Shown here: in pieces, positions 1 through 64,000 of the stretch | Layout of the letters: each line of letters begins with the position of its first letter | Numbering within the stretch: position 1 is the first letter of the stretch | Made by a program: the position numbers and the translations under genes | The notes under the pieces: model-generated | Databases searched by the model: none | Seen by the model: only the letters and a program-made list of their open reading frames with translations | Told to the model about the DNA's origin: nothing | NCBI GenBank assembly: GCA_963801165.1 | Contig: CAWDDT010000003.1 | Span: 96,001 to 160,000 of the forward strand | DNA length: 64,000 nucleotides | Direction of reading: 5' to 3' | From: an uncultured bacterium | GTDB taxonomy: Bacteria; Actinomycetota; Acidimicrobiia; Spongiisociales; UBA5794

Positions 1-599
1 GTGGCGCGAATTTCCCGGAGCCAACGCTCGATGGCCCCGGGGTCGAAGCACATTTGGGTTGCGACATACGACGCATAGGGAACCTTGTCGACCAGCGCCT
101 TCGTCAACTGCGCGCTGGGGATACCCGGATGGCCTTCCGGGTACCCAGTGATACCGATCCGGCGAAAAGGGTGGCCGATCTCATCGAGCGCCTCGAGCAA
201 TTCCAACGCATCGAAGAAGTCGCCCGGGTCGGCGGCATCTCCTCCAACGACAAAGACCTGGTCGATCCCGGCCGCGCCGAGACGTGCGACGATCTGGCTC
301 AGCTCGGTTCGTGTTCTCGTTGCGCGTGCCGACAGGTGGGGGACAACGCGGAAACCACGTTCGGCGAGCTGGATGGCAAGATCGACGGTTGGCTGCATTC
401 CCTTGTCGGGCGACGCCGTTACCGAGACCGAGGAACCCGCCGGCAGGGCGGCTGTCTTGTCGAGCGTGGTCCTCGTCGGGATCACTTCGAAGATGCAGTT
501 GTCTATGAGCCGGCCGATGTCGTCGCTTGCCAAGTGGGGCCTTTCTCTGAAGTCCGTCGGCGATTTGCCATTGCCGTTTGGGTCGATCGGGAATATCAT
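1..599 (-). CDS. metF: Methylenetetrahydrofolate reductase, 3' end runs off the window
   Basis: Missing from the ORF track; translated by hand from ATG at 599: MIFPIDPNG...FEVIP...VVPHLSAR...VFVVGGD...IGITGYPEGHP...VATQMCFDP. These are MTHFR motifs, and the gene is divergent from ligM. Confidence 0.85.
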   Translation of the reverse strand, partial: MIFPIDPNGNGKSPTDFRERPHLASDDIGRLIDNCIFEVIPTRTTLDKTAALPAGSSVSVTASPDKGMQPTVDLAIQLAERGFRVVPHLSARATRTRTELSQIVARLGAAGIDQVFVVGGDAADPGDFFDALELLEALDEIGHPFRRIGITGYPEGHPGIPSAQLTKALVDKVPYASYVATQMCFDPGAIERWLREIRA

Positions 600-609
600 G
601 CTACCTGAT
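595..609. promoter_or_regulatory. Candidate operator overlapping the metF start codon (ATCATGCTACCTGAT)
   Basis: Reverse complement ATCAGGTAGCATGAT matches the palindrome at 2356-2370 at 11/15 positions. Confidence 0.45.
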
Positions 610-758
610 AATGCGCGGGTCGGCCGCGGGAACGCTCGCACCATCCAGCCGAGCGCATGTGCCCCCGCAGATGGAGATCCGCAGCCAGCGGGCTGCGGCC
701 GAGCGATTGCCGTGTTGCCACCGTCGGGTGGTGGGGACGGACAAAGGAGGAGGGAGAC

Positions 759-2159
759 ATGACCAACAAGAGTCTCGAGGACGTGCTGTCGGGGGTTGAC
801 AATCCCGTGCACATGCTGCGCAACTCGCCGATCGGCGCATACGTCTATCCGGTCGTAGCCCCCGAGTTCTCCAACTGGCGCGACGAGCAGAGAGCGTGGC
901 GAGAGACCGCCGTGCTATACGATCAGTCGCACCACATGGCGGAACTCACCGTTGAGGGGCCCGATGCATACGAGCTGCTGTCGAGCCTGGCCATCAACAG
1001 CTTCGCCAACTTCCCGACCACCAAGGCGAAACACTTCGTTCCATGCAGCTACGACGGGCACGTGATCGGTGACGTGATCCTGTTCCGCCCCAGCGACGAC
1101 AAATTCAACATGGTTGGCCGGGCGCCTACGGTGAACTGGGTCCAATACCACTGTGAGACAGGCGATTGGGACGTGAGCTACGAGCGGGATGACAGGTCAC
1201 CGTCGCGGCCCGGCGACCAGCCGGTGGTGCGTAGGCACTACCGGTACCAGATACAAGGCCCGAACGCACAGAAGATCACCGAGAAGCTCAACGGGGGGCC
1301 GCTCGAGAAGATCAAGTTCTTCAACGTCGGAACGATGATGGTTGCCGGCCGCCAGGTACCGGCGCTTAGACATGGAATGGCCGGCGAACCGGGTGTCGAG
1401 ATCTGGGGCCCATACGCCGAAGGTCCCGAGGTCAAAGCTGCCATCCTCGCCGCAGGAGAAGAGTTCGGTCTCCGCCAGGTTGGAGCTAGGGCGTATGCCA
1501 CCAACACGTTGGAGTCGGGGTGGATCCCGTCACCGCTGCCCGCCGTTTACACAGGTGATCTGATGAAGCCCTACCGGGAGTGGCTGCCGGCCTCGAGCTA
1601 TGAGGCCAGCGGGTCGATCGGCGGGAGCTTCGTGTCCGACAACATAGAGGATTACTACTTGACGCCACATGCGCTCGGTTACGACTTCTATGTCGCGTTC
1701 GACCATGACTTCATCGGCCGCGACGCCCTCGAAGCGATGGCCGACACCCCGCAGCGCAAGAAGGTGACCTTCGAGTGGAATCCGGATGACGTGGTCCGAA
1801 TCTGGGCTTCGCTCTTCAATGCGCCGGGGGAGAACTACAAGTATCTCGACGTGCCGCTGTCGAACTACACGTCTGCCACGTACGACGCCGTCCTCCGTGA
1901 CGGCGAGCTCGTCGGTTTCTCCATGTTCAGCGGGTATACCTCCAACGACCGGGCGTTCATCTCGCTCGGCACGGTGGATCCCGACGTGGAGATTGGAGAC
2001 GAGCTCACGCTGGTCTGGGGTGAGGAAGACGGAGGTACGCAGAAGACCACCGTTGAGCGCCACAAGCAGACCGAGATCCGGGTGCGAGTTGCTCCCACAC
2101 CGTACTCACAGGACGCCAGGGAGGGATACGCCGGCGGTTGGCGGACCGAGAAGGTCTGA
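759..2159 (+). CDS. ligM: THF-dependent vanillate/3-O-methylgallate O-demethylase (aminomethyltransferase family)
   Basis: MLRNSPIGAYVYPVVAPEFSNWRDEQRAW...DQSHHM and LESGWIPSPLPAVY closely resemble LigM; strong RBS AGGAGG before ATG 759. Confidence 0.9.
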   Translation: MTNKSLEDVLSGVDNPVHMLRNSPIGAYVYPVVAPEFSNWRDEQRAWRETAVLYDQSHHMAELTVEGPDAYELLSSLAINSFANFPTTKAKHFVPCSYDGHVIGDVILFRPSDDKFNMVGRAPTVNWVQYHCETGDWDVSYERDDRSPSRPGDQPVVRRHYRYQIQGPNAQKITEKLNGGPLEKIKFFNVGTMMVAGRQVPALRHGMAGEPGVEIWGPYAEGPEVKAAILAAGEEFGLRQVGARAYATNTLESGWIPSPLPAVYTGDLMKPYREWLPASSYEASGSIGGSFVSDNIEDYYLTPHALGYDFYVAFDHDFIGRDALEAMADTPQRKKVTFEWNPDDVVRIWASLFNAPGENYKYLDVPLSNYTSATYDAVLRDGELVGFSMFSGYTSNDRAFISLGTVDPDVEIGDELTLVWGEEDGGTQKTTVERHKQTEIRVRVAPTPYSQDAREGYAGGWRTEKV

Positions 2160-2172
2160 GCGCGCACGAAAG

Positions 2173-2202
2173 CTGGAGGCCTGCGACCTTGCCGGCCTCC
2201 AG
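2173..2202 (+). terminator. Hairpin downstream of ligM
   Basis: CTGGAGGCC...GGCCTCCAG, 9-bp inverted repeat 13 nt after the stop; no U tract. Confidence 0.4.
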
Positions 2203-2355
2203 GCCCGCCGCTTGCGCCGAACCGGCGCGCCCGGCCGACGGGTTACAAGACGGCGTCAGACGAGTTGGATCAGGCTGCGGGCGATATGCACAGCGGTGTC
2301 ACGGTGAAACCGGTAGTCATGTATTGAATTCGTCGATCGTCGCGACGACAGAAGT

Positions 2356-2370
2356 GTCAGGTAACCTGAC
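2356..2370. promoter_or_regulatory. Palindromic operator GTCAGGT-A-ACCTGAC
   Basis: Perfect 7-bp arms 23 nt upstream of the amidohydrolase start; related sites at 595 and 5581. Confidence 0.6.
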
Positions 2371-2393
2371 GCGACCCGGGCAATCGGAGGCAT

Positions 2394-3266
2394 ATGGTTG
2401 ACAGGCTGCATCTCGACGACGTGGTCGCGATCGACATCCACGTTCACATAGAGCTGGGTGCCGATGGGCACGACCATCTCTCTCCCGAGCTACGGGCGGC
2501 CGCCAACCGGTACTTCCGCGGCGACCCCGTGCTTCCCGATGGGCAGGCGGTTGCCGACTATTACCGCGAGCGCAAGATGATGGCGGTTGTCTTTCCCGTA
2601 GACGACGAGCTGACCACCGGCCAGCCCCGGTTGCGCAACGAGGACGTCCTGGCCGCCGCGTCGGCCAATCCGGACGTGCTGATCCCTTTCGCCAGCATCG
2701 ACCCCAGACGCGGGTCTGACGGTGTCGCCGAGGCACGTGATCTGGTTGGCTCCGTGAAAGGATTCAAGTTCCACCCCAACATGCAGCAGTTCCACCCCAA
2801 CGACCCGATTGCCTACCCGCTGTACGAGGTGCTGGCGGAGGCAGGATCGATCGCGCTGTTCCACACTGGTCATAGCGGGATCGGCACCGGTCTCCCGGGC
2901 GGCGGCGGGATCCGGCTCAAATACGGCAACCCGATGGATATCGACGACGTTGCCGTCGATTTCCCCGATCTGCACATTGTGCTGGCGCATCCGTCATTCC
3001 CATGGCAGGACGAAGCCCTTTCTGTCGCGATGCACAAGCCACAGGTCTCGATAGATCTGTCGGGTTGGTCGCCGAAGTACTTCCCACCCCAGTTGGTCCG
3101 CCACGCCGGCTCGATGTTGCAGAAGCAGGTTCTGTTCGGGACCGACTTCCCGCTGATCACCCCGGATCGCTGGCTGGCCGACTTTGCCGCACTCGACGTG
3201 CCTGATGAGGTGCGTCCGCTGATTCTCCGTGAGAACGCCTTCAAGCTGCTTGGCCTCGGTGGATGA
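2394..3266 (+). CDS. couO: Amidohydrolase_2 protein, CouO/PhdC-like 4-hydroxyphenyl-beta-ketoacyl-CoA hydrolase
   Basis: IDIHVH, GFKFHP, FHTGHSGIG, LAHPSFPW, DLSGWSPKYF and FGTDFP motifs; clustered with MaoC and SDR genes as in cou/phd clusters. Confidence 0.75.
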   Translation: MVDRLHLDDVVAIDIHVHIELGADGHDHLSPELRAAANRYFRGDPVLPDGQAVADYYRERKMMAVVFPVDDELTTGQPRLRNEDVLAAASANPDVLIPFASIDPRRGSDGVAEARDLVGSVKGFKFHPNMQQFHPNDPIAYPLYEVLAEAGSIALFHTGHSGIGTGLPGGGGIRLKYGNPMDIDDVAVDFPDLHIVLAHPSFPWQDEALSVAMHKPQVSIDLSGWSPKYFPPQLVRHAGSMLQKQVLFGTDFPLITPDRWLADFAALDVPDEVRPLILRENAFKLLGLGG

Positions 3267-4162
3267 GCGACAGTCTGACGACGATCGTCCCCATCGCCCT
3301 CTTCTTTGTGCTGGGCATCGGGCTGGGCAGGACGGGTCTCGCTTCGCGCCGGGATGGGGAGTTCTTGTTGCGGTTCATCTTCTTCGTGTGTCTCCCGGCG
3401 TTGGTACTCGTCACCGTGTCGGGTGCCGACCTCCCCGCCGGCAAGATCCTGCTGCCGGTAGCTGCCGCGATCACGTCTCTTGTCGGGTTGACCCTGGCCC
3501 GGCTCTACGGTGCCCGGCTCGGGCTGGCTCCTGATCGGCTCGGCGCGGTTGCCCTGAGCGCGATGATCCTCAATACGGCGTTCTGCATCCCCTTCATCCT
3601 CGCCGGCTACGGCGAAGCGGGTCTCACCGACCTGGTTTTGTTCGACCTCGGCAACTCCTTCATGGTCACCCTCGTCGCCTTCCCGCTCGCCTACCGGTTC
3701 GGTGGCCAGGACGCACACCTTCGTGCCGCGTTCCGTCGTGCGCTGACCTCGCCCCTGACCTGGGCTCTTCCGATCGCGCTGATCCTCAATGCAACCAATA
3801 CAGCGTTGCCCCGGCTCGTGCACGGGTTCGTGGCCCCCCTGGGCTCGCTGATCGGCCCTCTGATCCTTATCGCTCTCGGCATCCTGTTCACGCCGTCGCG
3901 CCAGCACCTGGGCCTTGTCACGACCACGGTTGCCCTGAGGATGGTGGGCGGGCTTGTTTTTGGAACCACCCTCGCCGCGTTGTTTGGCTTGAGCGGCGAC
4001 ACAAGGCTTGTAGTGATCATCGGTGCAGCCTCGCCGATCGGCTTCACCGCGCTCACCTTCTCGAGCCTCGCCTCGCTCGATTCCGACATGGCGGCCCGTG
4101 CCGTTTCTGCGTCGCTCCTCATCGGCATCGTCGCCGTGCCGCTTGCAGTGGCGCTCACATGA
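3263..4162 (+). CDS. AEC (auxin efflux carrier) family transporter
   Basis: About 10 hydrophobic segments; FIFFVCLPALV and NTAFCIPF motifs; ATGA overlap with the upstream gene. Confidence 0.75.
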   Translation: MSDSLTTIVPIALFFVLGIGLGRTGLASRRDGEFLLRFIFFVCLPALVLVTVSGADLPAGKILLPVAAAITSLVGLTLARLYGARLGLAPDRLGAVALSAMILNTAFCIPFILAGYGEAGLTDLVLFDLGNSFMVTLVAFPLAYRFGGQDAHLRAAFRRALTSPLTWALPIALILNATNTALPRLVHGFVAPLGSLIGPLILIALGILFTPSRQHLGLVTTTVALRMVGGLVFGTTLAALFGLSGDTRLVVIIGAASPIGFTALTFSSLASLDSDMAARAVSASLLIGIVAVPLAVALT

Positions 4163-4170
4163 GAAGGGTG

Positions 4171-4626
4171 TCAGAACAGGTGGCGGTGGACCACCGTCGC
4201 CACGCAGGCGGGTCGCTCCTGTCCCGCGATCTCGATGACGCAGTCGAGCGTCACTTGCACCCCTGAGGGGACCTCTTTGGCGTCGAGAAGCGAGGCCTTC
4301 AGCCTGATCTTCGAGCCCACCGGGACCGGAGAGGTGAACCGCACTTTGTCGAGGCCGTAGTTGATAGACGTTGTCTTGTTCTCGATGGTCAGCACCTGTT
4401 CGAGCATTGGAATGACCAGTGACAACGTCAGGTATCCGTGGGCGATCGTTGAGCCGAATGGGCCTGCCGCGGCGCGATCCGGGTCACAGTGGATCCACTG
4501 ATGGTCGTCGGTGGCGTCGGCAAACGTGTTGATCCGGTCCTGGGTGATCTCGAGCCACTCGCTCACACCGATCTCCTCGCCGACGAGACCCATCACCTCG
4601 GCAACGCTTCCTGCTGTTCGGGCCAT
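4171..4626 (-). CDS. MaoC-family enoyl-CoA hydratase (CouM-like)
   Basis: FADATDDHQWIH, TIAHGYLTLSL and NYGLDKVRF motifs. Confidence 0.85.
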   Translation of the reverse strand: MARTAGSVAEVMGLVGEEIGVSEWLEITQDRINTFADATDDHQWIHCDPDRAAAGPFGSTIAHGYLTLSLVIPMLEQVLTIENKTTSINYGLDKVRFTSPVPVGSKIRLKASLLDAKEVPSGVQVTLDCVIEIAGQERPACVATVVHRHLF

Positions 4627-4638
4627 CGTGGCTCTCCT

Positions 4639-5562
4639 CTACTGTCTTGCCGGAGCCGCAGCGGGATCCTGCGGCATCGGGATTCCGTACGGCTGCAGAA
4701 CACGACCGAGTCGGGTATCGAACTCAGCTGCGATGCTCTCGGCATCCCAGCCGCCTGTTCGCAGTGCCACCTCGGCTTCCACAGGATAAGTCCACACGGC
4801 GAGCCGGTCACCACCGAGTCCGATGGTCTGCCCCGTTACCGCCGCACTGGCGTCCGACGCCAGGAAGACGATGATCGGTGCCACCTCCTCCGGCGTCCCG
4901 ATCGCCTGTTCCCGGCGCATCCAATCGGGTAGCGGTGTTCCGTTCTCCATAGCCTCGATGTGCGCCGCAAACGCGGGAATGGTCTTCGTCATCTCTGTCG
5001 CCGCCGTCGGGACGATGCAGTTGACCGTGACTCCCGCTCGGGCGAGCTCCATAGCCCAGGTGCGCGCAAACGCGGTGATCCCTGCCTTGCACGCCGCGTA
5101 GTTGGTCTGTCCGAAGTTGCCGCGCTGGCCCGCAGGCGACCCCACCAGGATGAGACGCCCACCGTGGCCGGCTTCGCGAAAGTACGTCGCTGCGCTCCTA
5201 GCGCACGTGAAGGTCCCGCGCAGGTGGACCGTGACAACCGCATCGAACTCCTCGTCGGTCATTTTCCACAAGGTCCGGTCGCGCAGTATGCCTGCGTTGG
5301 TGACCATCACGTCAAGCCGGTCGAACCGGTCAACCGCCGTCGCCACCAGTTCGTCGGCTACGTCAGCAGTACCCACGGCGCCGACATGGGGGACCGCGGT
5401 ACCACCTGCGTCCGTGATCGATTCGACCGCAGCACTCGCCGATGACTCGTCCACGTCATTGACCACGACCGACGCCCCTGCCGCTGCGAGCGCTCGAGCA
5501 TATGCCAGCCCGAGGCCGCGTCCGGCTCCGGTCACGATCGCGACCTTGCCCGTCACATCCAT
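4639..5562 (-). CDS. SDR 3-hydroxyacyl-CoA dehydrogenase (CouN-like)
   Basis: TGAGRGLG, NAGILRD and GQTNYAACK (YxxxK) motifs. Confidence 0.85.
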   Translation of the reverse strand: MDVTGKVAIVTGAGRGLGLAYARALAAAGASVVVNDVDESSASAAVESITDAGGTAVPHVGAVGTADVADELVATAVDRFDRLDVMVTNAGILRDRTLWKMTDEEFDAVVTVHLRGTFTCARSAATYFREAGHGGRLILVGSPAGQRGNFGQTNYAACKAGITAFARTWAMELARAGVTVNCIVPTAATEMTKTIPAFAAHIEAMENGTPLPDWMRREQAIGTPEEVAPIIVFLASDASAAVTGQTIGLGGDRLAVWTYPVEAEVALRTGGWDAESIAAEFDTRLGRVLQPYGIPMPQDPAAAPARQ

Positions 5563-5580
5563 ACTTCCTCCCGCCTAATA

Positions 5581-5595
5581 GTAAGGTTACTTTAC
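5581..5595. promoter_or_regulatory. Candidate operator upstream of the SDR gene (GTAAGGTTACTTTAC)
   Basis: Reverse complement GTAAAGTAACCTTAC matches the 2356 palindrome at 12/15 positions; AT-rich patch 18 nt from the ATG. Confidence 0.55.
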
Positions 5596-5713
5596 ATTGG
5601 TTTCATGAGCCCTACGTCTGCAATGCGGCTCGCGCACTAGCCTACGGTGATATCAGGGGGCCTGATGCTTGCAAGGATCCGTGGGAGCGGTCGCCCACGG
5701 TCATGGAGGGACG

Positions 5714-6575
5714 ATGACAGCAGACACACCCAAGCCACCGCGGCACGCGATCAAGACACCGCCGCAACATACGACCTGGGCGGACATGTTGTCCGTCTGG
5801 CAGGAGACGGACCAGATCGGGACTTTCGAGTCGGCCTGGAACTGGGACCATTTCTACCCGCTCGCTCCACCGTACGACGGTCCCAATCTCGAGGGATGGA
5901 CGACGTTGGCGGCCCTGGCCCAGGCGACGAGCCGGATCCGTATCGGAACGATGGTCAACGGAATGCACCACAGGCACCCGGCCGTCACCGCCAACATGGT
6001 GGCCACCCTCGACCACATCGCGGGAGGCCGGTTGGAATTCGGCATAGGAGCGGGCTGGAACACGATGGAGTCGGACGCTTACGGGATTCCGCTGGGGACA
6101 CCCGAGGGAGCGGTCCGATCGATTCGAGGAAGGGGTCGAGGTGATCGTCTCGCTTCTAGAGGGGAAGACGACCAGCTTCACAGGCGAGTACTACCGACTG
6201 ACCGATGCGCGCTGCGAGCCCAAACCGCTCCAGGACCACGTCTCTATCGTGATCGGCGGCAGGGGAAGGCTCAGGACGTTGCGCACAACGGCCCGATTCG
6301 CAGATCAATGGGATGCGCTCTTCGGCGAGAGCACAGCCGAATGGGCGAACCTCGACGAAGCTCTGCGGGAGCATTGCGAGGCGGTCGGCAGGGACTCCGC
6401 TGACATCGCCCGGTCGATCCATCTCGCGTTCCCGCCGGACGTGGAGCCTTCACAGCTGGCCGAGAAGGCGAACGAGTTCTTCGCCGCCGGTGTGGACATC
6501 GTGGTCTGGTCCTGGCGAGGGCCGATGGATCCGGCCCGGCTCGAACCGCTGGCGACGGCGATCGAAGAGGCGTGA
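5714..6575 (+). pseudogene. LLM-class (F420-dependent type) oxidoreductase with a +1 frameshift
   Basis: The N-half (WNWDHFYP, GRLEFGIGAGWN) and C-half (IVIGGRG...ARFADQWD) are in different frames. Removing one C from CCC at 6101-6103 gives PLGTPRERSDRFEEGVEVIVSLL. Could be a sequencing error. Confidence 0.75.
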
Positions 6576-6650
6576 TCATCGGCACCAGCCGCCCGGTAGG
6601 GTGACTGGCGGCGGGTGAGGACGCGCAACGGCAGCCGGGAAGGAGCCCAA

Positions 6651-7724
6651 GTGGCGCCGGGATCGACGAGATGCATGATGATGCGGGGAGGGTCGTCCAA
6701 GGGTCTCTACTTTGTCGGCTCGGATCTTCCCACCGACGCGGCCGAGCGCGACCAGCTTCTCCTCGCCTTCATGGGCACGCCCGATCCGCGCCAGATCGAC
6801 GGGATGGGGGGAGCCCATCCCCTCACCAGCAAGGTGGCCGTTGTCACACCGTGCGGCCATGGCGTGGGCGACCTCGATTACCTGTTCCTCCAAGTCGGGG
6901 TCGACCGGCAGTTGGTGACCGACAAGCAGAACTGCGGCAACATTCTGGCGGGAGTAGCGCCGTTCGCCATCGAGCGCGGCCTGATCACCGCGTCGGGAGA
7001 TACGGCGGAAGTGCGGATTCACATGCTCAACACGGACGGTGTCGCCGTTGCCGGGTTTGCTTGCGAGGACGGGATGCCCCGGTATGCGGGCGACACGGCG
7101 ATCTCCGGGGTCCCCGGAACTGCGGCACCAATCAGGCTGGATTTCGAAGGTATCGCCGGTGGGAGCACCGGCGCCCTGCTGCCCACCGGGAACGTTGTCG
7201 ACCGCATAAACGGGGTGGCCGCGACCCTCATCGACAACGGGATGCCGGTGGTGGTGATGGATGCAGCCGAGTTGGACATCAGTGGCTACGAGTCCTGCGA
7301 GGATCTCGAGTCAAACGAGCGACTGCGGTCCCGTCTGGAGGCGATCCGGTTGGCCGTCGGTCCGATGATGAACCTGGGGGACGTTTCCGAAACGACGGTG
7401 CCCAAGCTCACGATGGTGGCGGCACCCAGGGAAGGCGGCGACCTTTGCACCCGCACCTTCATCCCGCACCGGTGCCACCAGGCAATCGGGGTACTGGGTG
7501 CGGTCTCGGTGGCGACCGCGGCTCTGCTTCCCGGATCACCTGCGGCGGCTCTGCTCGATCACGAAGCCAATAGCGACGTCTACACGCTCGAGCACCCGAC
7601 CGGCACCTTCGACGCCGTCGTCGACGTGGCGCTCGAGGCCGGTATGCCCCTGGTTCGTCGGGCCGGGATCATCCGCACGGCACGCAAGCTGATGGACGGG
7701 TACGTCTTCCCGCGCAGCTATTGA
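6651..7724 (+). CDS. ligU: 4-oxalomesaconate tautomerase (PrpF/LigU/GalD family)
   Basis: MRGGSSKGLYF, QIDGMGGAHPLTSKVA, QNCGNILAGV, FIPHRCH and RTARKLMDG motifs; GTG start after AGGAG. Confidence 0.85.
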   Translation: MAPGSTRCMMMRGGSSKGLYFVGSDLPTDAAERDQLLLAFMGTPDPRQIDGMGGAHPLTSKVAVVTPCGHGVGDLDYLFLQVGVDRQLVTDKQNCGNILAGVAPFAIERGLITASGDTAEVRIHMLNTDGVAVAGFACEDGMPRYAGDTAISGVPGTAAPIRLDFEGIAGGSTGALLPTGNVVDRINGVAATLIDNGMPVVVMDAAELDISGYESCEDLESNERLRSRLEAIRLAVGPMMNLGDVSETTVPKLTMVAAPREGGDLCTRTFIPHRCHQAIGVLGAVSVATAALLPGSPAAALLDHEANSDVYTLEHPTGTFDAVVDVALEAGMPLVRRAGIIRTARKLMDGYVFPRSY

Positions 7725-8665
7725 CCGGTGAGTTGCTGCTCGACCTCGTTGAGGACCCGGTAGCAGCCCAGGACCTGAGCGACGGAGGAGTTTGGCTCTC
7801 GGCCCTCGCTGAGGGCCGACAAGAACTCGCGGTCCTGTAGCTCGATACCGTTCATCGAGACGGCGACGTCGGAGACATCGATCGGCTCGTCGTACCCGTT
7901 GACCAGATCGTCGTATCGGGCGATGTAGGTGCCGTTGTCACCGATGTAGCGGAAGAACGTTCCGAGCGGTCCGTCGTTGTTGAAGGACAGCGAGAGGGTG
8001 CAAATGGCGCCGCTCTCGGTCTGCATCTGGATCGACATGTCCATGGCGATCTTCAGCTCGGGATGGTGCGGGCCCTCCATTCCATGCACTGCCACGACTT
8101 TCTCACCCGTCTGGTACTGGAACAGGTCGACCGTGTGCGCCGCGTGGTGCCACAGCAGGTGGTCGGTCCAGGAGCGGGGCTCACCTTTGGCGTTGATGTT
8201 CTGGCGGCGGAAGAAGTAGGTCTGCACGTCCATCTGTTGGATGCTGAGCTCTCCCGCCTGGATCCGTTTGTGGATCCACTGGTGGGAGGGATTGAACCGG
8301 CGGGTGTGGCCCACCATGCAGACCCGCCCGGTCTCCTTCTGGATCCGGTCGACCTCTTGTGCATCTGCCCAGCTGTCGGCAAGAGGTATCTCCACCTCCA
8401 CGTGCTTGCCGGCGCGCATGCACTGAATCGCCTGGGTCGCATGCATCTGGGTCGGGGTGCTGAGGATGGCGGCATCGACCTCGGGGATAGCGAGCGCATC
8501 TCCGAGATCCTCGAACACCAGGTCGATACCGTACCGGGACCCGACTTCGCGCGTCGCGTCCAACGTCCTTCCCACCAGCGCAACGACCTCAACGCCGTCG
8601 ATGTTCTTGATGGCGTCGAGATGCTTGATCCCGAAGGCGCCGGCGCCGGCGAGTATCACTTTCAT
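7718..8665 (-). CDS. ligC: 4-carboxy-2-hydroxymuconate-6-semialdehyde dehydrogenase (Gfo/Idh/MocA family)
   Basis: MKVILAGAGAFGIKHL, GHTRRFNPSHQ and RSWTDHLLWHHAAHTVD match LigC; 315 aa from ATG 8665. Confidence 0.9.
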   Translation of the reverse strand: MKVILAGAGAFGIKHLDAIKNIDGVEVVALVGRTLDATREVGSRYGIDLVFEDLGDALAIPEVDAAILSTPTQMHATQAIQCMRAGKHVEVEIPLADSWADAQEVDRIQKETGRVCMVGHTRRFNPSHQWIHKRIQAGELSIQQMDVQTYFFRRQNINAKGEPRSWTDHLLWHHAAHTVDLFQYQTGEKVVAVHGMEGPHHPELKIAMDMSIQMQTESGAICTLSLSFNNDGPLGTFFRYIGDNGTYIARYDDLVNGYDEPIDVSDVAVSMNGIELQDREFLSALSEGREPNSSVAQVLGCYRVLNEVEQQLTGQ

Positions 8666-9579
8666 TGGCTCTCCCTTTCGCTGGTTGTCATGGGTGGGCT
8701 CGTCTCCTCCGGCCAGTAGAGCCGGCGCGGGTTGTCGACGAGGAGCTTGTACTGGAGCCCGGTGGTCGCGGCGATGCGGGGGATGAAGTCGACGAGCTTG
8801 CCGTCGTCCGGCATGTGCGTCTTCATGTTCGGGTGCGGCCAATCGGTTCCCCAGAGGACGCGGTTGGGAATGGTCTCGACGACTCGCGCCGCAAACGGGA
8901 CGACGTCGTCGTAGCCGGGCGGCCCGGATCGCGACAGCCGCTCGGGGCAGCTGACCTTGCACCAGATGTGGTCGTTCTGATCGAGGAGCCGCAAGAGGAG
9001 ATCGAACTCCGGGCCGTCGGGGTGGAGAGAGACGTCGGGTCGTCCCATGTGGTCGATGACCACCGGTGTCGGCACGGCCGATATGAAGTCGAACAGTCCT
9101 GGTAGATCGGCGGCGTCGAAGTAGATGACGATATGCCAGCCGAGCCGCTTGATCCGTGCCGCGGTCTCGAGCAGCCGCTCCGGCGGCGGTGGTTCGGCGA
9201 GACGCTTCAGGTAGTTGAAACGGACGCCGCGTACTCCGGACCGGTCCAGCTCCTCCAACTGTGGGTCTGTGACATCCTCCCCTACCACCGCAATCCCGCG
9301 CGCTCTGCCCTCCGAGCTGAGCAGGGCGTCGACCAGGGCCCGGTTGTCGGCCCCGTGGCAGGACGCCTGCACGATCACGTTTCTGGCGAATCCGAGGTGG
9401 TCGCGCAATGCCCACAGCCTCTCCTTGGGCGCATCGGCGGGTGTGTACTTTCGCTCCGGCGCGTACGGGAACTTGTCGCCCGGGCCGAAGACGTGACAGT
9501 GGGCGTCGACCGCACCGTCGGGAAGGGTGAACTCCGGTCGAGAGGGGTTCTGGTGGTAGACGAGCCAGCCCTCATCCAT
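8662..9579 (-). CDS. ligI: 2-pyrone-4,6-dicarboxylate lactonase
   Basis: VDAHCHVFGP, VQASCHGADN, IDHMGRPD and WGTDWPHPN motifs. Confidence 0.9.
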   Translation of the reverse strand: MDEGWLVYHQNPSRPEFTLPDGAVDAHCHVFGPGDKFPYAPERKYTPADAPKERLWALRDHLGFARNVIVQASCHGADNRALVDALLSSEGRARGIAVVGEDVTDPQLEELDRSGVRGVRFNYLKRLAEPPPPERLLETAARIKRLGWHIVIYFDAADLPGLFDFISAVPTPVVIDHMGRPDVSLHPDGPEFDLLLRLLDQNDHIWCKVSCPERLSRSGPPGYDDVVPFAARVVETIPNRVLWGTDWPHPNMKTHMPDDGKLVDFIPRIAATTGLQYKLLVDNPRRLYWPEETSPPMTTSERESQ

Positions 9580-10474
9580 CGCCGCCACCTTCAGGCTCGA
9601 GGAGGGCGTCGAGCATGTCGCCGAGACCGAGGTCGAGTGCTTCCGCATACTGTGCCGCCCATTGCTGGCGTCCTACCGCCGCCTCACTCATGAGCGGGTC
9701 GAGCCCCGCCCCGGCGACCGTGACCGCCACCTCCCGCATTTCCTGCGCCCGGCGCACACCGTGTTGGAGGCTACGCGAGATCATGTAGTGGGCGGTGGCC
9801 TCCCAGTCGTCGAGCGGCAAGACGTTGCCGAGCGACGCTATGACCTCCTCTTCCACGCCGTAGAACCGCGCCGCAGTCAGCGACTCGACGAGAAGAGCTT
9901 CCATTCCCTTGATGAGCACGCTGCGACACATCTTCACGGCCGATGCCTGTCCCGTGTCGGATGAGAACACGCGGGCTCCGGTGAAGCCCGCGGCAGCAGG
10001 GGACGTCGAGAAGGCACGGGCGTGTGGCCCGCCGAGGAGGATCGGCGTCGTGATGCGCCGCGGCGCGATCGGTGCCATAACCGCTGCCTCGACGAATCGC
10101 CCGCCCCATTCCGCGATGGTCGCTGCCGTCTGACGCCGGGTCCAGGGTGACACGGAGTTCATGTCGAGGTAGAACGATCCCGGACGGAGTGACCCGGCGA
10201 CCGATTGGGCGGCGTTCGTTGCCTCCGACGCGGTGACTACCGAGATCACCAGGTCGGTTTCGCTTGCAGCCTCGGCTGCCGAGGAGCACGCCATGACGCC
10301 AGTACGCAATGCAACGGCGCGGGAGGGAGTGCTCTGGTCGTTTTCGAACAGGAGATCGAACGTTCGCAGCTTGGACCCTGCCATCTCGCCGAGATCGTCG
10401 GCGAGAATCTGACCGACCTCGCCAAAGCCGAGGATGCATATTCCGTCTATGTCACTCCCGCTCTGTCTCACCAC
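9572..10474 (-). CDS. NAD(P)-dependent oxidoreductase, 6-PGDH/HIBADH-like with a DUF1932-type C-terminus
   Basis: GFGEVG Rossmann motif, LDMNSVSP, ASAVKMCRSVLIKG, HGVRRAQEM; GTG start after GAAGGAGG. Confidence 0.75.
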   Translation of the reverse strand: MVRQSGSDIDGICILGFGEVGQILADDLGEMAGSKLRTFDLLFENDQSTPSRAVALRTGVMACSSAAEAASETDLVISVVTASEATNAAQSVAGSLRPGSFYLDMNSVSPWTRRQTAATIAEWGGRFVEAAVMAPIAPRRITTPILLGGPHARAFSTSPAAAGFTGARVFSSDTGQASAVKMCRSVLIKGMEALLVESLTAARFYGVEEEVIASLGNVLPLDDWEATAHYMISRSLQHGVRRAQEMREVAVTVAGAGLDPLMSEAAVGRQQWAAQYAEALDLGLGDMLDALLEPEGGGDG

Positions 10475-11012
10475 TTGCGTCCGGGCCTCCTTCGTTGAAT
10501 CGCGCCGGCCTCCCGGCCGTATCCGTGCCTGCCCCGTACCGGCGATCCGCGTCCTCGCAACGCACGTCGAGCGTAGCGTCGCGGCCGTTGGCGCCGCAGG
10601 ACGATCCGTCCCGATTCCGGTACTATCCCGTCGAACTGGCTCGAGTGATCTCAAAGACGCCGTGTTCCGATCGAACCGACGACGAATATTCCTTTTCGAT
10701 GGATCGGTGCCGTGATCGACATCGGCAAAGTCGGAGTGGCACAGGGTATATCGCCGTTCGCAGACCTAATGGAATCGGTCGCTTCGGTGCTGTCGCTCGG
10801 GGTTGCGGATCCTGAACGACGTCCCGTCACACCGCTCGTTGCGGGGAGAAGCACGTCCGGTTGCTGATCGATGGCATCGCTAGTCTTTGATGTAACTGGG
10901 CAGACGGCGGTTGTGAGCGAGGGAGACACACCATGATGAGTAGCGCCTGGTGGCCGTTCCAGGGGAACGCCCGGAACAGTGGAGGTTGTCCGGGACGGAG
11001 GTTGAGGTGAGC

Positions 11013-11837
11013 GTGGAAACGATCAGCAGCATGAGCGAGATGCTGGTCCCGCTTGATGGTCGCGAGGCGAGCCTGCGGTCTGTTCCTGTGGCAGGTCGGA
11101 TAGCCGGGCGTCTCGGTCTGGGTCTCAAGCTATTCGGGGTCTCGGAAGAGCCGGATGCCACCAGGGAGTGGCTGAGGTCCAAAGCGGAGGCTCTTCTCCC
11201 CGGGATCGAGGTCGCAGTCGACGCAGCTGTGGGTGATCCGGCCCATGACATCGTGGCCGAGGCAGGCACCGACACGCTTGTCTGCATGGCGACCGCGGCG
11301 ACGCTGCGCCCACACCACGGGCATGTTGGTTCGGTCGCCGAAGCCGTAGTGCGCGGCGTCGCCAGGCCGGTGATGTTGCTTGGGCCGAGCGCCGACCTCG
11401 ACCCGGGCAATCCCATCGATAGGGTCGTCGTGCCGGTAGACGGTTCCCGTCTCTCCGAGCAGGCGCTCGACGTGGCCGGTGACCTCGCCAGGACTCTCGG
11501 TGTCTCCGTCTGGGTAGTGTCGGTTATCTCGCCCCACGCCGAGGCAACGGCCGGGGACCGGCTGGGGACGGACCCGTTCACACGCGAATCGGGCTATGTG
11601 CGCAGCCTCGCCGATGGTCTCAGGGACAAGTACGGCGGCCCGGCCGAGTTCGAGGTGCTCCACATCAAGGATCCTGCCAAAGCGATCCTCGACTTCACGG
11701 GTCACGACGGCGCCGTCGTCATGAGCACGCACGGGCGGTCCGGGCTGAGCCGCTTGTTCGCAGGCAGCGTTGCGCATGCAGTTGTCGCCGGCTCCAGCCG
11801 GCCCGTTGTCGTCTGCAGGCCATCAGACACGGAGTGA
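11013..11837 (+). CDS. Tandem universal stress protein (start uncertain, 10950-11031)
   Basis: Two USP repeats: LVPLDG...GSVAEAVVR and VVPVDGS...MSTHGRSGLSRLFAGSVA. Confidence 0.85.
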   Translation: METISSMSEMLVPLDGREASLRSVPVAGRIAGRLGLGLKLFGVSEEPDATREWLRSKAEALLPGIEVAVDAAVGDPAHDIVAEAGTDTLVCMATAATLRPHHGHVGSVAEAVVRGVARPVMLLGPSADLDPGNPIDRVVVPVDGSRLSEQALDVAGDLARTLGVSVWVVSVISPHAEATAGDRLGTDPFTRESGYVRSLADGLRDKYGGPAEFEVLHIKDPAKAILDFTGHDGAVVMSTHGRSGLSRLFAGSVAHAVVAGSSRPVVVCRPSDTE

Positions 11838-11896
11838 ACGGGGACCCGGTCCCGCCCCCGACGATCCCACAGAAATGCCGTAGCAAGACGCTCGCG

Positions 11897-13066
11897 CTAT
11901 AGCGGGAGCCCCACGTAGTTTTCGGCGAGAGAGGTCTGGGCGGCCGTCGATTCGGAGAGGTATTGGAGCTCGGTGTTCTGGATCTTCTGTCCGATCTCGC
12001 CGTCGTCGGGGAAGCTGTGCATGAGGGTGGTCATCCACCAGGAGAATCGGATCGCCTTCCAAACCCGATCGAGCGCCGTGTCGGAGTATTCATCAAGCAG
12101 TGTGGTGGCGCCCGAGGCGTAGAAATCGATGAGTGCCTGCGACAGGTAGATCACATCGGAGATGGCGAGGTTGAGACCCTTGGCGCCGGTGGGCGGGACG
12201 ATGTGGGCGGCGTCGCCGGCCAGGAAGAGCCGTTTGTGGCTCATCGGCTCGGCTACGAAGCTTCGCAGCGGCGTGATCGACTTCTCGATCGACGGACCGG
12301 TCACCATGGATTCGCCGACGTGGGTGGGAAGTCTTCTCTTCATCTCTTCCCAGAAGCGGTCATCCGGCCACTCCCCGAGATCGGTATCGAGCGGGCACTG
12401 CAGGTAGTAGCGGCTCAGCATCTCGTGGCGCATCGAGCAGAGAGCGAACCCGCGCTCGTGGTTGGCGTAGATCAGCTCGTCGTTGACCGGTGGCGTCTCG
12501 GAAAGGACGCCCAGCCACCCGAACGGATACACCTTCTCGTAGGTGCGGAGCAGGCTTTCGGGTATGTAGCTCCTGCTCACCCCGTGGTACCCGTCACAGC
12601 CGGCGACGAACTCGCAATCGACGCGATGCACTGACCCGTCCTTCTCGTAGGTCACGTACGGCGCCGGGGTGTCGAGGTCGTGCAGAGCCACGTCGGCGGC
12701 ATCGTCAATGACGTTGTCGCTCGCGACCTCACGGGCGTGATAGAGGTCCTTCTGAACCTCGGTCTGGCCGTAGATCATCACGGAGGAATCGACCAGATCT
12801 GCGAAGTCGACACGAAACATCCCGCCGGCGTGGGCGAGGTTGATCCCCTCGTGGACGAACCCCTCTTTGTCCATGCGGTCACCGAGACCGTGGTGTCGCA
12901 AGATGTCGACACTGCCCCGCTCGAGAACCCCTGCGCGGATGCGGCCGAGCACGTATTCCTTGCTCCGGCGCTCGAGAACGACGCTTTCGATCCCTGAGTT
13001 GTCCAGGATGTGAGCGAGGAGTGTTCCCGCTGGCCCACCGCCGATGATTGCTACTCGCGTCCTCAC
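11897..13066 (-). CDS. pobA: 4-hydroxybenzoate 3-monooxygenase
   Basis: IIGGGPAG, RIRAGVLE, GCDGYHG, GDAAHIVPPTGAKGLN and AENYVGLP motifs. Confidence 0.95.
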   Translation of the reverse strand: MRTRVAIIGGGPAGTLLAHILDNSGIESVVLERRSKEYVLGRIRAGVLERGSVDILRHHGLGDRMDKEGFVHEGINLAHAGGMFRVDFADLVDSSVMIYGQTEVQKDLYHAREVASDNVIDDAADVALHDLDTPAPYVTYEKDGSVHRVDCEFVAGCDGYHGVSRSYIPESLLRTYEKVYPFGWLGVLSETPPVNDELIYANHERGFALCSMRHEMLSRYYLQCPLDTDLGEWPDDRFWEEMKRRLPTHVGESMVTGPSIEKSITPLRSFVAEPMSHKRLFLAGDAAHIVPPTGAKGLNLAISDVIYLSQALIDFYASGATTLLDEYSDTALDRVWKAIRFSWWMTTLMHSFPDDGEIGQKIQNTELQYLSESTAAQTSLAENYVGLPL

Positions 13067-13081
13067 AGCCGGTCCTCCTCG

Positions 13082-14194
13082 TCAGTCACCCCATACCGCG
13101 GCCGCCACCTCGACGGTTCTCGCGAGCTTCTTCCACTGGTCGTCCTGCGATAGCTCGTTGCCGTGGGCGGTCGAAGAGAACCCGCATTGGTGACTCAGTG
13201 CACACTGGTCCAGGTCGATGTAGCGGCCGGCCTCTTCGATCCGGGCGATCACGTCGTCGCGGGCCTCGACCCCGGCCTTTTTCGAGCTCATCAAGCCGAG
13301 TACCACTTGCTTGTTGTCGGGGACCAGGCGGAGCGGTGCGAAATCACCGGACCTCTCGTCGTCGTATTCCAGGAAGAAGGCATCGATGTTCATCTCGTTG
13401 AACAGGATGTCCGCCACCGGCTCGTAGCCGCCTTGCGAGACCCACACGCTCCGGAAGTTGCCCCGGCACAGATGAACCCCGACCACCATATCGGCGGGCC
13501 GACCGGCTATCGCGTCGTTCACGAGCCGGCAATAGAGCCGGGTCAACTCGTCGGGGTCGTCGCCTCGCGCCGCGGTCCGTTCCCTGATTGTCGGATCACA
13601 CAGATAGGCGAGATTGGTGTCGTCGAGCTGTAGGTAGCGGCACCCCCGCCGTGCCAGATCGGCGATCTCCTCGCGATAGGCGGCAGTCAGGTCGGTGAAG
13701 AACCCGTCGAGATCGGGGTAGACATCCGAGCTGATGCCCTCGCGCCCGCCACGAAAGTGGAGCATGGACGGGGCGGGAATGCACACCTTCGGGGTCTCGG
13801 TGACCACGGACGACAGGAAGTCGTAGTCGGCACCCTGGATCGGATGCCCGTGACGAACCGGACCGCTGACCCGCATCGTTGGCGGCTTGAATCCGACCTC
13901 GGTCCCGTCGTCGCGGCGGAATGTTGCCAGAAAGTCACCCTCCTCAACGGTCACCCCGTCGAGCTGCTCGAGAAAGTCGACATGGAAGAACATGCGGCGA
14001 AACTCACCGTCGGTGATCCCGTGAAGACCGACGTCTTCTTGGGCCTTCGCGACTTGCCGGATGTGGGTGTCTTCGATGGCTCTGAGCTCGTCACCGGAGA
14101 TCTCGCCGCTCTGGTGACGGTCGCGGGCATCCATGACTTCCGGTGGGCGGAGAAAGCTCCCGACGTGGTCCGCCCGGAATGGTGGAGAGCTCAT
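13082..14194 (-). CDS. MetE catalytic-domain-only protein (YxjH-like; function uncertain)
   Basis: RADHVGSFLRP, ITDGEFRR, zinc ligands HLC..E..C (HLCRGNFRS, LEYD, QCGFSST); 370 aa with no MetE N-terminal barrel. Confidence 0.8.
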   Translation of the reverse strand: MSSPPFRADHVGSFLRPPEVMDARDRHQSGEISGDELRAIEDTHIRQVAKAQEDVGLHGITDGEFRRMFFHVDFLEQLDGVTVEEGDFLATFRRDDGTEVGFKPPTMRVSGPVRHGHPIQGADYDFLSSVVTETPKVCIPAPSMLHFRGGREGISSDVYPDLDGFFTDLTAAYREEIADLARRGCRYLQLDDTNLAYLCDPTIRERTAARGDDPDELTRLYCRLVNDAIAGRPADMVVGVHLCRGNFRSVWVSQGGYEPVADILFNEMNIDAFFLEYDDERSGDFAPLRLVPDNKQVVLGLMSSKKAGVEARDDVIARIEEAGRYIDLDQCALSHQCGFSSTAHGNELSQDDQWKKLARTVEVAAAVWGD

Positions 14195-14281
14195 TGTTTT
14201 CCTCCTCTGCCGTCCGAATGCAACGATGCGGAGCGTAGTCACCCCGGCGGTGGGTACGACGGGAGACAAGGTTCGTTTCTG

Positions 14282-14983
14282 TCAGTCTTCGTCGAACGAA
14301 TCGACGAACTCCACGCCCATCGCTAGGAGCTTGTCGCGAAGCCCATCCATCTCCATAGTCAGCTCGCCTGCAGCCAGTCGCTGTCGCTTTGCGTTCTCTC
14401 GCTGGGTGCGGGCCTGTGCGCTTTCCAGCACCGACCCGGCCCGATCATGCGGGACCACGACCACGCCGTCGTCGTCGGCGCATACGATGTCGCCGGCGAA
14501 GATGGTGACGTCACCTATCGTCACCGGCACGTTGACCGACCCCGGTGTCTCCTTGACCGTTCCCTGGGACGAAACGAAGCGGGACCAAACGCCGAAACCC
14601 ATCTCCCTCAGCTCCGCGACGTCGCGGACGCCTGCGTCGATGACCAGCCCGGTGACCCCGCGCGCCATCAGCGATGTGGCGAGCAACTCCCCGAACATTC
14701 CGTGCGACGACGGGCCCGAATTTGTCACCACGAGAATGTCGCCGGTCCGGCAAACCTCGATAGCGGCATGAATCATGATGTTGTCGCCGGGGTGCGACGA
14801 TACGGTTACAGCGTTGCCCGCCACCCGTAGACCGGATTGAATCGGCCGGATGTCGGGTCCGAGGTAGCCGGTCCTGCTTTGTGCCTCGTGAACTGTCGAG
14901 ACACCGGCGTCCCCGAGCTGGTCGAGGACAGCGCGGTCGGTGCGGCGAATGTCCCGGACCACGACGTGGCGATCCTCGCTCAT
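14282..14983 (-). CDS. ligK: 4-carboxy-4-hydroxy-2-oxoadipate (HMG/CHA) aldolase
   Basis: GVSTVHEAQ, GDNIMIHAAIE, GMFGELLATS, IDAGVRD and ADDDGVVVV motifs. Confidence 0.9.
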   Translation of the reverse strand: MSEDRHVVVRDIRRTDRAVLDQLGDAGVSTVHEAQSRTGYLGPDIRPIQSGLRVAGNAVTVSSHPGDNIMIHAAIEVCRTGDILVVTNSGPSSHGMFGELLATSLMARGVTGLVIDAGVRDVAELREMGFGVWSRFVSSQGTVKETPGSVNVPVTIGDVTIFAGDIVCADDDGVVVVPHDRAGSVLESAQARTQRENAKRQRLAAGELTMEMDGLRDKLLAMGVEFVDSFDED

Positions 14984-15993
14984 GTCTCACCACCGATCTT
15001 CAACCGCGGGAAGACCCGGAGCGTGTTCTCGGAGAAGATCATCTTCTTCGCCGTCTCGTCGATGGCGGCGTTGTCGATGTAGAACTTCGTGTCGTCGTAG
15101 TAGCGGCCCGTCTCCTCGTCGATGCTTCGGACTGCACCGATCATCTCGGAACCGAAGAGGACGTTCTCTGTCGGAACCACATCGACAAGCAGATCGATGC
15201 CCTTCTGGTGGTACACACAGGTGTCGAAGTAGATGTGGTCGAGAAGCGAGTCGAAGTCCCACCCTTTGTCCTGGGCCATGCCTTTCAGGCGCCCCCAGTG
15301 GTAGGGGACGGCGCCTCCGCCGTGGGGGATGATCCAACGTAGCCCCGGGAATCTGCTCATGAACCCCGAGCTGAGCGCCTGCATGAACGCGGTGGTATCG
15401 GCGCCCAGGTAGTGGGATCCGGTGGTGAAGAGGTTGGGGTTCGTCGATGCGCTCACGTGGATCATCGCCGGGACGTCCAGCTCGCACATCGTCTCCCACA
15501 GCGGTGTCCAGTAGTCGTCCCACAGCGGTGGACCGGTCCACATTCCCCCCGTTGGGTCGGGGTTGACGTTGCAGCCGATAAAACCCATTTCGACGACGCA
15601 GCGCTCGAGCTCCCTGACCGACGCGTCGAGGGGCTCTCCAGGCGACTGGGGAAGCTGGCACACGGGGGCAAAGCTGTCGGGGAACAGGTCGCACACCCTG
15701 CGGATCAGCTCGTTTTGATGTTGTGACCAGAAGAGTGATGTGCCGGCGTTGCCGACGTGGTGGGCCATCCAGCTCGCCCGGGGGGAGAAGATCGTCAGGT
15801 CCGTGCCTCGTTCTGCCTGGAATCGGAGTTGTGCACCCTCGATCGACTCCCTGATCTCGTCATCGGTGACGGCGATTGCACCCTTTGATCCGACGAATGT
15901 GGGGTCGGCCGACACCGCGGCGACCTGAGATTTCCTCCATTCGGCGACACCGGGAGGGGTGGTTGTGTAGTGTCCATGACAGTCAATGATCAC
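14980..15993 (-). CDS. ligJ: 4-oxalomesaconate hydratase
   Basis: IIDCHGHYTT, SPRASWMAHH, PHGGGAVPYHWGR, FDTCVYHQ and FGSEMIGAV motifs. Confidence 0.9.
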   Translation of the reverse strand: MIIDCHGHYTTTPPGVAEWRKSQVAAVSADPTFVGSKGAIAVTDDEIRESIEGAQLRFQAERGTDLTIFSPRASWMAHHVGNAGTSLFWSQHQNELIRRVCDLFPDSFAPVCQLPQSPGEPLDASVRELERCVVEMGFIGCNVNPDPTGGMWTGPPLWDDYWTPLWETMCELDVPAMIHVSASTNPNLFTTGSHYLGADTTAFMQALSSGFMSRFPGLRWIIPHGGGAVPYHWGRLKGMAQDKGWDFDSLLDHIYFDTCVYHQKGIDLLVDVVPTENVLFGSEMIGAVRSIDEETGRYYDDTKFYIDNAAIDETAKKMIFSENTLRVFPRLKIGGET

Positions 15994-16100
15994 GGCGAAT
16001 CCAGCTGCTGATCGGATATCCCCTCCATCTGGGACTGCACCTCCGGGTGGTGTCGTGAGAGCGAGTGCGCAAACCAGCATAGATATGAAACCTCAGTTTC

Positions 16101-16120
16101 GTCCACAACATTGTGGACAA
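16101..16120. promoter_or_regulatory. Inverted repeat between the divergent ligJ and ABC operons, GntR/FadR-like operator
   Basis: GTCCACAA-CA-TTGTGGAC with perfect 8-bp arms, overlapping TTGTGGACAA; TTGACA follows at 16123. Confidence 0.5.
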
Positions 16121-16288
16121 GATTGACAACAACCAACTAGGCTGCGAGCGGTTCTTGGGAGGATGCCATTCAGACAGCGGGATCACAGAGGTCGATGGGG
16201 GCAGGGCGATGAACACGCCCGCCCGTAGCCGTGACCCGATCTCCAGCGGTGCGGCCGTTGCGGCAACCTTCACCGAGGAGTCCACGGT

Positions 16289-17017
16289 TTGCTAGAGCTG
16301 CAAGACGTCTCGGTCAGCTTCGGTGGTCTGCGAGCCCTCGACGGGGTCAGCTTCCGCGTCGCCGAGGGTGAAGTCGTCGGTCTCATTGGTCCCAACGGAT
16401 CGGGCAAGTCGACCACGTTCAATGCCGTAACCGGAACTCTGAAAACCAGTGGTGGTCGGATAACGTTCGGCGGCGAAGACATCTCCGGGCTGCCGCCCCA
16501 CCGCATCGCTCACAAGGGAATCGCCAGGACGTTCCAGGTCGTCCGGCCGTTCTCCCATCTCACCGCCCTGGAGAACGTCCTCGCCGGCCGGCTCTTCGGT
16601 GGCGCGGGAGCCAAGCGCAACTCCGCAGCCGTTGCCGAGGCGATGGAGATTCTGCAGCTGGTTGGTCTGGATGCCAAGGCAAACATCAAGGCACAGGCGT
16701 TCACGATCCTGGAGCGAAAGTGGCTCGAGGTGGGGAAGGCTCTTGCAGGCAAGCCCCGGTTGATCCTCCTCGACGAGTTCATGGCGGGTATCTCACCGAA
16801 GCAGATCCCCGAGGCAGTCGATCTGGTCAAGTCGATCAACGCCTCCGGGGTAACGGTGATCGTGGTCGAGCACATCATCAAGGCGATCACCGGAGCGTGC
16901 GATCGGGCCATCGTGTTGGATGCCGGCCGCAAGCTCGCCGAGGGATCGGTCGACGAGATCGTCCGCAATCCCGCTGTAATTCACGCGTACCTCGGGAGCC
17001 GGCATGCTGAAGGTTGA
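16289..17017 (+). CDS. Liv-type ABC transporter ATPase (LivG-like)
   Basis: GPNGSGKST, IARTFQ, LLDE and VEH motifs. Confidence 0.85.
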   Translation: MLELQDVSVSFGGLRALDGVSFRVAEGEVVGLIGPNGSGKSTTFNAVTGTLKTSGGRITFGGEDISGLPPHRIAHKGIARTFQVVRPFSHLTALENVLAGRLFGGAGAKRNSAAVAEAMEILQLVGLDAKANIKAQAFTILERKWLEVGKALAGKPRLILLDEFMAGISPKQIPEAVDLVKSINASGVTVIVVEHIIKAITGACDRAIVLDAGRKLAEGSVDEIVRNPAVIHAYLGSRHAEG

Positions 17018-17711
17018 GAACCTGGGTGCAGGCTACGGCGACCTCCAGGTCGTGTGGGATGTCTCGTTCGAGGTACCCGCCGGGGCGCTGGTCGCCATCA
17101 TCGGGTCCAACGGCGCCGGGAAGACCACCACCTTGCGGGCTCTCATGAATCTGGTGCCGGCCATGGCCGGCACGATCGAGTTCAAGGGCGAGTCGATCGT
17201 CGGGGTGCCCACCCACCAGATCGTCGAGCGCGGTCTGATCATGATTCCCGAGTCTCGGGCGACCTTCGCCAGCCTGTCGGTTGCCGACAATCTCGCGCTA
17301 GGCGCCTACACGAAGCGAGCGCGCCGTGATCGGCAGACGACGCTGACCGACGTTTACGAGATCTTCCCGCGGCTCGCCGAGAGGAAGAGCCAGCTCGCCG
17401 GCACCTTGAGCGGTGGAGAGCGACAGATGCTTGCGATCGGCAAGGCACTGATGGCGCGGCCCGAGATGCTCGTCCTCGACGAGCCTTCGTTGGGTCTCGC
17501 CCCGATCATCGTTGAGAACACGTTCGACGAGATCCGCGCCATCCGGGATCGGGGCGTATCGGTCTTGATGGTCGAACAGCACGTTGAGGCGACGCTCGAG
17601 CTCGTCGACTATGCGTATGTCCTCGAACTCGGGCATGTGGTCATCGAGGGCCCGAGCTCGGACCTGATGACCGACCCACGGGTCCGCGAAGCGTATCTGA
17701 GTCTGCAATGA
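17004..17711 (+). CDS. Liv-type ABC transporter ATPase (LivF-like)
   Basis: GSNGAGKTT, LSGGERQML and LDEPSLGLAP motifs. Confidence 0.9.
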   Translation: MLKVENLGAGYGDLQVVWDVSFEVPAGALVAIIGSNGAGKTTTLRALMNLVPAMAGTIEFKGESIVGVPTHQIVERGLIMIPESRATFASLSVADNLALGAYTKRARRDRQTTLTDVYEIFPRLAERKSQLAGTLSGGERQMLAIGKALMARPEMLVLDEPSLGLAPIIVENTFDEIRAIRDRGVSVLMVEQHVEATLELVDYAYVLELGHVVIEGPSSDLMTDPRVREAYLSLQ

Positions 17712-18598
17712 GACAGTTGATCATCCAGAGTGCAGTTTCCGGTCTGCTGGTCGGAGGGATCTACGGGATCGTCGCGCTCGGGCTCGCCCTTTCCTTTGGC
17801 GTGCTCAAAGTACTCAACGTTGCCCACGGCGAGCTGGTCATGCTCGGGGGATACGCAGCCTTCTTCCTTTTCACGAACATGGGTCTTGATCCACTACTGA
17901 CGATCCCGCTGGTCTTCATCTGTGTCTTTGCGCTCGGCACGGTGCTCTACAGCCTGCTGTTCAAGTTCGTCGTCCGGTTCGACATCGAGACCCGGATCAA
18001 GAACTCGCTGCTGATCTCTTTCGGGCTCGTCCTGATTCTCCAGGCGATTGCCGTTTTCCTGTTCAGCGGCGATGACCGCACGATCGTGACCGGGTACTCC
18101 TCGAAGGCCCTCGTGGTGACCGGATGGGTCAGGATTCCATGGGCACGGTCGGCCGGGCTCGTGGTCGCTGTCATCGCTGCCTTCCTGCTCGAGTGGCTGC
18201 TGAATCGGACCACGTTTGGCCACGCCGTCCGCGGGACGTCTGAGGATTGGGCGCTCGCCTCGCTGACCGGGATCAACGTTCGCCGGGTGTACATGATCGC
18301 ATTCGCCATCTCAGCGGGGCTTGCGGGTGTCGCCGGTTCGCTGGTCAGCCTCGGCTACAGCGTCAGCCCGAGCATCGGGCTCGGCTGGACGCTGAAGGCA
18401 CTCATCGTGATCGTTCTCGCCGGGCTGGGAAGCATGCGCGGCATCGTCTTGGCGGGCGCATTGCTCGGGCTCGTCGAAGGTCTGGCCTCGGTCTGGCTCG
18501 GCAGCGCCTACCGGGGCGTGGTCGCCCTTGTCGTCTTCCTGGTCGTGCTGAGCTTCCGTCCCCAGGGGCTGTTCGGGAGGGGAGGCAATCATGTCTAA
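17708..18598 (+). CDS. Liv-type ABC permease (LivH-like)
   Basis: LNVAHGELVMLG motif, hydrophobic, ends FRPQGLFG. Confidence 0.9.
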   Translation: MRQLIIQSAVSGLLVGGIYGIVALGLALSFGVLKVLNVAHGELVMLGGYAAFFLFTNMGLDPLLTIPLVFICVFALGTVLYSLLFKFVVRFDIETRIKNSLLISFGLVLILQAIAVFLFSGDDRTIVTGYSSKALVVTGWVRIPWARSAGLVVAVIAAFLLEWLLNRTTFGHAVRGTSEDWALASLTGINVRRVYMIAFAISAGLAGVAGSLVSLGYSVSPSIGLGWTLKALIVIVLAGLGSMRGIVLAGALLGLVEGLASVWLGSAYRGVVALVVFLVVLSFRPQGLFGRGGNHV

Positions 18599-19583
18599 AA
18601 GCACCCCGCCGATTGTCGGCTGGCTCGTAGTGCTCGCCATCACGATCGCGCTCGGCCTGTTCACCGGCAACGAGCGGTTGTTGACCCTCGCCATCCAGAC
18701 GTACACCCTCGCCGCGCTGGCTACGAGCTGGAACATCCTCGGTGGTTTCGCCGGTCAGGTGAGTCTCGGCCACGCCGCGTTCTTTGGCCTGGGTGCCCTG
18801 TTGACGCGCGAGCTGTGGCTGGGCGGCAGGCCGCTGCCGCTCGCCATCCTGATCGCGCTCGTGGTCACTGCAGCCACCGCGGCGGTGGTCGGCGTGCCGA
18901 TGCTGAGGTTCCGGGGGATCTATTTCTCGGTGGGCACGCTGGCCCTCGGCGTCGCCGTGTTCATCACCGCAGGCAATCTCCGGCCGGGTATCTCGTCTCT
19001 GCCGGCCGAGGCGTTGCGGGCGTACGAGTTCCAGGGCCGGTACTACACCGCGCTCGGAGTGGTGGCAGTGACGGTGGCGATCTCCGCGTGGTTGCGACGG
19101 TCCAAGACGGGTCTGGGGATGATGGCGGTCCGCGAGGACGAGGAAGCCGCCAGTGCCACCGGCGTTAACTCGTTCGCTCACAAGATGGCCGCCTTCGTCA
19201 TCAGCGCCACACTGGCGGCGCTCGCCGGCGCCGTGTTCGGGTACTTCAGCGTGAGTTACTACCCGCAGTTCCCCTTTAGCGTCACGTGGACATTCGATGC
19301 GATCACGGTCGTGTTCGTCGGCGGGGTGGGGACCATCATTGGACCCCTTGTCGGAGCCGTGTTCTACGTGGTGGGGCGCGATTTGCTCAGCTCGACGTTC
19401 CCTGAGGTGCAGGTGATCGTCTTCGGTGTGCTGTTCATCCTGGTCGTCCTGCTGTTGCCGGGCGGGTTTGTCGAGGGCGGTCACCGGGTCTTTGCGGCGT
19501 TGTCGCGCCGTGGCACCGCACAACCGACAGGATCTCGAGCCGAGGGAGAAAGAGAAACGATGGAGGGAAAGGAATCAGTATGA
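18591..19583 (+). CDS. Liv-type ABC permease (LivM-like)
   Basis: SWNILGGFAGQVSLGHAAFFG, AVREDEEAA and GGVGTIIGP motifs. Confidence 0.9.
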   Translation: MSKSTPPIVGWLVVLAITIALGLFTGNERLLTLAIQTYTLAALATSWNILGGFAGQVSLGHAAFFGLGALLTRELWLGGRPLPLAILIALVVTAATAAVVGVPMLRFRGIYFSVGTLALGVAVFITAGNLRPGISSLPAEALRAYEFQGRYYTALGVVAVTVAISAWLRRSKTGLGMMAVREDEEAASATGVNSFAHKMAAFVISATLAALAGAVFGYFSVSYYPQFPFSVTWTFDAITVVFVGGVGTIIGPLVGAVFYVVGRDLLSSTFPEVQVIVFGVLFILVVLLLPGGFVEGGHRVFAALSRRGTAQPTGSRAEGERETMEGKESV

Positions 19584-20881
19584 ATAGGAAGAGAATATGG
19601 GTGCTGCTTGCGGTGATTGCGTTGCTTGTCGCCGCATGTGGCTCCAGTGACGACAGCGGCGGCACAACCACCACCGCAGGTACCGAAACCACGGCCATGA
19701 CCGAGACGACCGCAGCGACGACAACGTCGAGCGGTGGTGCCGAGACCACCGCGGCGGCGATGGAGGCCCCCGCTTCGATACTCCTCGGCGCCGTGGTCCC
19801 GCAGACCGGTCCGTTCGCAGGTGGCGGCGCCCAGGTCATGCGCGGTTACCAGTACGCCGTCGATGCGATCAATGCCGCAGGCGGCGTGTACGTCGCCGAA
19901 TACGACAAGAGCCTGCCACTCGAGCTGATTCTCAGGGATGACGAATCGGATCCGAACAAGACCACGTCGATCATGGAGGACCTAGCCGGTCAGGGCATCA
20001 CCGTGTATCTGGGTGGGTTCGCCAGCCCGTTGCACGCAGCGGGCACCGCGGTCGCCGAGAAGAACCAGATCCCGTATCTGGGGGTAGCGACCGCTCTGCA
20101 GGCGCTGCACGAGCAGGGGTACCAGTACTACTTCTCGCCGTTCCCGAAGTCACCCGATATCGCGAAGTCTGTCTTCGAGATGCTCAACACCCTTCTTCCC
20201 GAGGGAGGGCGACCCACCAAGGTCGGCATCTTCCAGGAGGCGACGGACTGGGGTGAGGAGCTCGGTGCGTTGTGGGAGGAAGAGGCCGCCAAGCAGGGAT
20301 ACGAAATCGTGCTCCACGAGACGTATGCACCTGGAAGCGAGGACTTCACCGACATCATCCTGAAGGCGCAGGCCGCCGGCGTCGAGGCCCTGCTCAGCCT
20401 GCCCACCCCGCCCGATGGGTTCAACATCTACAAGCAGATGGGTGAGCTGGGCTGGAAGCCGCCGTTCAATCTCGTGGTCCGTGCTGCCGACGTTCCCACC
20501 TGGAACGATCTCGGTGACGTCGGTGACGGTGTCGTCCTGTCCGCCGGTTGGCATCCCGACCTCGGCTATCCCGGGATCGACGCGCTGAACCAGCGGCACA
20601 TCGCCGAAGAAGGCAGGCCTGCAGACCCGGTCGTCGGTGGTGCGTACTCGCTGGTGCAAATCGTCGCCGACTCCATCGAGCGGGCAGGGACCCTCGACCA
20701 CCAGGCCGTCCGCGACGCGATCGCGGCAACGGACCTCGACACGGTCGCCGGTCACATCACCTTCCGCGCCGACGGGACGTCGCCGATCGACAACCCGTTG
20801 ATGCAGCGTCAGGGCGACAAGGTCGTCCTCATTTGGCCACAGGTTGCCGGGGCGGGCGAGTTCATCTATCCCGCAAACTGA
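19580..20881 (+). CDS. Liv-type substrate-binding lipoprotein, probably for aromatic acids
   Basis: Lipobox VAAC, Thr-rich linker, RDDESDP; substrate inferred from context only. Confidence 0.85.
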   Translation: MNRKRIWVLLAVIALLVAACGSSDDSGGTTTTAGTETTAMTETTAATTTSSGGAETTAAAMEAPASILLGAVVPQTGPFAGGGAQVMRGYQYAVDAINAAGGVYVAEYDKSLPLELILRDDESDPNKTTSIMEDLAGQGITVYLGGFASPLHAAGTAVAEKNQIPYLGVATALQALHEQGYQYYFSPFPKSPDIAKSVFEMLNTLLPEGGRPTKVGIFQEATDWGEELGALWEEEAAKQGYEIVLHETYAPGSEDFTDIILKAQAAGVEALLSLPTPPDGFNIYKQMGELGWKPPFNLVVRAADVPTWNDLGDVGDGVVLSAGWHPDLGYPGIDALNQRHIAEEGRPADPVVGGAYSLVQIVADSIERAGTLDHQAVRDAIAATDLDTVAGHITFRADGTSPIDNPLMQRQGDKVVLIWPQVAGAGEFIYPAN

Positions 20882-20940
20882 CATCCGCAAACCGATATCC
20901 AGCAAACTGATATCCAGCAAACTGATATCCAGCAAACTGA
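20873..20940 (+). repeat. Tandem repeat of a 15-bp unit GCAAACTGATATCCA, about 4.6 copies, starting in the last codons of the binding-protein gene
   Basis: gcaaactgacatcc gcaaaccgatatcca gcaaactgatatcca gcaaactgatatcca gcaaactga. Confidence 0.9.
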
Positions 20941-20961
20941 AGCGAATACGGTCCAACAGAA

Positions 20962-20992
20962 CAGGAGGGGTCGCCGGTGGCGGCCCCTCCTG
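20962..20992. terminator. Hairpin between convergent genes
   Basis: CAGGAGGGGTCGCC-GGT-GGCGGCCCCTCCTG, 14-bp stem with one G-U pair. Confidence 0.65.
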
Positions 20993-21017
20993 ACAATTCG
21001 GATGACGATCGGGGCCG

Positions 21018-22004
21018 TCAGCGCTCGGTTTGATTGCGAGCAGGACGGGCGGGGGAGCCGAGGATGGCGCGTGCCGCAGCGGCATCCGTGATCAACGCCG
21101 TGATCAGCCCGCCGGTGAGCGCCCCGCGGATGGCGACCGCCTTGTCGGCGCCGGCCGCAACGGCTACGACGATCGGGATCCGGCGGAGGGCCTCGAAGGA
21201 GATCGCGACGGCACGCCGGTTGACCGAGTGCTCGACCGATCGGCCGGCAGCGTCGTAGAACTGGGCACAAGTGTGCCCGACTGCGTCGCGATTGCGGAGG
21301 TCGGCGAGGTCCTCGTGTGAGATGAGGCCGGCAAAGATCGGACCGGGAGCCCCCATCTCGCCTATCCCGATGAGGGCGATGTGGGCGTTGGCGGCGAGAT
21401 CCAACGTCTCTCGGACCGAGGGGTCCGAGAGGAAGACTTCCCTGGCGGCCTCCGTCTCGGCAAGCAGCGGGGCATGCACGGCGCGGAATACACCCCCGTA
21501 CGCACGGGCCAGTTGTCTGGCCACTTCGGGCCCGTCGATCATGGGGTTCTGCCGGCCGATCGATCCGATCATCTGCGCCGCGACGATGGCCCGGGGGTGG
21601 CGTGGCGCGATCGTGTTGACCATGCGTGAGATCGACCTGCCGTTCGATATGGCCACCGTCATGCCGTCTTCGAGGAGCTCGTCGAGGTAGTCGGAGGCGA
21701 CCAGGCTGATGTCCTCGCGAGCCACCAGCTGGTCGGAGCTGCCGGCAACGACGCGTGCTGCCTGAAGACCGAACCGACTCTCGAGCTGGTTTTCGAGATG
21801 GAGTTGACGCTCGGCCGGGTGGACGATGCGGATCCGCACGACACCCATCTCCCGGGCGTCTGCGAGCATGCGAGAGATGGTCGAGCGGGAAACACCGAGC
21901 CGCTCGGCGATCTCACCCTGGTTCACGTCCTGCTCGTAGTACATCCGCGCCGCGGCGACCAGCTCCTCGGTCGACCGTCCCCCTGATTCAGTCCGTTTGC
22001 TCAT
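21018..22004 (-). CDS. SorC/LsrR-family sugar-binding transcriptional regulator
   Basis: AARMYYEQDVNQGEIAERLGVSRSTISRML HTH; KAVAIRGALTGG...LITD C-terminal motif. Confidence 0.9.
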   Translation of the reverse strand: MSKRTESGGRSTEELVAAARMYYEQDVNQGEIAERLGVSRSTISRMLADAREMGVVRIRIVHPAERQLHLENQLESRFGLQAARVVAGSSDQLVAREDISLVASDYLDELLEDGMTVAISNGRSISRMVNTIAPRHPRAIVAAQMIGSIGRQNPMIDGPEVARQLARAYGGVFRAVHAPLLAETEAAREVFLSDPSVRETLDLAANAHIALIGIGEMGAPGPIFAGLISHEDLADLRNRDAVGHTCAQFYDAAGRSVEHSVNRRAVAISFEALRRIPIVVAVAAGADKAVAIRGALTGGLITALITDAAAARAILGSPARPARNQTER

Positions 22005-22120
22005 CCCGTCACCAAGCCTGCCGTCTCCATCAACTACACCGCTCACGGCCGCGGGGCCGCTTGCTGCATTCTGCCACCGCCGAACCTTCGACTTGCAATG
22101 TAAAGCGCTCTCGTCTACAT

Positions 22121-22157
22121 TGTGCAAATACGTTCACAGTATTGCACAGATTTGCAC
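22121..22157. promoter_or_regulatory. Candidate SorC-type operator/promoter region
   Basis: TGTGCAAATAC...GTATTGCACA near-inverted repeat plus a second TTGCAC, in AT-rich divergent intergenic DNA. Confidence 0.5.
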
Positions 22158-22166
22158 GGAGTGATA

Positions 22167-23132
22167 ATGGCTGTCATCAGAACCATCCTCGGAGACATCG
22201 AGCCAAGCGCGCTGGGGGCGACGAACTCGCATGACCATCTGATCAGGGTTGGCGGCGGCGAGGTGCTGGTCGACGACGACCACAACCTCAACTCGGTCGA
22301 CAAGGCCGTTGAAGAGGCCACCTACTTCGTCAAGGCCGGCGGTGGTGCGGTCATCGACATGTGTCCCATCTACATGGGGCGCGACATGGACAAGCTGCTC
22401 GAAGTGAACCGCCGGGTCCCCGATCTCAACATCGTGGCGGCTACCGGTTTCCACAAGGGCTCGCTCTACATGGAACAGACCTTCCACTGGATCAGCAAGT
22501 ATTCTGTCGAAGAGATCGCCGGCCTCATCGTCGCCGATATCGAGGAGGGGATCGACCGCTACGACTACGCGGGCCCCATCGTCGACCGCTCCACGGCACG
22601 GGCCGGCGTCATCAAGGCGGCTACCGGCTACGGCATGATCACCGACTTCGAGAAGAAGCAGCTCGAGGCCTGTGCCATCGCGGCGATCCGCACCGGCGCT
22701 TCGATCAACACTCACACGACGACCGGGACCATGGGTCTCGAGCAGGCGAGGATGCTGATCGGCTTCGGAGTGAATCCGGAGAAGATCGCCATCGGTCACA
22801 TCCAGCGGAACAACGACCCGTGGTACCACAAGAAGATCACGGAACTGGGCTGCTACGTCGAGTACGACGGCACCTACCGCATCAAGTACCTACCGGACAG
22901 CTCCCGGATCATGTTGATACGCGAGATGTGCGACGCCGGATACCAGGACCGCATTTTGCTCGGCACCGATTCGGGCAAACGGTCATACCAGAAAGCCTGG
23001 GGATCGGGAACGGGTATCGACTACGACCTGACAATCACCGGGCCTCGCATGACGGAAGAGGGTTTCGACCCGTCTGTGTTCGAGGACCTGATGGTCAACA
23101 ACCCGGCACGATTTTTCCAGCTGGACAGATAA
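22167..23132 (+). CDS. Phosphotriesterase-family lactonase (phospho-sugar lactonase-like)
   Basis: RTILGDI, HDH, TGFHK, GVIKAATGY, HT, GH, GTDSG and NNPARFF motifs; resembles the Mycoplasma phospho-furanose lactonase subfamily as I remember it. Confidence 0.8.
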   Translation: MAVIRTILGDIEPSALGATNSHDHLIRVGGGEVLVDDDHNLNSVDKAVEEATYFVKAGGGAVIDMCPIYMGRDMDKLLEVNRRVPDLNIVAATGFHKGSLYMEQTFHWISKYSVEEIAGLIVADIEEGIDRYDYAGPIVDRSTARAGVIKAATGYGMITDFEKKQLEACAIAAIRTGASINTHTTTGTMGLEQARMLIGFGVNPEKIAIGHIQRNNDPWYHKKITELGCYVEYDGTYRIKYLPDSSRIMLIREMCDAGYQDRILLGTDSGKRSYQKAWGSGTGIDYDLTITGPRMTEEGFDPSVFEDLMVNNPARFFQLDR

Positions 23133-23178
23133 GGCTGCGAGGCAGCAACAACTCGAGGAGAGAGACCAAGGAGAGAGA

Positions 23179-24285
23179 ATGAAAGCAATTTGGAAGTTGG
23201 CCGTGATCCTGGCCGGTTTCGCCCTGATCGCGGCGGCGTGCGGCTCCGACGATGCGTCGACCACAACCGTCGGAGCCGGCACCGAAACGACCGCTGCTGC
23301 GTCCGAAACGACGGCCATGTCCGAAACGACGGCCATGTCCGAGACGACGGCCGCAGCCGAGACGACTACGGCAGCAACAGACGCGATGGAGCCGATCGTA
23401 ATTGGCCTGTCATTGCAGAACCAGGCGCGCTCGTTCTTCACCGGCATGGTGGCAGGCGCACAGGAGAAGGCAGATGAGCTCGGTGTCGACCTGCGCGTTG
23501 TAGAAGCGGCAGACGACTCGGAGAAGCAGACCCAGGACGTTGCCGACCTGATCCAGGCCGGTGTGGCCGGGATCCTCCTGTCGCCGGTCGACAGCGCGGT
23601 TGCCGTGTCGATTGCGGATAACGCGATTCAAGCGGGTGTGCCGATTCTCGCTGTGGCCAACCAGATCGGAACCGTCGACGAGTACGGCCCGCAGTACGTT
23701 TATCCGGGGACTGTCGCCCTCGTGACCAACGACGACATCGACATGGGCGCCAAGGCGGCCGGCTTCGTCAAGGAACTTGCCGCCGGTAACGCAGTCAAGA
23801 TCGCCATCGTGTCGGGTAGCACCGGCACCGCCAATGCAACGTTGCGGGACAAGGGCTTCAAGGATGAGCTCGACGCCCTTGGCGTCTCTTACGAGATCGT
23901 CGCCGAGCAGGACGGCGCCTGGACGAACGAGCAGGGCGAGGTCGTGTGCCAGAACCTCCTCCAGGCGAACCCTGCGGGAACGCTTGACATCATCTTCAGC
24001 CATTCTGATGAGATGTCGGCAGGTTGCGCCCGGGCTCTCGACAGCGCCGACCGCGTCGGCGACGTTTCGCTGGTTAGCATCGGCGGCAATGAGAAGGGTA
24101 TCGGCCTTCTGAACGACGGTCTCATGGTCGGAACCGTCTGCCAGAAGCCGGGCACGATGGGAGCCACTGCAGTGGAGACCATGTACAACGCCATCACCAC
24201 AGGCAACATGGATCAGGGCCTCACCTTCTATGAGACCCCGGTAGTGACGCTCGACACGCTCGACCTGTGCGTGCCGCAGTGGTAA
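23179..24285 (+). CDS. Sugar ABC substrate-binding lipoprotein (RbsB-like)
   Basis: Lipobox AAAC, ETT-repeat linker, FFTGM, SPVDS, HSDEM and SIGG. Confidence 0.85.
   Translation: MKAIWKLAVILAGFALIAAACGSDDASTTTVGAGTETTAAASETTAMSETTAMSETTAAAETTTAATDAMEPIVIGLSLQNQARSFFTGMVAGAQEKADELGVDLRVVEAADDSEKQTQDVADLIQAGVAGILLSPVDSAVAVSIADNAIQAGVPILAVANQIGTVDEYGPQYVYPGTVALVTNDDIDMGAKAAGFVKELAAGNAVKIAIVSGSTGTANATLRDKGFKDELDALGVSYEIVAEQDGAWTNEQGEVVCQNLLQANPAGTLDIIFSHSDEMSAGCARALDSADRVGDVSLVSIGGNEKGIGLLNDGLMVGTVCQKPGTMGATAVETMYNAITTGNMDQGLTFYETPVVTLDTLDLCVPQW
23302..23352 (+). repeat. In-frame 18-bp tandem repeat encoding SETTAM, about 3 copies
   Basis: tccgaaacgacggccatg twice, then tccgagacgacggcc. Confidence 0.8.
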
Positions 24286-25535
24286 TGAAGTCGGCCGCGG
24301 GCCGGGAACGCGATCGATCTGACGACGCGGTACCCGGCGCGCACACCGGTAACGGTGTGAACGACAAGCAAGCGTGGGGCGGAGACGTCCGCCCCACCTC
24401 GCTGACCGCAATGGTGGCGCACCTCCGGCCGGCGCTGTCGCTGCGTCGCAGCGGTGTCGTCTATGGCCTCATCCTCGTGGTCGTGGGCATGATCGCCTTC
24501 TCGATCTACTCCGGCAGGCCCCCTTATCTCGCCTCATCCAACGTAAGCAATTTGCTCGACCAGATGATGCTCACCGGGATCCTCGCCATCGGCATGACGG
24601 TCCTGCTCATCAGTGGCAACTTCGACCTGTCGGTGGGATCGCTGACCGCACTCACCGCGATGAGCACGGCGCTCGTCGCCAAGGCGATGGGCCCGGTGCC
24701 GGCGGTCGCCGTCGGGCTCGTTGTCGGCATGGCAGGCGGCGCGCTCAACGGCATCATCCACTGGAAGATCGGGCTCAACTCGTTCATCGTCACCCTGGGC
24801 ACCTTGATCGCATACCGGGGAGTGACCCAGCTCATATCCGGATCCCGGTCGGTCAACGTTTCCGGCGACACCAAGGCCACCCTGGAGAGCTGGGGTGGAA
24901 GCTATATCCACATCGGAGATATTGCGCTGGCCGCGGCGGCGGCCGCCGCGGTGGTGGCCGTCATTGGTTTGTGGCAGAAGCATCGGCCTGTCGCCACCCT
25001 CGGCGGGGTGGGTGCGGTCCTGTTCTTCATCCTCTCGCTTTTCACCAGCTACCCGCTGCGCCTCTCCCAGGGCGCGTTATACATGCTCATCTTGCTGGCC
25101 ATCGTTGGATTCATCCTTCGTTTCACCGTAACCGGCCGCCGCCTCTATGCCACGGGCGGGAACATCGAGGCGGCCCGCGCCTCTGGTGTCGTGGTGGCCC
25201 GTTATCGGGTAGTTCCTTTCATCGTTGTTGGTGCCTGTGCGGGCATCGCCGGTGTGCTGTGGACCATGCGGCTGGCCTCGGTCGATCCAAATGCTTTCAC
25301 CTCGAAAGAGCTGGACGTACTGGCGGCGGCGATCATCGGGGGTGTCGCCCTCACCGGCGGCTTCGGAAGTGTCGTCAAGTCGATCGTCGGTACCGCCCTG
25401 CTCGTGGTGTTGACCAACGGATTCAACATCCTCAACGTCCCGCCGGCGATGCAGATGCTCGCCCAGGGAGCGATCATTCTCGGTGCGGCCGGCCTCTACA
25501 TGCTGGCGGACCGGCGAGCTAAGGAGCGTGCCTGA
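24285..25535 (+). CDS. Sugar ABC permease (RbsC-like; start uncertain)
   Basis: GNFDLSVGS, SFIVTLGT, GGNIEAARASG and ELDVLAAAIIGG motifs. Confidence 0.9.
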   Translation: MKSAAGRERDRSDDAVPGAHTGNGVNDKQAWGGDVRPTSLTAMVAHLRPALSLRRSGVVYGLILVVVGMIAFSIYSGRPPYLASSNVSNLLDQMMLTGILAIGMTVLLISGNFDLSVGSLTALTAMSTALVAKAMGPVPAVAVGLVVGMAGGALNGIIHWKIGLNSFIVTLGTLIAYRGVTQLISGSRSVNVSGDTKATLESWGGSYIHIGDIALAAAAAAAVVAVIGLWQKHRPVATLGGVGAVLFFILSLFTSYPLRLSQGALYMLILLAIVGFILRFTVTGRRLYATGGNIEAARASGVVVARYRVVPFIVVGACAGIAGVLWTMRLASVDPNAFTSKELDVLAAAIIGGVALTGGFGSVVKSIVGTALLVVLTNGFNILNVPPAMQMLAQGAIILGAAGLYMLADRRAKERA

Positions 25536-26287
25536 TGGCGACTCTCGAGGTGCGCGGTATCCACAAGCGATTCGGTGCGGTCAGGGCGCTCGATAACGTG
25601 AGCTTGTCGGTCGAGAGGGGTGAGATCCTCGGGCTGGTGGGCGACAACGGCGCCGGCAAATCGACGATGGTCAAGATCCTGGCCGGGATCTATCCCCCGA
25701 CTGAGGGCGAGATCCTGCTCGACGGCGAGCCGACCGTGTTCCACTCGCCGCTCGAGGCGAGAGCTCAGGGTCTGGAGACGGTCCATCAGACTCTCGAGCT
25801 GGTCGAGGAGTTCAACGTCGCCGAGAACTTCTATCTCGGTAGAGAGCTGTCGAAGTACGGCATCCTCCGCGTCAACCGCAGCCGTGAGATGCGGGGGCGC
25901 TCGGAGCAGGCCGTATCCGAGCTCGGCATAAAGATCCCCGGTGGTGTCCGCCGCAGCGTGCGCAGCATGTCCGGTGGCCAGCGCCAGGCGGTCGCCATTG
26001 CTCGCGCCGCCTTCTGGCACACCAAGGTCCTCCTCCTCGACGAGCCAACGGCGGCCCTCGGCGTTCGCGAGAGCGGCAGGGTCGTCGAGCTCGTCGACCG
26101 GCTTGCACACGAGCGGGGAGCCGCCATCTTGTTGATCACGCACAACATGGAGCAGGTCAGGGAACTGTGTGACCGGGTGGTCGTGCTCCGTCAGGGGCGG
26201 AAGGTGGCCGAACTCAGCGACGGCTTCGATGTCGAAGATGTCGTCGGCTACATAACCGGCGCCCGCGAAGAGCAGAGGACCGCATGA
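25535..26287 (+). CDS. Sugar ABC ATPase, single domain
   Basis: GDNGAGKST, MSGGQRQ and LLDEPTAALG motifs. Confidence 0.9.
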   Translation: MATLEVRGIHKRFGAVRALDNVSLSVERGEILGLVGDNGAGKSTMVKILAGIYPPTEGEILLDGEPTVFHSPLEARAQGLETVHQTLELVEEFNVAENFYLGRELSKYGILRVNRSREMRGRSEQAVSELGIKIPGGVRRSVRSMSGGQRQAVAIARAAFWHTKVLLLDEPTAALGVRESGRVVELVDRLAHERGAAILLITHNMEQVRELCDRVVVLRQGRKVAELSDGFDVEDVVGYITGAREEQRTA

Positions 26288-26943
26288 GCGGGCGTCCCCG
26301 TCTCCAGGTTGCGCTGGACAGCCTCGATCTGCCCGCGGCGCTCCGTCCGCTCCCCGAGGTCGCCGACTACGTCGACGTCATCGAGGTCGGCACAGTCCTG
26401 TGTCTGAGTGAAGGGATGCACGCCGTCAGAGCGGTCCGTGCCCTGTTTCCCGGCAAGGACGTGCTCGCAGATGTCCGGATCGCCGAAGCAGGCAGTGTCA
26501 TCGCCAAGCTGGCCTTCGACGCCGGAGCCAACCTGGTCTCGGTGATCGGTTGTGCCGCCATGGCGACCTTCGACGTGGTGGTTGCCGAGGCACGGCGAGC
26601 CGGTGGGGAGGTACAGGTCGAGCTGGGCGCAGATTGGTCTCTCGACCGGGCGGCGCAGCTATGGGAAGCGGGCGTTACCCATGCCATCCTGCACCGCAGC
26701 CGCGACGCCGAGGCTCTGGGAACGCTCGAATGGGCACCCGGTGACCTCGAGTCGATAAAGCTGCTCGCCGACATCGGTTTCCAGGTCACCGTCACCGGCG
26801 GCATCGGCGTCGCCGACATCGACATTCTCGCCGGCTACCCCGTTGCGATTGTGATCGCGGGGAGAAGCATCGTCGCCGCTGCGGACCCGCGGCGGGCGGC
26901 GGCCGACCTGGTTGCCGCGTTGGATAGGGGATGGCCGGTGTGA
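26284..26943 (+). CDS. ulaD: 3-keto-L-gulonate-6-phosphate decarboxylase-like protein
   Basis: LQVALD, IEVGTVLC, VQVEL, HRSRDA, VTVTGG and IAGRSI match UlaD; the DxKxxD motif reads DxRxxE. Confidence 0.8.
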   Translation: MSGRPRLQVALDSLDLPAALRPLPEVADYVDVIEVGTVLCLSEGMHAVRAVRALFPGKDVLADVRIAEAGSVIAKLAFDAGANLVSVIGCAAMATFDVVVAEARRAGGEVQVELGADWSLDRAAQLWEAGVTHAILHRSRDAEALGTLEWAPGDLESIKLLADIGFQVTVTGGIGVADIDILAGYPVAIVIAGRSIVAAADPRRAAADLVAALDRGWPV

Positions 26944-27791
26944 CCGGCCGGTACTCCCTCGGGATATACGAGAAAGCACTGCGATCGTCGACCGGCTGGG
27001 AGGTGCGACTGGCCGAGGCGCGTGAGGCCGGGTTCGAGTTCGTCGAGATGTCGATAGACCCGTCTCCCGACCGGCTCCCCCGGCTGGATTGGCTTTCCGC
27101 CGATCGGCTCCGATTCCGGCGCCAAGTCACGGCTTCGGGCATCGACGTGCCGAGCATCTGTCTGAGCGCGCACAGGGACCACCCTCTGGGATCCTCCGAT
27201 CCCGAGCGCCGGCTGCGGGGAGCGGAGATCCTGGGCAAGGCGATCGAGCTGGCCGGAGACATCGACGTGCGGGTGGTCCAGATTGCCGGCTACTACACGA
27301 GCCCGGATGACCGGCACCCGGATGCTCGGGCCTGCTATGTCGCTGCGCTTGCTGCCGGCGCCGAGCAGGCGGCAAAAGCGGGTGTCATGCTCGCCATCGA
27401 GAATGTCGACGGTCCCGATATCAACTCGGTCACGAGGGCGATGGAGGTCGTCGACGAGATCGGCTCGCCGTGGCTTCAGGTCTATCCGGACATAGGGAAC
27501 ATCGCCGAGAACGAACTCGACACCGTTGCCGAGCTCACCGTTGCCAAGGGCCATATGGTGGCACTCCATGCCAAGGACGTGCGCGTCGGTGAACCACGCC
27601 GGGTCCCGTTTGGCGAGGGGGTAGTCGACTTCGACCTCGCCTTCGACACGCTGGCGCGACTCGGCTATTTCGGGAGGCTGATGATCGAGATGTGGAACGA
27701 CGATGCGCCCGATTCGGTGGCCGCAACGCGTGCAGCGCGCTCTTTCATCATCGAGAGGATCGAGCGAGCGGAGTTGCAGGTGGCGTCATGA
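26940..27791 (+). CDS. ulaE: L-ribulose-5-phosphate 3-epimerase (start 26931 or 26940)
   Basis: LGIYEKAL, FVEMSID, ICLSAHR, YPDIGN, HAKD and IEMW motifs. Confidence 0.85.
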   Translation: MTGRYSLGIYEKALRSSTGWEVRLAEAREAGFEFVEMSIDPSPDRLPRLDWLSADRLRFRRQVTASGIDVPSICLSAHRDHPLGSSDPERRLRGAEILGKAIELAGDIDVRVVQIAGYYTSPDDRHPDARACYVAALAAGAEQAAKAGVMLAIENVDGPDINSVTRAMEVVDEIGSPWLQVYPDIGNIAENELDTVAELTVAKGHMVALHAKDVRVGEPRRVPFGEGVVDFDLAFDTLARLGYFGRLMIEMWNDDAPDSVAATRAARSFIIERIERAELQVAS

Positions 27792-28456
27792 TGCTCGAAG
27801 AGCTTCGCATCGAGGTCTGTGCGGCCAACCGCGCGTTGCTGAGCGCAGGTCTGGTGACATGGACGTCGGGCAACGTCTCGGGGCGCGATCCGGAGACGGG
27901 TCTCGTGGCCATCAAACCGTCTGGTGTCATGTTCGATGACCTGACGCCCGACTCGATGGCTGTGTTGACGCTCGATGGGGAGCAGGTCGGCGGAGACCTG
28001 CCGCCGTCGTCGGACACCGCTTCGCATCTCTTCGTGTACCGCGGGCGGCCCGATGTCAACGGCATGACCCACACCCATTCGAACTATGCGACTGCATTTG
28101 CTGCGGCCGGTCGGTCGATCCCGGTCTGTCTCACCGGCATCGCCGACGAGTTCGGCTGCGACATCCCGCTCGGCGGCTATGCCGCGATCGGTGGCAAGGA
28201 GATAGGCGCGGAGATCCTGCGGTCGATCGGAAGCTCGCCGGCGATTCTGATGCGCCAGCACGGCGTGTTTACGATTGGCCCGACTGTTCGCAAGGCACTG
28301 AAGGCTGCGGTGATGGTTGAGGATTCGGCAAAGACGGTGGCGATCGCCATGACGCTCGGCGGGGTGCAGCGGCTCCCGGATGAGGAGATAGCCGCAAATC
28401 ACGATCGGTACCAGCACCGCTACGGCACGTTTGCCGCCACGGACCTGTCCTCGTGA
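27788..28456 (+). CDS. araD: L-ribulose-5-phosphate 4-epimerase
   Basis: WTSGNVSGRD, IKPSG, SSDTASH, HTHSNYAT and HGVF motifs. Confidence 0.85.
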   Translation: MMLEELRIEVCAANRALLSAGLVTWTSGNVSGRDPETGLVAIKPSGVMFDDLTPDSMAVLTLDGEQVGGDLPPSSDTASHLFVYRGRPDVNGMTHTHSNYATAFAAAGRSIPVCLTGIADEFGCDIPLGGYAAIGGKEIGAEILRSIGSSPAILMRQHGVFTIGPTVRKALKAAVMVEDSAKTVAIAMTLGGVQRLPDEEIAANHDRYQHRYGTFAATDLSS

Positions 28457-29400
28457 CGCGGCGCAGCCTTGCCACGGTAGGCGAGGGGCAGATCCGGCTG
28501 ACACTTCCGGCCGGGGTGACGTTTGAGCGTGCGGCACAGCTCAACATCACAACCGCGGGCTCGGAGCTCAACGTCGCCACGCTTCTCGCCCGTGTGGGTT
28601 GGGAGACGAGGTGGCATTCGATCCTGCCCCGGTCTCCACTCGGTCGCCGCATCGTGGCCGATGTCGAGGCGGCCGGATGCGAAGCCGTCGTCACCTGGCG
28701 CGAAGAGGGACGGGTCGCTCTGTACTGGCTGGACCCGGGCAATGGGCCGATTTCCGCTTCGGTCACTTACGATCGGGAGCACACCCCGTTTCGTGAGATG
28801 ACCGTCGAAGACCTGGATTGGGGGCGGCTCCTTGGCTCGGACGTGGTCTATCTGAGCGGGATAACCGCCGCCCTTACCCCGGCCACCGGTGCCGTCGTTC
28901 AGGCGGTGGCGCAGAGAGCAAAGGAGTCGGGGAGCTACGTCGTATTCGACGTCAACCATCGCGACAAGCTCTGGTCGGTTGGCGCTGCCGTGGTTTTCCT
29001 GGAGTCGGTCTCCGCCAGCACGGACCTGGTCTTTTGCTCCGTCCGCGATGCCGGCAAGTTGCTCGGCATCACAGGAGACGACGGTCGCGACGTGGCGGCT
29101 CGGCTGCGAGCGACGCTCGGGGTGCCCGAGGTGGTGGTTTCCCACGGGACGCTCCCGGTTGCGTACGCCTCGGCGGCCGCCGCTGCGGTTGCACCGGTCC
29201 TGGCCACTCCCGTGCGGGATCGCCCCGGTGCTGGTGATGCTTTCATCGCCGGCTTTCTCGCTGATCCCTCCGCTGATCCTGAGACGCGGCTAAAGATGGC
29301 GACAAGGGCGGCGGCTCACACGTTGAGCCAGTTCGGTGACCAGACCCATGTCACCCTCGACCAGCTACGCACCCCGCTCGGCGGCGGTATCGACCGCTGA
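28453..29400 (+). CDS. PfkB-family sugar kinase (KdgK-like)
   Basis: AGSELNVA, LSGIT, FDVNHR and DRPGAGDAF motifs. Confidence 0.85.
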   Translation: MTRRSLATVGEGQIRLTLPAGVTFERAAQLNITTAGSELNVATLLARVGWETRWHSILPRSPLGRRIVADVEAAGCEAVVTWREEGRVALYWLDPGNGPISASVTYDREHTPFREMTVEDLDWGRLLGSDVVYLSGITAALTPATGAVVQAVAQRAKESGSYVVFDVNHRDKLWSVGAAVVFLESVSASTDLVFCSVRDAGKLLGITGDDGRDVAARLRATLGVPEVVVSHGTLPVAYASAAAAAVAPVLATPVRDRPGAGDAFIAGFLADPSADPETRLKMATRAAAHTLSQFGDQTHVTLDQLRTPLGGGIDR

Positions 29401-29480
29401 CATGTCGCGCCGGGTCTGTGGCTGCTTTTCCCGGGCGGCGCCGATCGGCCTCTCGATAGTAGAGCAGCGGCGGAGCCGTC

Positions 29481-30581
29481 TCAGGCGCGGGTGGGCTCCT
29501 CTTCCGGGTAGAAGCGACGCCGGGCCCACAACGCCACGTACACGAGACCCACGAGAACGGGGACCTCGATCAGCGGACCGACAACACCGGCGAGTGCTTC
29601 CCCCGATGTGACGCCGAACACACCGATGGCCACCGCGATGGCGAGCTCGAAGTTGTTGCTGGCGGCGGTGAAGGCAACGGTCGTGTTCTTCTCGTACCCG
29701 AGGTTGAGCCACCACCCCAGCGCGAATGACGCGGCCCACATGATGGCGAAGTAGGCGAGGAGCGGGAGGGCGATTCGGGCCACGTCGAACGGCCGGCTCG
29801 TGATGGTCTCGCCCTGGAGGGCGAAAAGGATGACAACGGTGAACAGAAGACCGTAGAGCGCCCAGGGGCCGATGCGGGGGAGGAATTGGCTCTCGTACCA
29901 TTCGACGCCACGGCGACGCTCACCCCAGGTGCGGGTCAGGTAGCCGGCGACGAGCGGGATACCCAGGAAGACCAGCACGATCTTGGCGATTTCCCACATC
30001 GTCACGTCGAGCGTGGTCGTGTCCAACCCGAGCCAGCTCGGCAGCAGCTGCAGATAGAAGTAGCCGAGCACCGAATAGGCGACGATCTGGAAGACGGAGT
30101 TCAGCGCGACCAAAACGGCGGCGGCTTCCCTGTCACCGCAAGCGAGGTCGTTCCAAATGAGAACCATGGCGATGCAGCGGGCGAGACCGATGATGATCAG
30201 CCCGGTCCGGTACTCCGGGAGGTCGGGGAGAAGCAGCCAGGCGAGGGTGAACATGATGGCAGGGCCGATGAGCCAGTTGAGGACGAGCGAAGTGACTATG
30301 AGCTTCCGATCAGCAGCTATCTCGCCGATCTTGGTGTACCGGACCTTGGCTAGAACCGGATACATCATCGCCAGCAAACCGATTGCAATCGGGAGCGACA
30401 CCGTGCCGATCTTCACGGCATCGAGCCAGTCGTTGAGGCCGGGGATGAGGCTGCCGAGGATCAGCCCGGCCACCATCGCCAGCCCGATCCATGCCGGCAG
30501 GAATCGGTCCAACATGCCCAGGCGCTGCAGCACCGGCATTTCAGATCGCGCGGCAGCTTCCACCGAAGGTTGATGACTCAT
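29481..30581 (-). CDS. acr3: ACR3-family arsenite efflux transporter
   Basis: MMYPVLAKV, GLARCIAMV, SNNFELAIAVA and GPLIEVP motifs. Confidence 0.95.
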   Translation of the reverse strand: MSHQPSVEAAARSEMPVLQRLGMLDRFLPAWIGLAMVAGLILGSLIPGLNDWLDAVKIGTVSLPIAIGLLAMMYPVLAKVRYTKIGEIAADRKLIVTSLVLNWLIGPAIMFTLAWLLLPDLPEYRTGLIIIGLARCIAMVLIWNDLACGDREAAAVLVALNSVFQIVAYSVLGYFYLQLLPSWLGLDTTTLDVTMWEIAKIVLVFLGIPLVAGYLTRTWGERRRGVEWYESQFLPRIGPWALYGLLFTVVILFALQGETITSRPFDVARIALPLLAYFAIMWAASFALGWWLNLGYEKNTTVAFTAASNNFELAIAVAIGVFGVTSGEALAGVVGPLIEVPVLVGLVYVALWARRRFYPEEEPTRA

Positions 30582-30883
30582 CCGTCTCTCTCCCTGAGCA
30601 GCGCCGGCAATGCCTCGGTGATGGCTCGGGAGGCGTCGTCGGACAACCGATAGTCGACCCAGCGGCCGCGCCGGGCCGCCTCTACAAAACCCGCCTCACG
30701 CAGCACACGCAGGTGATACGACAGCAGGTTGGGTGCGATGTCGAGGGATCCCTGCAGATCACAAACACAGCGGGCCTCGGTGCCCAGCAAGTCGAGGATG
30801 GCGAGACGAACCGGGTCGCTCAGCGCGGAGAAGGTGTCGGCCCTCGTCCTGTGTGTCATTGCTTCAAGATCCGTTGAACTCAC
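30578..30883 (-). CDS. arsR: ArsR/SmtB repressor (start GTG 30883 or ATG 30859)
   Basis: FSALSDPVRLAIL, RCVCDL and LSYHLRVLREAG motifs; overlaps the acr3 start. Confidence 0.85.
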   Translation of the reverse strand: MSSTDLEAMTHRTRADTFSALSDPVRLAILDLLGTEARCVCDLQGSLDIAPNLLSYHLRVLREAGFVEAARRGRWVDYRLSDDASRAITEALPALLRERDG

Positions 30884-30895
30884 CGGGCCAGTATG
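30863..30895 (-). promoter_or_regulatory. Likely leaderless promoter and ArsR operator
   Basis: Minus strand reads CATACT-6 nt-GTG; inverted repeat TTCAA-N6-TTGAA at 30863-30878. Confidence 0.55.
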
Positions 30896-31057
30896 CGGCC
30901 GGCGGGGGGGCGTCACTAGGGCATAAGGTCCCATCGGCCACGTTCCGTCGACCGCCGGGCAGCGCCGAGACCCTGCAGAGTGGAGTTCTCGACGTGTCCC
31001 ACGCCGCAGGCTGAGGAACCAGGCAATCCGCCTGCCGGGTGGTGCGGTCGACCTCGA

Positions 31058-31079
31058 AACGGAGGATAAGGCTCCGGTT
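31058..31079. promoter_or_regulatory. Candidate TetR operator upstream of the LLM-tetR pair
   Basis: Imperfect inverted repeat AACGGAG-N7-CTCCGGTT. Confidence 0.35.
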
Positions 31080-31186
31080 GTGATACGGTGACGTGTGCAG
31101 GAATACACAGACCACGATCGACGACGGTTCGACTCCATGGTTCACGTTCGTTGCGAACCCCGGGGCGGGTAGCGAAAGGTTGAAGA

Positions 31187-32077
31187 ATGAAGATCTCTAT
31201 CAGTGTCACCAACTACTCCTGGCCGGGTGGCCCCGAGAACCTGGAACACCACCTCGGCGAGGTCGCCACCGCAGCCGACAGTTCCGGGGTAGACACCCTG
31301 TGGGTGGCCGACCACCTCGTCCAGGCCGATCCCAACGCCGGTCTGGATGAGCCGATGCTCGAGGCGTACACGACGCTCGGCTACCTCGCCGCGTGCACAA
31401 GTCGTTTGCGGCTCGGGACGATGGTGACGTGGGCGGGGATCCGCCCCGCAGCATTGCTGATCAAAGCGGTTACGACCCTCGACGTTCTGTCAGGAGGCCG
31501 AGCGTGGTTGGGTCTCGGTGCCGGCTACCGCGGGGACGAAGCGGGGATGATGGCGCTTCCTTTCCCGTCTACCCGGGAGCGTTTCGAGATCCTCGAGGAC
31601 ACCATTGCCCTTGCCAATCAGATGTGGTCCGGTAGCGAGGCCGTGTTCGAGGGAAAGCGGATTCGCGTGGAACGTCCGATTGCACGTCCGGCGGCGCTCA
31701 GCAGACCGCGGCCCCGGATCCTGATCGGCGGGATGGGGGAGAAGAAGACACTGCCGCTGGTTGCCCGTTGTGCCGATGCGTGCAACCTGTTCGACATTCC
31801 CGACGGTGGGGAGACGATCCGCCACAAGCTCGATGTTCTCGACGATCTGTGTCGACAACTGGGGCGCAATCCCTCCGAGATCGAAAGGACCGTGAGCGCA
31901 CGGCTCGGGCCGGCCGAACCGGCTGCGAGCCTTGTCGATCGCTGCCGGGTTCTCGGCGGATACGGCATCGATCATGTCGTGTTGATCGCCGCCGGTCCCT
32001 GGACGACTAGTCAGATCGACACCATCGGCGCAGCCATCGATGTGGTCGGCGACCTCGAACCTGTGGGGGAGCGCTGA
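31187..32077 (+). CDS. LLM-class F420-dependent oxidoreductase
   Basis: LWVADHL, EAYTTLGYLAA, DVLSGGRAWLGLGAG and IGGMGEKKTL motifs. Confidence 0.85.
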   Translation: MKISISVTNYSWPGGPENLEHHLGEVATAADSSGVDTLWVADHLVQADPNAGLDEPMLEAYTTLGYLAACTSRLRLGTMVTWAGIRPAALLIKAVTTLDVLSGGRAWLGLGAGYRGDEAGMMALPFPSTRERFEILEDTIALANQMWSGSEAVFEGKRIRVERPIARPAALSRPRPRILIGGMGEKKTLPLVARCADACNLFDIPDGGETIRHKLDVLDDLCRQLGRNPSEIERTVSARLGPAEPAASLVDRCRVLGGYGIDHVVLIAAGPWTTSQIDTIGAAIDVVGDLEPVGER

Positions 32078-32703
32078 TGCGGGCCGACGCTCGACGCAAC
32101 CGGGAGCTACTGCTCGACGCCGCCATCGAGGTCATTCTCGAGGCGGGCGCCGAGCCTCCGCTGGATGCCATCGCCCGGCGGGCCGGCGTCGGCATCGGCA
32201 CCTTTTACCGGCATTTCCCGGATCGGGACGCTCTCATCGGCGCCGTCGCACGATACGCCCTCGACCTGAGCGTCCAGGCCGCCGAGACAGCCCTGGCTGA
32301 GACGTCCGACGGGTTCGCCGCGCTGCGAAAATACATGCATACCGCCCTCGATCGGGGCGTTGGGGTGCTCAACCTCATCTACCCGCTCATCAACGACCCC
32401 GACTGGACGGGACGCCGCGCCGAATCGGCGATGTTGCTCGACGCCATGCTCGAGAGAGGTAAGCAAGACGGCCTCGTCCGGGATGACGCGAGGGTTCCCG
32501 ACATCGGATTCGCCATCATCCGCCACTCACGCCCCGTTGCCGCCGGTCTTGCGGTTTCCGACGAGAGAGCCATCGCCCACCGACATCTCGACATCTACAT
32601 CGACGGCCTCCACACCGGCAAACACACCAACACGTTGTCGGCGCCCGCGGCGTTGGATCAGTTCGACCCGACCCGGCCGGTCGAGATCGGAGGTGATGGC
32701 TGA
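32077..32703 (+). CDS. TetR-family regulator
   Basis: MRADARRNR...IARRAGVGIGTFYRHFP. Confidence 0.9.
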   Translation: MRADARRNRELLLDAAIEVILEAGAEPPLDAIARRAGVGIGTFYRHFPDRDALIGAVARYALDLSVQAAETALAETSDGFAALRKYMHTALDRGVGVLNLIYPLINDPDWTGRRAESAMLLDAMLERGKQDGLVRDDARVPDIGFAIIRHSRPVAAGLAVSDERAIAHRHLDIYIDGLHTGKHTNTLSAPAALDQFDPTRPVEIGGDG

Positions 32704-32774
32704 TGAGGTTGTGACACCGGTGAGGCGAAGCCCGTGTCGCCCGGATGATGCGGGCTGTCGGCCGATTCGGTGAA

Positions 32775-33743
32775 TCAGACCCGGACGAGGAGCTTTCCCC
32801 TGGCGCGGCCCGACGCCAGATAGCCGATGGCTTCGGGGACGGACTCGAGTGTGTACACCCGGTCGATGATCGGCCGGACCTCTCCCGTGATCATCATCGT
32901 GCCGAGCGTTGCCAGATCCTCCGCCTTGCTCGGTGCCCAGCCAAACACACCCATGCGCTTGGTCCCCAGTGCTGAGACGAGGGCGCCGCCGACCGCCGCC
33001 TGCACGAAACCCGCCATGGTTGCCGCGATCAACACGTACGCACCGTGCCGGCGAAGAATGCGCCGGAAGCGAAACACAGACCGGGTGGCGGCCATGTCGA
33101 CTATGAGGTCGTAGCGTTCGCCGCTTCGGGTGATATCGGTTCTTGTGTAGTCGACAACGTGGTCGGCGCCTGCCCTGGTCATCAGCTCCAGCTTGTCCGT
33201 GTGGTCGACGCCGGTCACCTCGGCGCCGAACGCCTTCGCCAGTTGGATCGCAAAGGGTCCGACACAGCCACCGGCCCCGTTCACCAGCACCCGGCTGCCG
33301 GGCTCGATCCGGCCCTTGCCGTCGAGTGCCTGGAGGGCAAGGACGGCCGAGTGCGGAGCGGTGGCGGCCGTTTCGAAGTCGAGTTCGTCGGGGAACCGGG
33401 AGAACACCCACGCCGGCGCGGACACATACTCGGCAAACGCACCAAACCGGCCGTACACGTCTCCCCAGACGCGGTCGCCGGGCTGCAACGTGGTCACACC
33501 CGGACCAACCTCAACCACTTCTCCTGCGACGTCCAGGCCGAGTGTCGGCGATTTCGGTTTGGTCAGGCCAGTCATGAGCCGGCTCACGGCCGGCTTCCCC
33601 CGCAGGTTGTCGAGGTCGGCGGTATTGATCGACGTTGCCCGCACCCTCACCAGCACCTCGCCGTCGCCCGGGACGGGATCGGGAACATCGGTGAACCGGA
33701 GCACATCCGCCGAGCCGTACCGGCTGCGCACAATCGCCTTCAT
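32775..33743 (-). CDS. MDR-family NAD(P)-dependent oxidoreductase (zinc-independent, quinone-reductase-like)
   Basis: MKAIV..YG, GLDVAGEV, NGAGGCVG and GRARGKL motifs; no zinc-binding Cys cluster. Confidence 0.85.
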   Translation of the reverse strand: MKAIVRSRYGSADVLRFTDVPDPVPGDGEVLVRVRATSINTADLDNLRGKPAVSRLMTGLTKPKSPTLGLDVAGEVVEVGPGVTTLQPGDRVWGDVYGRFGAFAEYVSAPAWVFSRFPDELDFETAATAPHSAVLALQALDGKGRIEPGSRVLVNGAGGCVGPFAIQLAKAFGAEVTGVDHTDKLELMTRAGADHVVDYTRTDITRSGERYDLIVDMAATRSVFRFRRILRRHGAYVLIAATMAGFVQAAVGGALVSALGTKRMGVFGWAPSKAEDLATLGTMMITGEVRPIIDRVYTLESVPEAIGYLASGRARGKLLVRV

Positions 33744-33804
33744 TGTTTCCTCCGCCGCTGGATCTCGGGGCTCAGCTTAACCATACAGCGTAAGGTTGGT
33801 CGAG

Positions 33805-35598
33805 TTAGGGGTCACCGCGCCATTCCCGTTTGGGTGCGGGTGAGACGTCGTCGCCCCTGATGTCGGCCAGCGCATGCGCGATCGTCTCGAGCCGGCCCAG
33901 GGTCTCCTCCAGCTGTGCGGTGAGACGGGCGATGTCCGCTTCCGGTTGGGTGCGACGGGATCGGGCCCTATCGACCCCACGGTGAAGGCTGCCCAGCGTG
34001 TCATCAAGCCTGGCGGCAAGCTCTCCCGTCAGTTCGATCCGGCCCCGTTCGAGCCGTTGGTAGAAGTCCCAGCGGAGCCGGCCACAGTGTTTGTCGACCA
34101 GGAGCGGGATGTCCTCTTCGAGCTTGCTACGCAGCATCCTCCTCGCCAGGCGCGTTGGGGCATTCCGGCGGATTGCGGCGACCGTCATCTCGAGTGAATC
34201 GGGCGGATCGAAGAAGGCAAACGTGAACCCAGACTCCGTCGTGAAGGTTTCCCCGAGTGGAGGAGGGGATAGCTCGACGTCGAGGAGCTCGGCGCAGAGT
34301 TGGGTCGTCCGTTCCACCAGGGCGTCGGTCTCTTTCGAGAACCGTCGCGTCGCGTCCCGAAAGAGATCACCGATCCTGGCCCCTTCAGCCTCACGCCAAT
34401 GGTTGATGGATTGCCGTAGTGATTCCTTGACCGCGTTGTCGAACTCGTCGGCAGCGGCGCGGGGACTCGGGTGAACTTCAAGCCGTTGGCGAGCTTCAGC
34501 GAGCAGACGCTCGGTTTCGGAGGGGCGGAGTGTTGCCAGATCGGCCTCGACGGTCGCGACCAATTGCCGTGTCTCCATTTCGAGGAGCGCCTCCAGGTCG
34601 CGGCGCGACTCGCCCGCCCGCTCCGCGACCTCTTCGAGGCCGGCAACGAGCGTCGCCAGCTCGTCCACAGGTCGCCGCAGCGTCTCCTGCTCGACACGAA
34701 CTGCGTTGATCTCGTCGGCCGCAAGACGTGCCGCGGCGATGGCGACCGATTGGCTCAGGACGGCCGTCTTCTCATCAACCAGGAATGCGCCGAAGTCGTG
34801 CTCGAAACGAAAGAAACCGGATGCGTCCGGGTCGGCATCGTCGGCCCGCCGCTTGGCGCGAAGGGCGGCGAGGGCACTAACGGGGTAGACGACGATTTCC
34901 TGCCCGACGGCGTCGCCAAGCGCCCTCGTCGCAAAAGCGACGACCTCCGCGGCGTCTGCCGGTTGCAGGATGTCGATCTTGTTGAGCACGAAGAACATCC
35001 GGGCGGCGCTATCACTCACCTCCTCGAGAAACAGACGTTCGGTATGCGACACCGGCTGATCGGCGGCGGTCACGAAAACGGCTGCGTCGACCTCGGAGAG
35101 GAACCGTTTGGTCGTTTCCGTGTTGTGGTGGTGGATGCTGCCGACGCCCGGCGTGTCGACCAGCCGTACCCCCGCCGCTAGTGGTGCTGCGGGATGCTCC
35201 ACCAGGACGTGGGCGACGTTGAGTCGGTTCTCCGGGTTCTCACGCTCGGTGACGAATGCCGGTAGCTGGTCGATCCCGACAACCCGGGAAGTCCCATCCT
35301 CGAACGTGACTTCGGCTCGAGGTTGATGGCCGTAGGTGGCCGTGCTGACCACCGCCGTCACCGGGACCGCCCCCACCGGAAAGACCTCTGCGCCGAGCAA
35401 CGCATTCACGAATGTCGACTTGCCGCGCTTGAACTCACCGACCACCGCCACGACGAAACGCTGCTCCGCGAGCTTGGCGGTGAGCGCGGCAGCACCCCGA
35501 GCCAGGCCCGGCGAGTCACGATCCGTTCCGAGCGTGGCCAGCTCGCTGAGGATGTCGTCGAGCTCACTGTGAACGGGGGCGATACCCATACCGCTCAT
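33805..35598 (-). CDS. Bacterial dynamin-like GTPase
   Basis: G1 GEFKRGKS, G2 PVT, G3 DTPG, G4 NKID, then VSA and a long helical C-terminus; 597 aa. Confidence 0.85.
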   Translation of the reverse strand: MSGMGIAPVHSELDDILSELATLGTDRDSPGLARGAAALTAKLAEQRFVVAVVGEFKRGKSTFVNALLGAEVFPVGAVPVTAVVSTATYGHQPRAEVTFEDGTSRVVGIDQLPAFVTERENPENRLNVAHVLVEHPAAPLAAGVRLVDTPGVGSIHHHNTETTKRFLSEVDAAVFVTAADQPVSHTERLFLEEVSDSAARMFFVLNKIDILQPADAAEVVAFATRALGDAVGQEIVVYPVSALAALRAKRRADDADPDASGFFRFEHDFGAFLVDEKTAVLSQSVAIAAARLAADEINAVRVEQETLRRPVDELATLVAGLEEVAERAGESRRDLEALLEMETRQLVATVEADLATLRPSETERLLAEARQRLEVHPSPRAAADEFDNAVKESLRQSINHWREAEGARIGDLFRDATRRFSKETDALVERTTQLCAELLDVELSPPPLGETFTTESGFTFAFFDPPDSLEMTVAAIRRNAPTRLARRMLRSKLEEDIPLLVDKHCGRLRWDFYQRLERGRIELTGELAARLDDTLGSLHRGVDRARSRRTQPEADIARLTAQLEETLGRLETIAHALADIRGDDVSPAPKREWRGDP

Positions 35599-35714
35599 CG
35601 GCTACCCGCTGTCGGGCGCGGTGGGCTGCTGAGGATTATCCGGTCGCCCGGATGATGAAGTGTCACGTCGATGACGACTATGAACCTTGCTTCGAGGAAC
35701 CTGCCGTGACTCAT
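35595..35714 (-). CDS. 39-aa upstream ORF coupled to the dynamin-like gene
   Basis: GGGAG SD, then ATG at 35714: MSHGRFLEARFIVVIDVTLHHPGDRIILSSPPRPTAGSR*. Its TGA overlaps the dynamin ATG (ATGA). Confidence 0.45.
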   Translation of the reverse strand: MSHGRFLEARFIVVIDVTLHHPGDRIILSSPPRPTAGSR

Positions 35715-35737
35715 CTGCTCCCACCGGTCGACTGTCG

Positions 35738-35807
35738 GTAGAAGCCATCAGCTGCGAGCCGCTTCGATAGAGCGGCGGCCGCAGCGGTTCCGGCGGGCCT
35801 CATCGCC
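35738..35807 (-). ncRNA. Fluoride riboswitch (crcB motif) upstream of the dynamin-like gene
   Basis: Minus strand GGCGATGAGGCCCGCC-GG-AACCGC-TGCG...CGCA-GCTGATGGCTTCTAC fits the aptamer consensus, including pseudoknot pairing GAGGCC/GGCTTC. Confidence 0.9.
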
Positions 35808-35987
35808 TCGGCCCACAACGATAGTCGGCCCGGTCGCCGGTACATGCTACGAACGTCGTCACCGCCCGGGGCGTCCTGTGGCCTCCCGGTCATGCACATT
35901 CGGACACTCGATGATTCAGCGGTGAATGTTCGCGGCGGCCGGCACTCGTGCGGGCAACTAGTCCAACCGCTGTGCCACGGTTGCGGC

Positions 35988-36761
35988 TCAGCTCGACAGA
36001 GCAATCTGAATCTCACGAGGGCTCTCCTCGTGGTTCGATCCGGTGAGTCGGACCTGCCAGCTGCCCGCGAGCATCTCCGCCAGATCCTCGGCCGTGGCCG
36101 GGTCGGCGGCCGACTCGAGCAAGTGACGGACGACCTCGCCCCGCACCCGTTTTGCCGTGTGGCCGTCCGCGCCCCTCCGACCGTCGGGGCGGAGCACCCG
36201 GATCGACACCAGCCTGCGGCCGATGCCCTGTGGCATCCCCATCGCCAGATAGCTGGAGGACCGGCAGTCGACCACGAGACCGTCTGCTCCCGCCGCCGCC
36301 GTCAGGACGGGTCCGAGCACAGGCCGCCACAGCGGTTCGAGGGCCTCGAGATCAAGCAAGTTGGCGCAGATGTTGAGCCGGTACGGCGGGATACGATCAC
36401 GGGGTCGGAGCGCGCCCCACAGCGAGGACACAATGACGAGTCGAGACCCGGCTCGCCTCCGCGCGGTCGTCGACAGCGATCCCGGGTCGAGGGCGGCGAA
36501 CAAGGCCCCGGTGTAAGTCTCGAGCGCCGGTCTCGTGGGGATAGTCGCAAGGCTGATGTTTCGTTCCACCTCGGCGGCCAGCGTCTTTCCGACGAGCAAC
36601 CGGGACGGAGCGTCGGATCTGGCGCTGGTCGCGACAAGAGCGGCCAGCACACGCTCCCGCGTCGGATTGAGCTCGGGGAATGAGAGAGCGCCTATATCGA
36701 GCGGGCGGCCGCGCCGCGGCGCCGGGTTCTTCGATTCCGAAGGTGGCAGCAGAACGATCAC
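35988..36761 (-). CDS. yaaA: YaaA/DUF328 peroxide-stress protein
   Basis: LLPPSESK, YTGALF, SSLWG, IPPYRL, DCRSSSY and AKRVRG motifs. Confidence 0.8.
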   Translation of the reverse strand: MIVLLPPSESKNPAPRRGRPLDIGALSFPELNPTRERVLAALVATSARSDAPSRLLVGKTLAAEVERNISLATIPTRPALETYTGALFAALDPGSLSTTARRRAGSRLVIVSSLWGALRPRDRIPPYRLNICANLLDLEALEPLWRPVLGPVLTAAAGADGLVVDCRSSSYLAMGMPQGIGRRLVSIRVLRPDGRRGADGHTAKRVRGEVVRHLLESAADPATAEDLAEMLAGSWQVRLTGSNHEESPREIQIALSS

Positions 36762-36827
36762 CTGGTCAGTGTAAGGATCGGCGTCGCCGACGATGGGCCG
36801 CTCTGGGTCTCGAGCACCCCCGGCGAT

Positions 36828-37196
36828 TCAGTCACGCCCTCGCCAGGTGGCGATGTCGACCTCGTTGCCTTCAGGGTCGGCGAGCGCCCACCATGCCGGC
36901 GCGTGCGAGTTGTCGACCATGCGCCCGCCCGCGGTGAGGGCAGTGGCCACCCGGGCCTCGGCTTGATCGTGCGGCACGAAGATGTCGATGTGGATGCGGT
37001 TGCGTTGCCCGCGCGGTTTGTCCATCTGCTGGAACCAGAGGGCGGGTCCTCGTGACCGGGGGTCGAGCAGATCCACGTCGTCGATGCGTTCCCTGTAGCC
37101 GAGAACGACGCCCGGGTCGGCGGCGAGGCCGAGGCGATGCGCTGCCGTCGAGATGCGGCGCGCCATCTTCATTTCGCTGCGCCGCAGACCGTTCAC
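36828..37196 (-). pseudogene. Truncated pterin-dehydratase/glyoxalase (VOC) fusion remnant
   Basis: ARRISTAA..LGLAADP joins directly to VLGY...LWFQQMD..RNRIHID...ADPEGNE. The first VOC strand/helix and the N-terminal domain appear absent. Confidence 0.55.
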
Positions 37197-37360
37197 CTCG
37201 TCTGCGACCGCTTCGCCCGGCTCGACGAGCCACGCAACCGTGACAGAGGCGGAGCCGGGCTAGGGCTGGCGATCGTTCACAAGGTCGTGACCGCCCACGG
37301 CGGCACGGTGAGCTGCACGGACTCTCCCACAGGGGGAGCGAGGATGCCCCTCGAGTTCGT
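37195..37360 (+). pseudogene. Histidine kinase HATPase_c C-terminal fragment
   Basis: DRFARLDEPRNRDRGGAGLGLAIVHKVVTAHGGTV (F and G2 boxes) with no H, N or G1 box. Confidence 0.7.
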
Positions 37361-37404
37361 GCCTCCTGTGGCCGTGGGCGGTGCAGACGGTGTCCGATCC
37401 GGCG

Positions 37405-37785
37405 TCAGGAGCCCTGGCCGCCTCGATTCAGCGAAAACTCCAGCACCTGGATAAGACGGATGTTGTTGCCGGACGGGTCACGAAACGAGGTGTCGATCCC
37501 GTAAGCCTGCTCGGTCGGCGGAGACCCGAGGCTGGTGAGCCCGACCGCAAAACAGATATCGGTCACCGCCCAGTCGGTGTTGCGCAGCAACGCGGCGGCC
37601 CGCTCGAGACGGCGGGTGAGCAGGTACTGATGGGGTGCTTCACCAAAGGCATCGCGGAACTGCCGGCTGAAGTGGGCGCGCGACATTCCTGCGGCTCTGG
37701 CCAGATCGGAGACCGTCAGAGGCTCGAAGTCGCGTGCGTCCGCGAGGTCCTTCGCAGCCAGGAGGTACCGGGTCGCCGTAACCAT
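37405..37785 (-). pseudogene. Deletion fusion of an AraC N-part and a VOC C-terminus
   Basis: AraC sequence LARAAGMSRAHFSRQF...ICFAVGLTSLGS stops inside the second HTH and runs into PTEQAYGIDTSFRDPSGNNIRL. Confidence 0.7.
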
Positions 37786-38048
37786 TTGGTGATTGTCGCA
37801 GATGTCCGATGCCGGATAGGCGTTTCGGATATCTTCCTCGCGGCCCGGGTCTCGACCAGAATCCAGGTTGTGGACCAGTTTGTGATCGCAAGAACCCCGA
37901 CGAAGACAGCAGCCTGCCGTTCTTGCTCCGGCTCCCCATAGAGGGTGGTCTGGTGCCTCAAAGCCCCGCGAGGACTCACCGGGTCGAGGGCGGCTGGCCA
38001 CAGAGCATCGAGCCGGAAGGGTGAGCCTCTCGCCTACAATGCCGGAGC

Positions 38049-38095
38049 GGCGATGGAGCTCGCCCCAACTGCCGACGCCGGCTGATGGCTCCTGC
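38049..38095 (+). ncRNA. Fluoride riboswitch upstream of crcB
   Basis: GGCGATGGAGCTCGCC-CC-AACTGCCG-ACGC-CGGCTGATGGCTCCTGC; -10-like TACAAT at 38035-38040. Confidence 0.92.
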
Positions 38096-38118
38096 AAACC
38101 GATAACAGGCAGGAGACC

Positions 38119-38547
38119 ATGCCGGCACGCAGCACCCCAGTTCCACGTCGCTCTCGTCGGCGTTCGGTGCAAGATCTACCGGCTCCCTTAGCGGTGCTCG
38201 GTGGTGGTCTCATCGGGTCGGCGGCGCGGGCCGCCGTCGGCGCCGCATTTCCTGTGGCTGTAGGGGCGTTCCCGGCAACGACCCTCTTGGTGAACCTCGC
38301 GGGGTCGCTATTGCTGGGTCTGTTCCTGGCACGCAGGCAGCGAGCCGTCACCCGGCGTTGGTCGCTGCGCTTCTGGGCTATCGGCGCACTTGGCTCTTTC
38401 ACCACGTTCTCGACGTTCAGTGTCGAGGTGTTCCGTCTTCTCGACAGACAAGCATGGGCATCGGCTTGCGGGTACGTGCTCGCCTCGATCCTCTTCGGCC
38501 TCGGGGCCGCGGTGATCGGGCAGCGCTTGGGGCGGGTGGGGAGATGA
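38119..38547 (+). CDS. crcB: Fluoride channel FluC/CrcB, subunit 1
   Basis: GGLIGSAAR, TLLVNLAGS and GALGSFTTFSTFSVE motifs. Confidence 0.9.
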   Translation: MPARSTPVPRRSRRRSVQDLPAPLAVLGGGLIGSAARAAVGAAFPVAVGAFPATTLLVNLAGSLLLGLFLARRQRAVTRRWSLRFWAIGALGSFTTFSTFSVEVFRLLDRQAWASACGYVLASILFGLGAAVIGQRLGRVGR

Positions 38548-38894
38548 CGGTCTTCGTCGCTGCCCTGACCGGCTCGGTAGGCGCCCTAGCCCGGTATCTG
38601 CTTTCGGGGGCGCTACAGAACCGGAGCCGTACGACATTGCCGATCGGCACGGCCGGGGTGAACCTGCTCGGGGCGTTGCTGCTCGGGCTCATCGTGGGGG
38701 CGAGCGACGGCTCGCTGCTGTGGACGGCGGCAGCCGGTTTCACCGGCGGGCTCAGCACGTTCTCCACATGGATGGTCGAGACGATCGGTCTCGGGATTGT
38801 CCCCAAACCGTCGTTTCGGGCCGTCGCCAACCTCCTCATCGTGGCAACATTGGGCGTGGCGCTGGCCGCGCTCGGGTATCACATCACCAACTGA
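38544..38894 (+). CDS. crcB: Fluoride channel FluC/CrcB, subunit 2
   Basis: GSVGALARY, GTAGVNLLG and GFTGGLSTFSTW motifs; ATGA overlap. Confidence 0.9.
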   Translation: MTVFVAALTGSVGALARYLLSGALQNRSRTTLPIGTAGVNLLGALLLGLIVGASDGSLLWTAAAGFTGGLSTFSTWMVETIGLGIVPKPSFRAVANLLIVATLGVALAALGYHITN

Positions 38895-38908
38895 AAGCGA
38901 GGCGTCCC

Positions 38909-39253
38909 GTGAATCACGAATCCGACAGCCGACTTCTGCGCATCTTCGTTGGTGAGTCCGATACCTACGACGGTCGGCCGCTTTATCAAGCGATCGTCGA
39001 GGTGTTGCGCAAGGAAGGCGTCGCCGGAGCAACCGTCCTGCGGGGGATCGAAGGATTCGGCAAGTCGAGCCATTTGCACACCGCCCACATCCTGCGGCTC
39101 TCGGATGACCTTCCGATGGTGATCGAATGCGTCGACACCTATGAGAAGATCGAGTCGGTGTTCCCGACCCTCGATGCGATGATCGGCGACGGCCTGGTGA
39201 CCATGGAGCGTGTCGACGTTTGGGTCTACCGTGCCGGCGAGAAGCGCCGGTGA
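38909..39253 (+). CDS. DUF190 (PII-like) protein
   Basis: LLRIFVGESD, AGATVLRGIEGFG and LSDDLPMVIE motifs; usual crcB neighbour. Confidence 0.9.
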   Translation: MNHESDSRLLRIFVGESDTYDGRPLYQAIVEVLRKEGVAGATVLRGIEGFGKSSHLHTAHILRLSDDLPMVIECVDTYEKIESVFPTLDAMIGDGLVTMERVDVWVYRAGEKRR

Positions 39254-39328
39254 CCACCCTTTGTTGTTGACGGTAGCTCGAGAGGTCCTATTCGCCGGGA
39301 CACGCCCGGCCGAAGAAGACGCCGGAGG

Positions 39329-39841
39329 CTAGGTCACGTAGCGGCACTCGAGATCGTCGAGGTATGCGAGCGCAGCCGCCGCGTTGTGCTGCCGCCACAA
39401 TTCGAGGTAGTCGTCGGCATCCGGGGTCTCGAGCGCGGTCAAGGTGGGGAGCAGAGCCGCTTTCTGATCTCGGATGAGGTCGACGGGGGAACGTCCGCGA
39501 CGGTGCACCAGAGCAAGCTTCAGAAGGAACACGATGCGAATGTCGCGCACGTGAGCAACAGGCGTGGCGAGCCACCGATCGAGGCGGCGGCGTCCCCGGC
39601 GGGTGATCTTGTGTACGACTCGTTGCGGCCCGGCGTCGCCTTTTTCAGTCGATACCGGCTCGGCATATCCCGCCTCGACCAGGCGGTCGAGGGCCCGGTA
39701 TACGAGGGGCCGCCGCACCCGGAACACCCGGCCCACCTCGCCATCGGCGGCCAGCAGCTTGGAGAGAGCGAATCCGTGACTGGCGCCTTCCCCAAGAACG
39801 CCGAGAACGGCATATTCCGTTGTCGACAAGTTCACGGTCAT
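39329..39841 (-). CDS. PadR-family regulator
   Basis: EYAVLGVL..GASHGFAL, VYRALDRL and ITRRGR...WL motifs. Confidence 0.8.
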   Translation of the reverse strand: MTVNLSTTEYAVLGVLGEGASHGFALSKLLAADGEVGRVFRVRRPLVYRALDRLVEAGYAEPVSTEKGDAGPQRVVHKITRRGRRRLDRWLATPVAHVRDIRIVFLLKLALVHRRGRSPVDLIRDQKAALLPTLTALETPDADDYLELWRQHNAAAALAYLDDLECRYVT

Positions 39842-39976
39842 CCGGCCCTGAGGCTAGCGCTCCGATCGGCCGCACTCACCTGCGGCCGGCTGTGATCGAC
39901 GCGCCGACGCGGCCGGCGGCGGCGCGCAGCACCCACCGGGCATCTCCGGTCCATCGAGCGCCGGATCAGCTGCCGT

Positions 39977-41767
39977 TCATCTGTAGAGCGGCCCGTAGGC
40001 GGCACAAGCTCTGAAGTCCGCACCCTCGGCGTCGGCTGTTCCGAACGCGTTCCACGCAGACGGGCGAAGAAGAAGCTCCTGCGCCACGTTGTGCATGAAG
40101 ACGGGTATGCGGAGCAAGGATGCCAGCGTGATCAGGTCGGCGCCTATGTGGCCGGCGCTGATTGCACCATGGTTGGCACCCCAGGCGTTCATGACGCTCC
40201 AGACGTCCTGGAATGTTCCCGATCCGGTCACCCGAGGGGCAAACCATGTCGTGGGCCACGTCGGATTGGTGCGCTGATCGAGCGTGTCGTGGACCTCGGG
40301 CGGCAACTCGATGGTCCATCCTTCGGCGATTTGCAGGACCGGCCCCAGCCCATGGGCCATGTTGATCCGGCACATGGTGACCGGCATCCCACCACGGGTG
40401 GTGAATCGCGTGGACCAACCACCCCCGCGGAAATACTCGGTGAGCGAGGGATGCCACGTGACCGCCCCCAGGCAAGCGTCGATATCTTCGGGGCTGATCT
40501 CCCAGAATGGCTTGATCGTCGGCGTTCCGTCGTCTGCGGTCGCCCGGCCCGTTGCGTCGAGAGCCGCCGGCCCGGAGTTGAGCAGATGCAGGAAACCTCC
40601 GGCCGCGGTGCCCTCGAGTTGATAGCCGGTGACTCGCTTGACCGCCGCCGGGCTCCAGTACGTGCGCACATCCGCAAAGATCTGTGCCCGGTTGGTCAGC
40701 AGATGGGCGAGGAGCATCGAGGCGCCGTTGAGCGAGTCGTTCTCGGTGGCCGTCACATAGGGGGCGCGTGTGCCGTTCCAGTCGAATGACGTGTTGAGGA
40801 TCGCCTCCATGAAGTCGCCATTGGGCTTGTGGTCGGTCCACTGGCGTTGCCCCTGGAAGCCGGCCGCGATGGCGTTGTGGCCAAGCGCCTCCTCACCAAA
40901 ACCGAGATCGGCGAGCCCGGCGTTGCCGGTCATCAGGTCGCGACCGATCAATGCCATCTTGATCGATGTGTCCCACTCCTCGTCCAGGCGGTCCCGGGAG
41001 CGCCGCTGTTCGGGAGGATTCGGATCGAATCCCTCGGTGCAATTGGCGCGCACCCACTCGCGGGCGCGGGCGAACTCGTCGTGGTCGAATATCCCCAGCT
41101 CGATGCGCCGGTGCACCTCGCTCATGTCGATCGCTTCTACCCTCATCCCGAGGTAATGCTCGAAGAAGGAGTGATCGACGATGCTTCCCGCGATCCCCAT
41201 CGAGGTTCCGCCGATGGAGAGATAAGACGTGCCCTGCATGGTCGCCACTGCAACCCCTGCCCTGGTAAACCGCAGGATCTTGGTGGCGACGTCGTCCGGG
41301 ATGGTCTGGTCGTCGGCGTCCTGAACGTCGTGTCCATAGATGCCCACCGCGGGCAGGCCCTTCTGGGTGTGCGCGGCGAGGACGGCGGCAAGGTATACAG
41401 CTCCCGGTCGCTCGGTACCGTTGAAACCCCAGACAGCCTTGGGTCGGGTGGGATGGGTGTCCATCGTCTCCGATCCGTAACACCACGCCGGTGTGACGGT
41501 GATCGAGAGCCCTACATTGTTTGCGGCGAACTTCGCCTCGGCAGCTGCCGCCTCGGCGACTCGCCCGATGGTGGTGTCGGCGACAACACACTGAACCGGG
41601 TCCCCGTTGGCGTAGCGGACGTTTGAGCTGATCAGGTCCGCGACACTGCGCGCGAGTGCCATCGTCTGATCCTCGAGGGACTCGCGGACACCGCCGAGGC
41701 GACCGTCAATCGTTGGTCGAATGCCTACTGTTGCTGGACTTCCCTGCCAGCGCCACGTTCCATTCAT
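39977..41767 (-). CDS. fucI: L-fucose/D-arabinose isomerase
   Basis: [41 protein letters not shown] and WGANHG motifs. Confidence 0.95.
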
Positions 41768-41831
41768 GATGCTCCCTCGCTTTCGTCCTCAGTGCCCGGT
41801 TGAGCAGTTGGCGTCTTCTGTTTTGGTGAAC

Positions 41832-43322
41832 TCACGGTTTGATCGACTCCAATCGTTGCGCTGCCTCGTCCCAGCGCGGGTCGACGGCCGGCATGAAGAC
41901 ATGTTCGTCATACGAGTCCGCCAATACTTGCAGACCCTCCTCGAGACTGGAGATGCGCCCCGATGCCTGCATTTGGATCAGGGCGTTGCCCAGGGACGTC
42001 GCTTCAGGATGACCTGCTGTTACGGGTACCATCGTGGCCGACGCGGTCAGCTCATCGAGCAGCCGGTTTCGTGAGCCACCGCCGACCACCCGGATGCCGC
42101 CAATGGGACTACCGAGTATTCGCTCCAGGGTTCGGTGGGTGGCGCGGAACTTCAGAGCGAGGCTCTCGAGGATCACGCGAGTGGTCTCGCCGCGGTTCTC
42201 TGGAGCTTCTTGCTGGGTCTCCCGGCAATACTCCTTGATCTTCTCGGGCATGTCACCGGGCGAGGCAAACCGGGGATCTTCGGTGTCGATCACCGCACCA
42301 AATGCGGGCGCCTGCTCGGCTTCTACGACCAAAGTGGAGAAATCCAGCCTGTCCTGTGGAGTCTCCCAAGAGCGCAGGCACTGCTGTAGGAGCCAGAACC
42401 CGGTCAGATTGCGCAGAGTCCGCACTCGCCCGTCCGCCGCGATCTCGTTGGTGAGGCCGGCGTCGAAAGCGTCGCTACCCGTGTGGGGCGTGGGCCCCTG
42501 GACGCCCAACAGTGCCCACGTGCCGGAGCTGAGGATTGCTTCGCCATCCCGGGCGCCTGAGCCGGCGAACGCCGATGCGGTGTCATGACCGGCGACCGCC
42601 ACTACGGAGATGGGAACGCCGGCAGTCGTCGCGATCGGGCTGCCTGCCCCGGCGACGATCGTGCCGGGCGCTACCGGATCGCGGAAAAGTTCAGCAGGAA
42701 CACCGATATCGACGAGTTCTGACCGCAACCATTTGTGAGATCGGATGTCGAGCATCTGCGTCGTGCTGGCGATGGTTAGCTCGGTCACGGGCACCCCGCT
42801 GAGATGGAAACCGACCAGATCGGATATGAGGAGGGCCTGGGCGGCACGGTCGAGCAGCCCCCTCTCATGCTCGGCAGCCCAGGCGAGTTGGAACAACGTG
42901 TTGATTTGCATCGTGGCGACGCCTGTCATGCGATACCAGTCGCGCTCGTCAACCCGGCTGAATATGCGGGTGGGCATCGCCGCGACACGGCTGTCGCGGT
43001 AGGAGTAGGGTTGCGCCAGCAGGTGTCCCGCGGAGTCGATCAGCCCGAAATCGACGCCCCACCCGGCAACGCCCACGGATACGAGCGACCGCCCATATGA
43101 GCCAACGGCTCGCCCGATGCCATCCTGGACACGATCGACCAGCCGGGCGATGTCCCACCTGAGAGAGTTGCCATCGGACACGGGATGATTGGGGAACCGC
43201 ACGACCTCCTCCAGTTCCACCCGCGTGCCGTCGAACTGTGCAGCCATGACGCGCCCACCGGACGCTCCGAGATCGACACACAGAAAGACATCCCCGTCGC
43301 CGGTCTGGCGTCTCTCAGCCAA
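41832..43322 (-). CDS. Rhamnulokinase/fuculokinase-family kinase (FGGY)
   Basis: VDLGASGGR, WGVDFGL, INTLFQL, HDTASA, SSGTWAL and VGGGSRN motifs. Confidence 0.85.
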   Translation of the reverse strand: MAERRQTGDGDVFLCVDLGASGGRVMAAQFDGTRVELEEVVRFPNHPVSDGNSLRWDIARLVDRVQDGIGRAVGSYGRSLVSVGVAGWGVDFGLIDSAGHLLAQPYSYRDSRVAAMPTRIFSRVDERDWYRMTGVATMQINTLFQLAWAAEHERGLLDRAAQALLISDLVGFHLSGVPVTELTIASTTQMLDIRSHKWLRSELVDIGVPAELFRDPVAPGTIVAGAGSPIATTAGVPISVVAVAGHDTASAFAGSGARDGEAILSSGTWALLGVQGPTPHTGSDAFDAGLTNEIAADGRVRTLRNLTGFWLLQQCLRSWETPQDRLDFSTLVVEAEQAPAFGAVIDTEDPRFASPGDMPEKIKEYCRETQQEAPENRGETTRVILESLALKFRATHRTLERILGSPIGGIRVVGGGSRNRLLDELTASATMVPVTAGHPEATSLGNALIQMQASGRISSLEEGLQVLADSYDEHVFMPAVDPRWDEAAQRLESIKP

Positions 43323-43360
43323 TTGCGCACGTCCTTCAGTTCAGGGCTCGGTACATGGCA

Positions 43361-43801
43361 TCAACCTTCGAGGATCGGCGTGACGCCCTTGGTGAGCATC
43401 AGGTTGGCGTACTTCACAACCGACCCGGTGCGGACGATGGCAAAGCTGGTGGACGCCTCTTCATAGAACGCAAAACGCTCGACATAGCGGATGTGCGCCC
43501 GATCCGGCTGAGATCTGCGAACGATTGTCTCGTAGGACGAGGCCACTTCGGGATCGAGCTCGTCACCGGGAACCGCCTCCATCATGGTGAGCGGTGCGTC
43601 CGTGTACTGGTCGAGTGTGAACAAGGGGAGAATCGCGGCCAGCAGATCCGTCGTCTTGAGTCCCGACGCGGCTATCACAGGAAGGCCGAACCTGTAGGCG
43701 GGAAAGAACGCGTCCGCGAGGACGATGCGGTCTCCGTGGCCCATGCGGTGCAACGTGACCAGCAAGTCGGAGGAGATAAGCGGCGAAATACCCTTGAGCA
43801 T
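43361..43801 (-). CDS. fucU: L-fucose mutarotase (RbsD/FucU family)
   Basis: MLKGISP, MGHGDRIVLAD, ERFAFY and YANLMLTKGV motifs. Confidence 0.9.
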   Translation of the reverse strand: MLKGISPLISSDLLVTLHRMGHGDRIVLADAFFPAYRFGLPVIAASGLKTTDLLAAILPLFTLDQYTDAPLTMMEAVPGDELDPEVASSYETIVRRSQPDRAHIRYVERFAFYEEASTSFAIVRTGSVVKYANLMLTKGVTPILEG

Positions 43802-43805
43802 CTGG

Positions 43806-44864
43806 CTACGTCCCTTCTAGGTTGCGAATCTCGCCCGAGCCCCGGGGCAGGAGTGTCACCTCCTGAACCCGGATCTCCGGAGGGCCGGTGTACCCCTCGA
43901 GTCGTCGGAACAGCATCTCGGCTGCGATCCGACCGAGTTCTTCCGGATCCTGCCGGATCACCGTCAACGCTGGCTCTACGACATCGGCGAGCTCGATGTC
44001 GGCGAAGCCGACAGCCGCCACCTGCTGCGCCAAACCAAGCTCATGGAGTGCCCGGATCAGACCGGTCGACGAGAAGTTGTGTGAGGCGAAGACCGCGGTT
44101 GGAGGCTCGGGGAGTGACATGAGGCGTCGTGCCGCCGTTACCCCGAGCGCCGGCGTGTCTACTCCCTGAATGACAAGCGTCGGGTCGAGCGCGATACCGG
44201 CCTTCTCCAGGGCTTCGGTATAGCCGCGAAGACGTTCGCCTGCTGAGTAATACGAGGAGGGGTCGGAATGGCAGAGGAATCCCAGCCGCCTGTGACCATG
44301 GTCGAGCAGATGGTTGGTGGCGGCAACCGCACCGCCGAAGTGATCGTGCAGCACCACATCCCCGATCAGCTTGGAGGGCATCAGATCGACGAAGACCACC
44401 GGTGTGCCGTGCTGAGTCACCTCGGTCTCCAGGAGATCGAGCTCCGAACCGGCGGGAATCATGATCAGGCCGTCGACCCGGCGCGAGATGAAGGCACCGA
44501 TCGTCTCGTTCTGACGTTTGTTGTCGGCATATGAACTGGCCGTCAGTACGAGGACCTCCTTGTCCCTGGTGACATCCTCGATGCCGCGAAACACCATCGC
44601 AAAGAATGGATTTCCCACATCCACCTGGACAAAGCCGATCGTGCGAGTCCCGGCCGATGGGCTACGGAGAGCGGCGGCCGCGTGGTGCGGCCGGTAGTCG
44701 AGCCGTTCGATCGCATTCGTGACGCGCTTGAGCAGCGCCGGGCTCACACCGTCTTCGTTGTTGATGACCCTGGAGACGGTTGTGACACTGGTACCGGCCT
44801 CCTTGGCGACATCGCGCAACGTGGGTCGCCGATTTGGGGGATTGTTGATGCTCCGCATGGTCAT
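43806..44864 (-). CDS. LacI-family regulator (start 44858-44912)
   Basis: TLRDVAKEAGTSVTTVSRVIN, NPFF and PTAVFA motifs. Confidence 0.9.
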   Translation of the reverse strand: MTMRSINNPPNRRPTLRDVAKEAGTSVTTVSRVINNEDGVSPALLKRVTNAIERLDYRPHHAAAALRSPSAGTRTIGFVQVDVGNPFFAMVFRGIEDVTRDKEVLVLTASSYADNKRQNETIGAFISRRVDGLIMIPAGSELDLLETEVTQHGTPVVFVDLMPSKLIGDVVLHDHFGGAVAATNHLLDHGHRRLGFLCHSDPSSYYSAGERLRGYTEALEKAGIALDPTLVIQGVDTPALGVTAARRLMSLPEPPTAVFASHNFSSTGLIRALHELGLAQQVAAVGFADIELADVVEPALTVIRQDPEELGRIAAEMLFRRLEGYTGPPEIRVQEVTLLPRGSGEIRNLEGT

Positions 44865-44865
44865 G

Positions 44866-44895
44866 TGAATTGTCTCGTGTTGAATTGTCTCGTGT
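44866..44895. repeat. 15-bp tandem duplication TGAATTGTCTCGTGT x2 at the lacI 5' end
   Basis: tgaattgtctcgtgt tgaattgtctcgtgt. Confidence 0.8.
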
Positions 44896-44919
44896 TTTGG
44901 AAACGTAGTCAAAACAATG

Positions 44920-45016
44920 TCGGAACGTTACCATAGATCACCCCGAGACGGCTGTAAATAGAGGATGGTATCGTTACCAGGAGGGCTTGACAACGTTACC
45001 AGAAAGCCGTTATCGT
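44920..45016. promoter_or_regulatory. Three LacI-type operators (consensus TGGTAACGTTACCA) and the promoter of the ABC operon
   Basis: TCGGAACGTTACCA 44920-44933, TGGTATCGTTACCA 44966-44979, TGACAACGTTACCA 44988-45001; -35 TTGACA 44987, -10 TATCGT 45011. Confidence 0.75.
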
Positions 45017-45092
45017 CGGCGGCATGCGCCGCACGATTCGGCGGCGTAGTCGATTGGGGTAACGCAAGTAGTTCCCGGAGGAGGAGGAAACG

Positions 45093-46688
45093 ATGAAGGC
45101 AAGAGCCGGATGGATTACGAGGTTCTCCATCCTTATGGCGGTCCTGGCGCTAGTCGCCGTGGCCTGCGGCAGTACATCGGAGACGACAACAACTCAGGCG
45201 CCGTCGGGTGAAACCACCACTGCGGCACCTGGTGAAACCACCACAGCGGCGCCGGGTGAAACCACCACTGCTGCGCCGGCCGGCATGCAGTTCGAAGGCG
45301 TAAACGTAGAGCTCCTCACTTTCGAGGGTCCACAGATTGCCGAGCCACTCATCCGGCGGGCCCCGGACTTCGAGGCGCTGACGGGTGCCCATGTGAACGT
45401 GACGACCGTGCCGAACGCTGACCTGTACAACAGCATCCTGACCGATGCAGCGACCGGCACCAACAGCTACGACGCGTGGGTTTTCGCCCCGCAGTGGATT
45501 GTCGACTTTGCAGTCCCCGGGTACATCGAGGACTTGACCGATCGGGTCGCCAATGACCCGTCGATCCAGTGGGACGACATCGCCCCGTTCTTCCGGAACT
45601 TCTCGGCGACGTACGAGGGCACGATCAGGACGATTCCGTTGGACGGCGACTTCCACATGGTGTACTACCGCTCGGACGTGCTTGCCGACAATGGCCTGCA
45701 GCCGCCCAAGACCTGGGATGACTATCTGGCTATCGCCAAGGCGGTCAACGGACAGGACATGAACGGCGACGGTGAGCCGGACTACGGCAGCTGCATCTCG
45801 AAAGCCCGTGGCCAGCAGTCGTACTGGTGGATCATCTCCATCGCCGCTCCCTACATTCAGAGCCAGGGAACGGGCGCTGGCACGTTCTTCAACTTGGATG
45901 ACATGACCCCGCTCGTCGACAACGAGGGTTTCATCCGTGCTCTGAACGTCTACAAGGAGACCGGACTCTATGGGCCGCCCGATGAGACCAACCTCGGCGT
46001 TGGCGACACCCGTGGCCTGTTCACGTCGGGGCGGTGTGCCTTGTCGCTGGACTGGGGCGACATCGGTACCCTGGCAATCGATCCGGCGAACTCCGTCGTG
46101 GCCGATACCTTCGGCGCTGTGATCACACCGGGGTCAACCAAGGTCATCGACGCCAGCGGGACGTTGGTCGACTGCGATGCCACCACCTGCCCCTATGCGG
46201 TTGACGGCGTGAACTTCGCACCGTTTGCTTCGTTCGGCGGCTGGTCCGGAGGCATCAACGCGGCAGCCGATCCAACGGTCAAGGATGCTGCCTATGCATT
46301 CTTCTCCTACATGTCGGCACCAGCACAGTCCAATCAGGATGTCACCAACGGGGTGACCGGGTTCAATCCGTACCGGACATCCCAGTTCGAGGACAACAGC
46401 CTGTGGCTGCAGGCCGGCATGAGCCAGACGGCAGCGGACTCCTACCTGGGGGCCATCAAGGACAGCCTGTCCAACCCGAACATGGTGCTGGACATCAGGA
46501 TCCCGCAGAACCAGAGATACGAACAGAACATCCTCGATACGGTGCTGTCGCAGTACATCGCCGGTGAGCTCTCGGCGGAGGAAACGGCCACCGAGATCTA
46601 CAACCAATGGGAAGAAGTGACCAACGAGCTCGGGCGCGATAGCCAGTTGGCGGCGTACAAGGCCACCCTCGGCATCAGCACCAAGTAA
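45093..46688 (+). CDS. Carbohydrate ABC substrate-binding lipoprotein (CUT1 type)
   Basis: Lipobox AVAC, GETTTAAP x3 linker, IPLDGD, YYRSD and FGGWSG. Confidence 0.85.
   Translation: MKARAGWITRFSILMAVLALVAVACGSTSETTTTQAPSGETTTAAPGETTTAAPGETTTAAPAGMQFEGVNVELLTFEGPQIAEPLIRRAPDFEALTGAHVNVTTVPNADLYNSILTDAATGTNSYDAWVFAPQWIVDFAVPGYIEDLTDRVANDPSIQWDDIAPFFRNFSATYEGTIRTIPLDGDFHMVYYRSDVLADNGLQPPKTWDDYLAIAKAVNGQDMNGDGEPDYGSCISKARGQQSYWWIISIAAPYIQSQGTGAGTFFNLDDMTPLVDNEGFIRALNVYKETGLYGPPDETNLGVGDTRGLFTSGRCALSLDWGDIGTLAIDPANSVVADTFGAVITPGSTKVIDASGTLVDCDATTCPYAVDGVNFAPFASFGGWSGGINAAADPTVKDAAYAFFSYMSAPAQSNQDVTNGVTGFNPYRTSQFEDNSLWLQAGMSQTAADSYLGAIKDSLSNPNMVLDIRIPQNQRYEQNILDTVLSQYIAGELSAEETATEIYNQWEEVTNELGRDSQLAAYKATLGISTK
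45207..45278 (+). repeat. In-frame 24-bp repeat encoding GETTTAAP x3
   Basis: ggtgaaaccaccac at 45207, 45231 and 45255. Confidence 0.8.
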
Positions 46689-46699
46689 ATCCCCCGAGG

Positions 46700-46814
46700 G
46701 CGTGCTGATTCCGACAGCACGCTTGGCAACGGTGGTGAGGTCGCAAGACCTCACCACCGCCTCCTCCGCGGTAGCGTGGAAAACGACCCAGAGGCGAGTC
46801 AGGCGAGCTGACTC
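46700..46814 (+). terminator. Three hairpins between the binding-protein and permease genes (attenuator or mRNA stabiliser)
   Basis: GCGTGCTG..CAGCACGC at 46700-46722; CGGTGGTGAGGTC-GCAA-GACCTCACCACCG at 46730-46759; GAGTCAG..CTGACTC at 46796-46814. Confidence 0.6.
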
Positions 46815-46840
46815 CCGAAGCAAGGCAGTGGAAGAAGGCG

Positions 46841-48013
46841 ATGTCCCTAACGAAAGAGCGAACCGACCACAAGTCATCTGCATCTGGTGATCGAGAGTTC
46901 GAGCTCTTTCCGCATGAGGCGGCGACCCGCAGGTGGGTGTTGTCCCCTGCCGTAGTGCTGGTAATCCTGTTGAGCGTGTTTCCGCTGATTATCTCGGCGT
47001 ATCTCGCCTTTTCGCGTTTCAAGTTTGTTGCCGGCGGCTTCGAGATCGTCTGGATCGGACTGGGCAACTTCAGAAAGCTCCTGACCGGCAGCCAAAGTCG
47101 GCGGTTTCTTGGTGCCGCGGCTCCGATGCCCTGGTGGGGCTGGGCTCTGCTGGCGGCTTTCGTTGGTGGCATGGTCTTCGATTGGATCCGTGCGCTTCGT
47201 CGATCGGCGGGTCGGGTCTCGGCGGCCGCCCGGGTCCGGATCTCGGCGGCTCGACTGGTGACAACCATCATCGGGGCGGTGCTTCTCGCGCTGGTGATCC
47301 GCACGTTGCAGCCCGGAGGCTTCCCCGGCACTGTGGTAGTGACCCTCGTCTTTGTCGTAGTCGGTGTGTTCTTTCAATACCTGATCGGCTTGAGTCTGGC
47401 CTTGGCTGCATCGCAGCGGTTGCGCGGCAAGAGGTTCTTCCGCACGGTCTTTCTCATCCCGATGACGATTACACCGGTGGGTGCCGCCTATGTGTTCCGG
47501 ATGATCTCCGACACCGGCAAGGGCCCGCTTGAGCCGCTGTGGGCGCTCATATTCGGTAGGGGGGAGTTCACGTGGGTGCAGAGTCCATGGGGGGCCAGGA
47601 TCGCCATCATCATTGCGGACACCTGGCAATGGACACCTTTCATGTTCATCATCCTGCTTGCAGCCGTCGAAGGCGTCCCGGATTCGCTGCTCGAAGCCGC
47701 CAAGGTCGACGGGGCCGGCGTGTGGGAGCAATTCCGCAAGATCACATTCCCGCTCATCCTGCCGGTGTCGCTCACACTCATCCTCATTCGATTCATCGAG
47801 GCATTCAAGATCATCGATCTTCCCCAGGTGCTGACTGGGGGTGGGCCGGGAACGGCCACTGAGTCGCTGGCCCTCCAGGCCGTGTACGAATGGCGAGGGA
47901 TCAACCTCGGGGGTTCGGCCGCGATCTCCTACGCCCTTCTCGTGCTCACCACCTTCTTTGGCCTCGTGCTCGTGACCGTGGGACGTCGTCGCGCCCTGGC
48001 GCAGATTGGTTGA
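46841..48013 (+). CDS. Carbohydrate ABC permease
   Basis: DTWQWTPF, EAAKVDGA (EAA loop) and GGGPGTATE motifs. Confidence 0.9.
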   Translation: MSLTKERTDHKSSASGDREFELFPHEAATRRWVLSPAVVLVILLSVFPLIISAYLAFSRFKFVAGGFEIVWIGLGNFRKLLTGSQSRRFLGAAAPMPWWGWALLAAFVGGMVFDWIRALRRSAGRVSAAARVRISAARLVTTIIGAVLLALVIRTLQPGGFPGTVVVTLVFVVVGVFFQYLIGLSLALAASQRLRGKRFFRTVFLIPMTITPVGAAYVFRMISDTGKGPLEPLWALIFGRGEFTWVQSPWGARIAIIIADTWQWTPFMFIILLAAVEGVPDSLLEAAKVDGAGVWEQFRKITFPLILPVSLTLILIRFIEAFKIIDLPQVLTGGGPGTATESLALQAVYEWRGINLGGSAAISYALLVLTTFFGLVLVTVGRRRALAQIG

Positions 48014-48020
48014 GAGGACT

Positions 48021-49079
48021 ATGACCGCATCCGCCACACGACCAACAAGCACCCGCCGCCGCGACGAGCGACAACGCGGGGTGGCGGAGCTGTCGCGACG
48101 CTCGAAGATCGGGCTCTATGCGCTGCTCGTGTTCTGGACGTTGGTTGTGGTCCTCCCGCTGTACTGGATCATGACGACATCGCTCAAGTCGCCGATCCAG
48201 GTCAACGACGGCCCCTACTACATACCTTTCGTCGACTTCAAGCCCAACCTCGACGCCTGGCACTGGGCGCTCGGGACGGAAGGGGGCCAGACGCGCCGGG
48301 CGTTCGTCAACACTGTCGTCGTTGGCCTGGGTGCTGCGGTTCTCACCGTCGGTGTTGGAGCCCTCGCGTCCTATGGCTTGTCACGTTTGAAGTACAGGCC
48401 CCGGCTGGCGTCGGTGGTCGCCTTCATCGTCGGCGGAGCGGCCGCGATCGTGTTCATCGCATTTGGCCTCACCTGGCAGCTGGCCGGCGTTTTCGGGATG
48501 GGGATATTCGCAATGTCGGTGGCGACCTGGGCCCGCCGGTTCGAATTCCGATTGAGCAATGACGACATCTCATTCTGGCTCATCTCGCAGCGAATCCTTC
48601 CTCCGATCGCCATAGTGCTGCCTCTGTACGTCTTCTTCCAACAGCTTTCTCTGCTGGACACGCAGATCGCGTTGATCATCGCTTACGTTGGCGCAAATGT
48701 GCCGATCGCGATCTGGTTGCTGCGCGACTTCTTCGCCACCATTCCGCTGGATCTCGAGGAGTCGGCGGCTATGGAAGGCGCGACACGTCTTCAAACACTC
48801 CGCAAGATCATCATCCCGCTTGCGGTCCCTGGACTTGTGGCAACGTTCTTGTTCATTCTCGTTTTCACCTGGAACGAGTATCTGATCGCCACCGTGCTCG
48901 CCTCGGCACACGCACAGACCATGCCGCTGATGATCGTGGCTCAGAACGCGACGAGGGGCCCGCAGTGGTGGAACATGTCGGTCCTGATTTTGATCATGTC
49001 CACCCCCGTGGTTGTGATCGCCTTTTTCCTCGAGCGCTACATCGAGCGGGGGATGCTCATCGGAGCCATAAAGCACTAG
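48021..49079 (+). CDS. Carbohydrate ABC permease
   Basis: IPLDLEESAAMEGA and FTWNEY motifs. Confidence 0.9.
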   Translation: MTASATRPTSTRRRDERQRGVAELSRRSKIGLYALLVFWTLVVVLPLYWIMTTSLKSPIQVNDGPYYIPFVDFKPNLDAWHWALGTEGGQTRRAFVNTVVVGLGAAVLTVGVGALASYGLSRLKYRPRLASVVAFIVGGAAAIVFIAFGLTWQLAGVFGMGIFAMSVATWARRFEFRLSNDDISFWLISQRILPPIAIVLPLYVFFQQLSLLDTQIALIIAYVGANVPIAIWLLRDFFATIPLDLEESAAMEGATRLQTLRKIIIPLAVPGLVATFLFILVFTWNEYLIATVLASAHAQTMPLMIVAQNATRGPQWWNMSVLILIMSTPVVVIAFFLERYIERGMLIGAIKH

Positions 49080-49081
49080 CT

Positions 49082-49183
49082 ATGGGTGACGTTGTGAGAT
49101 GGGTGACGTTGTGAGATGGGGGACGTTGTGAGATGGGGGACGTTGTGAGATGGGTGACATTGTGAGAAGAGTGACGTTGTGAG
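49082..49183 (+). repeat. Six tandem 17-bp units (ATGGGTGACGTTGTGAG) ending in the start codon of the aldo/keto reductase
   Basis: Units at 49082, 49099, 49116, 49133, 49150 and 49167; no spacers; GTG 49179 lies in the last unit. Confidence 0.92.
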
Positions 49184-50186
49184 CCATATCGATCCTGAGC
49201 AGGTCCCCCGCCGGACGTTGTATACCGGCGCGACGGTTCCCGCCATCGGTATGGGAACGTTCGGATCGGATCATGTGTCGGGAGAAAGTGTTGCCGCCGC
49301 AGTTGAGGATGCCGCGTCCATTGGCTACCGCCATTTCGACTGCGCCTCGGTATACGGGAATGAAGCTCTCATCGGGGGTGCCTTTGCCTCGATCCTCGGC
49401 AAAGTGGTGACCCGGGAGGAGCTATGGGTGACCTCCAAGGCATGGAACGATCAGCATGGCGAGCGAGTCGTCCCCGCCTGCGAGAAGACGCTGCGCGATC
49501 TCAGGCTCGACTATCTGGATCTCTACCTGGTCCATTGGCCGTTCCCCAACCACCACGACCCCGGTGTCGATGTCAATTCGCGTAGCCCAAACGCCAGACC
49601 GTACATCCACGAGGAGTACATGGAGACGTGGAGTCAGATGGAGCGCCTCGTGGAGAAGGGGCTCGTCCGTCATATCGGTACTTCGAACATGACGATCCCG
49701 AAACTCGATCTCGTGCTCCGCGACGCCACCATCAAGCCGGCCGCGAACGAGATGGAGCTCCATCCCCACTTCCAGCAACCGGAGTTGTTTCGGTACGTGG
49801 CGGACAGGGGGATCCTGCCCATTGCCTTCTCGCCGCTTGGATCCCCGGGGCGACCCGAGCGCGATCGAACTCCGGACGACACCGTCGATCTCGAAGACCC
49901 TGTGATAGTCGACATTGCCCGGCGGCACGATATGCACCCGGCCAATGTCTGTATCAAGTGGGCTATCCAACGCGGAGCGGTGCCCATACCGTTCTCGGTG
50001 ACGCCACGGAACTATGCGAGCAACCTGCGGTGCACGACCTCCCCACCTCTGACCGACGACGAGATGCATGCGATCGAGGCCATCGACAAGGACTGCCGGC
50101 TCGTCAAGGGTCAGGTGTTCCTGTGGAAACAGGACCAGGACTGGCGCGATCTGTGGGATGTCGACGGTCGGATCACGCCTCGATGA
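49179..50186 (+). CDS. Aldo/keto reductase
   Basis: IGMGTFG, GYRHFDCASVYGNE, VTSK, YLVHWP and IGTSN motifs. Confidence 0.9.
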   Translation: MSHIDPEQVPRRTLYTGATVPAIGMGTFGSDHVSGESVAAAVEDAASIGYRHFDCASVYGNEALIGGAFASILGKVVTREELWVTSKAWNDQHGERVVPACEKTLRDLRLDYLDLYLVHWPFPNHHDPGVDVNSRSPNARPYIHEEYMETWSQMERLVEKGLVRHIGTSNMTIPKLDLVLRDATIKPAANEMELHPHFQQPELFRYVADRGILPIAFSPLGSPGRPERDRTPDDTVDLEDPVIVDIARRHDMHPANVCIKWAIQRGAVPIPFSVTPRNYASNLRCTTSPPLTDDEMHAIEAIDKDCRLVKGQVFLWKQDQDWRDLWDVDGRITPR

Positions 50187-50205
50187 TGGACTCGGAGAGA
50201 AGACA

Positions 50206-51294
50206 ATGATCAACAGGACAATGCGAGGCGCGGTTCTTCCGGGAGACAGCACCGTTCAACTCAGGGAATACGATGTCCCGGAACCCGGTCACGGCGAGGT
50301 GTTGATTCGCACGAAGGCATCCACTATTTGTGGCTCGGATATCCGGGCGATCTACAACGAGCATCTCGGCAAGGGGCCGGAGGGATACCAGGGCGTGATA
50401 GCCGGCCACGAGCCTGCGGGCCAAATCGTTGCCCTGGGAGAAGGGTGCCGCCGGTTCCAGGAACGCGACCGGGTCATCGTCTATCACATCTCCGGCTGTG
50501 GCCTCTGTAACGACTGCCGGCGCGGTTACATGATCTCCTGTACGAGCGAGCAGTACCGGCGGGCATACGGGTGGCAACGCGACGGCGGCATGGCCGATTA
50601 CATGCTCGCCGAGGAGAAGGACCTCGTGGCTCTACCGGACGAGTTGAGTTTCGTCGACGGTGCCCAGGTGGCGTGCGGGTTCGGGACGGTATATGAGGGT
50701 CTCGAGAAGATCGGTATCAGCGGAAACACTTCCGTCCTGATCACGGGTTTGGGACCGGTCGGTCTTGCCGCGGCCATGCTCTCGCGAGCGTTGGGAGCTC
50801 AGCAGATCATCGGCATCGACGTGATCCCGGAACGGCTCGAACTCGCCAGGGACCTCGCCCTGTGCGATGAGGTGCTGCCGGCCGGGCCGGACAATGTAGC
50901 CCGGGTGCTCGAACTGACCGGGGGTAACGGTGTGGAGCGAGCAGTGGATTGCTCGGGGCACCACGAGGCGCGTGCCACTGCGATCAGGGCAACACGCAAG
51001 TGGGGGAGAATCGTGCTGATAGGAGAAGGAGGCACGCTCCAGCTCCAGCCCTCACCGGATCTCATCCACGATCAGAAGACCGTCTACGGCTCGTGGGTGA
51101 CCTCGATTTGGAAGATGGAGGAGCTGGTTGAGCTGATCGTCCGCCGGGGTCTACATCCCGCGGATCTCGTCACACACCGATTCCCGCTGGAAAAGGCGGC
51201 AGATGCGTATTCGCTGATGGCCTCAGGGGCGTGTGGGAAAGTGGCCGTTGTCTTTGATGAGGGGTTGGTCGATCCAACGACGGTTGGTGGTTGA
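50206..51294 (+). CDS. Zinc-binding polyol/sugar dehydrogenase (MDR)
   Basis: ICGSD, GHEPAG, CGLCNDCRRGYMISC and GLGPVG motifs. Confidence 0.9.
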   Translation: MINRTMRGAVLPGDSTVQLREYDVPEPGHGEVLIRTKASTICGSDIRAIYNEHLGKGPEGYQGVIAGHEPAGQIVALGEGCRRFQERDRVIVYHISGCGLCNDCRRGYMISCTSEQYRRAYGWQRDGGMADYMLAEEKDLVALPDELSFVDGAQVACGFGTVYEGLEKIGISGNTSVLITGLGPVGLAAAMLSRALGAQQIIGIDVIPERLELARDLALCDEVLPAGPDNVARVLELTGGNGVERAVDCSGHHEARATAIRATRKWGRIVLIGEGGTLQLQPSPDLIHDQKTVYGSWVTSIWKMEELVELIVRRGLHPADLVTHRFPLEKAADAYSLMASGACGKVAVVFDEGLVDPTTVGG

Positions 51295-51399
51295 CCAGCT
51301 GAGGTCGGTGCGTCGGGCGCCCATTGAATTGCATGTCACCGCAAGTGTCGGTGGGGCGTTGTATCCGACGCTGCCGTCGCTTTGTCCCCCGCCCGGGTC

Positions 51400-51441
51400 T
51401 CGACTACTCTCGTCGTCGCTGGTATAGTCTCATTGAGAATA
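51400..51441 (+). promoter_or_regulatory. modA promoter with an overlapping palindrome
   Basis: TCGACT-17 nt-TATAGT; TAGTCTCA-T-TGAGAATA near-palindrome at 51425-51441. Confidence 0.5.
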
Positions 51442-51451
51442 GTAGAGACAC

Positions 51452-52237
51452 ATGAGAGTGCTCGGATTGATCGCGGCCACAGCGTTGCTGCTGGCAGCGT
51501 GCGGTGATCCGGGTGCAACAACCGCTCTCAGTTCCTCGACGACCGCATTGGCATCGGGGTTGGATGGAGAGCTGCTGGTGTCGGCGGCAGCGTCCTTGAC
51601 CGACGCGTTTGCCGATATCGAGACGGCTTTCGAGCATGCCAATCCCGGTGTCGATGTGGTTCTGAACCTCGGTGGTAGCTCGTCGTTGCGCGAGCAGATC
51701 CTCGAGGGTGCCCCCGCCGACGTGTTTGCTTCTGCCAACATGGCCAACATGGACGATGTGCGTACGGCAGGCGAGGTTGCAACGGAGCCCCGAGTGTTCG
51801 CCACGAACCTGCTGCAGATTGCAGTTCCAGCAGGTAATCCTGGCGGGGTGACCGGTCTCGAGGATTTCGGCCGGGGAGATCTGCTGATCGGTCTCTGCGC
51901 CGAGGGAGTGCCGTGCGGCGACTTCGCCCGGGAGGCGCTGCGCAAAGCAGGAGTGGATCCCGCCGTCGACACCAACGAGCCGGATGTGCGGGCGCTGCTC
52001 ACCAAGATAGAGATCGGCGAGCTCGACGCCGGCATCACCTATGTCACCGACGTCGTGACCAGCGGCGGTGCGGTCGAAGGGATCGAGATACCCGCAGAGC
52101 AAAACGTTACGGCCGACTATCCGATCGCGGTCCTGGCCAAAGCGCCCAACCCGGTTGTCGCCGAAAGATTCGTGGCCTTCGTCCTCTCCGCGGAGGGGCA
52201 GGCCATCCTGGCACAATACGGTTTCGCCTCGCCTTGA
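51452..52237 (+). CDS. modA: Molybdate ABC substrate-binding lipoprotein
   Basis: SAAASLTDAF, GSSSL, ADVFASA, VPCG and YVTD motifs. Confidence 0.92.
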   Translation: MRVLGLIAATALLLAACGDPGATTALSSSTTALASGLDGELLVSAAASLTDAFADIETAFEHANPGVDVVLNLGGSSSLREQILEGAPADVFASANMANMDDVRTAGEVATEPRVFATNLLQIAVPAGNPGGVTGLEDFGRGDLLIGLCAEGVPCGDFAREALRKAGVDPAVDTNEPDVRALLTKIEIGELDAGITYVTDVVTSGGAVEGIEIPAEQNVTADYPIAVLAKAPNPVVAERFVAFVLSAEGQAILAQYGFASP

Positions 52238-53046
52238 GGGACCGACCGGCCGGGAGGCACACCGCGGCTGGCCGGCCCCCGGCGCTCTTGATAGCGCTGG
52301 CGTGTCTTGGATTCGCTTTGTTCGTTGTTCCCTTCATCGGGCTGCTCGGCCGGGTTCCCTGGTCGGAGCTCCCCGGTTTGCTAACCAGCCCGACCGCAAC
52401 CGACGCTCTCCGGCTCTCAATCGTCTCGTCGCTGGCGGCGACGGCAATCGCCCTGGTGCTGGGAGTTCCGTTGGCTTGGCTGCTCGCCCGGGTCGAGTTC
52501 CCCGGCCGTGCCCTGGTACGCGGGATCGTCACTCTGCCGCTCGTGCTCCCCCCGGTGGTCGGCGGCGCAGTGCTGTTGTTCGCTCTCGGCCGCCGCGGGA
52601 TGGTCGGAGGGCCTCTCTATCGGGCGACCGGGCTGCTGCTGCCGTTCTCGACGGCGGGAGTCGTCCTCGCCACGACGTTCGTGGCGATGCCGTTTCTGGT
52701 AATCACGGTCGAGGGTGCGCTCCGTAACATGGATCGTCGGTACGAGGGTGCTGCCGCCTCACTCGGCGCGGGTCGGTGGACCGTGATGCGCCGGGTGACA
52801 CTGCCCATGGTCGCCCCCTCGCTGGTGGCGGGCATGGTCCTCACGTGGGCCCGGGCATTTGGCGAATTCGGAGCAACGATCACGTTTGCGGGCAATCTCC
52901 AGGGAAGGACGCAGACACTCCCGCTGGCGGTATACGTCGCGTTGGAGAGCGATCGTGACACGGCGGTGGCCATCAGCCTTCTCATGGTTGCCGTGTCCCT
53001 GGCCGTGCTCGTCTCTCTGCGTGACTGGTGGGGGAGGTCGATATGA
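52234..53046 (+). CDS. modB: Molybdate ABC permease
   Basis: LPLVLPPVVGG, ARAFGEFGATITFAGN and TQTLPL motifs. Confidence 0.92.
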   Translation: MRDRPAGRHTAAGRPPALLIALACLGFALFVVPFIGLLGRVPWSELPGLLTSPTATDALRLSIVSSLAATAIALVLGVPLAWLLARVEFPGRALVRGIVTLPLVLPPVVGGAVLLFALGRRGMVGGPLYRATGLLLPFSTAGVVLATTFVAMPFLVITVEGALRNMDRRYEGAAASLGAGRWTVMRRVTLPMVAPSLVAGMVLTWARAFGEFGATITFAGNLQGRTQTLPLAVYVALESDRDTAVAISLLMVAVSLAVLVSLRDWWGRSI

Positions 53047-54110
53047 CCGACTCGGGGCTGTGCGTCGATGTCACTGTGCGCCGGTCGGACGACTTCGAGT
53101 TGTCGATCAACATGACGATTCCCCCCGACAGGACGACGGCGCTGCTCGGTCCCAACGGCTCGGGCAAGTCCACGGTTGTTGCCGCCATCGCCGGGCTTCT
53201 TGCGGTGGACCGGGGGCGGATCACTCTCGACGGTGCGATCCTCGACGATCCCGGCCAGGGTGTGTTCGTGCCGGCCGAAGCGAGGCGGGTGGGAGTCGTC
53301 TTCCAGGATTACCTGTTGTTCCGTCATCTCAGCGTTCTCGACAACGTCGCGTTCGGTCTTCGCAGCAGTGGCGTCGCTCGCGACGAGTCCACAGCACGAG
53401 CTCGCGAGTGGCTGGGGCGGCTGGGGCTCGATGGTGTCGAGACGCGGCGGCCGACCGACCTGTCCGGCGGTCAGGCACAACGGGTGGCTCTCGCCCGCGC
53501 CCTGGCCATCGAGCCCGACGTCCTGCTGCTCGACGAGCCGCTGGCCGCACTCGACGTCACCACTCGTACCGAGCTACGCCATAGCCTAGAGGAGCATCTG
53601 CACTCATTCGGGGGCCCGAGGCTGCTCATCACACATGACCCGACCGAGGCGTTTCTCCTCACGGACGACATCCACATCATCGAGCAGGGCGCCATCACCC
53701 AGAGCGGGTCCGCCGACGAGATCCGGCTTCGTCCTCGCACCCGCTATGCCGCCGACCTGGCGGGCTCCAACCTGATTGCGGGCACTGCCGCTGCCGGTGT
53801 GGTTGACACCGGGACGCAAACCATCCAGATCGCCGACGACACGATCGCAGGCCCGGTTCTCGTCACCATCCACCCGACCGCGATATCCCTCTACCAGCAT
53901 CAACCAGAGGGCAGCCCTCGCAACAGTTGGCGAACGACAGTCGAGCGAGTCGAGCAACTCGGGGTTCGCGTCCGGCTTCGCACCGGGCCACCACTACCAC
54001 TGACCATCGAGGTGACCGAAATGGCTCGGGCCGAACTGGGTCTGGAGCGCGGGGGGAACATCTGGGTGGCGTTCAAGGCCACCGAGCTCGGAGTCCAACC
54101 GGGGCGGTGA
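53043..54110 (+). CDS. modC: Molybdate ABC ATPase with a TOBE domain
   Basis: GPNGSGKST, VFQDYLLF, LSGGQAQR and GSPRN...AFKATE motifs. Confidence 0.88.
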   Translation: MTDSGLCVDVTVRRSDDFELSINMTIPPDRTTALLGPNGSGKSTVVAAIAGLLAVDRGRITLDGAILDDPGQGVFVPAEARRVGVVFQDYLLFRHLSVLDNVAFGLRSSGVARDESTARAREWLGRLGLDGVETRRPTDLSGGQAQRVALARALAIEPDVLLLDEPLAALDVTTRTELRHSLEEHLHSFGGPRLLITHDPTEAFLLTDDIHIIEQGAITQSGSADEIRLRPRTRYAADLAGSNLIAGTAAAGVVDTGTQTIQIADDTIAGPVLVTIHPTAISLYQHQPEGSPRNSWRTTVERVEQLGVRVRLRTGPPLPLTIEVTEMARAELGLERGGNIWVAFKATELGVQPGR

Positions 54111-54131
54111 ACATTCCGTCACCACCGGCCA

Positions 54132-54161
54132 CTGTCATGTGATATAAATATCACATGACAG
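54132..54161. promoter_or_regulatory. Perfect 14-bp-arm palindrome over the start codon, probably an autoregulatory operator
   Basis: CTGTCATGTGATAT-AA-ATATCACATGACAG; the ATG at 54155 lies in the right arm. Confidence 0.8.
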
Positions 54162-54967
54162 CATCTAACGCCGACGCCGAACCGGGTGATCCGGCCCCGG
54201 CCGAACAGGATCTGTGGAGGGCTCTCTCCAATCCGGTGCGACGCCGGATGCTCGATCTGCTCGGCGGAGGCCCGATGACCACGGGAGAGCTGGTTGCAGC
54301 GACCCCCGGCCTCAGCAGGTTCGCCGTCATGCAGCATCTTGGCGTCCTCGAGGCCGCCGGGCTGGTGCTGGTGCGGCGCCGGGGGCGCTACCGGTACAAC
54401 TACCTGGACCCAGTTCCGCTCCGGCGGTGGTACGAGCGGTGGGTGACACCGTTCGCGGATGGGGCTGCTGCCGAGATGCTCAGCTTGCAGCGACGAGTCG
54501 AAGGAGAGGAAGCCATGACTGCACTGTCCGACGAGATGAGGACCGTTCGCATCGAGACGGAGCTCCGATTTCGCGCAACCCCGGATCGAGTGTTTCACGC
54601 ACTGACCGAGGAGACCCTCGAGTGGTTCCCGTTCACATACGGCGAGGACCGGGTAAAGGCTGTGGTCGTCGAGCCGCGAGTCGGGGGAGCGCTCTACGAG
54701 GACTGGGGCGACGGTATGGGCTACCTGTACGGTCATATCACCGTGTACGACCGGCCTCATAGATACGCCAGCCGCGGCCGGATCATGGCAGGGACGATCC
54801 TCGACAGCGACTATGTCCTCGAATCGGATGGAGACGGGACGGTGGTGAAGATGTCCAAGGTCGCGGTCGGTCCCATGACCGAGGAGGAGGCGGCCTCGAT
54901 TATCACGTACGGAGATCTGGCACGGTTCGAGGAGCCGCTGCGCAAGCTGGTGGAGGAGGGCAGTTGA
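54155..54967 (+). CDS. ArsR-type HTH fused to an SRPBCC/AHSA1 domain
   Basis: ALSNPVRRRMLDLL...SRFAVMQHLGVLE, then FRATPDRVFHALT..W...EPRVGG. Confidence 0.85.
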   Translation: MTASNADAEPGDPAPAEQDLWRALSNPVRRRMLDLLGGGPMTTGELVAATPGLSRFAVMQHLGVLEAAGLVLVRRRGRYRYNYLDPVPLRRWYERWVTPFADGAAAEMLSLQRRVEGEEAMTALSDEMRTVRIETELRFRATPDRVFHALTEETLEWFPFTYGEDRVKAVVVEPRVGGALYEDWGDGMGYLYGHITVYDRPHRYASRGRIMAGTILDSDYVLESDGDGTVVKMSKVAVGPMTEEEAASIITYGDLARFEEPLRKLVEEGS

Positions 54968-55446
54968 CGGCAAGCGACCCGCACATTCTCGAAGCCGACC
55001 ACGCCCCGACTCCCTTCACCGCGGCGGAGATCCGCCGCGGCTGCCCCCCGGGGAGGCGGATCAGGCTCTTTGTCGAGCAAGCGGGTGGGGACGCCCGCTA
55101 CCGGCTCAGCCGGTTCCTGTCCTGCGATGCCGACGGAGCCACACTGGAGGTGCGGCGCACCAATCTCGAGGGCGCGATCATCGAGCCGGCCTCGACGGTG
55201 CGTACCACCTGGCGGGAGTTGCAAGGGCATGCGTCCTTTCCTGCATCCGTCACCGTGATACGGCGCGAGATGATCGCGACTCCCCTGGGCACGTCCGACT
55301 GTCTGTGCTACCAGGTGGATCGCGGCGACAGCGTCGAGCGGTTCTGGTTCGACACCTCCCGGCCCGGTATGCCGATCCGATTCACGCATGAGGAGAACGG
55401 GTCGGTGCTCACCTCCACCACCATGGTCGAAGACACGTTCGAATAG
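54964..55446 (+). CDS. Hypothetical protein
   Basis: 160-aa ORF with GGAGG SD, TTG start overlapping the upstream stop, and GC3-rich codons; no family recognised. Confidence 0.65.
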   Translation: MTASDPHILEADHAPTPFTAAEIRRGCPPGRRIRLFVEQAGGDARYRLSRFLSCDADGATLEVRRTNLEGAIIEPASTVRTTWRELQGHASFPASVTVIRREMIATPLGTSDCLCYQVDRGDSVERFWFDTSRPGMPIRFTHEENGSVLTSTTMVEDTFE

Positions 55447-55617
55447 CCGCCGCCCAGGCTCGTGAACGGCATGAACGACGACCGGCAGGAGGTCGTGGGA
55501 GTGGGTTAGCGGCCGGTGGTGCGCCCCCGTTCTATGATGCGGGCGTCGTGGTTTCCCGAGGCGGTGGGGAGTGTGTTTGCAAACCGGACGTGGGACGCGT
55601 TGTCCTGGTCCTGAGGT

Positions 55618-57381
55618 GTGTCTGTGACCACCGATGGATGGTTGACCCTCCTCGTGCTCGTAGCGACCCTCGGGCTGCTGGCGTGGAACCGAATGCCACC
55701 GCCCGCAGTGGTCCTCAGCGCGACGATTGCGCTCCTGGTCACCGAAGTCATCGATTCGTCCCAGGCATTCTCCGGGTTCTCTAACCCGGCGCCGATCACC
55801 GTGGCCGCTCTCTACGTGTTGGCCGCGGCGGCACAGAAGACGGGTCTACTGGTTCCGGTTACGTCCCGACTGCTCGGGTCGGGGAAGACCCGTGGAACGC
55901 TGGCTCGCCTGCTCCTGCCTGCCGCCGGTGCGTCGGCGTTTCTCAACAACACTCCGCTTGTGGCGATCCTCATGCCGGACGTGATCGGCTGGGCACGTCG
56001 ACACGGTCTGTCCGCTTCCCGGTTTCTGTTGCCGCTCTCGTATGCCGCCATCCTTGGAGGCACCCTGACGCTGCTCGGGACCTCGACGAACCTGGTTGTG
56101 TCCGGCCTGCTCCAGGAACGAGGGCAGGAGCCGTTCGGGCTGTTCGAGATCACCCGGATCGGGGGCCCGGTGGTTGTCGTCGGGTTGGCGTTGCTGCTGG
56201 TCACCGCCAAGCTATTGCCGGAGCGTCGCAGCGTCGCAGAGCAGGCCGCCGCGGAAGTGCGGGAGTTCACCGTCGACATGAGCGTCGTCTCCGCCGGGCC
56301 GGTTGACGGCAGCACCGTGACCGGAGCGGGGCTCAGGGATCTGAACGGCGTCTATCTGGTCCAGATCGATCGTGCCGGTCGAATCATCACGCCCGTCAAC
56401 CCCGAGGAGGTTCTCCGTGGCGGTGACCGGCTGACGTTCGCCGGCGATGTGTCCCAGGTCGTCGACTTGCAGCGGATGCGCGGGTTGCGCTCCGCCGAGG
56501 AGGAGCATCTGCTCGAGGTGGACGGTCCCGGGCACACATTCTTTGAAGCCGTGATTGGCAGGTCCTCACCACTTTCGGGCCGGACGCTCAAAGAGGTGGA
56601 TTTTCGTCGCCGTCACGCTGCCGCGGTCGTGGCAATTCACCGGGACGGACATCGCGTCGCCGAGAAGTTGGGCCAGATACAACTTCGGCCCGGCGACACG
56701 ATGCTCTTGGTGGCCGACCTGCGCTTTGAGCGGCAGTGGCGCCACAGCCATGACTTCCTCCTCGCCACCAGGCTTGGCGGGCCGCCGCCCTCGGCAACCA
56801 GAAAAGCACCGCTGGTGGGTGTGATCGCCGTCGCGATGATCCTGCTGGCCGCGTTCAACATCCTCCCTATTCTCGAGGGGGCGCTCCTGGCTGCCGGGTT
56901 GCTGGTCATCACCCAGACGCTCAGCATGGCGGAAGCCCGGGATGCGATCGATCTGAACGTGATCGTGCTCATCGGCGCTGCGTTTGGCTTGGGCGCTGCG
57001 GTCGACAGCACCGGCCTCGCCGGGCAAGTCGCCTCGGGGTTCGTTTCCGCCCTGGACATGTTCGGTCGCGCGGGAATCGTGCTCGGTGTAGTCGCAGCCA
57101 CCTTGCTGCTCACCGAGGTTGTCACAAACAACGCCGCAGCCGTAGTGGTACTCCCGATCGCTCTCAACATCGCCGCCACCGCCGGCATTGACCCGCGGTC
57201 GATGGCCATGGCAGTGGCCGTCGCCGCCTCCGCATCGTTCCTAACGCCGATCGGGTACCAGACCAACACCATGGTCTACGGCCCCGGTGGGTACCGATTC
57301 ACCGACTATCTCCGTGTTGGAGCCCCTATGACCCTGGCGGTACTGGTCACGATCACCACGGTGGTGGTAACGACGGGCTGA
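55618..57381 (+). CDS. SLC13/DASS permease with TrkA-C domains
   Basis: SAFLNNTPLV, GTSTNL, TNNAAA and TPIGYQTNTMVYGPGGY motifs. Confidence 0.9.
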   Translation: MSVTTDGWLTLLVLVATLGLLAWNRMPPPAVVLSATIALLVTEVIDSSQAFSGFSNPAPITVAALYVLAAAAQKTGLLVPVTSRLLGSGKTRGTLARLLLPAAGASAFLNNTPLVAILMPDVIGWARRHGLSASRFLLPLSYAAILGGTLTLLGTSTNLVVSGLLQERGQEPFGLFEITRIGGPVVVVGLALLLVTAKLLPERRSVAEQAAAEVREFTVDMSVVSAGPVDGSTVTGAGLRDLNGVYLVQIDRAGRIITPVNPEEVLRGGDRLTFAGDVSQVVDLQRMRGLRSAEEEHLLEVDGPGHTFFEAVIGRSSPLSGRTLKEVDFRRRHAAAVVAIHRDGHRVAEKLGQIQLRPGDTMLLVADLRFERQWRHSHDFLLATRLGGPPPSATRKAPLVGVIAVAMILLAAFNILPILEGALLAAGLLVITQTLSMAEARDAIDLNVIVLIGAAFGLGAAVDSTGLAGQVASGFVSALDMFGRAGIVLGVVAATLLLTEVVTNNAAAVVVLPIALNIAATAGIDPRSMAMAVAVAASASFLTPIGYQTNTMVYGPGGYRFTDYLRVGAPMTLAVLVTITTVVVTTG

Positions 57382-57472
57382 TCACTCTTGGGGGTCCTCT
57401 GAAGATGGTGATCACAGAGCGGCGTCGACGCAAAGGTGCACCGGGGTCCGATCACATCTCGACCAAACTCCC

Positions 57473-57518
57473 TTGACCCTATGTACCTATAGTACTAGTG
57501 TCCTAGCACTATAGAACA
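57473..57518 (+). promoter_or_regulatory. Promoter and YtrA-type operator
   Basis: TTGACC-17 nt-TAGTGT; TGTCCTAGCACTATAGAACA pseudo-palindrome at 57499-57518. Confidence 0.65.
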
Positions 57519-57523
57519 AAGGA

Positions 57524-57916
57524 GTGCGTGTGATCGAGTTCTGGCTTGATAGCCGTTCCGGGGTGGCGCCCTACCTCCAGGTGGTCCAGCAGGTCCGTCA
57601 CGCTTTCCGCCTCGGCCTATTGCGTGAGGGAGACCAGCTGCCCACTGTGAAGGACGTAGTCGCGTCGCTGGCGATAAACCCCAACACTGTTCTCAAGGCA
57701 TATCGGGAACTCGAGCATCAAGGTCTGGTCGAGCCACGTCCCGGTGTCGGCACCTTCGTGACCCGCTCGTTGCCGGACGGGGTCATCGAGGCCTACGTCC
57801 CGCTGCGCAGGGAGCTGGAGGTGTGGCTGGCCAAGGCGCGTCGGGCCGGTCTCGATGACGAGAGCATCGAGGCGTTGGTGGCCAGTACGTTTCGGGCCGA
57901 GCAGGACGTAGCGTGA
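57524..57916 (+). CDS. GntR/YtrA-family regulator
   Basis: PYLQVVQQV, QLPTVK, INPNTVLKAYREL and PGVGTFV motifs. Confidence 0.9.
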   Translation: MRVIEFWLDSRSGVAPYLQVVQQVRHAFRLGLLREGDQLPTVKDVVASLAINPNTVLKAYRELEHQGLVEPRPGVGTFVTRSLPDGVIEAYVPLRRELEVWLAKARRAGLDDESIEALVASTFRAEQDVA

Positions 57917-58803
57917 CCGCGATTCTCGAGGCACGAGGTCTCGGCAAGCGGTATGGACGTCGTTGGGCGTTGCGGGACTGCAACGTCGATATTCCACCCG
58001 GGCACGTAACCGGTCTCGTCGGGCCTAACGGTGCGGGCAAGACGACCTTGCTCCATTTGGCGACCGGCATCCTCAGCCCGACAGCCGGCTCCATCGAGGT
58101 GTGCGGGCAGCGCCCGGCCGAGAGTGCGGAACAGCTCGCCAGGGTCGGGTTCGTGGCTCAGGACACTCCGCTCTACGCATCCCTCACTGTGGCCGACCAT
58201 CTCGAGCTTGGTGCCCGGCTCAATCCGGGATGGGACGGTGCGCTGGCGCGACGGCGTGTCGCGGCGCTCGGACTCGACCCAACCCAGAAGGCGGGCAGGC
58301 TCTCGGGCGGCCAGAGAGCTCAGCTCGCCCTGACCCTGGGGCTTGCCAAGAGACCGGAATTGCTCATCCTCGACGAGCCGGTGGCGAGTCTCGACCCTTT
58401 GGCCCGCCGCGAATTTCTCCAGGGTCTGATGGAGGCGGTTGCCGAGAATGAGATGAGCGTTGTGCTCTCTTCCCACGTGGTGTCGGACCTCGAGCGGGTG
58501 TGCGACCACATCGTGGTGCTGGTGGATTCCGAGGTCCGTATCGCCGGCGACGTCGAGGACCTGCTCGACGCTCACTACCGCTTGGTCGGCCCCCGGCGAT
58601 CGGAGCTTCGGTTGCCGTCGGATCAGAACCTGATCAACGCCAGCCATACCGAACGCCAGAGCACGCTCATTGTGCGGACCGGGTCGCAAATCCTCGATCC
58701 CGCCTGGTCGGTGAGCCGCATCGGTCTCGAAGACATGGTCCTCGCCTATATGTCCCAAGCTGCGGACGTGCGGCGGGCGAGACCTCTGGAGGTAGCGCAA
58801 TGA
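57913..58803 (+). CDS. ABC exporter ATPase
   Basis: GPNGAGKTT, LSGGQRAQ, LDEPVASLD and SSH motifs. Confidence 0.9.
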   Translation: MTAILEARGLGKRYGRRWALRDCNVDIPPGHVTGLVGPNGAGKTTLLHLATGILSPTAGSIEVCGQRPAESAEQLARVGFVAQDTPLYASLTVADHLELGARLNPGWDGALARRRVAALGLDPTQKAGRLSGGQRAQLALTLGLAKRPELLILDEPVASLDPLARREFLQGLMEAVAENEMSVVLSSHVVSDLERVCDHIVVLVDSEVRIAGDVEDLLDAHYRLVGPRRSELRLPSDQNLINASHTERQSTLIVRTGSQILDPAWSVSRIGLEDMVLAYMSQAADVRRARPLEVAQ

Positions 58804-59822
58804 CGTGGCTCACCTGGCGCCAGTTTCGCCTTCAAGCGGCCACCGGCACCGTAGCCGCGGCGGCAATCGCGATCGTGGCCGCAGTGACGGGTCCGAAGTT
58901 GGCGGACCTCGCCGCAAGCAACAGCTCCGTATTCGATGCGCTCACCAAGACCGATCGGACCCTCTTCTTCTCCGGGATCATCATCCTGGCCGTCGCACCG
59001 GCGCTGATCGGTGCCTTCTGGGGGGCGCCGATCGTCGCCCGCGAGCTCGAGACGGGAACCTACCGGTTGGCGTGGGGTCAATCCGTAACCCGGACCCGAT
59101 GGCTGGCCAGCAAGCTTGCCATCACCACGCTCGCCGCCGCGTTGGCAGTGGGCGTTATGAGCCTTGCGGTCACCTGGTGGTCCAGCGCGATCGACGGTGC
59201 CGTCAGCACCACCCGAGGGTCGTTGCCGGATCGCATCACCCCGGTGACATTTGCGATGCGCGGTATTGCACCGATCGGTTACACCGTGTTCGCAATCGCC
59301 CTCGGGGCCCTCGTGGGTGCCGTGCTCCGGCGGACCGTGCCGGCGATGGCGGTCACCATGGCCATCTACATAGCGGTCCAGATCGCAATGCCCTTGATGG
59401 TAAGGCCACACCTGCTGGCTCCGGTAACGACGACCGTCGCCTTCGACCGTGAGACCCTGGAGGGCATAACTCTTCGCAACGACGACAGCATCTTCGTGAC
59501 GCTGCATCTCCCGGACCGAGGTAATTGGGTTCTGGTGAACGAGACGCTCGGCCCCGGCGGCGAGCCGGCGCCGCTCCCGCAGTGGTTTGAGGATTGCTTG
59601 CCACCGCCCGACGGTGGGCTGCCTGGGGTAGCTCGAGCCAACGCCGTCGGCAAGGACACGTGCCTGACCGAACTAACCGACGCCGGCTACCGGCAGCGGG
59701 TTGTCTACCAACCCGCGAGCCGCTTCTGGCCGTTGCAGTGGGTGGAAACCGGCGTCTATCTGGCTATGTCCTCGATCCTCGCCGCGCTGTGTCTGTGGTG
59801 GGTGCGGCGCCGGCTGACTTGA
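58800..59822 (+). CDS. ABC-2 type permease
   Basis: WLTWRQFR, GAPIVARELETGT...QSVTRTRW and YQPASRFWPLQ; actinobacterial YtrA-ABC type. Confidence 0.85.
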   Translation: MTWLTWRQFRLQAATGTVAAAAIAIVAAVTGPKLADLAASNSSVFDALTKTDRTLFFSGIIILAVAPALIGAFWGAPIVARELETGTYRLAWGQSVTRTRWLASKLAITTLAAALAVGVMSLAVTWWSSAIDGAVSTTRGSLPDRITPVTFAMRGIAPIGYTVFAIALGALVGAVLRRTVPAMAVTMAIYIAVQIAMPLMVRPHLLAPVTTTVAFDRETLEGITLRNDDSIFVTLHLPDRGNWVLVNETLGPGGEPAPLPQWFEDCLPPPDGGLPGVARANAVGKDTCLTELTDAGYRQRVVYQPASRFWPLQWVETGVYLAMSSILAALCLWWVRRRLT

Positions 59823-59844
59823 GCGTCGTTGCAGACCGCATCGA

Positions 59845-62349
59845 TTACAGGGTGGAGAGCCCTGCTGCCACAGAAGAGATCTGGTCCTGGACCTCAGGCT
59901 CTCGCTCGTAGTTGCTGTGCGACTCGTATGGGAACAATGGTTGGGCGGCTTCCCTGACCTCGATGTCTGCGGCGGGATCGGCGGGATCGAGCTCACCGCC
60001 GGGCGAGACGAACACCTTCTGCCCGATGTAGTCCGTGGGCCGCCATAGGCTGCGCCAGGCATGGCCGACATCATCGAGATCGGCCAGCGCATTGCGCAGG
60101 CTCTGGAAGCGGCCCGGCGTTCCGAAATGCCACGGGAAGTACGCCCCGTATAGGCTCGACAGTGGTGAGCCGAACGTCACGAGCCCAGCTCTGGTCAAGG
60201 AGACGGCGGACGGAGCGGGTGCCCCGACGGTCTCCGGTGCCCGCCGTTGGCCCGACTCCTGGACCATGGCGTCGAGGTGATTGAACGTGATCTTGCCATC
60301 CGCTGCCGATTCGGAGCCGGCGGCCGTTTCTGCCTCGACGCGGTTTGGCATGACCTCGGTCATGGCGATGTCCAGTGGCTCGTTCTCAGCCGCGATCTGG
60401 GCAAGAGCTGCAAACGCAATGACCGTTCCCTGGGAATGCGCCGAGACAACCACGCCCTTGCCGTCGGCCAGGTGCTGCCTGATCCGGTTGCGGAACTCGG
60501 GGACCGCTCGCTCGGCGTAGCACGGCGCTGCCAGCGGGTGGAACCGGCGCGGCCAGAAGCTGAGCACGTCCCACACCTTTCCCAGCTGGCGTCTGCTGTC
60601 TCGAGACTTGGTGGTTGCCCGGATCAGCTGCACACCGGGGAACAGATAGAGCACGGTTGCCGTGGCCGCCCACGTGTGAAAGAAACTGAGACCGTCGATC
60701 CCGAAAAGGGGCGAGGCAAACCCGCCGTCGGGGCCCGGCGCCACATTGAAGCCGGAGGCGACCAGCTGACCGAGGTTGAGCGTCAGCATCACCACGGTGA
60801 GCGCTGCCAGGAGGCGGTCGGCATCGCCGGGCGTGGCGGCTATGACCCGGGCACGGGCCACCTGCCCAACCCAGCTGCGCTCGCGGTCGGGCAGCGAGTT
60901 GTAGTTCGCGTCCGCGCCGAAGTAGTCGTGAGTCACGGTCTCCGTCGGCTTGTCGGCGCGCCATATCGCCACTGCCACGATCAGCCCCGTGATCAGCAGT
61001 GAGAGCATGAAGATGTCGACCAGAACAATGTTGAACCCGTGTGCGCCGACCCATTCCGCACCGAGCAGGAACCGTCCGAGGAGGTTGGCGACTGCCGTGA
61101 AGCCGGCCCCCGTGATGATCACGGCGAGGGCTGCGGCGAATCCGGGCATCAAGGTCGTTGGCCAGCTGGTGGCGACATGTCGTTGCCGCTTTCTAGTTGC
61201 CAGCAGGATCACCATGATGAGCGCTCCGGTGTAGAGCAGAAACGACAGACCGCGTACCGCCGACAGGTAGGCGAAGCCGGAACCGTCGCCGCGGAGCCAG
61301 GCGGTGAGCAGCCATCCGGCGATGCCACCGGCGACGGCTGAGCCGACATGGGTGAGCATCCAGCCCACCCGGTCACCAGTGTCGGTTCCGGTGCGCTGAC
61401 CTACCCGGGCGGCCTCGCGGAATCGCTCCGGCCCGGTGAGCGCCCACAGCATCGCCAGGACTGCCACGAGGATCGCAATCATCGCCGGCCATGCATCGGT
61501 CTGTGGAGCATGCCACCCGACCGTCTTGACGGCGTGGCCGGTGGCGGCTCCGAGCAGCACCATCGTCAACCCGAGGTGCCAGCGGAACAGCCGGCGATGC
61601 TCGGCCCACTTGTACCAGAAGGCCGGGTCTTCGAGCTTCGTGTTGCGGCGCAGCCTGCTGGTGTTGCGTTCAGCCAGCACCCCGATCAGACGTCGCGCGG
61701 TGTCGGTTTCGTAGCCCTCTAGCTTGTCCTGGGTACGGAGGATGAACAGAAACAGCCCGAGGATCACGATGGCGGCCAGCCCGACACCACATGTGATCAG
61801 CCACATATCATTCTGCGCACCGAACAGGGTGAGCGGAGCCATGTACCAGCGATCGGTGCAGGTGGTGTCGGCCCGGCAACCGAATGCAACCATCTCGGTT
61901 GTCAGGGAGACGATCCACATCACGTAGGTCGCCGTGATGGCCAACCCTCCGGCGACGATCACGAGCCGGGAGAACCACAGGGAAGAGCGTCGCAGCTCGT
62001 CGCGACGGTCGAGCTCGGAAGCGCTGGGCCGGAACATCCACCCGGCGATGTTGATCAGAGTGAATGGGAACAGGACCCACCACAGCGCGGAGGTGCGGCT
62101 TCCCGAGGTGAGTCGACCCCATTCGTAGGCCTCGGTAGGTTGCGACGTTGGTGTCTCGGGACGGTAAAAGCCTGCAAGCTCGTCACCCGCCGTCTGCACT
62201 GCCGGTCCGTTGAGGATCTCCTCAGCCGTGGCTCCACCGACCCCCCTGATCTCGAGAAGCATCACCTCAGCCACTCCAACCTCCCGTGTCGACGTTTCGA
62301 GTCTATAGGCCGGGGTCGCGAGGAGAAGGGGTAGAGACGACCGGTTCAT
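59845..62349 (-). CDS. Large polytopic membrane protein with alpha/beta-hydrolase motifs (start uncertain)
   Basis: N-terminal LEIRGVGG and EAYEWG, many TM segments, then WDVLSFWPR..HPLAAPCYAERAVP, SAHSQG, TFGSPL, RPTDYIG and SHSNY. Confidence 0.75.
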   Translation of the reverse strand: MNRSSLPLLLATPAYRLETSTREVGVAEVMLLEIRGVGGATAEEILNGPAVQTAGDELAGFYRPETPTSQPTEAYEWGRLTSGSRTSALWWVLFPFTLINIAGWMFRPSASELDRRDELRRSSLWFSRLVIVAGGLAITATYVMWIVSLTTEMVAFGCRADTTCTDRWYMAPLTLFGAQNDMWLITCGVGLAAIVILGLFLFILRTQDKLEGYETDTARRLIGVLAERNTSRLRRNTKLEDPAFWYKWAEHRRLFRWHLGLTMVLLGAATGHAVKTVGWHAPQTDAWPAMIAILVAVLAMLWALTGPERFREAARVGQRTGTDTGDRVGWMLTHVGSAVAGGIAGWLLTAWLRGDGSGFAYLSAVRGLSFLLYTGALIMVILLATRKRQRHVATSWPTTLMPGFAAALAVIITGAGFTAVANLLGRFLLGAEWVGAHGFNIVLVDIFMLSLLITGLIVAVAIWRADKPTETVTHDYFGADANYNSLPDRERSWVGQVARARVIAATPGDADRLLAALTVVMLTLNLGQLVASGFNVAPGPDGGFASPLFGIDGLSFFHTWAATATVLYLFPGVQLIRATTKSRDSRRQLGKVWDVLSFWPRRFHPLAAPCYAERAVPEFRNRIRQHLADGKGVVVSAHSQGTVIAFAALAQIAAENEPLDIAMTEVMPNRVEAETAAGSESAADGKITFNHLDAMVQESGQRRAPETVGAPAPSAVSLTRAGLVTFGSPLSSLYGAYFPWHFGTPGRFQSLRNALADLDDVGHAWRSLWRPTDYIGQKVFVSPGGELDPADPAADIEVREAAQPLFPYESHSNYEREPEVQDQISSVAAGLSTL

Positions 62350-62439
62350 CTTGTCGATGGTTGCCGCGGGAGCGCACCGCCCTAGCCCATACGGGGAAGT
62401 GGTCTAGACAATTCGATCGCGGGCGACGACACTAGGGTC

Positions 62440-63144
62440 ATGGAACCTATCTCATTGAGCGTCGCAGACGTCACATACGCCCAGCTCGCCGGCACTATCG
62501 ACCACTCGCTTCTCAAACCCATGTTGACCATCGATGACATCGTGGCAGGCTGCAAGCTCGCCGCCGATTACGAGGTTGTGTCGGTGTGTGTGCGACCCGC
62601 TGATGTCTCGTTGGCGGCTGAGCAACTGCAAGGGACGCAGGTGGCCGTTGGCACGGTGATCTCTTTTCCGCATGGTGACTCGGCCACCGCGATCAAGGTT
62701 GCCGAAGCGAAGCAGGCCCTCGAGGACGGTGCCGTCGAGCTCGACATGGTCCTCAACATCGGCCGGTTGCTTTCCGGCCGAGGCGAAGAAGTGCAGGAGG
62801 ATATCGCCGCCGTCGTTGCCGTATCGGGCGATGCCATCGTCAAGGTGATCTTCGAGAACGCCTATCTCACCGATGAGCAGAAGATCACCGCCTGTCATCT
62901 GGCTGAGGCTGCCGGCGCCGACTATGTGAAGACCTCGACCGGCTACGCACCGAGCGGGGCCACGATCGCGGATCTCCGTCTGATGAGGGCCAACGTGAGC
63001 CCGAGGATGAAGGTGAAGGCCGCGCACGGGGTGCGCACCCTGGACGCTCTCCTGGCAGTGATCGAGGCCGGTGCAGATCGGTGTGGTGCCACCGCAACGG
63101 CGACGATGCTGGACGACTACCGCGCCCGGACCGGGGCGCACTAG
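62440..63144 (+). CDS. deoC: Deoxyribose-phosphate aldolase
   Basis: IDHSLLKP, FPHG, ELDMVLN, KVIFE, VKTSTGY and VKAAHGVR motifs. Confidence 0.9.
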   Translation: MEPISLSVADVTYAQLAGTIDHSLLKPMLTIDDIVAGCKLAADYEVVSVCVRPADVSLAAEQLQGTQVAVGTVISFPHGDSATAIKVAEAKQALEDGAVELDMVLNIGRLLSGRGEEVQEDIAAVVAVSGDAIVKVIFENAYLTDEQKITACHLAEAAGADYVKTSTGYAPSGATIADLRLMRANVSPRMKVKAAHGVRTLDALLAVIEAGADRCGATATATMLDDYRARTGAH

Positions 63145-63243
63145 GAGGGTGCTGTTTAATCGCCGTGAAGGCTACGCAATGCCCCGACATGCCCAGGTGC
63201 CTATCAAGGTATCGAGCCTGAACTGGAATTATTCAGCACACTC

Positions 63244-64000
63244 CTAGTAGCGCAACGCTCCTGCCAGCGCTGCACCAACCGCCCCCGCGTACCGGCCGAA
63301 CGTGGCCGGCACGATCTCGAGCTTGTCCGTTGGCACGAGCGTGACATGACGTTTGACGGCTTCTCTGATGGGGTCGAGGATGAGATCGCCCGCCCCGGCG
63401 ATGCCCCCTCCCACAATGATGCGGTCCGTGCCGAACATCGCCACCACGTTTGCCAGGCCGATGCCCAGGTAGTTGGTCATCCGCGCAATGGCGATCCGAC
63501 AGCGCTGGTCGCCTTCCCGTGCCCCCACAAAAACATCCTCTACGCTCGACCTGCCGGCATCCGCAGTGAGCACATCGGACCGTATCAGCGCCTCGAGACA
63601 CCCCCGGTTGCCGCAGCCACACAGCGGGCCATCGGGCACGATCGTTTGATGTCCCAGCTCGCCGGCGACGCCGAAGGCGCCGAGGTGAAGCTTTCCATCG
63701 ATCATCAGGCCGCCGCCGACACCGGTCCCGAGCGTGATGCAAGCCACCACTCCGTGGCCCTTGCCGGCGCCGAGGACACCCTCAGCGAGGGTGAACGCAC
63801 GGGCGTCGTTGACCATCCAGACGGGCATGCCCAGCCCGTCTTCGAGACGATTACGCAGTGGGAAACCTGGCCACGGCCCGGGTAGGTTGGGGAAGAGCTT
63901 GATCCGACCATTGCTCGGGTCGAAATGGCCCGGCACGCCGAGTCCAACCGTCTCGGCTCCGGAGTTCGTGAGTGCTGTGCGGCCCGCCGCGACGAGATTG
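63244..64000 (-). CDS. ROK-family sugar kinase, 5' end outside the window
   Basis: GLGVPG, NDARA, TLGTGVGGG and GELGH..CGCGNRGCLE motifs; the frame stays open to the window edge. Confidence 0.9.
   Translation of the reverse strand, partial: NLVAAGRTALTNSGAETVGLGVPGHFDPSNGRIKLFPNLPGPWPGFPLRNRLEDGLGMPVWMVNDARAFTLAEGVLGAGKGHGVVACITLGTGVGGGLMIDGKLHLGAFGVAGELGHQTIVPDGPLCGCGNRGCLEALIRSDVLTADAGRSSVEDVFVGAREGDQRCRIAIARMTNYLGIGLANVVAMFGTDRIIVGGGIAGAGDLILDPIREAVKRHVTLVPTDKLEIVPATFGRYAGAVGAALAGALRY

What the first reader, a model, noticed from the sequence alone, without database searches (positions are those of the whole stretch)
33805..35807. Fluoride riboswitch in front of a stand-alone dynamin-like GTPase
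Seen: a full fluoride aptamer on the minus strand (35807-35738). Its 3' end GCTTCTACCG can form a 10-bp stem (2 G-U pairs) with CGGTGGGAGC, which contains the SD. The regulated unit is a 39-codon ORF plus a 597-aa dynamin-like GTPase with G1-G4 intact. A second riboswitch with crcB-crcB-DUF190 lies 2.2 kb away. Known: fluoride riboswitches switch on fluoride-mitigation genes; characterised bacterial dynamins act in membrane repair or phage stress, often as pairs; Mg/Al-fluoride traps GTPases in transition-state mimics. Inference: a fluoride-inducible membrane-remodelling or repair module, or compensation for a fluoride-poisoned GTPase. I know of no functional description of this, although GTPase genes may appear in riboswitch gene-association surveys.
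Basis: partly seen in the sequence, partly recalled or inferred. Interest (0 to 1): 0.85.

Follow-up and report, generated by a model that had tools for sequence, protein, structure and literature searches.

The report
Fluoride riboswitch controlling a lone dynamin-like GTPase
A genuine fluoride-sensing RNA switch sits in front of a single bacterial dynamin-like membrane GTPase, and the same pairing recurs in most relatives of this protein across many bacterial and some archaeal lineages, pointing to a part of the fluoride stress response that I could not find described.

Summary
Rfam's fluoride model hits 35732-35816 (-) at 41.2 bits (cut-off 34) and 38040-38101 (+) at 49.3 bits, the latter ahead of crcB-crcB-DUF190. 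These are the only two fluoride aptamers in the 4.55-Mb genome.

The downstream 597-aa protein is the genome's only true dynamin-family gene. Its G1-G4 motifs are intact, and its predicted fold is closest to IniA and Nostoc BDLP.

The link is not a chance juxtaposition. Of 156 homologous loci with usable upstream DNA, 91 (at least 40 bits) to 106 (E <= 0.01) carry a same-strand aptamer within 300 nt of the GTPase start. Another 22 have one further upstream and 28 have none. The pairing occurs in 13 named phyla, two of them archaeal.

The 10-bp helix that hides the ribosome-binding site is real and recurs in 8 of 8 actinobacterial relatives. The 39-codon leader ORF is particular to this locus, not a family feature.

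What the protein does under fluoride is untested. No paper I could search links a fluoride riboswitch with a dynamin. I could not read the gene lists of Baker et al. 2012. This scan has already found the same pairing on other DNA (79 notes, at least 57 genomes).

The parts
35732..35816 (-). Fluoride riboswitch aptamer (crcB motif, RF01734) with a 24-nt insertion in the P3 loop
   Evidence: 41.2 bits against a gathering score of 34, full model; 51.8 bits with my own model R1, which was trained on it among others. The pseudoknot pairs with compensatory changes relative to the consensus.
35717..35745 (-). Expression-platform hairpin. The 5' arm (35745-35736) overlaps the aptamer's 3' pseudoknot strand. 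The loop is 35735-35727. The 3' arm (35726-35717) contains the ribosome-binding site.
   Evidence: 10 bp, 2 of them G-U, present in the MFE fold. An equivalent helix is found in 8 of 8 actinobacterial-clade relatives.
35595..35714 (-). 39-codon leader ORF. Its start lies 2 nt after the hairpin and its stop overlaps the GTPase start (ATGA).
   Evidence: Coding signal is weak: GC by codon position is 0.60/0.53/0.65, against about 0.7/0.5/0.76-0.81 in the neighbouring genes. No Pfam match. It is not conserved in the family.
33805..35598 (-). 597-aa bacterial dynamin-like GTPase of the BDLP/IniA type. N-terminal helices 6-44, GTPase domain about 48-250, helical stalk 262-582, disordered aromatic tip loop 440-467.
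38040..38101 (+). Second fluoride riboswitch aptamer, transcribed divergently
   Evidence: 49.3 bits. It is conserved with its operon in congeners G005 and G014.
38119..39253 (+). crcB - crcB - DUF190 operon. ORFs are 38119-38547, then within 38358-38894 and within 38720-39253. The true starts of the second and third genes are probably internal to the listed ORFs.
   Evidence: CRCB at 3.8e-22 and 4.3e-17, DUF190 at 3.7e-41.
32775..33743 (-). Zinc-type alcohol dehydrogenase or quinone oxidoreductase gene, 62 nt downstream of the GTPase stop. It may be co-transcribed; membership in the unit is not shown.
   Evidence: No terminator-like site lies in the 62-nt gap.

Best explanation
This is a fluoride-ON riboswitch unit whose output is a solitary bacterial dynamin-like GTPase.

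Without fluoride, the 3' strand of the aptamer's pseudoknot is free. It pairs with the downstream ribosome-binding site in a 10-bp hairpin, so ribosomes cannot load. With fluoride, the pseudoknot forms and takes that strand, and the site opens.

In this genome the freed site serves a 39-codon leader ORF whose stop codon overlaps the GTPase start (ATGA). Translation is therefore passed on to the GTPase gene by coupling, and a translated leader may also escape premature termination.

The protein belongs to a distinct family of about 590 aa within the BDLP/IniA/mitofusin class. That family is a recurrent member of the fluoride riboswitch regulon across many phyla. It most likely binds and remodels or repairs the cytoplasmic membrane during fluoride (HF) stress.

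Shown: the aptamer, the helix, the gene overlap, the family-wide linkage, and the fold.
Inferred: the direction of switching, the coupling, and the membrane role.

My odds for the separate steps:
- aptamer is real: 0.97
- the GTPase family is truly fluoride-linked: 0.9
- ON-switch by hiding the ribosome-binding site: 0.7
- relay through the leader ORF: 0.5
- membrane repair or remodelling that helps under fluoride: 0.35
For: Aptamer. Rfam scores 41.2 bits against 34. The genome has only two such aptamers.

Family linkage. There are 160 homologous loci, the best 80 of 593 confirmed stretches in genome contigs and the best 80 of 587 in metagenome contigs.
- cmsearch with my model R1 gave 191 hits in about 1.02 Mb.
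- Of the 156 loci with at least 120 nt upstream, 106 have a same-strand aptamer within 300 nt of the estimated start. Of these, 94 score at least 34 bits and 91 at least 40 bits. The median gap is 53 nt.
- 22 loci have an aptamer further upstream on the same strand, often with an ORF filling the gap.
- 28 loci have none.
- That 300-nt window is about 2.3% of the searched space, yet it holds 106 of the 191 hits.

Independent checks.
- 33 of the 106 loci were not in the training set. Rfam's own model confirmed 8 of the 19 of these that I tested.
- Covariation in 78 aptamers: 96.3% of cells are paired. Pseudoknot pair 14/88 is 40 A-U, 38 G-C and 0 unpaired. No shuffle in 500 reached the observed score.
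- Window's clade: a well-supported set of 10 rows (the window included), 9 labelled as having a near aptamer.
- The over-extended N-termini of the 80% and 78% identical orthologues P0003 and P0004 translate the aptamer's 3' half and the hairpin. They read QLMASTD(S/G)RPVGA, as the window does in that frame.
- A 96.5%-identical contig from another study keeps the aptamer, leader and gene without an indel.

Helix. It is present in 8 of 8 actinobacterial-clade relatives, 2-13 nt before the GTPase start.

Context. Other aptamer-led ORFs in the same loci are classical fluoride genes. Of 63 such ORFs, 14 are Na+/H+ exchangers, 4 enolase, 4 CrcB, 2 Usp and 1 DUF190.

Protein.
- Dynamin_N at 5.8e-32.
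- Invariant G motifs.
- Profile match to Nostoc BDLP 2j68 at 1.5e-46 and IniA 6j72 at 2e-30.
- AlphaFold2 model with pLDDT 84 and pTM 0.73.
- Foldseek best hits are IniA at 4.5e-22 (TM 0.51) and BDLP at 5.4e-22.
Against: No experiment of any kind was done: no fluoride binding, no induction, no GTPase or membrane assay.

Counts.
- 28 of 156 loci have no aptamer in the DNA held. The closest locus, L088 (53% identity), is one of them. There the GTPase is the third gene after two MutS-domain genes and the locus is cut upstream.
- Rfam at its gathering score did not confirm 11 of the 19 non-training hits tested. Nine of those 11 scored under 32 bits with R1. The upper count of 106 is therefore too generous.
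- R1 was built from hits chosen upstream of these same genes, so 73 of the 106 are matches by construction.
- Loci were chosen by two peptide motifs and ranked by similarity. They are not a random sample of the family.

Leader ORF.
- P0003 has only 8 codons between the ribosome-binding site and Met1.
- Across the family, ORFs that end at the GTPase start occur in 12 of 94 loci, which is the chance level (shuffled mean 12.2).
- The two changes listed in the leader ORF of a 96.5% relative are both non-synonymous.
- Its coding signal is weak.

Membrane role.
- There is no transmembrane segment.
- The presumed membrane-binding tip loop is modelled at pLDDT below 50.
- The gene is absent from 14 of 14 congeners searched, so it is dispensable in close kin that keep the crcB riboswitch operon.
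I did not test that.
Confidence: 0.6

Rival explanations
1. The hairpin works at the level of transcription. It would act as a terminator without a U-tract, or expose the leader to Rho. The 39-codon ORF is then never translated and is simply untranslated leader that happens to be open.
For: In low-GC relatives the equivalent hairpin is followed by a U-run and looks like an intrinsic terminator, for example L011 with nine T and L090 and L092 with T-runs. A T-run of at least 4 lies in the leader of 75 of 94 loci. The leader ORF has a weak coding signal and is not conserved.
Against: In the window no T-run follows the hairpin, and the terminator scan found no site in the leader. The 3' arm is a good ribosome-binding site placed just before an ATG, and the ORF ends exactly on the GTPase start, which has no evident site of its own. 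In 8 of 8 high-GC relatives the same hairpin hides the site of the GTPase start itself.
Confidence: 0.2
2. The protein is not a membrane repair factor. It exists because fluoride poisons GTPases. It would be extra or less fluoride-sensitive enzyme, as with riboswitch-led enolase and pyrophosphatase, or a protein that soaks up or senses metal-fluoride complexes.
For: Riboswitch-led copies of fluoride-inhibited enzymes are an accepted theme: enolase and pyrophosphatase (passages of PMC11139923). Both also occur in these loci. That metal fluorides mimic the transition state in GTPases is established knowledge that I recall; I did not test it here.
Against: The genome has no other dynamin to be replaced, and 14 of 14 congeners do without one. 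The catalytic motifs are the ordinary ones shared with Nostoc BDLP. I saw no feature that suggests fluoride insensitivity.
Confidence: 0.12
3. Chance juxtaposition or relic. The riboswitch once controlled another gene, of which the 39-codon ORF is a remnant, and the GTPase is not under fluoride control.
For: The leader ORF lies between the switch and the GTPase. The locus is unique within its genus.
Against: The same aptamer-GTPase pairing is found in 91-106 of 156 loci and in the window's own clade. Orthologues P0003 and P0004 carry the aptamer and hairpin. Aptamers upstream of these genes keep pairing through compensatory change. Classical dynamin-like genes of relatives (L004-L007) have no aptamer in the DNA held.
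Confidence: 0.04

Closest known systems
Classical fluoride riboswitch units (crcB motif RF01734 before crcB/Fluc, eriC-F/CLC-F, Na+/H+ antiporters, enolase, pyrophosphatase)
   Same: It uses the same aptamer class, above Rfam's cut-off, with the same logic in which the pseudoknot's 3' strand competes with a downstream hairpin. A classical crcB unit lies 2.2 kb away. Related loci hold riboswitch-led antiporters, enolase and CrcB.
   Different: The controlled gene is a dynamin-like GTPase. That class is named in none of the passages I read on the regulon (PMC2864571, PMC7266159, PMC11139923) and in no paper found by my searches. In this locus control passes through a leader ORF.
Nostoc punctiforme BDLP (PDB 2j68/2j69)
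   Same: It is the best sequence match among solved structures: 1.5e-46 with the family profile and 1.5e-23 with the single protein. The P-loop context ..KRGKSTF.NAL.G and the DxPG motif are shared. The overall fold also matches (Foldseek 5.4e-22).
   Different: Identity in the structural alignment is about 18%. The protein is about 100 aa shorter. The tip loop differs and is not confidently modelled. To my knowledge (recalled) BDLP has no riboswitch.
Mycobacterial IniA (PDB 6j72), a stress-induced dynamin-like protein
   Same: It is the top structural match (E 4.5e-22, TM 0.51-0.53) and is of similar length. It works like this case in one respect: a stress signal induces a bacterial dynamin. 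That part is recalled, not tested.
   Different: Sequence similarity is low (17% identity; phmmer 1.7e-12 over the GTPase domain only). There is no iniB- or iniC-like partner and no second dynamin in the genome. The inducer is a riboswitch, not a protein regulator.
Fluoride-switched dynamin operons noted earlier in this scan (with DUF6062 zinc proteins, Pup, HEAT proteins or paired dynamins)
   Same: The GTPase family and aptamer pairing are the same. Earlier notes report it in at least 57 genomes. My own counts agree.
   Different: Here the GTPase stands alone. No DUF6062 was found in the genome, but that search's control also found nothing, so this is weak. There is no second dynamin. A leader ORF is present. 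DUF6062 followed 1 of 63 other aptamers in my loci.

Membership tests
Fluoride riboswitch (Rfam RF01734) | Covariance-model score at or above the curated gathering score, over the full model | tested here: met
   41.2 bits against 34, model positions 1-64.
Fluoride riboswitch (Rfam RF01734) | P1 and P3 helices plus a pseudoknot between the P1 loop and the 3' tail, kept by compensatory change | tested here: met
   The window's pseudoknot pairs at all 5 positions, with changes on both sides relative to the consensus. Across 78 aptamers 96.3% of cells are paired and the pseudoknot helix is 99.7% paired.
Fluoride riboswitch (Rfam RF01734) | Selective binding of fluoride, and fluoride-dependent gene expression | not testable with these tools
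   Needs in-line probing and a reporter assay.
Fluoride riboswitch (Rfam RF01734) | An expression platform that competes with the aptamer's 3' strand | tested here: met
   A 10-bp hairpin joins the pseudoknot 3' strand to the ribosome-binding site. It is in the MFE fold and recurs in 8 of 8 close relatives. The switching itself is inferred.
Dynamin superfamily, bacterial dynamin-like proteins (BDLP/IniA class) | Dynamin_N GTPase domain above Pfam's cut-off, with G1-G4 motifs | tested here: met
   111.5 bits against 27. The P-loop, T81, DTPG and NKxD are invariant in 47 sequences.
Dynamin superfamily, bacterial dynamin-like proteins (BDLP/IniA class) | Long helical neck and trunk that folds back, similar overall to solved BDLPs | tested here: met
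   AlphaFold2 model with pLDDT 84. Foldseek finds IniA at 4.5e-22 and BDLP at 5.4e-22 over about 600 columns. This rests on a predicted model, not a solved structure.
Dynamin superfamily, bacterial dynamin-like proteins (BDLP/IniA class) | Membrane-binding paddle or tip; GTP-dependent membrane binding or remodelling | tested here: inconclusive
   A conserved aromatic loop (residues about 453-462) lies at the tip between the two longest helices. It is modelled at pLDDT below 50, and there is no transmembrane segment. Activity cannot be tested here.
DynA (fused double dynamin, NCBIfam NF052648) | Score at or above the curated cut-off; two fused dynamin units | tested here: not met
   72 bits against a cut-off of 1600. 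The protein is a single unit of 597 aa.
LeoA/HP0731 dynamin-like GTPases (NF041922) and CrfC (NF007368) | Score at or above the curated cut-off | tested here: not met
   25.2 against 325, and 27 against 1146.
IniBAC-type paired dynamin operon | A second dynamin-like gene, or an iniB-like gene, alongside | tested here: not met
   The genome has no second dynamin. The neighbours are the leader ORF, a zinc dehydrogenase and yaaA.

The most novel reading that the evidence does not exclude
This GTPase family is a dedicated fluoride-stress effector on which fluoride acts twice. The riboswitch induces it. Then intracellular fluoride, as a GDP-metal-fluoride transition-state mimic, locks its GTPase domains into the assembled state. 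The protein would thus form a fluoride-dependent scaffold on the membrane that limits damage or HF entry. That would explain why a dynamin, of all proteins, was recruited to this regulon in more than a dozen phyla.
Probability: 0.07. Interest if true: 0.9.

Novelty: new variant of a known kind. Interest (0 to 1): 0.62.

Why it matters
The fluoride regulon is usually described as exporters, pH and ion homeostasis, and extra copies of fluoride-sensitive enzymes. A membrane-remodelling GTPase that is tied to the same switch in most of its family would add a membrane branch to that response. The link holds across 13 named phyla, two of them archaeal.

It would also give bacterial dynamins, whose natural triggers are mostly unknown, a defined and cheap inducer to experiment with.

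In my sample the family lives almost only in uncultured organisms: all 80 genome records are metagenome-assembled. That may be why it has escaped notice.

This locus is a minimal case. It has one switch and one GTPase with no partner proteins, so it is a convenient construct for testing.

Tried and rejected
Leader peptide as a conserved partner: rejected.
- It has no Pfam match.
- P0003 has only 8 codons in its place.
- ORFs that end at the GTPase start occur in 12 of 94 loci, against a shuffled mean of 12.2.

A fixed protein partner downstream: none found.
- The 135 downstream ORFs are diverse. The commonest are enolase (9) and MFS (8).
- Those ORFs were picked by a crude rule, the longest ORF starting within 400 nt after the stop, not by a gene caller.

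DUF6062 partner: not found in the genome. The control genomes also gave nothing, so the search is uninformative.

Synteny in congeners.
- Only the crcB unit is conserved, in G005 and G014 at 72-74% identity.
- No GTPase DNA was found in any of the 14 congeners, several of which are only 66-82% complete.
- This fits gain by transfer or repeated loss. I did not try to decide between them.

Expression.
- One metatranscriptome run (X14) gave three 151-nt contigs, at 34476-34766 and 35635-35785.
- The tool warns that such contigs do not show transcription, so I draw nothing from them.
- The parts without cover mean nothing.

Promoter scan: 0 sites found, which is uninformative for a high-GC organism.

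Regex pre-screen: it found 78 of 159 loci and was replaced by the covariance model.

Low-scoring R1 hits under 34 bits (12 loci, including 3 of 3 Binatota) were not confirmed by Rfam where tested. I do not count them as aptamers.

Literature.
- 'fluoride riboswitch' + 'dynamin': 0 papers.
- fluoride + riboswitch + GTPase + crcB: 2 papers, listing only, neither on this topic.
- riboswitch + 'bacterial dynamin': 8 papers, 6 listed, titles and abstract starts only, none on fluoride.
- fluoride / 'dynamin family protein' / riboswitch: none of the 15 papers listed holds the dynamin term.
- Passages read in PMC2864571, PMC7266159 and PMC11139923.
- Baker et al. 2012 (PMC4140402) is not held and supplements are closed. 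Its gene tables may list this family, and I cannot exclude that.
Full report
WHAT IS THERE

Rfam's fluoride model (RF01734) finds two aptamers in the window.
- One lies at 38040-38101 (+) and scores 49.3 bits.
- The other lies at 35732-35816 (-) and scores 41.2 bits, with a 24-nt insertion in the P3 loop.
- The gathering score is 34.

These are the only two matches in the whole 4.55-Mb, 13-contig genome.

The plus-strand switch heads two CrcB genes and a DUF190 gene.

The minus-strand switch is followed by these features, in order:
- a 10-bp hairpin, 35745-35736 paired with 35726-35717, with two G-U pairs and a 9-nt loop;
- an ATG at 35714, two bases after the hairpin;
- a 39-codon ORF whose TGA overlaps the ATG of the next gene (ATGA at 35598-35595);
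- that next gene, a 597-aa ORF at 33805-35598.

The 5' arm of the hairpin is the strand that forms the aptamer's pseudoknot. The 3' arm is the purine-rich ribosome-binding site.

THE PROTEIN

It matches Pfam Dynamin_N at 5.8e-32. No NCBIfam model reaches its cut-off: DynA scores 72 against 1600, LeoA 25 against 325, and CrfC 27 against 1146.

In a 47-sequence alignment of relatives, four sets of GTPase residues are invariant: the P-loop (G54, K57, R58, G59, K60), T81, D148-T-P-G151, and N206-K-x-D209. So are some family-specific positions.

Among solved structures the family profile matches these best:
- Nostoc BDLP 2j68, at 1.5e-46 over residues 31-433;
- IniA 6j72, at 2e-30;
- the Campylobacter pair 5owv.

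The residue-by-residue alignment shows the same P-loop context as BDLP.

An AlphaFold2 model built on that alignment has mean pLDDT 84 and pTM 0.73. It shows:
- N-terminal helices;
- a GTPase domain at about 48-250;
- a long helical stalk at 262-582;
- a low-confidence loop at 440-467 at the far tip. This loop holds a conserved aromatic stretch.

Foldseek ranks IniA first (E 4.5e-22, TM 0.51) and BDLP second (5.4e-22). There is no transmembrane segment.

The genome holds no second gene of this kind. A search with the protein finds only itself. A Dynamin_N search finds it plus three weak matches confined to the first 38 model positions, which is the generic P-loop.

IS THE PAIRING MORE THAN CHANCE?

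I collected 160 loci that encode relatives. They are the best 80 of 593 confirmed stretches in genome contigs and the best 80 of 587 in metagenome contigs. Each set was found through two conserved peptide motifs.

A regex pre-screen already showed aptamer-like sequence just upstream in about half of the loci. From 76 of those plus the two window aptamers I built a covariance model, R1. I searched all 160 loci with it and got 191 hits at E <= 0.01 in about 1.02 Mb.

Four loci lack 120 nt of upstream DNA. The other 156 divide as follows:
- 106 have a same-strand aptamer within 300 nt of the estimated GTPase start. Of these, 94 score at least 34 bits and 91 at least 40 bits. The median gap is 53 nt.
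- 22 have one 400-2850 nt upstream on the same strand.
- 28 have none in the DNA held.

In many of the 22, an ORF runs from the aptamer right up to the GTPase start, as in an operon.

Seventy-three of the 106 match R1 by construction, because they were in its training set. Thirty-three were not.

I gave Rfam's own model 19 of those 33, chosen to include all the low scorers, plus L088.
- It confirmed 8 at its gathering score.
- Of the 11 it did not confirm, nine scored under 32 bits with R1.
- The other two scored 34.7 bits (L130) and 42.6 bits (L086).

The honest range is therefore about 91 to 106 of 156.

Further checks point the same way.
- Classical paired dynamin-like genes in three family-level relatives (L004-L007) have no aptamer in the DNA held.
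- The aptamers upstream of these GTPases keep their structure through compensatory change. Of all cells, 96.3% are paired. Pseudoknot position 14/88 splits 40 A-U to 38 G-C with none unpaired. No shuffle in 500 reaches the observed covariation score, and sliding the partners drops pairing to 40-57%. The regex used to collect them did not link those two positions.
- Loci with an aptamer of at least 34 bits come from 13 named phyla, among them Methanobacteriota and Woesearchaeota.
- On a FastTree of 159 proteins, the window's protein sits in a well-supported set of 10 rows (itself included), nine labelled as having a near aptamer. Absence is scattered and needs at least 14 changes.

The one row without an aptamer in that set, L088, is also the window's closest relative at 53% identity. 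There the GTPase is the third gene after two MutS-domain genes and before an enolase, and the locus is cut inside the first gene. Its switch, if any, would lie outside the DNA held.

WHAT ELSE THE SWITCHES CONTROL IN THESE LOCI

I took the 63 ORFs that follow the other aptamers of at least 34 bits in the same loci. Their Pfam matches include:
- Na+/H+ exchangers: 14
- enolase: 4
- CrcB: 4
- MFS: 2
- Usp: 2
- DUF190: 1
- DUF6062: 1
- a second dynamin: 1

Twenty-four loci have a second, divergent aptamer upstream, and 16 have another just after the GTPase gene.

The ORF downstream of the GTPase varies. Of 135 such ORFs, the commonest are enolase (9), MFS (8), AAA_16 (7), HEAT_2 (6), prenyltransferase-like (6) and H+-pyrophosphatase (3).

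So the GTPase lives in fluoride islands but has no fixed partner.

HOW THE SWITCH WORKS HERE

In 8 of 8 relatives of the actinobacterial clade (L008, L009, L036, L089-L093), the same hairpin is predicted. It joins the aptamer's 3' strand to a GGT(A/G)GGAGC-type site, and that site lies 2-13 nt before the GTPase start itself.

In low-GC relatives the equivalent hairpin is followed by a U-run and looks like a terminator, for example L011.

In the window the hairpin is followed by no U-run and serves the ATG of the 39-codon ORF. The GTPase start 117 nt further on has no evident ribosome-binding site of its own.

Two close orthologues add information.
- P0003 (80% identity) and P0004 (78%) were called with over-long N-termini.
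- Read in the GTPase frame, these N-termini translate the aptamer's 3' half and the hairpin. They give QLMASTD(S/G)RPVGA, as the window does in that frame.
- So both orthologues keep the switch.
- P0003 has only 8 codons between the site and Met1, while P0004 has 35.

The spacer is therefore variable within the sub-clade.

Across the family, out-of-frame ORFs that end at the GTPase start are no commoner than in shuffled leaders: 12 of 94 against a mean of 12.2.

A 7285-nt contig from another study, about 96.5% identical, keeps the aptamer, leader and gene with no indel in them. The two differences listed inside the leader ORF both change the amino acid (41 further differences were not shown).

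I conclude two things. The leader ORF is a local device, or an accident, that can relay translation. Its peptide is not under evident selection.

ORIGIN

None of 14 congeners has the GTPase, either by protein search or by DNA. Several of those genomes are only 66-82% complete. Two congeners keep the crcB riboswitch operon at 72-74% identity, with its aptamer.

The switch-GTPase unit is thus an accessory cassette in this lineage.

Near-identical DNA occurs in soil and salt-marsh metagenomes of several studies.

WHAT IS KNOWN

The passages I read describe the following as riboswitch-linked:
- fluoride exporters and Na+/H+ antiporters;
- pyrophosphatase and enolase;
- haloacid-dehalogenase-like genes;
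- formate hydrogen lyase;
- mutS, and K+/Cl- transport.

The papers were PMC2864571, PMC7266159 and PMC11139923. In the last two, 'GTPase' and 'dynamin' occur 0 times.

Searches for fluoride riboswitch with dynamin found nothing. Broader ones found nothing relevant in their listings.

Baker et al. 2012 is not held and supplements are closed. A line in its gene tables cannot be excluded.

This scan's own notebook holds 79 notes in at least 57 genomes on the same pairing. One records a later check that kept the claim of fluoride induction but did not uphold, as first worded, the claim that the protein aids fluoride tolerance.

My counts are independent of those notes and agree with them. The function remains open.

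VERDICT

The regulatory reading is supported by wide comparative evidence. The functional reading is plausible but untested.

Relative to print, as far as I could search, this is a new variant of a known kind: a known riboswitch class with an undescribed class of target.

This locus is the minimal form, a lone GTPase. It also has a leader-ORF relay that the rest of the family lacks.

Noticed in passing
L088:1-5282: The window's closest relative in the loci (53% identity) sits in an apparent operon of two MutS-domain-V proteins, the GTPase and an enolase. No aptamer lies in the DNA held, and the locus is cut inside the first gene. mutS-like genes are a published fluoride-riboswitch association (PMC2864571).
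   Followed up: partly
L008-L167 (for example L008:2729-2787, L052:2634-2697, L089:2767-2830): 24 of 160 loci have a second fluoride aptamer on the opposite strand about 100-200 nt upstream of the GTPase's own. The two form back-to-back switches. The divergent genes include Na+/H+ exchangers and ORFs without any Pfam match, such as the 147-aa ORF at L008:2272-2715 and the 432-aa ORF at L089:1443-2741.
   Followed up: partly
L034, L045, L074 (Binatota) and L079, L044, L105, L141: Weak R1 matches (19-29 bits) lie at the right place upstream of the GTPase but fail Rfam's cut-off. They may be diverged or variant aptamers, or false hits.
   Followed up: no
window 35988-36761 (-) and 37405-38172 (-): A yaaA (peroxide stress protein) gene ends 172 nt upstream of the aptamer on the same strand. 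An AraC-type regulator ORF, as listed, runs across the crcB riboswitch on the opposite strand, so its true start is probably internal. Read-through from yaaA into the switch is possible.
   Followed up: no
record titles (L008-L087): All 80 genome records that hold the best relatives are metagenome-assembled genomes. The family seems rare in cultured strains. One homologue named from a Variovorax isolate (P0094, 36% identity) appears.
   Followed up: no
downstream ORFs of L008-L167 (alignment A4): Several unexplained families recur after the GTPase gene: AAA_16/NB-ARC-like ATPases (7 of 135), HEAT_2 (6), prenyltransferase-like toroid (6), and GlnD-type uridylyltransferase with ACT domains (5).
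   Followed up: no
window 33760: Contigs of two other studies (X5, X6) lack one base in the 62-nt gap between the GTPase stop and the dehydrogenase start. It is the only indel listed over the 2.3 kb laid.
   Followed up: no
P0001 residues 117-124, 153-160, 401, 503-511: Some motifs outside the G motifs are invariant or nearly so in 47 sequences: T-E-x-x-N-P-x-N, G-S-x-x-x-H-N-T, W401, and a C-terminal K-H-C-G-R-L-R-W-D stretch with G506, R507 and D511. These could define the subfamily. Their role is unknown.
   Followed up: no
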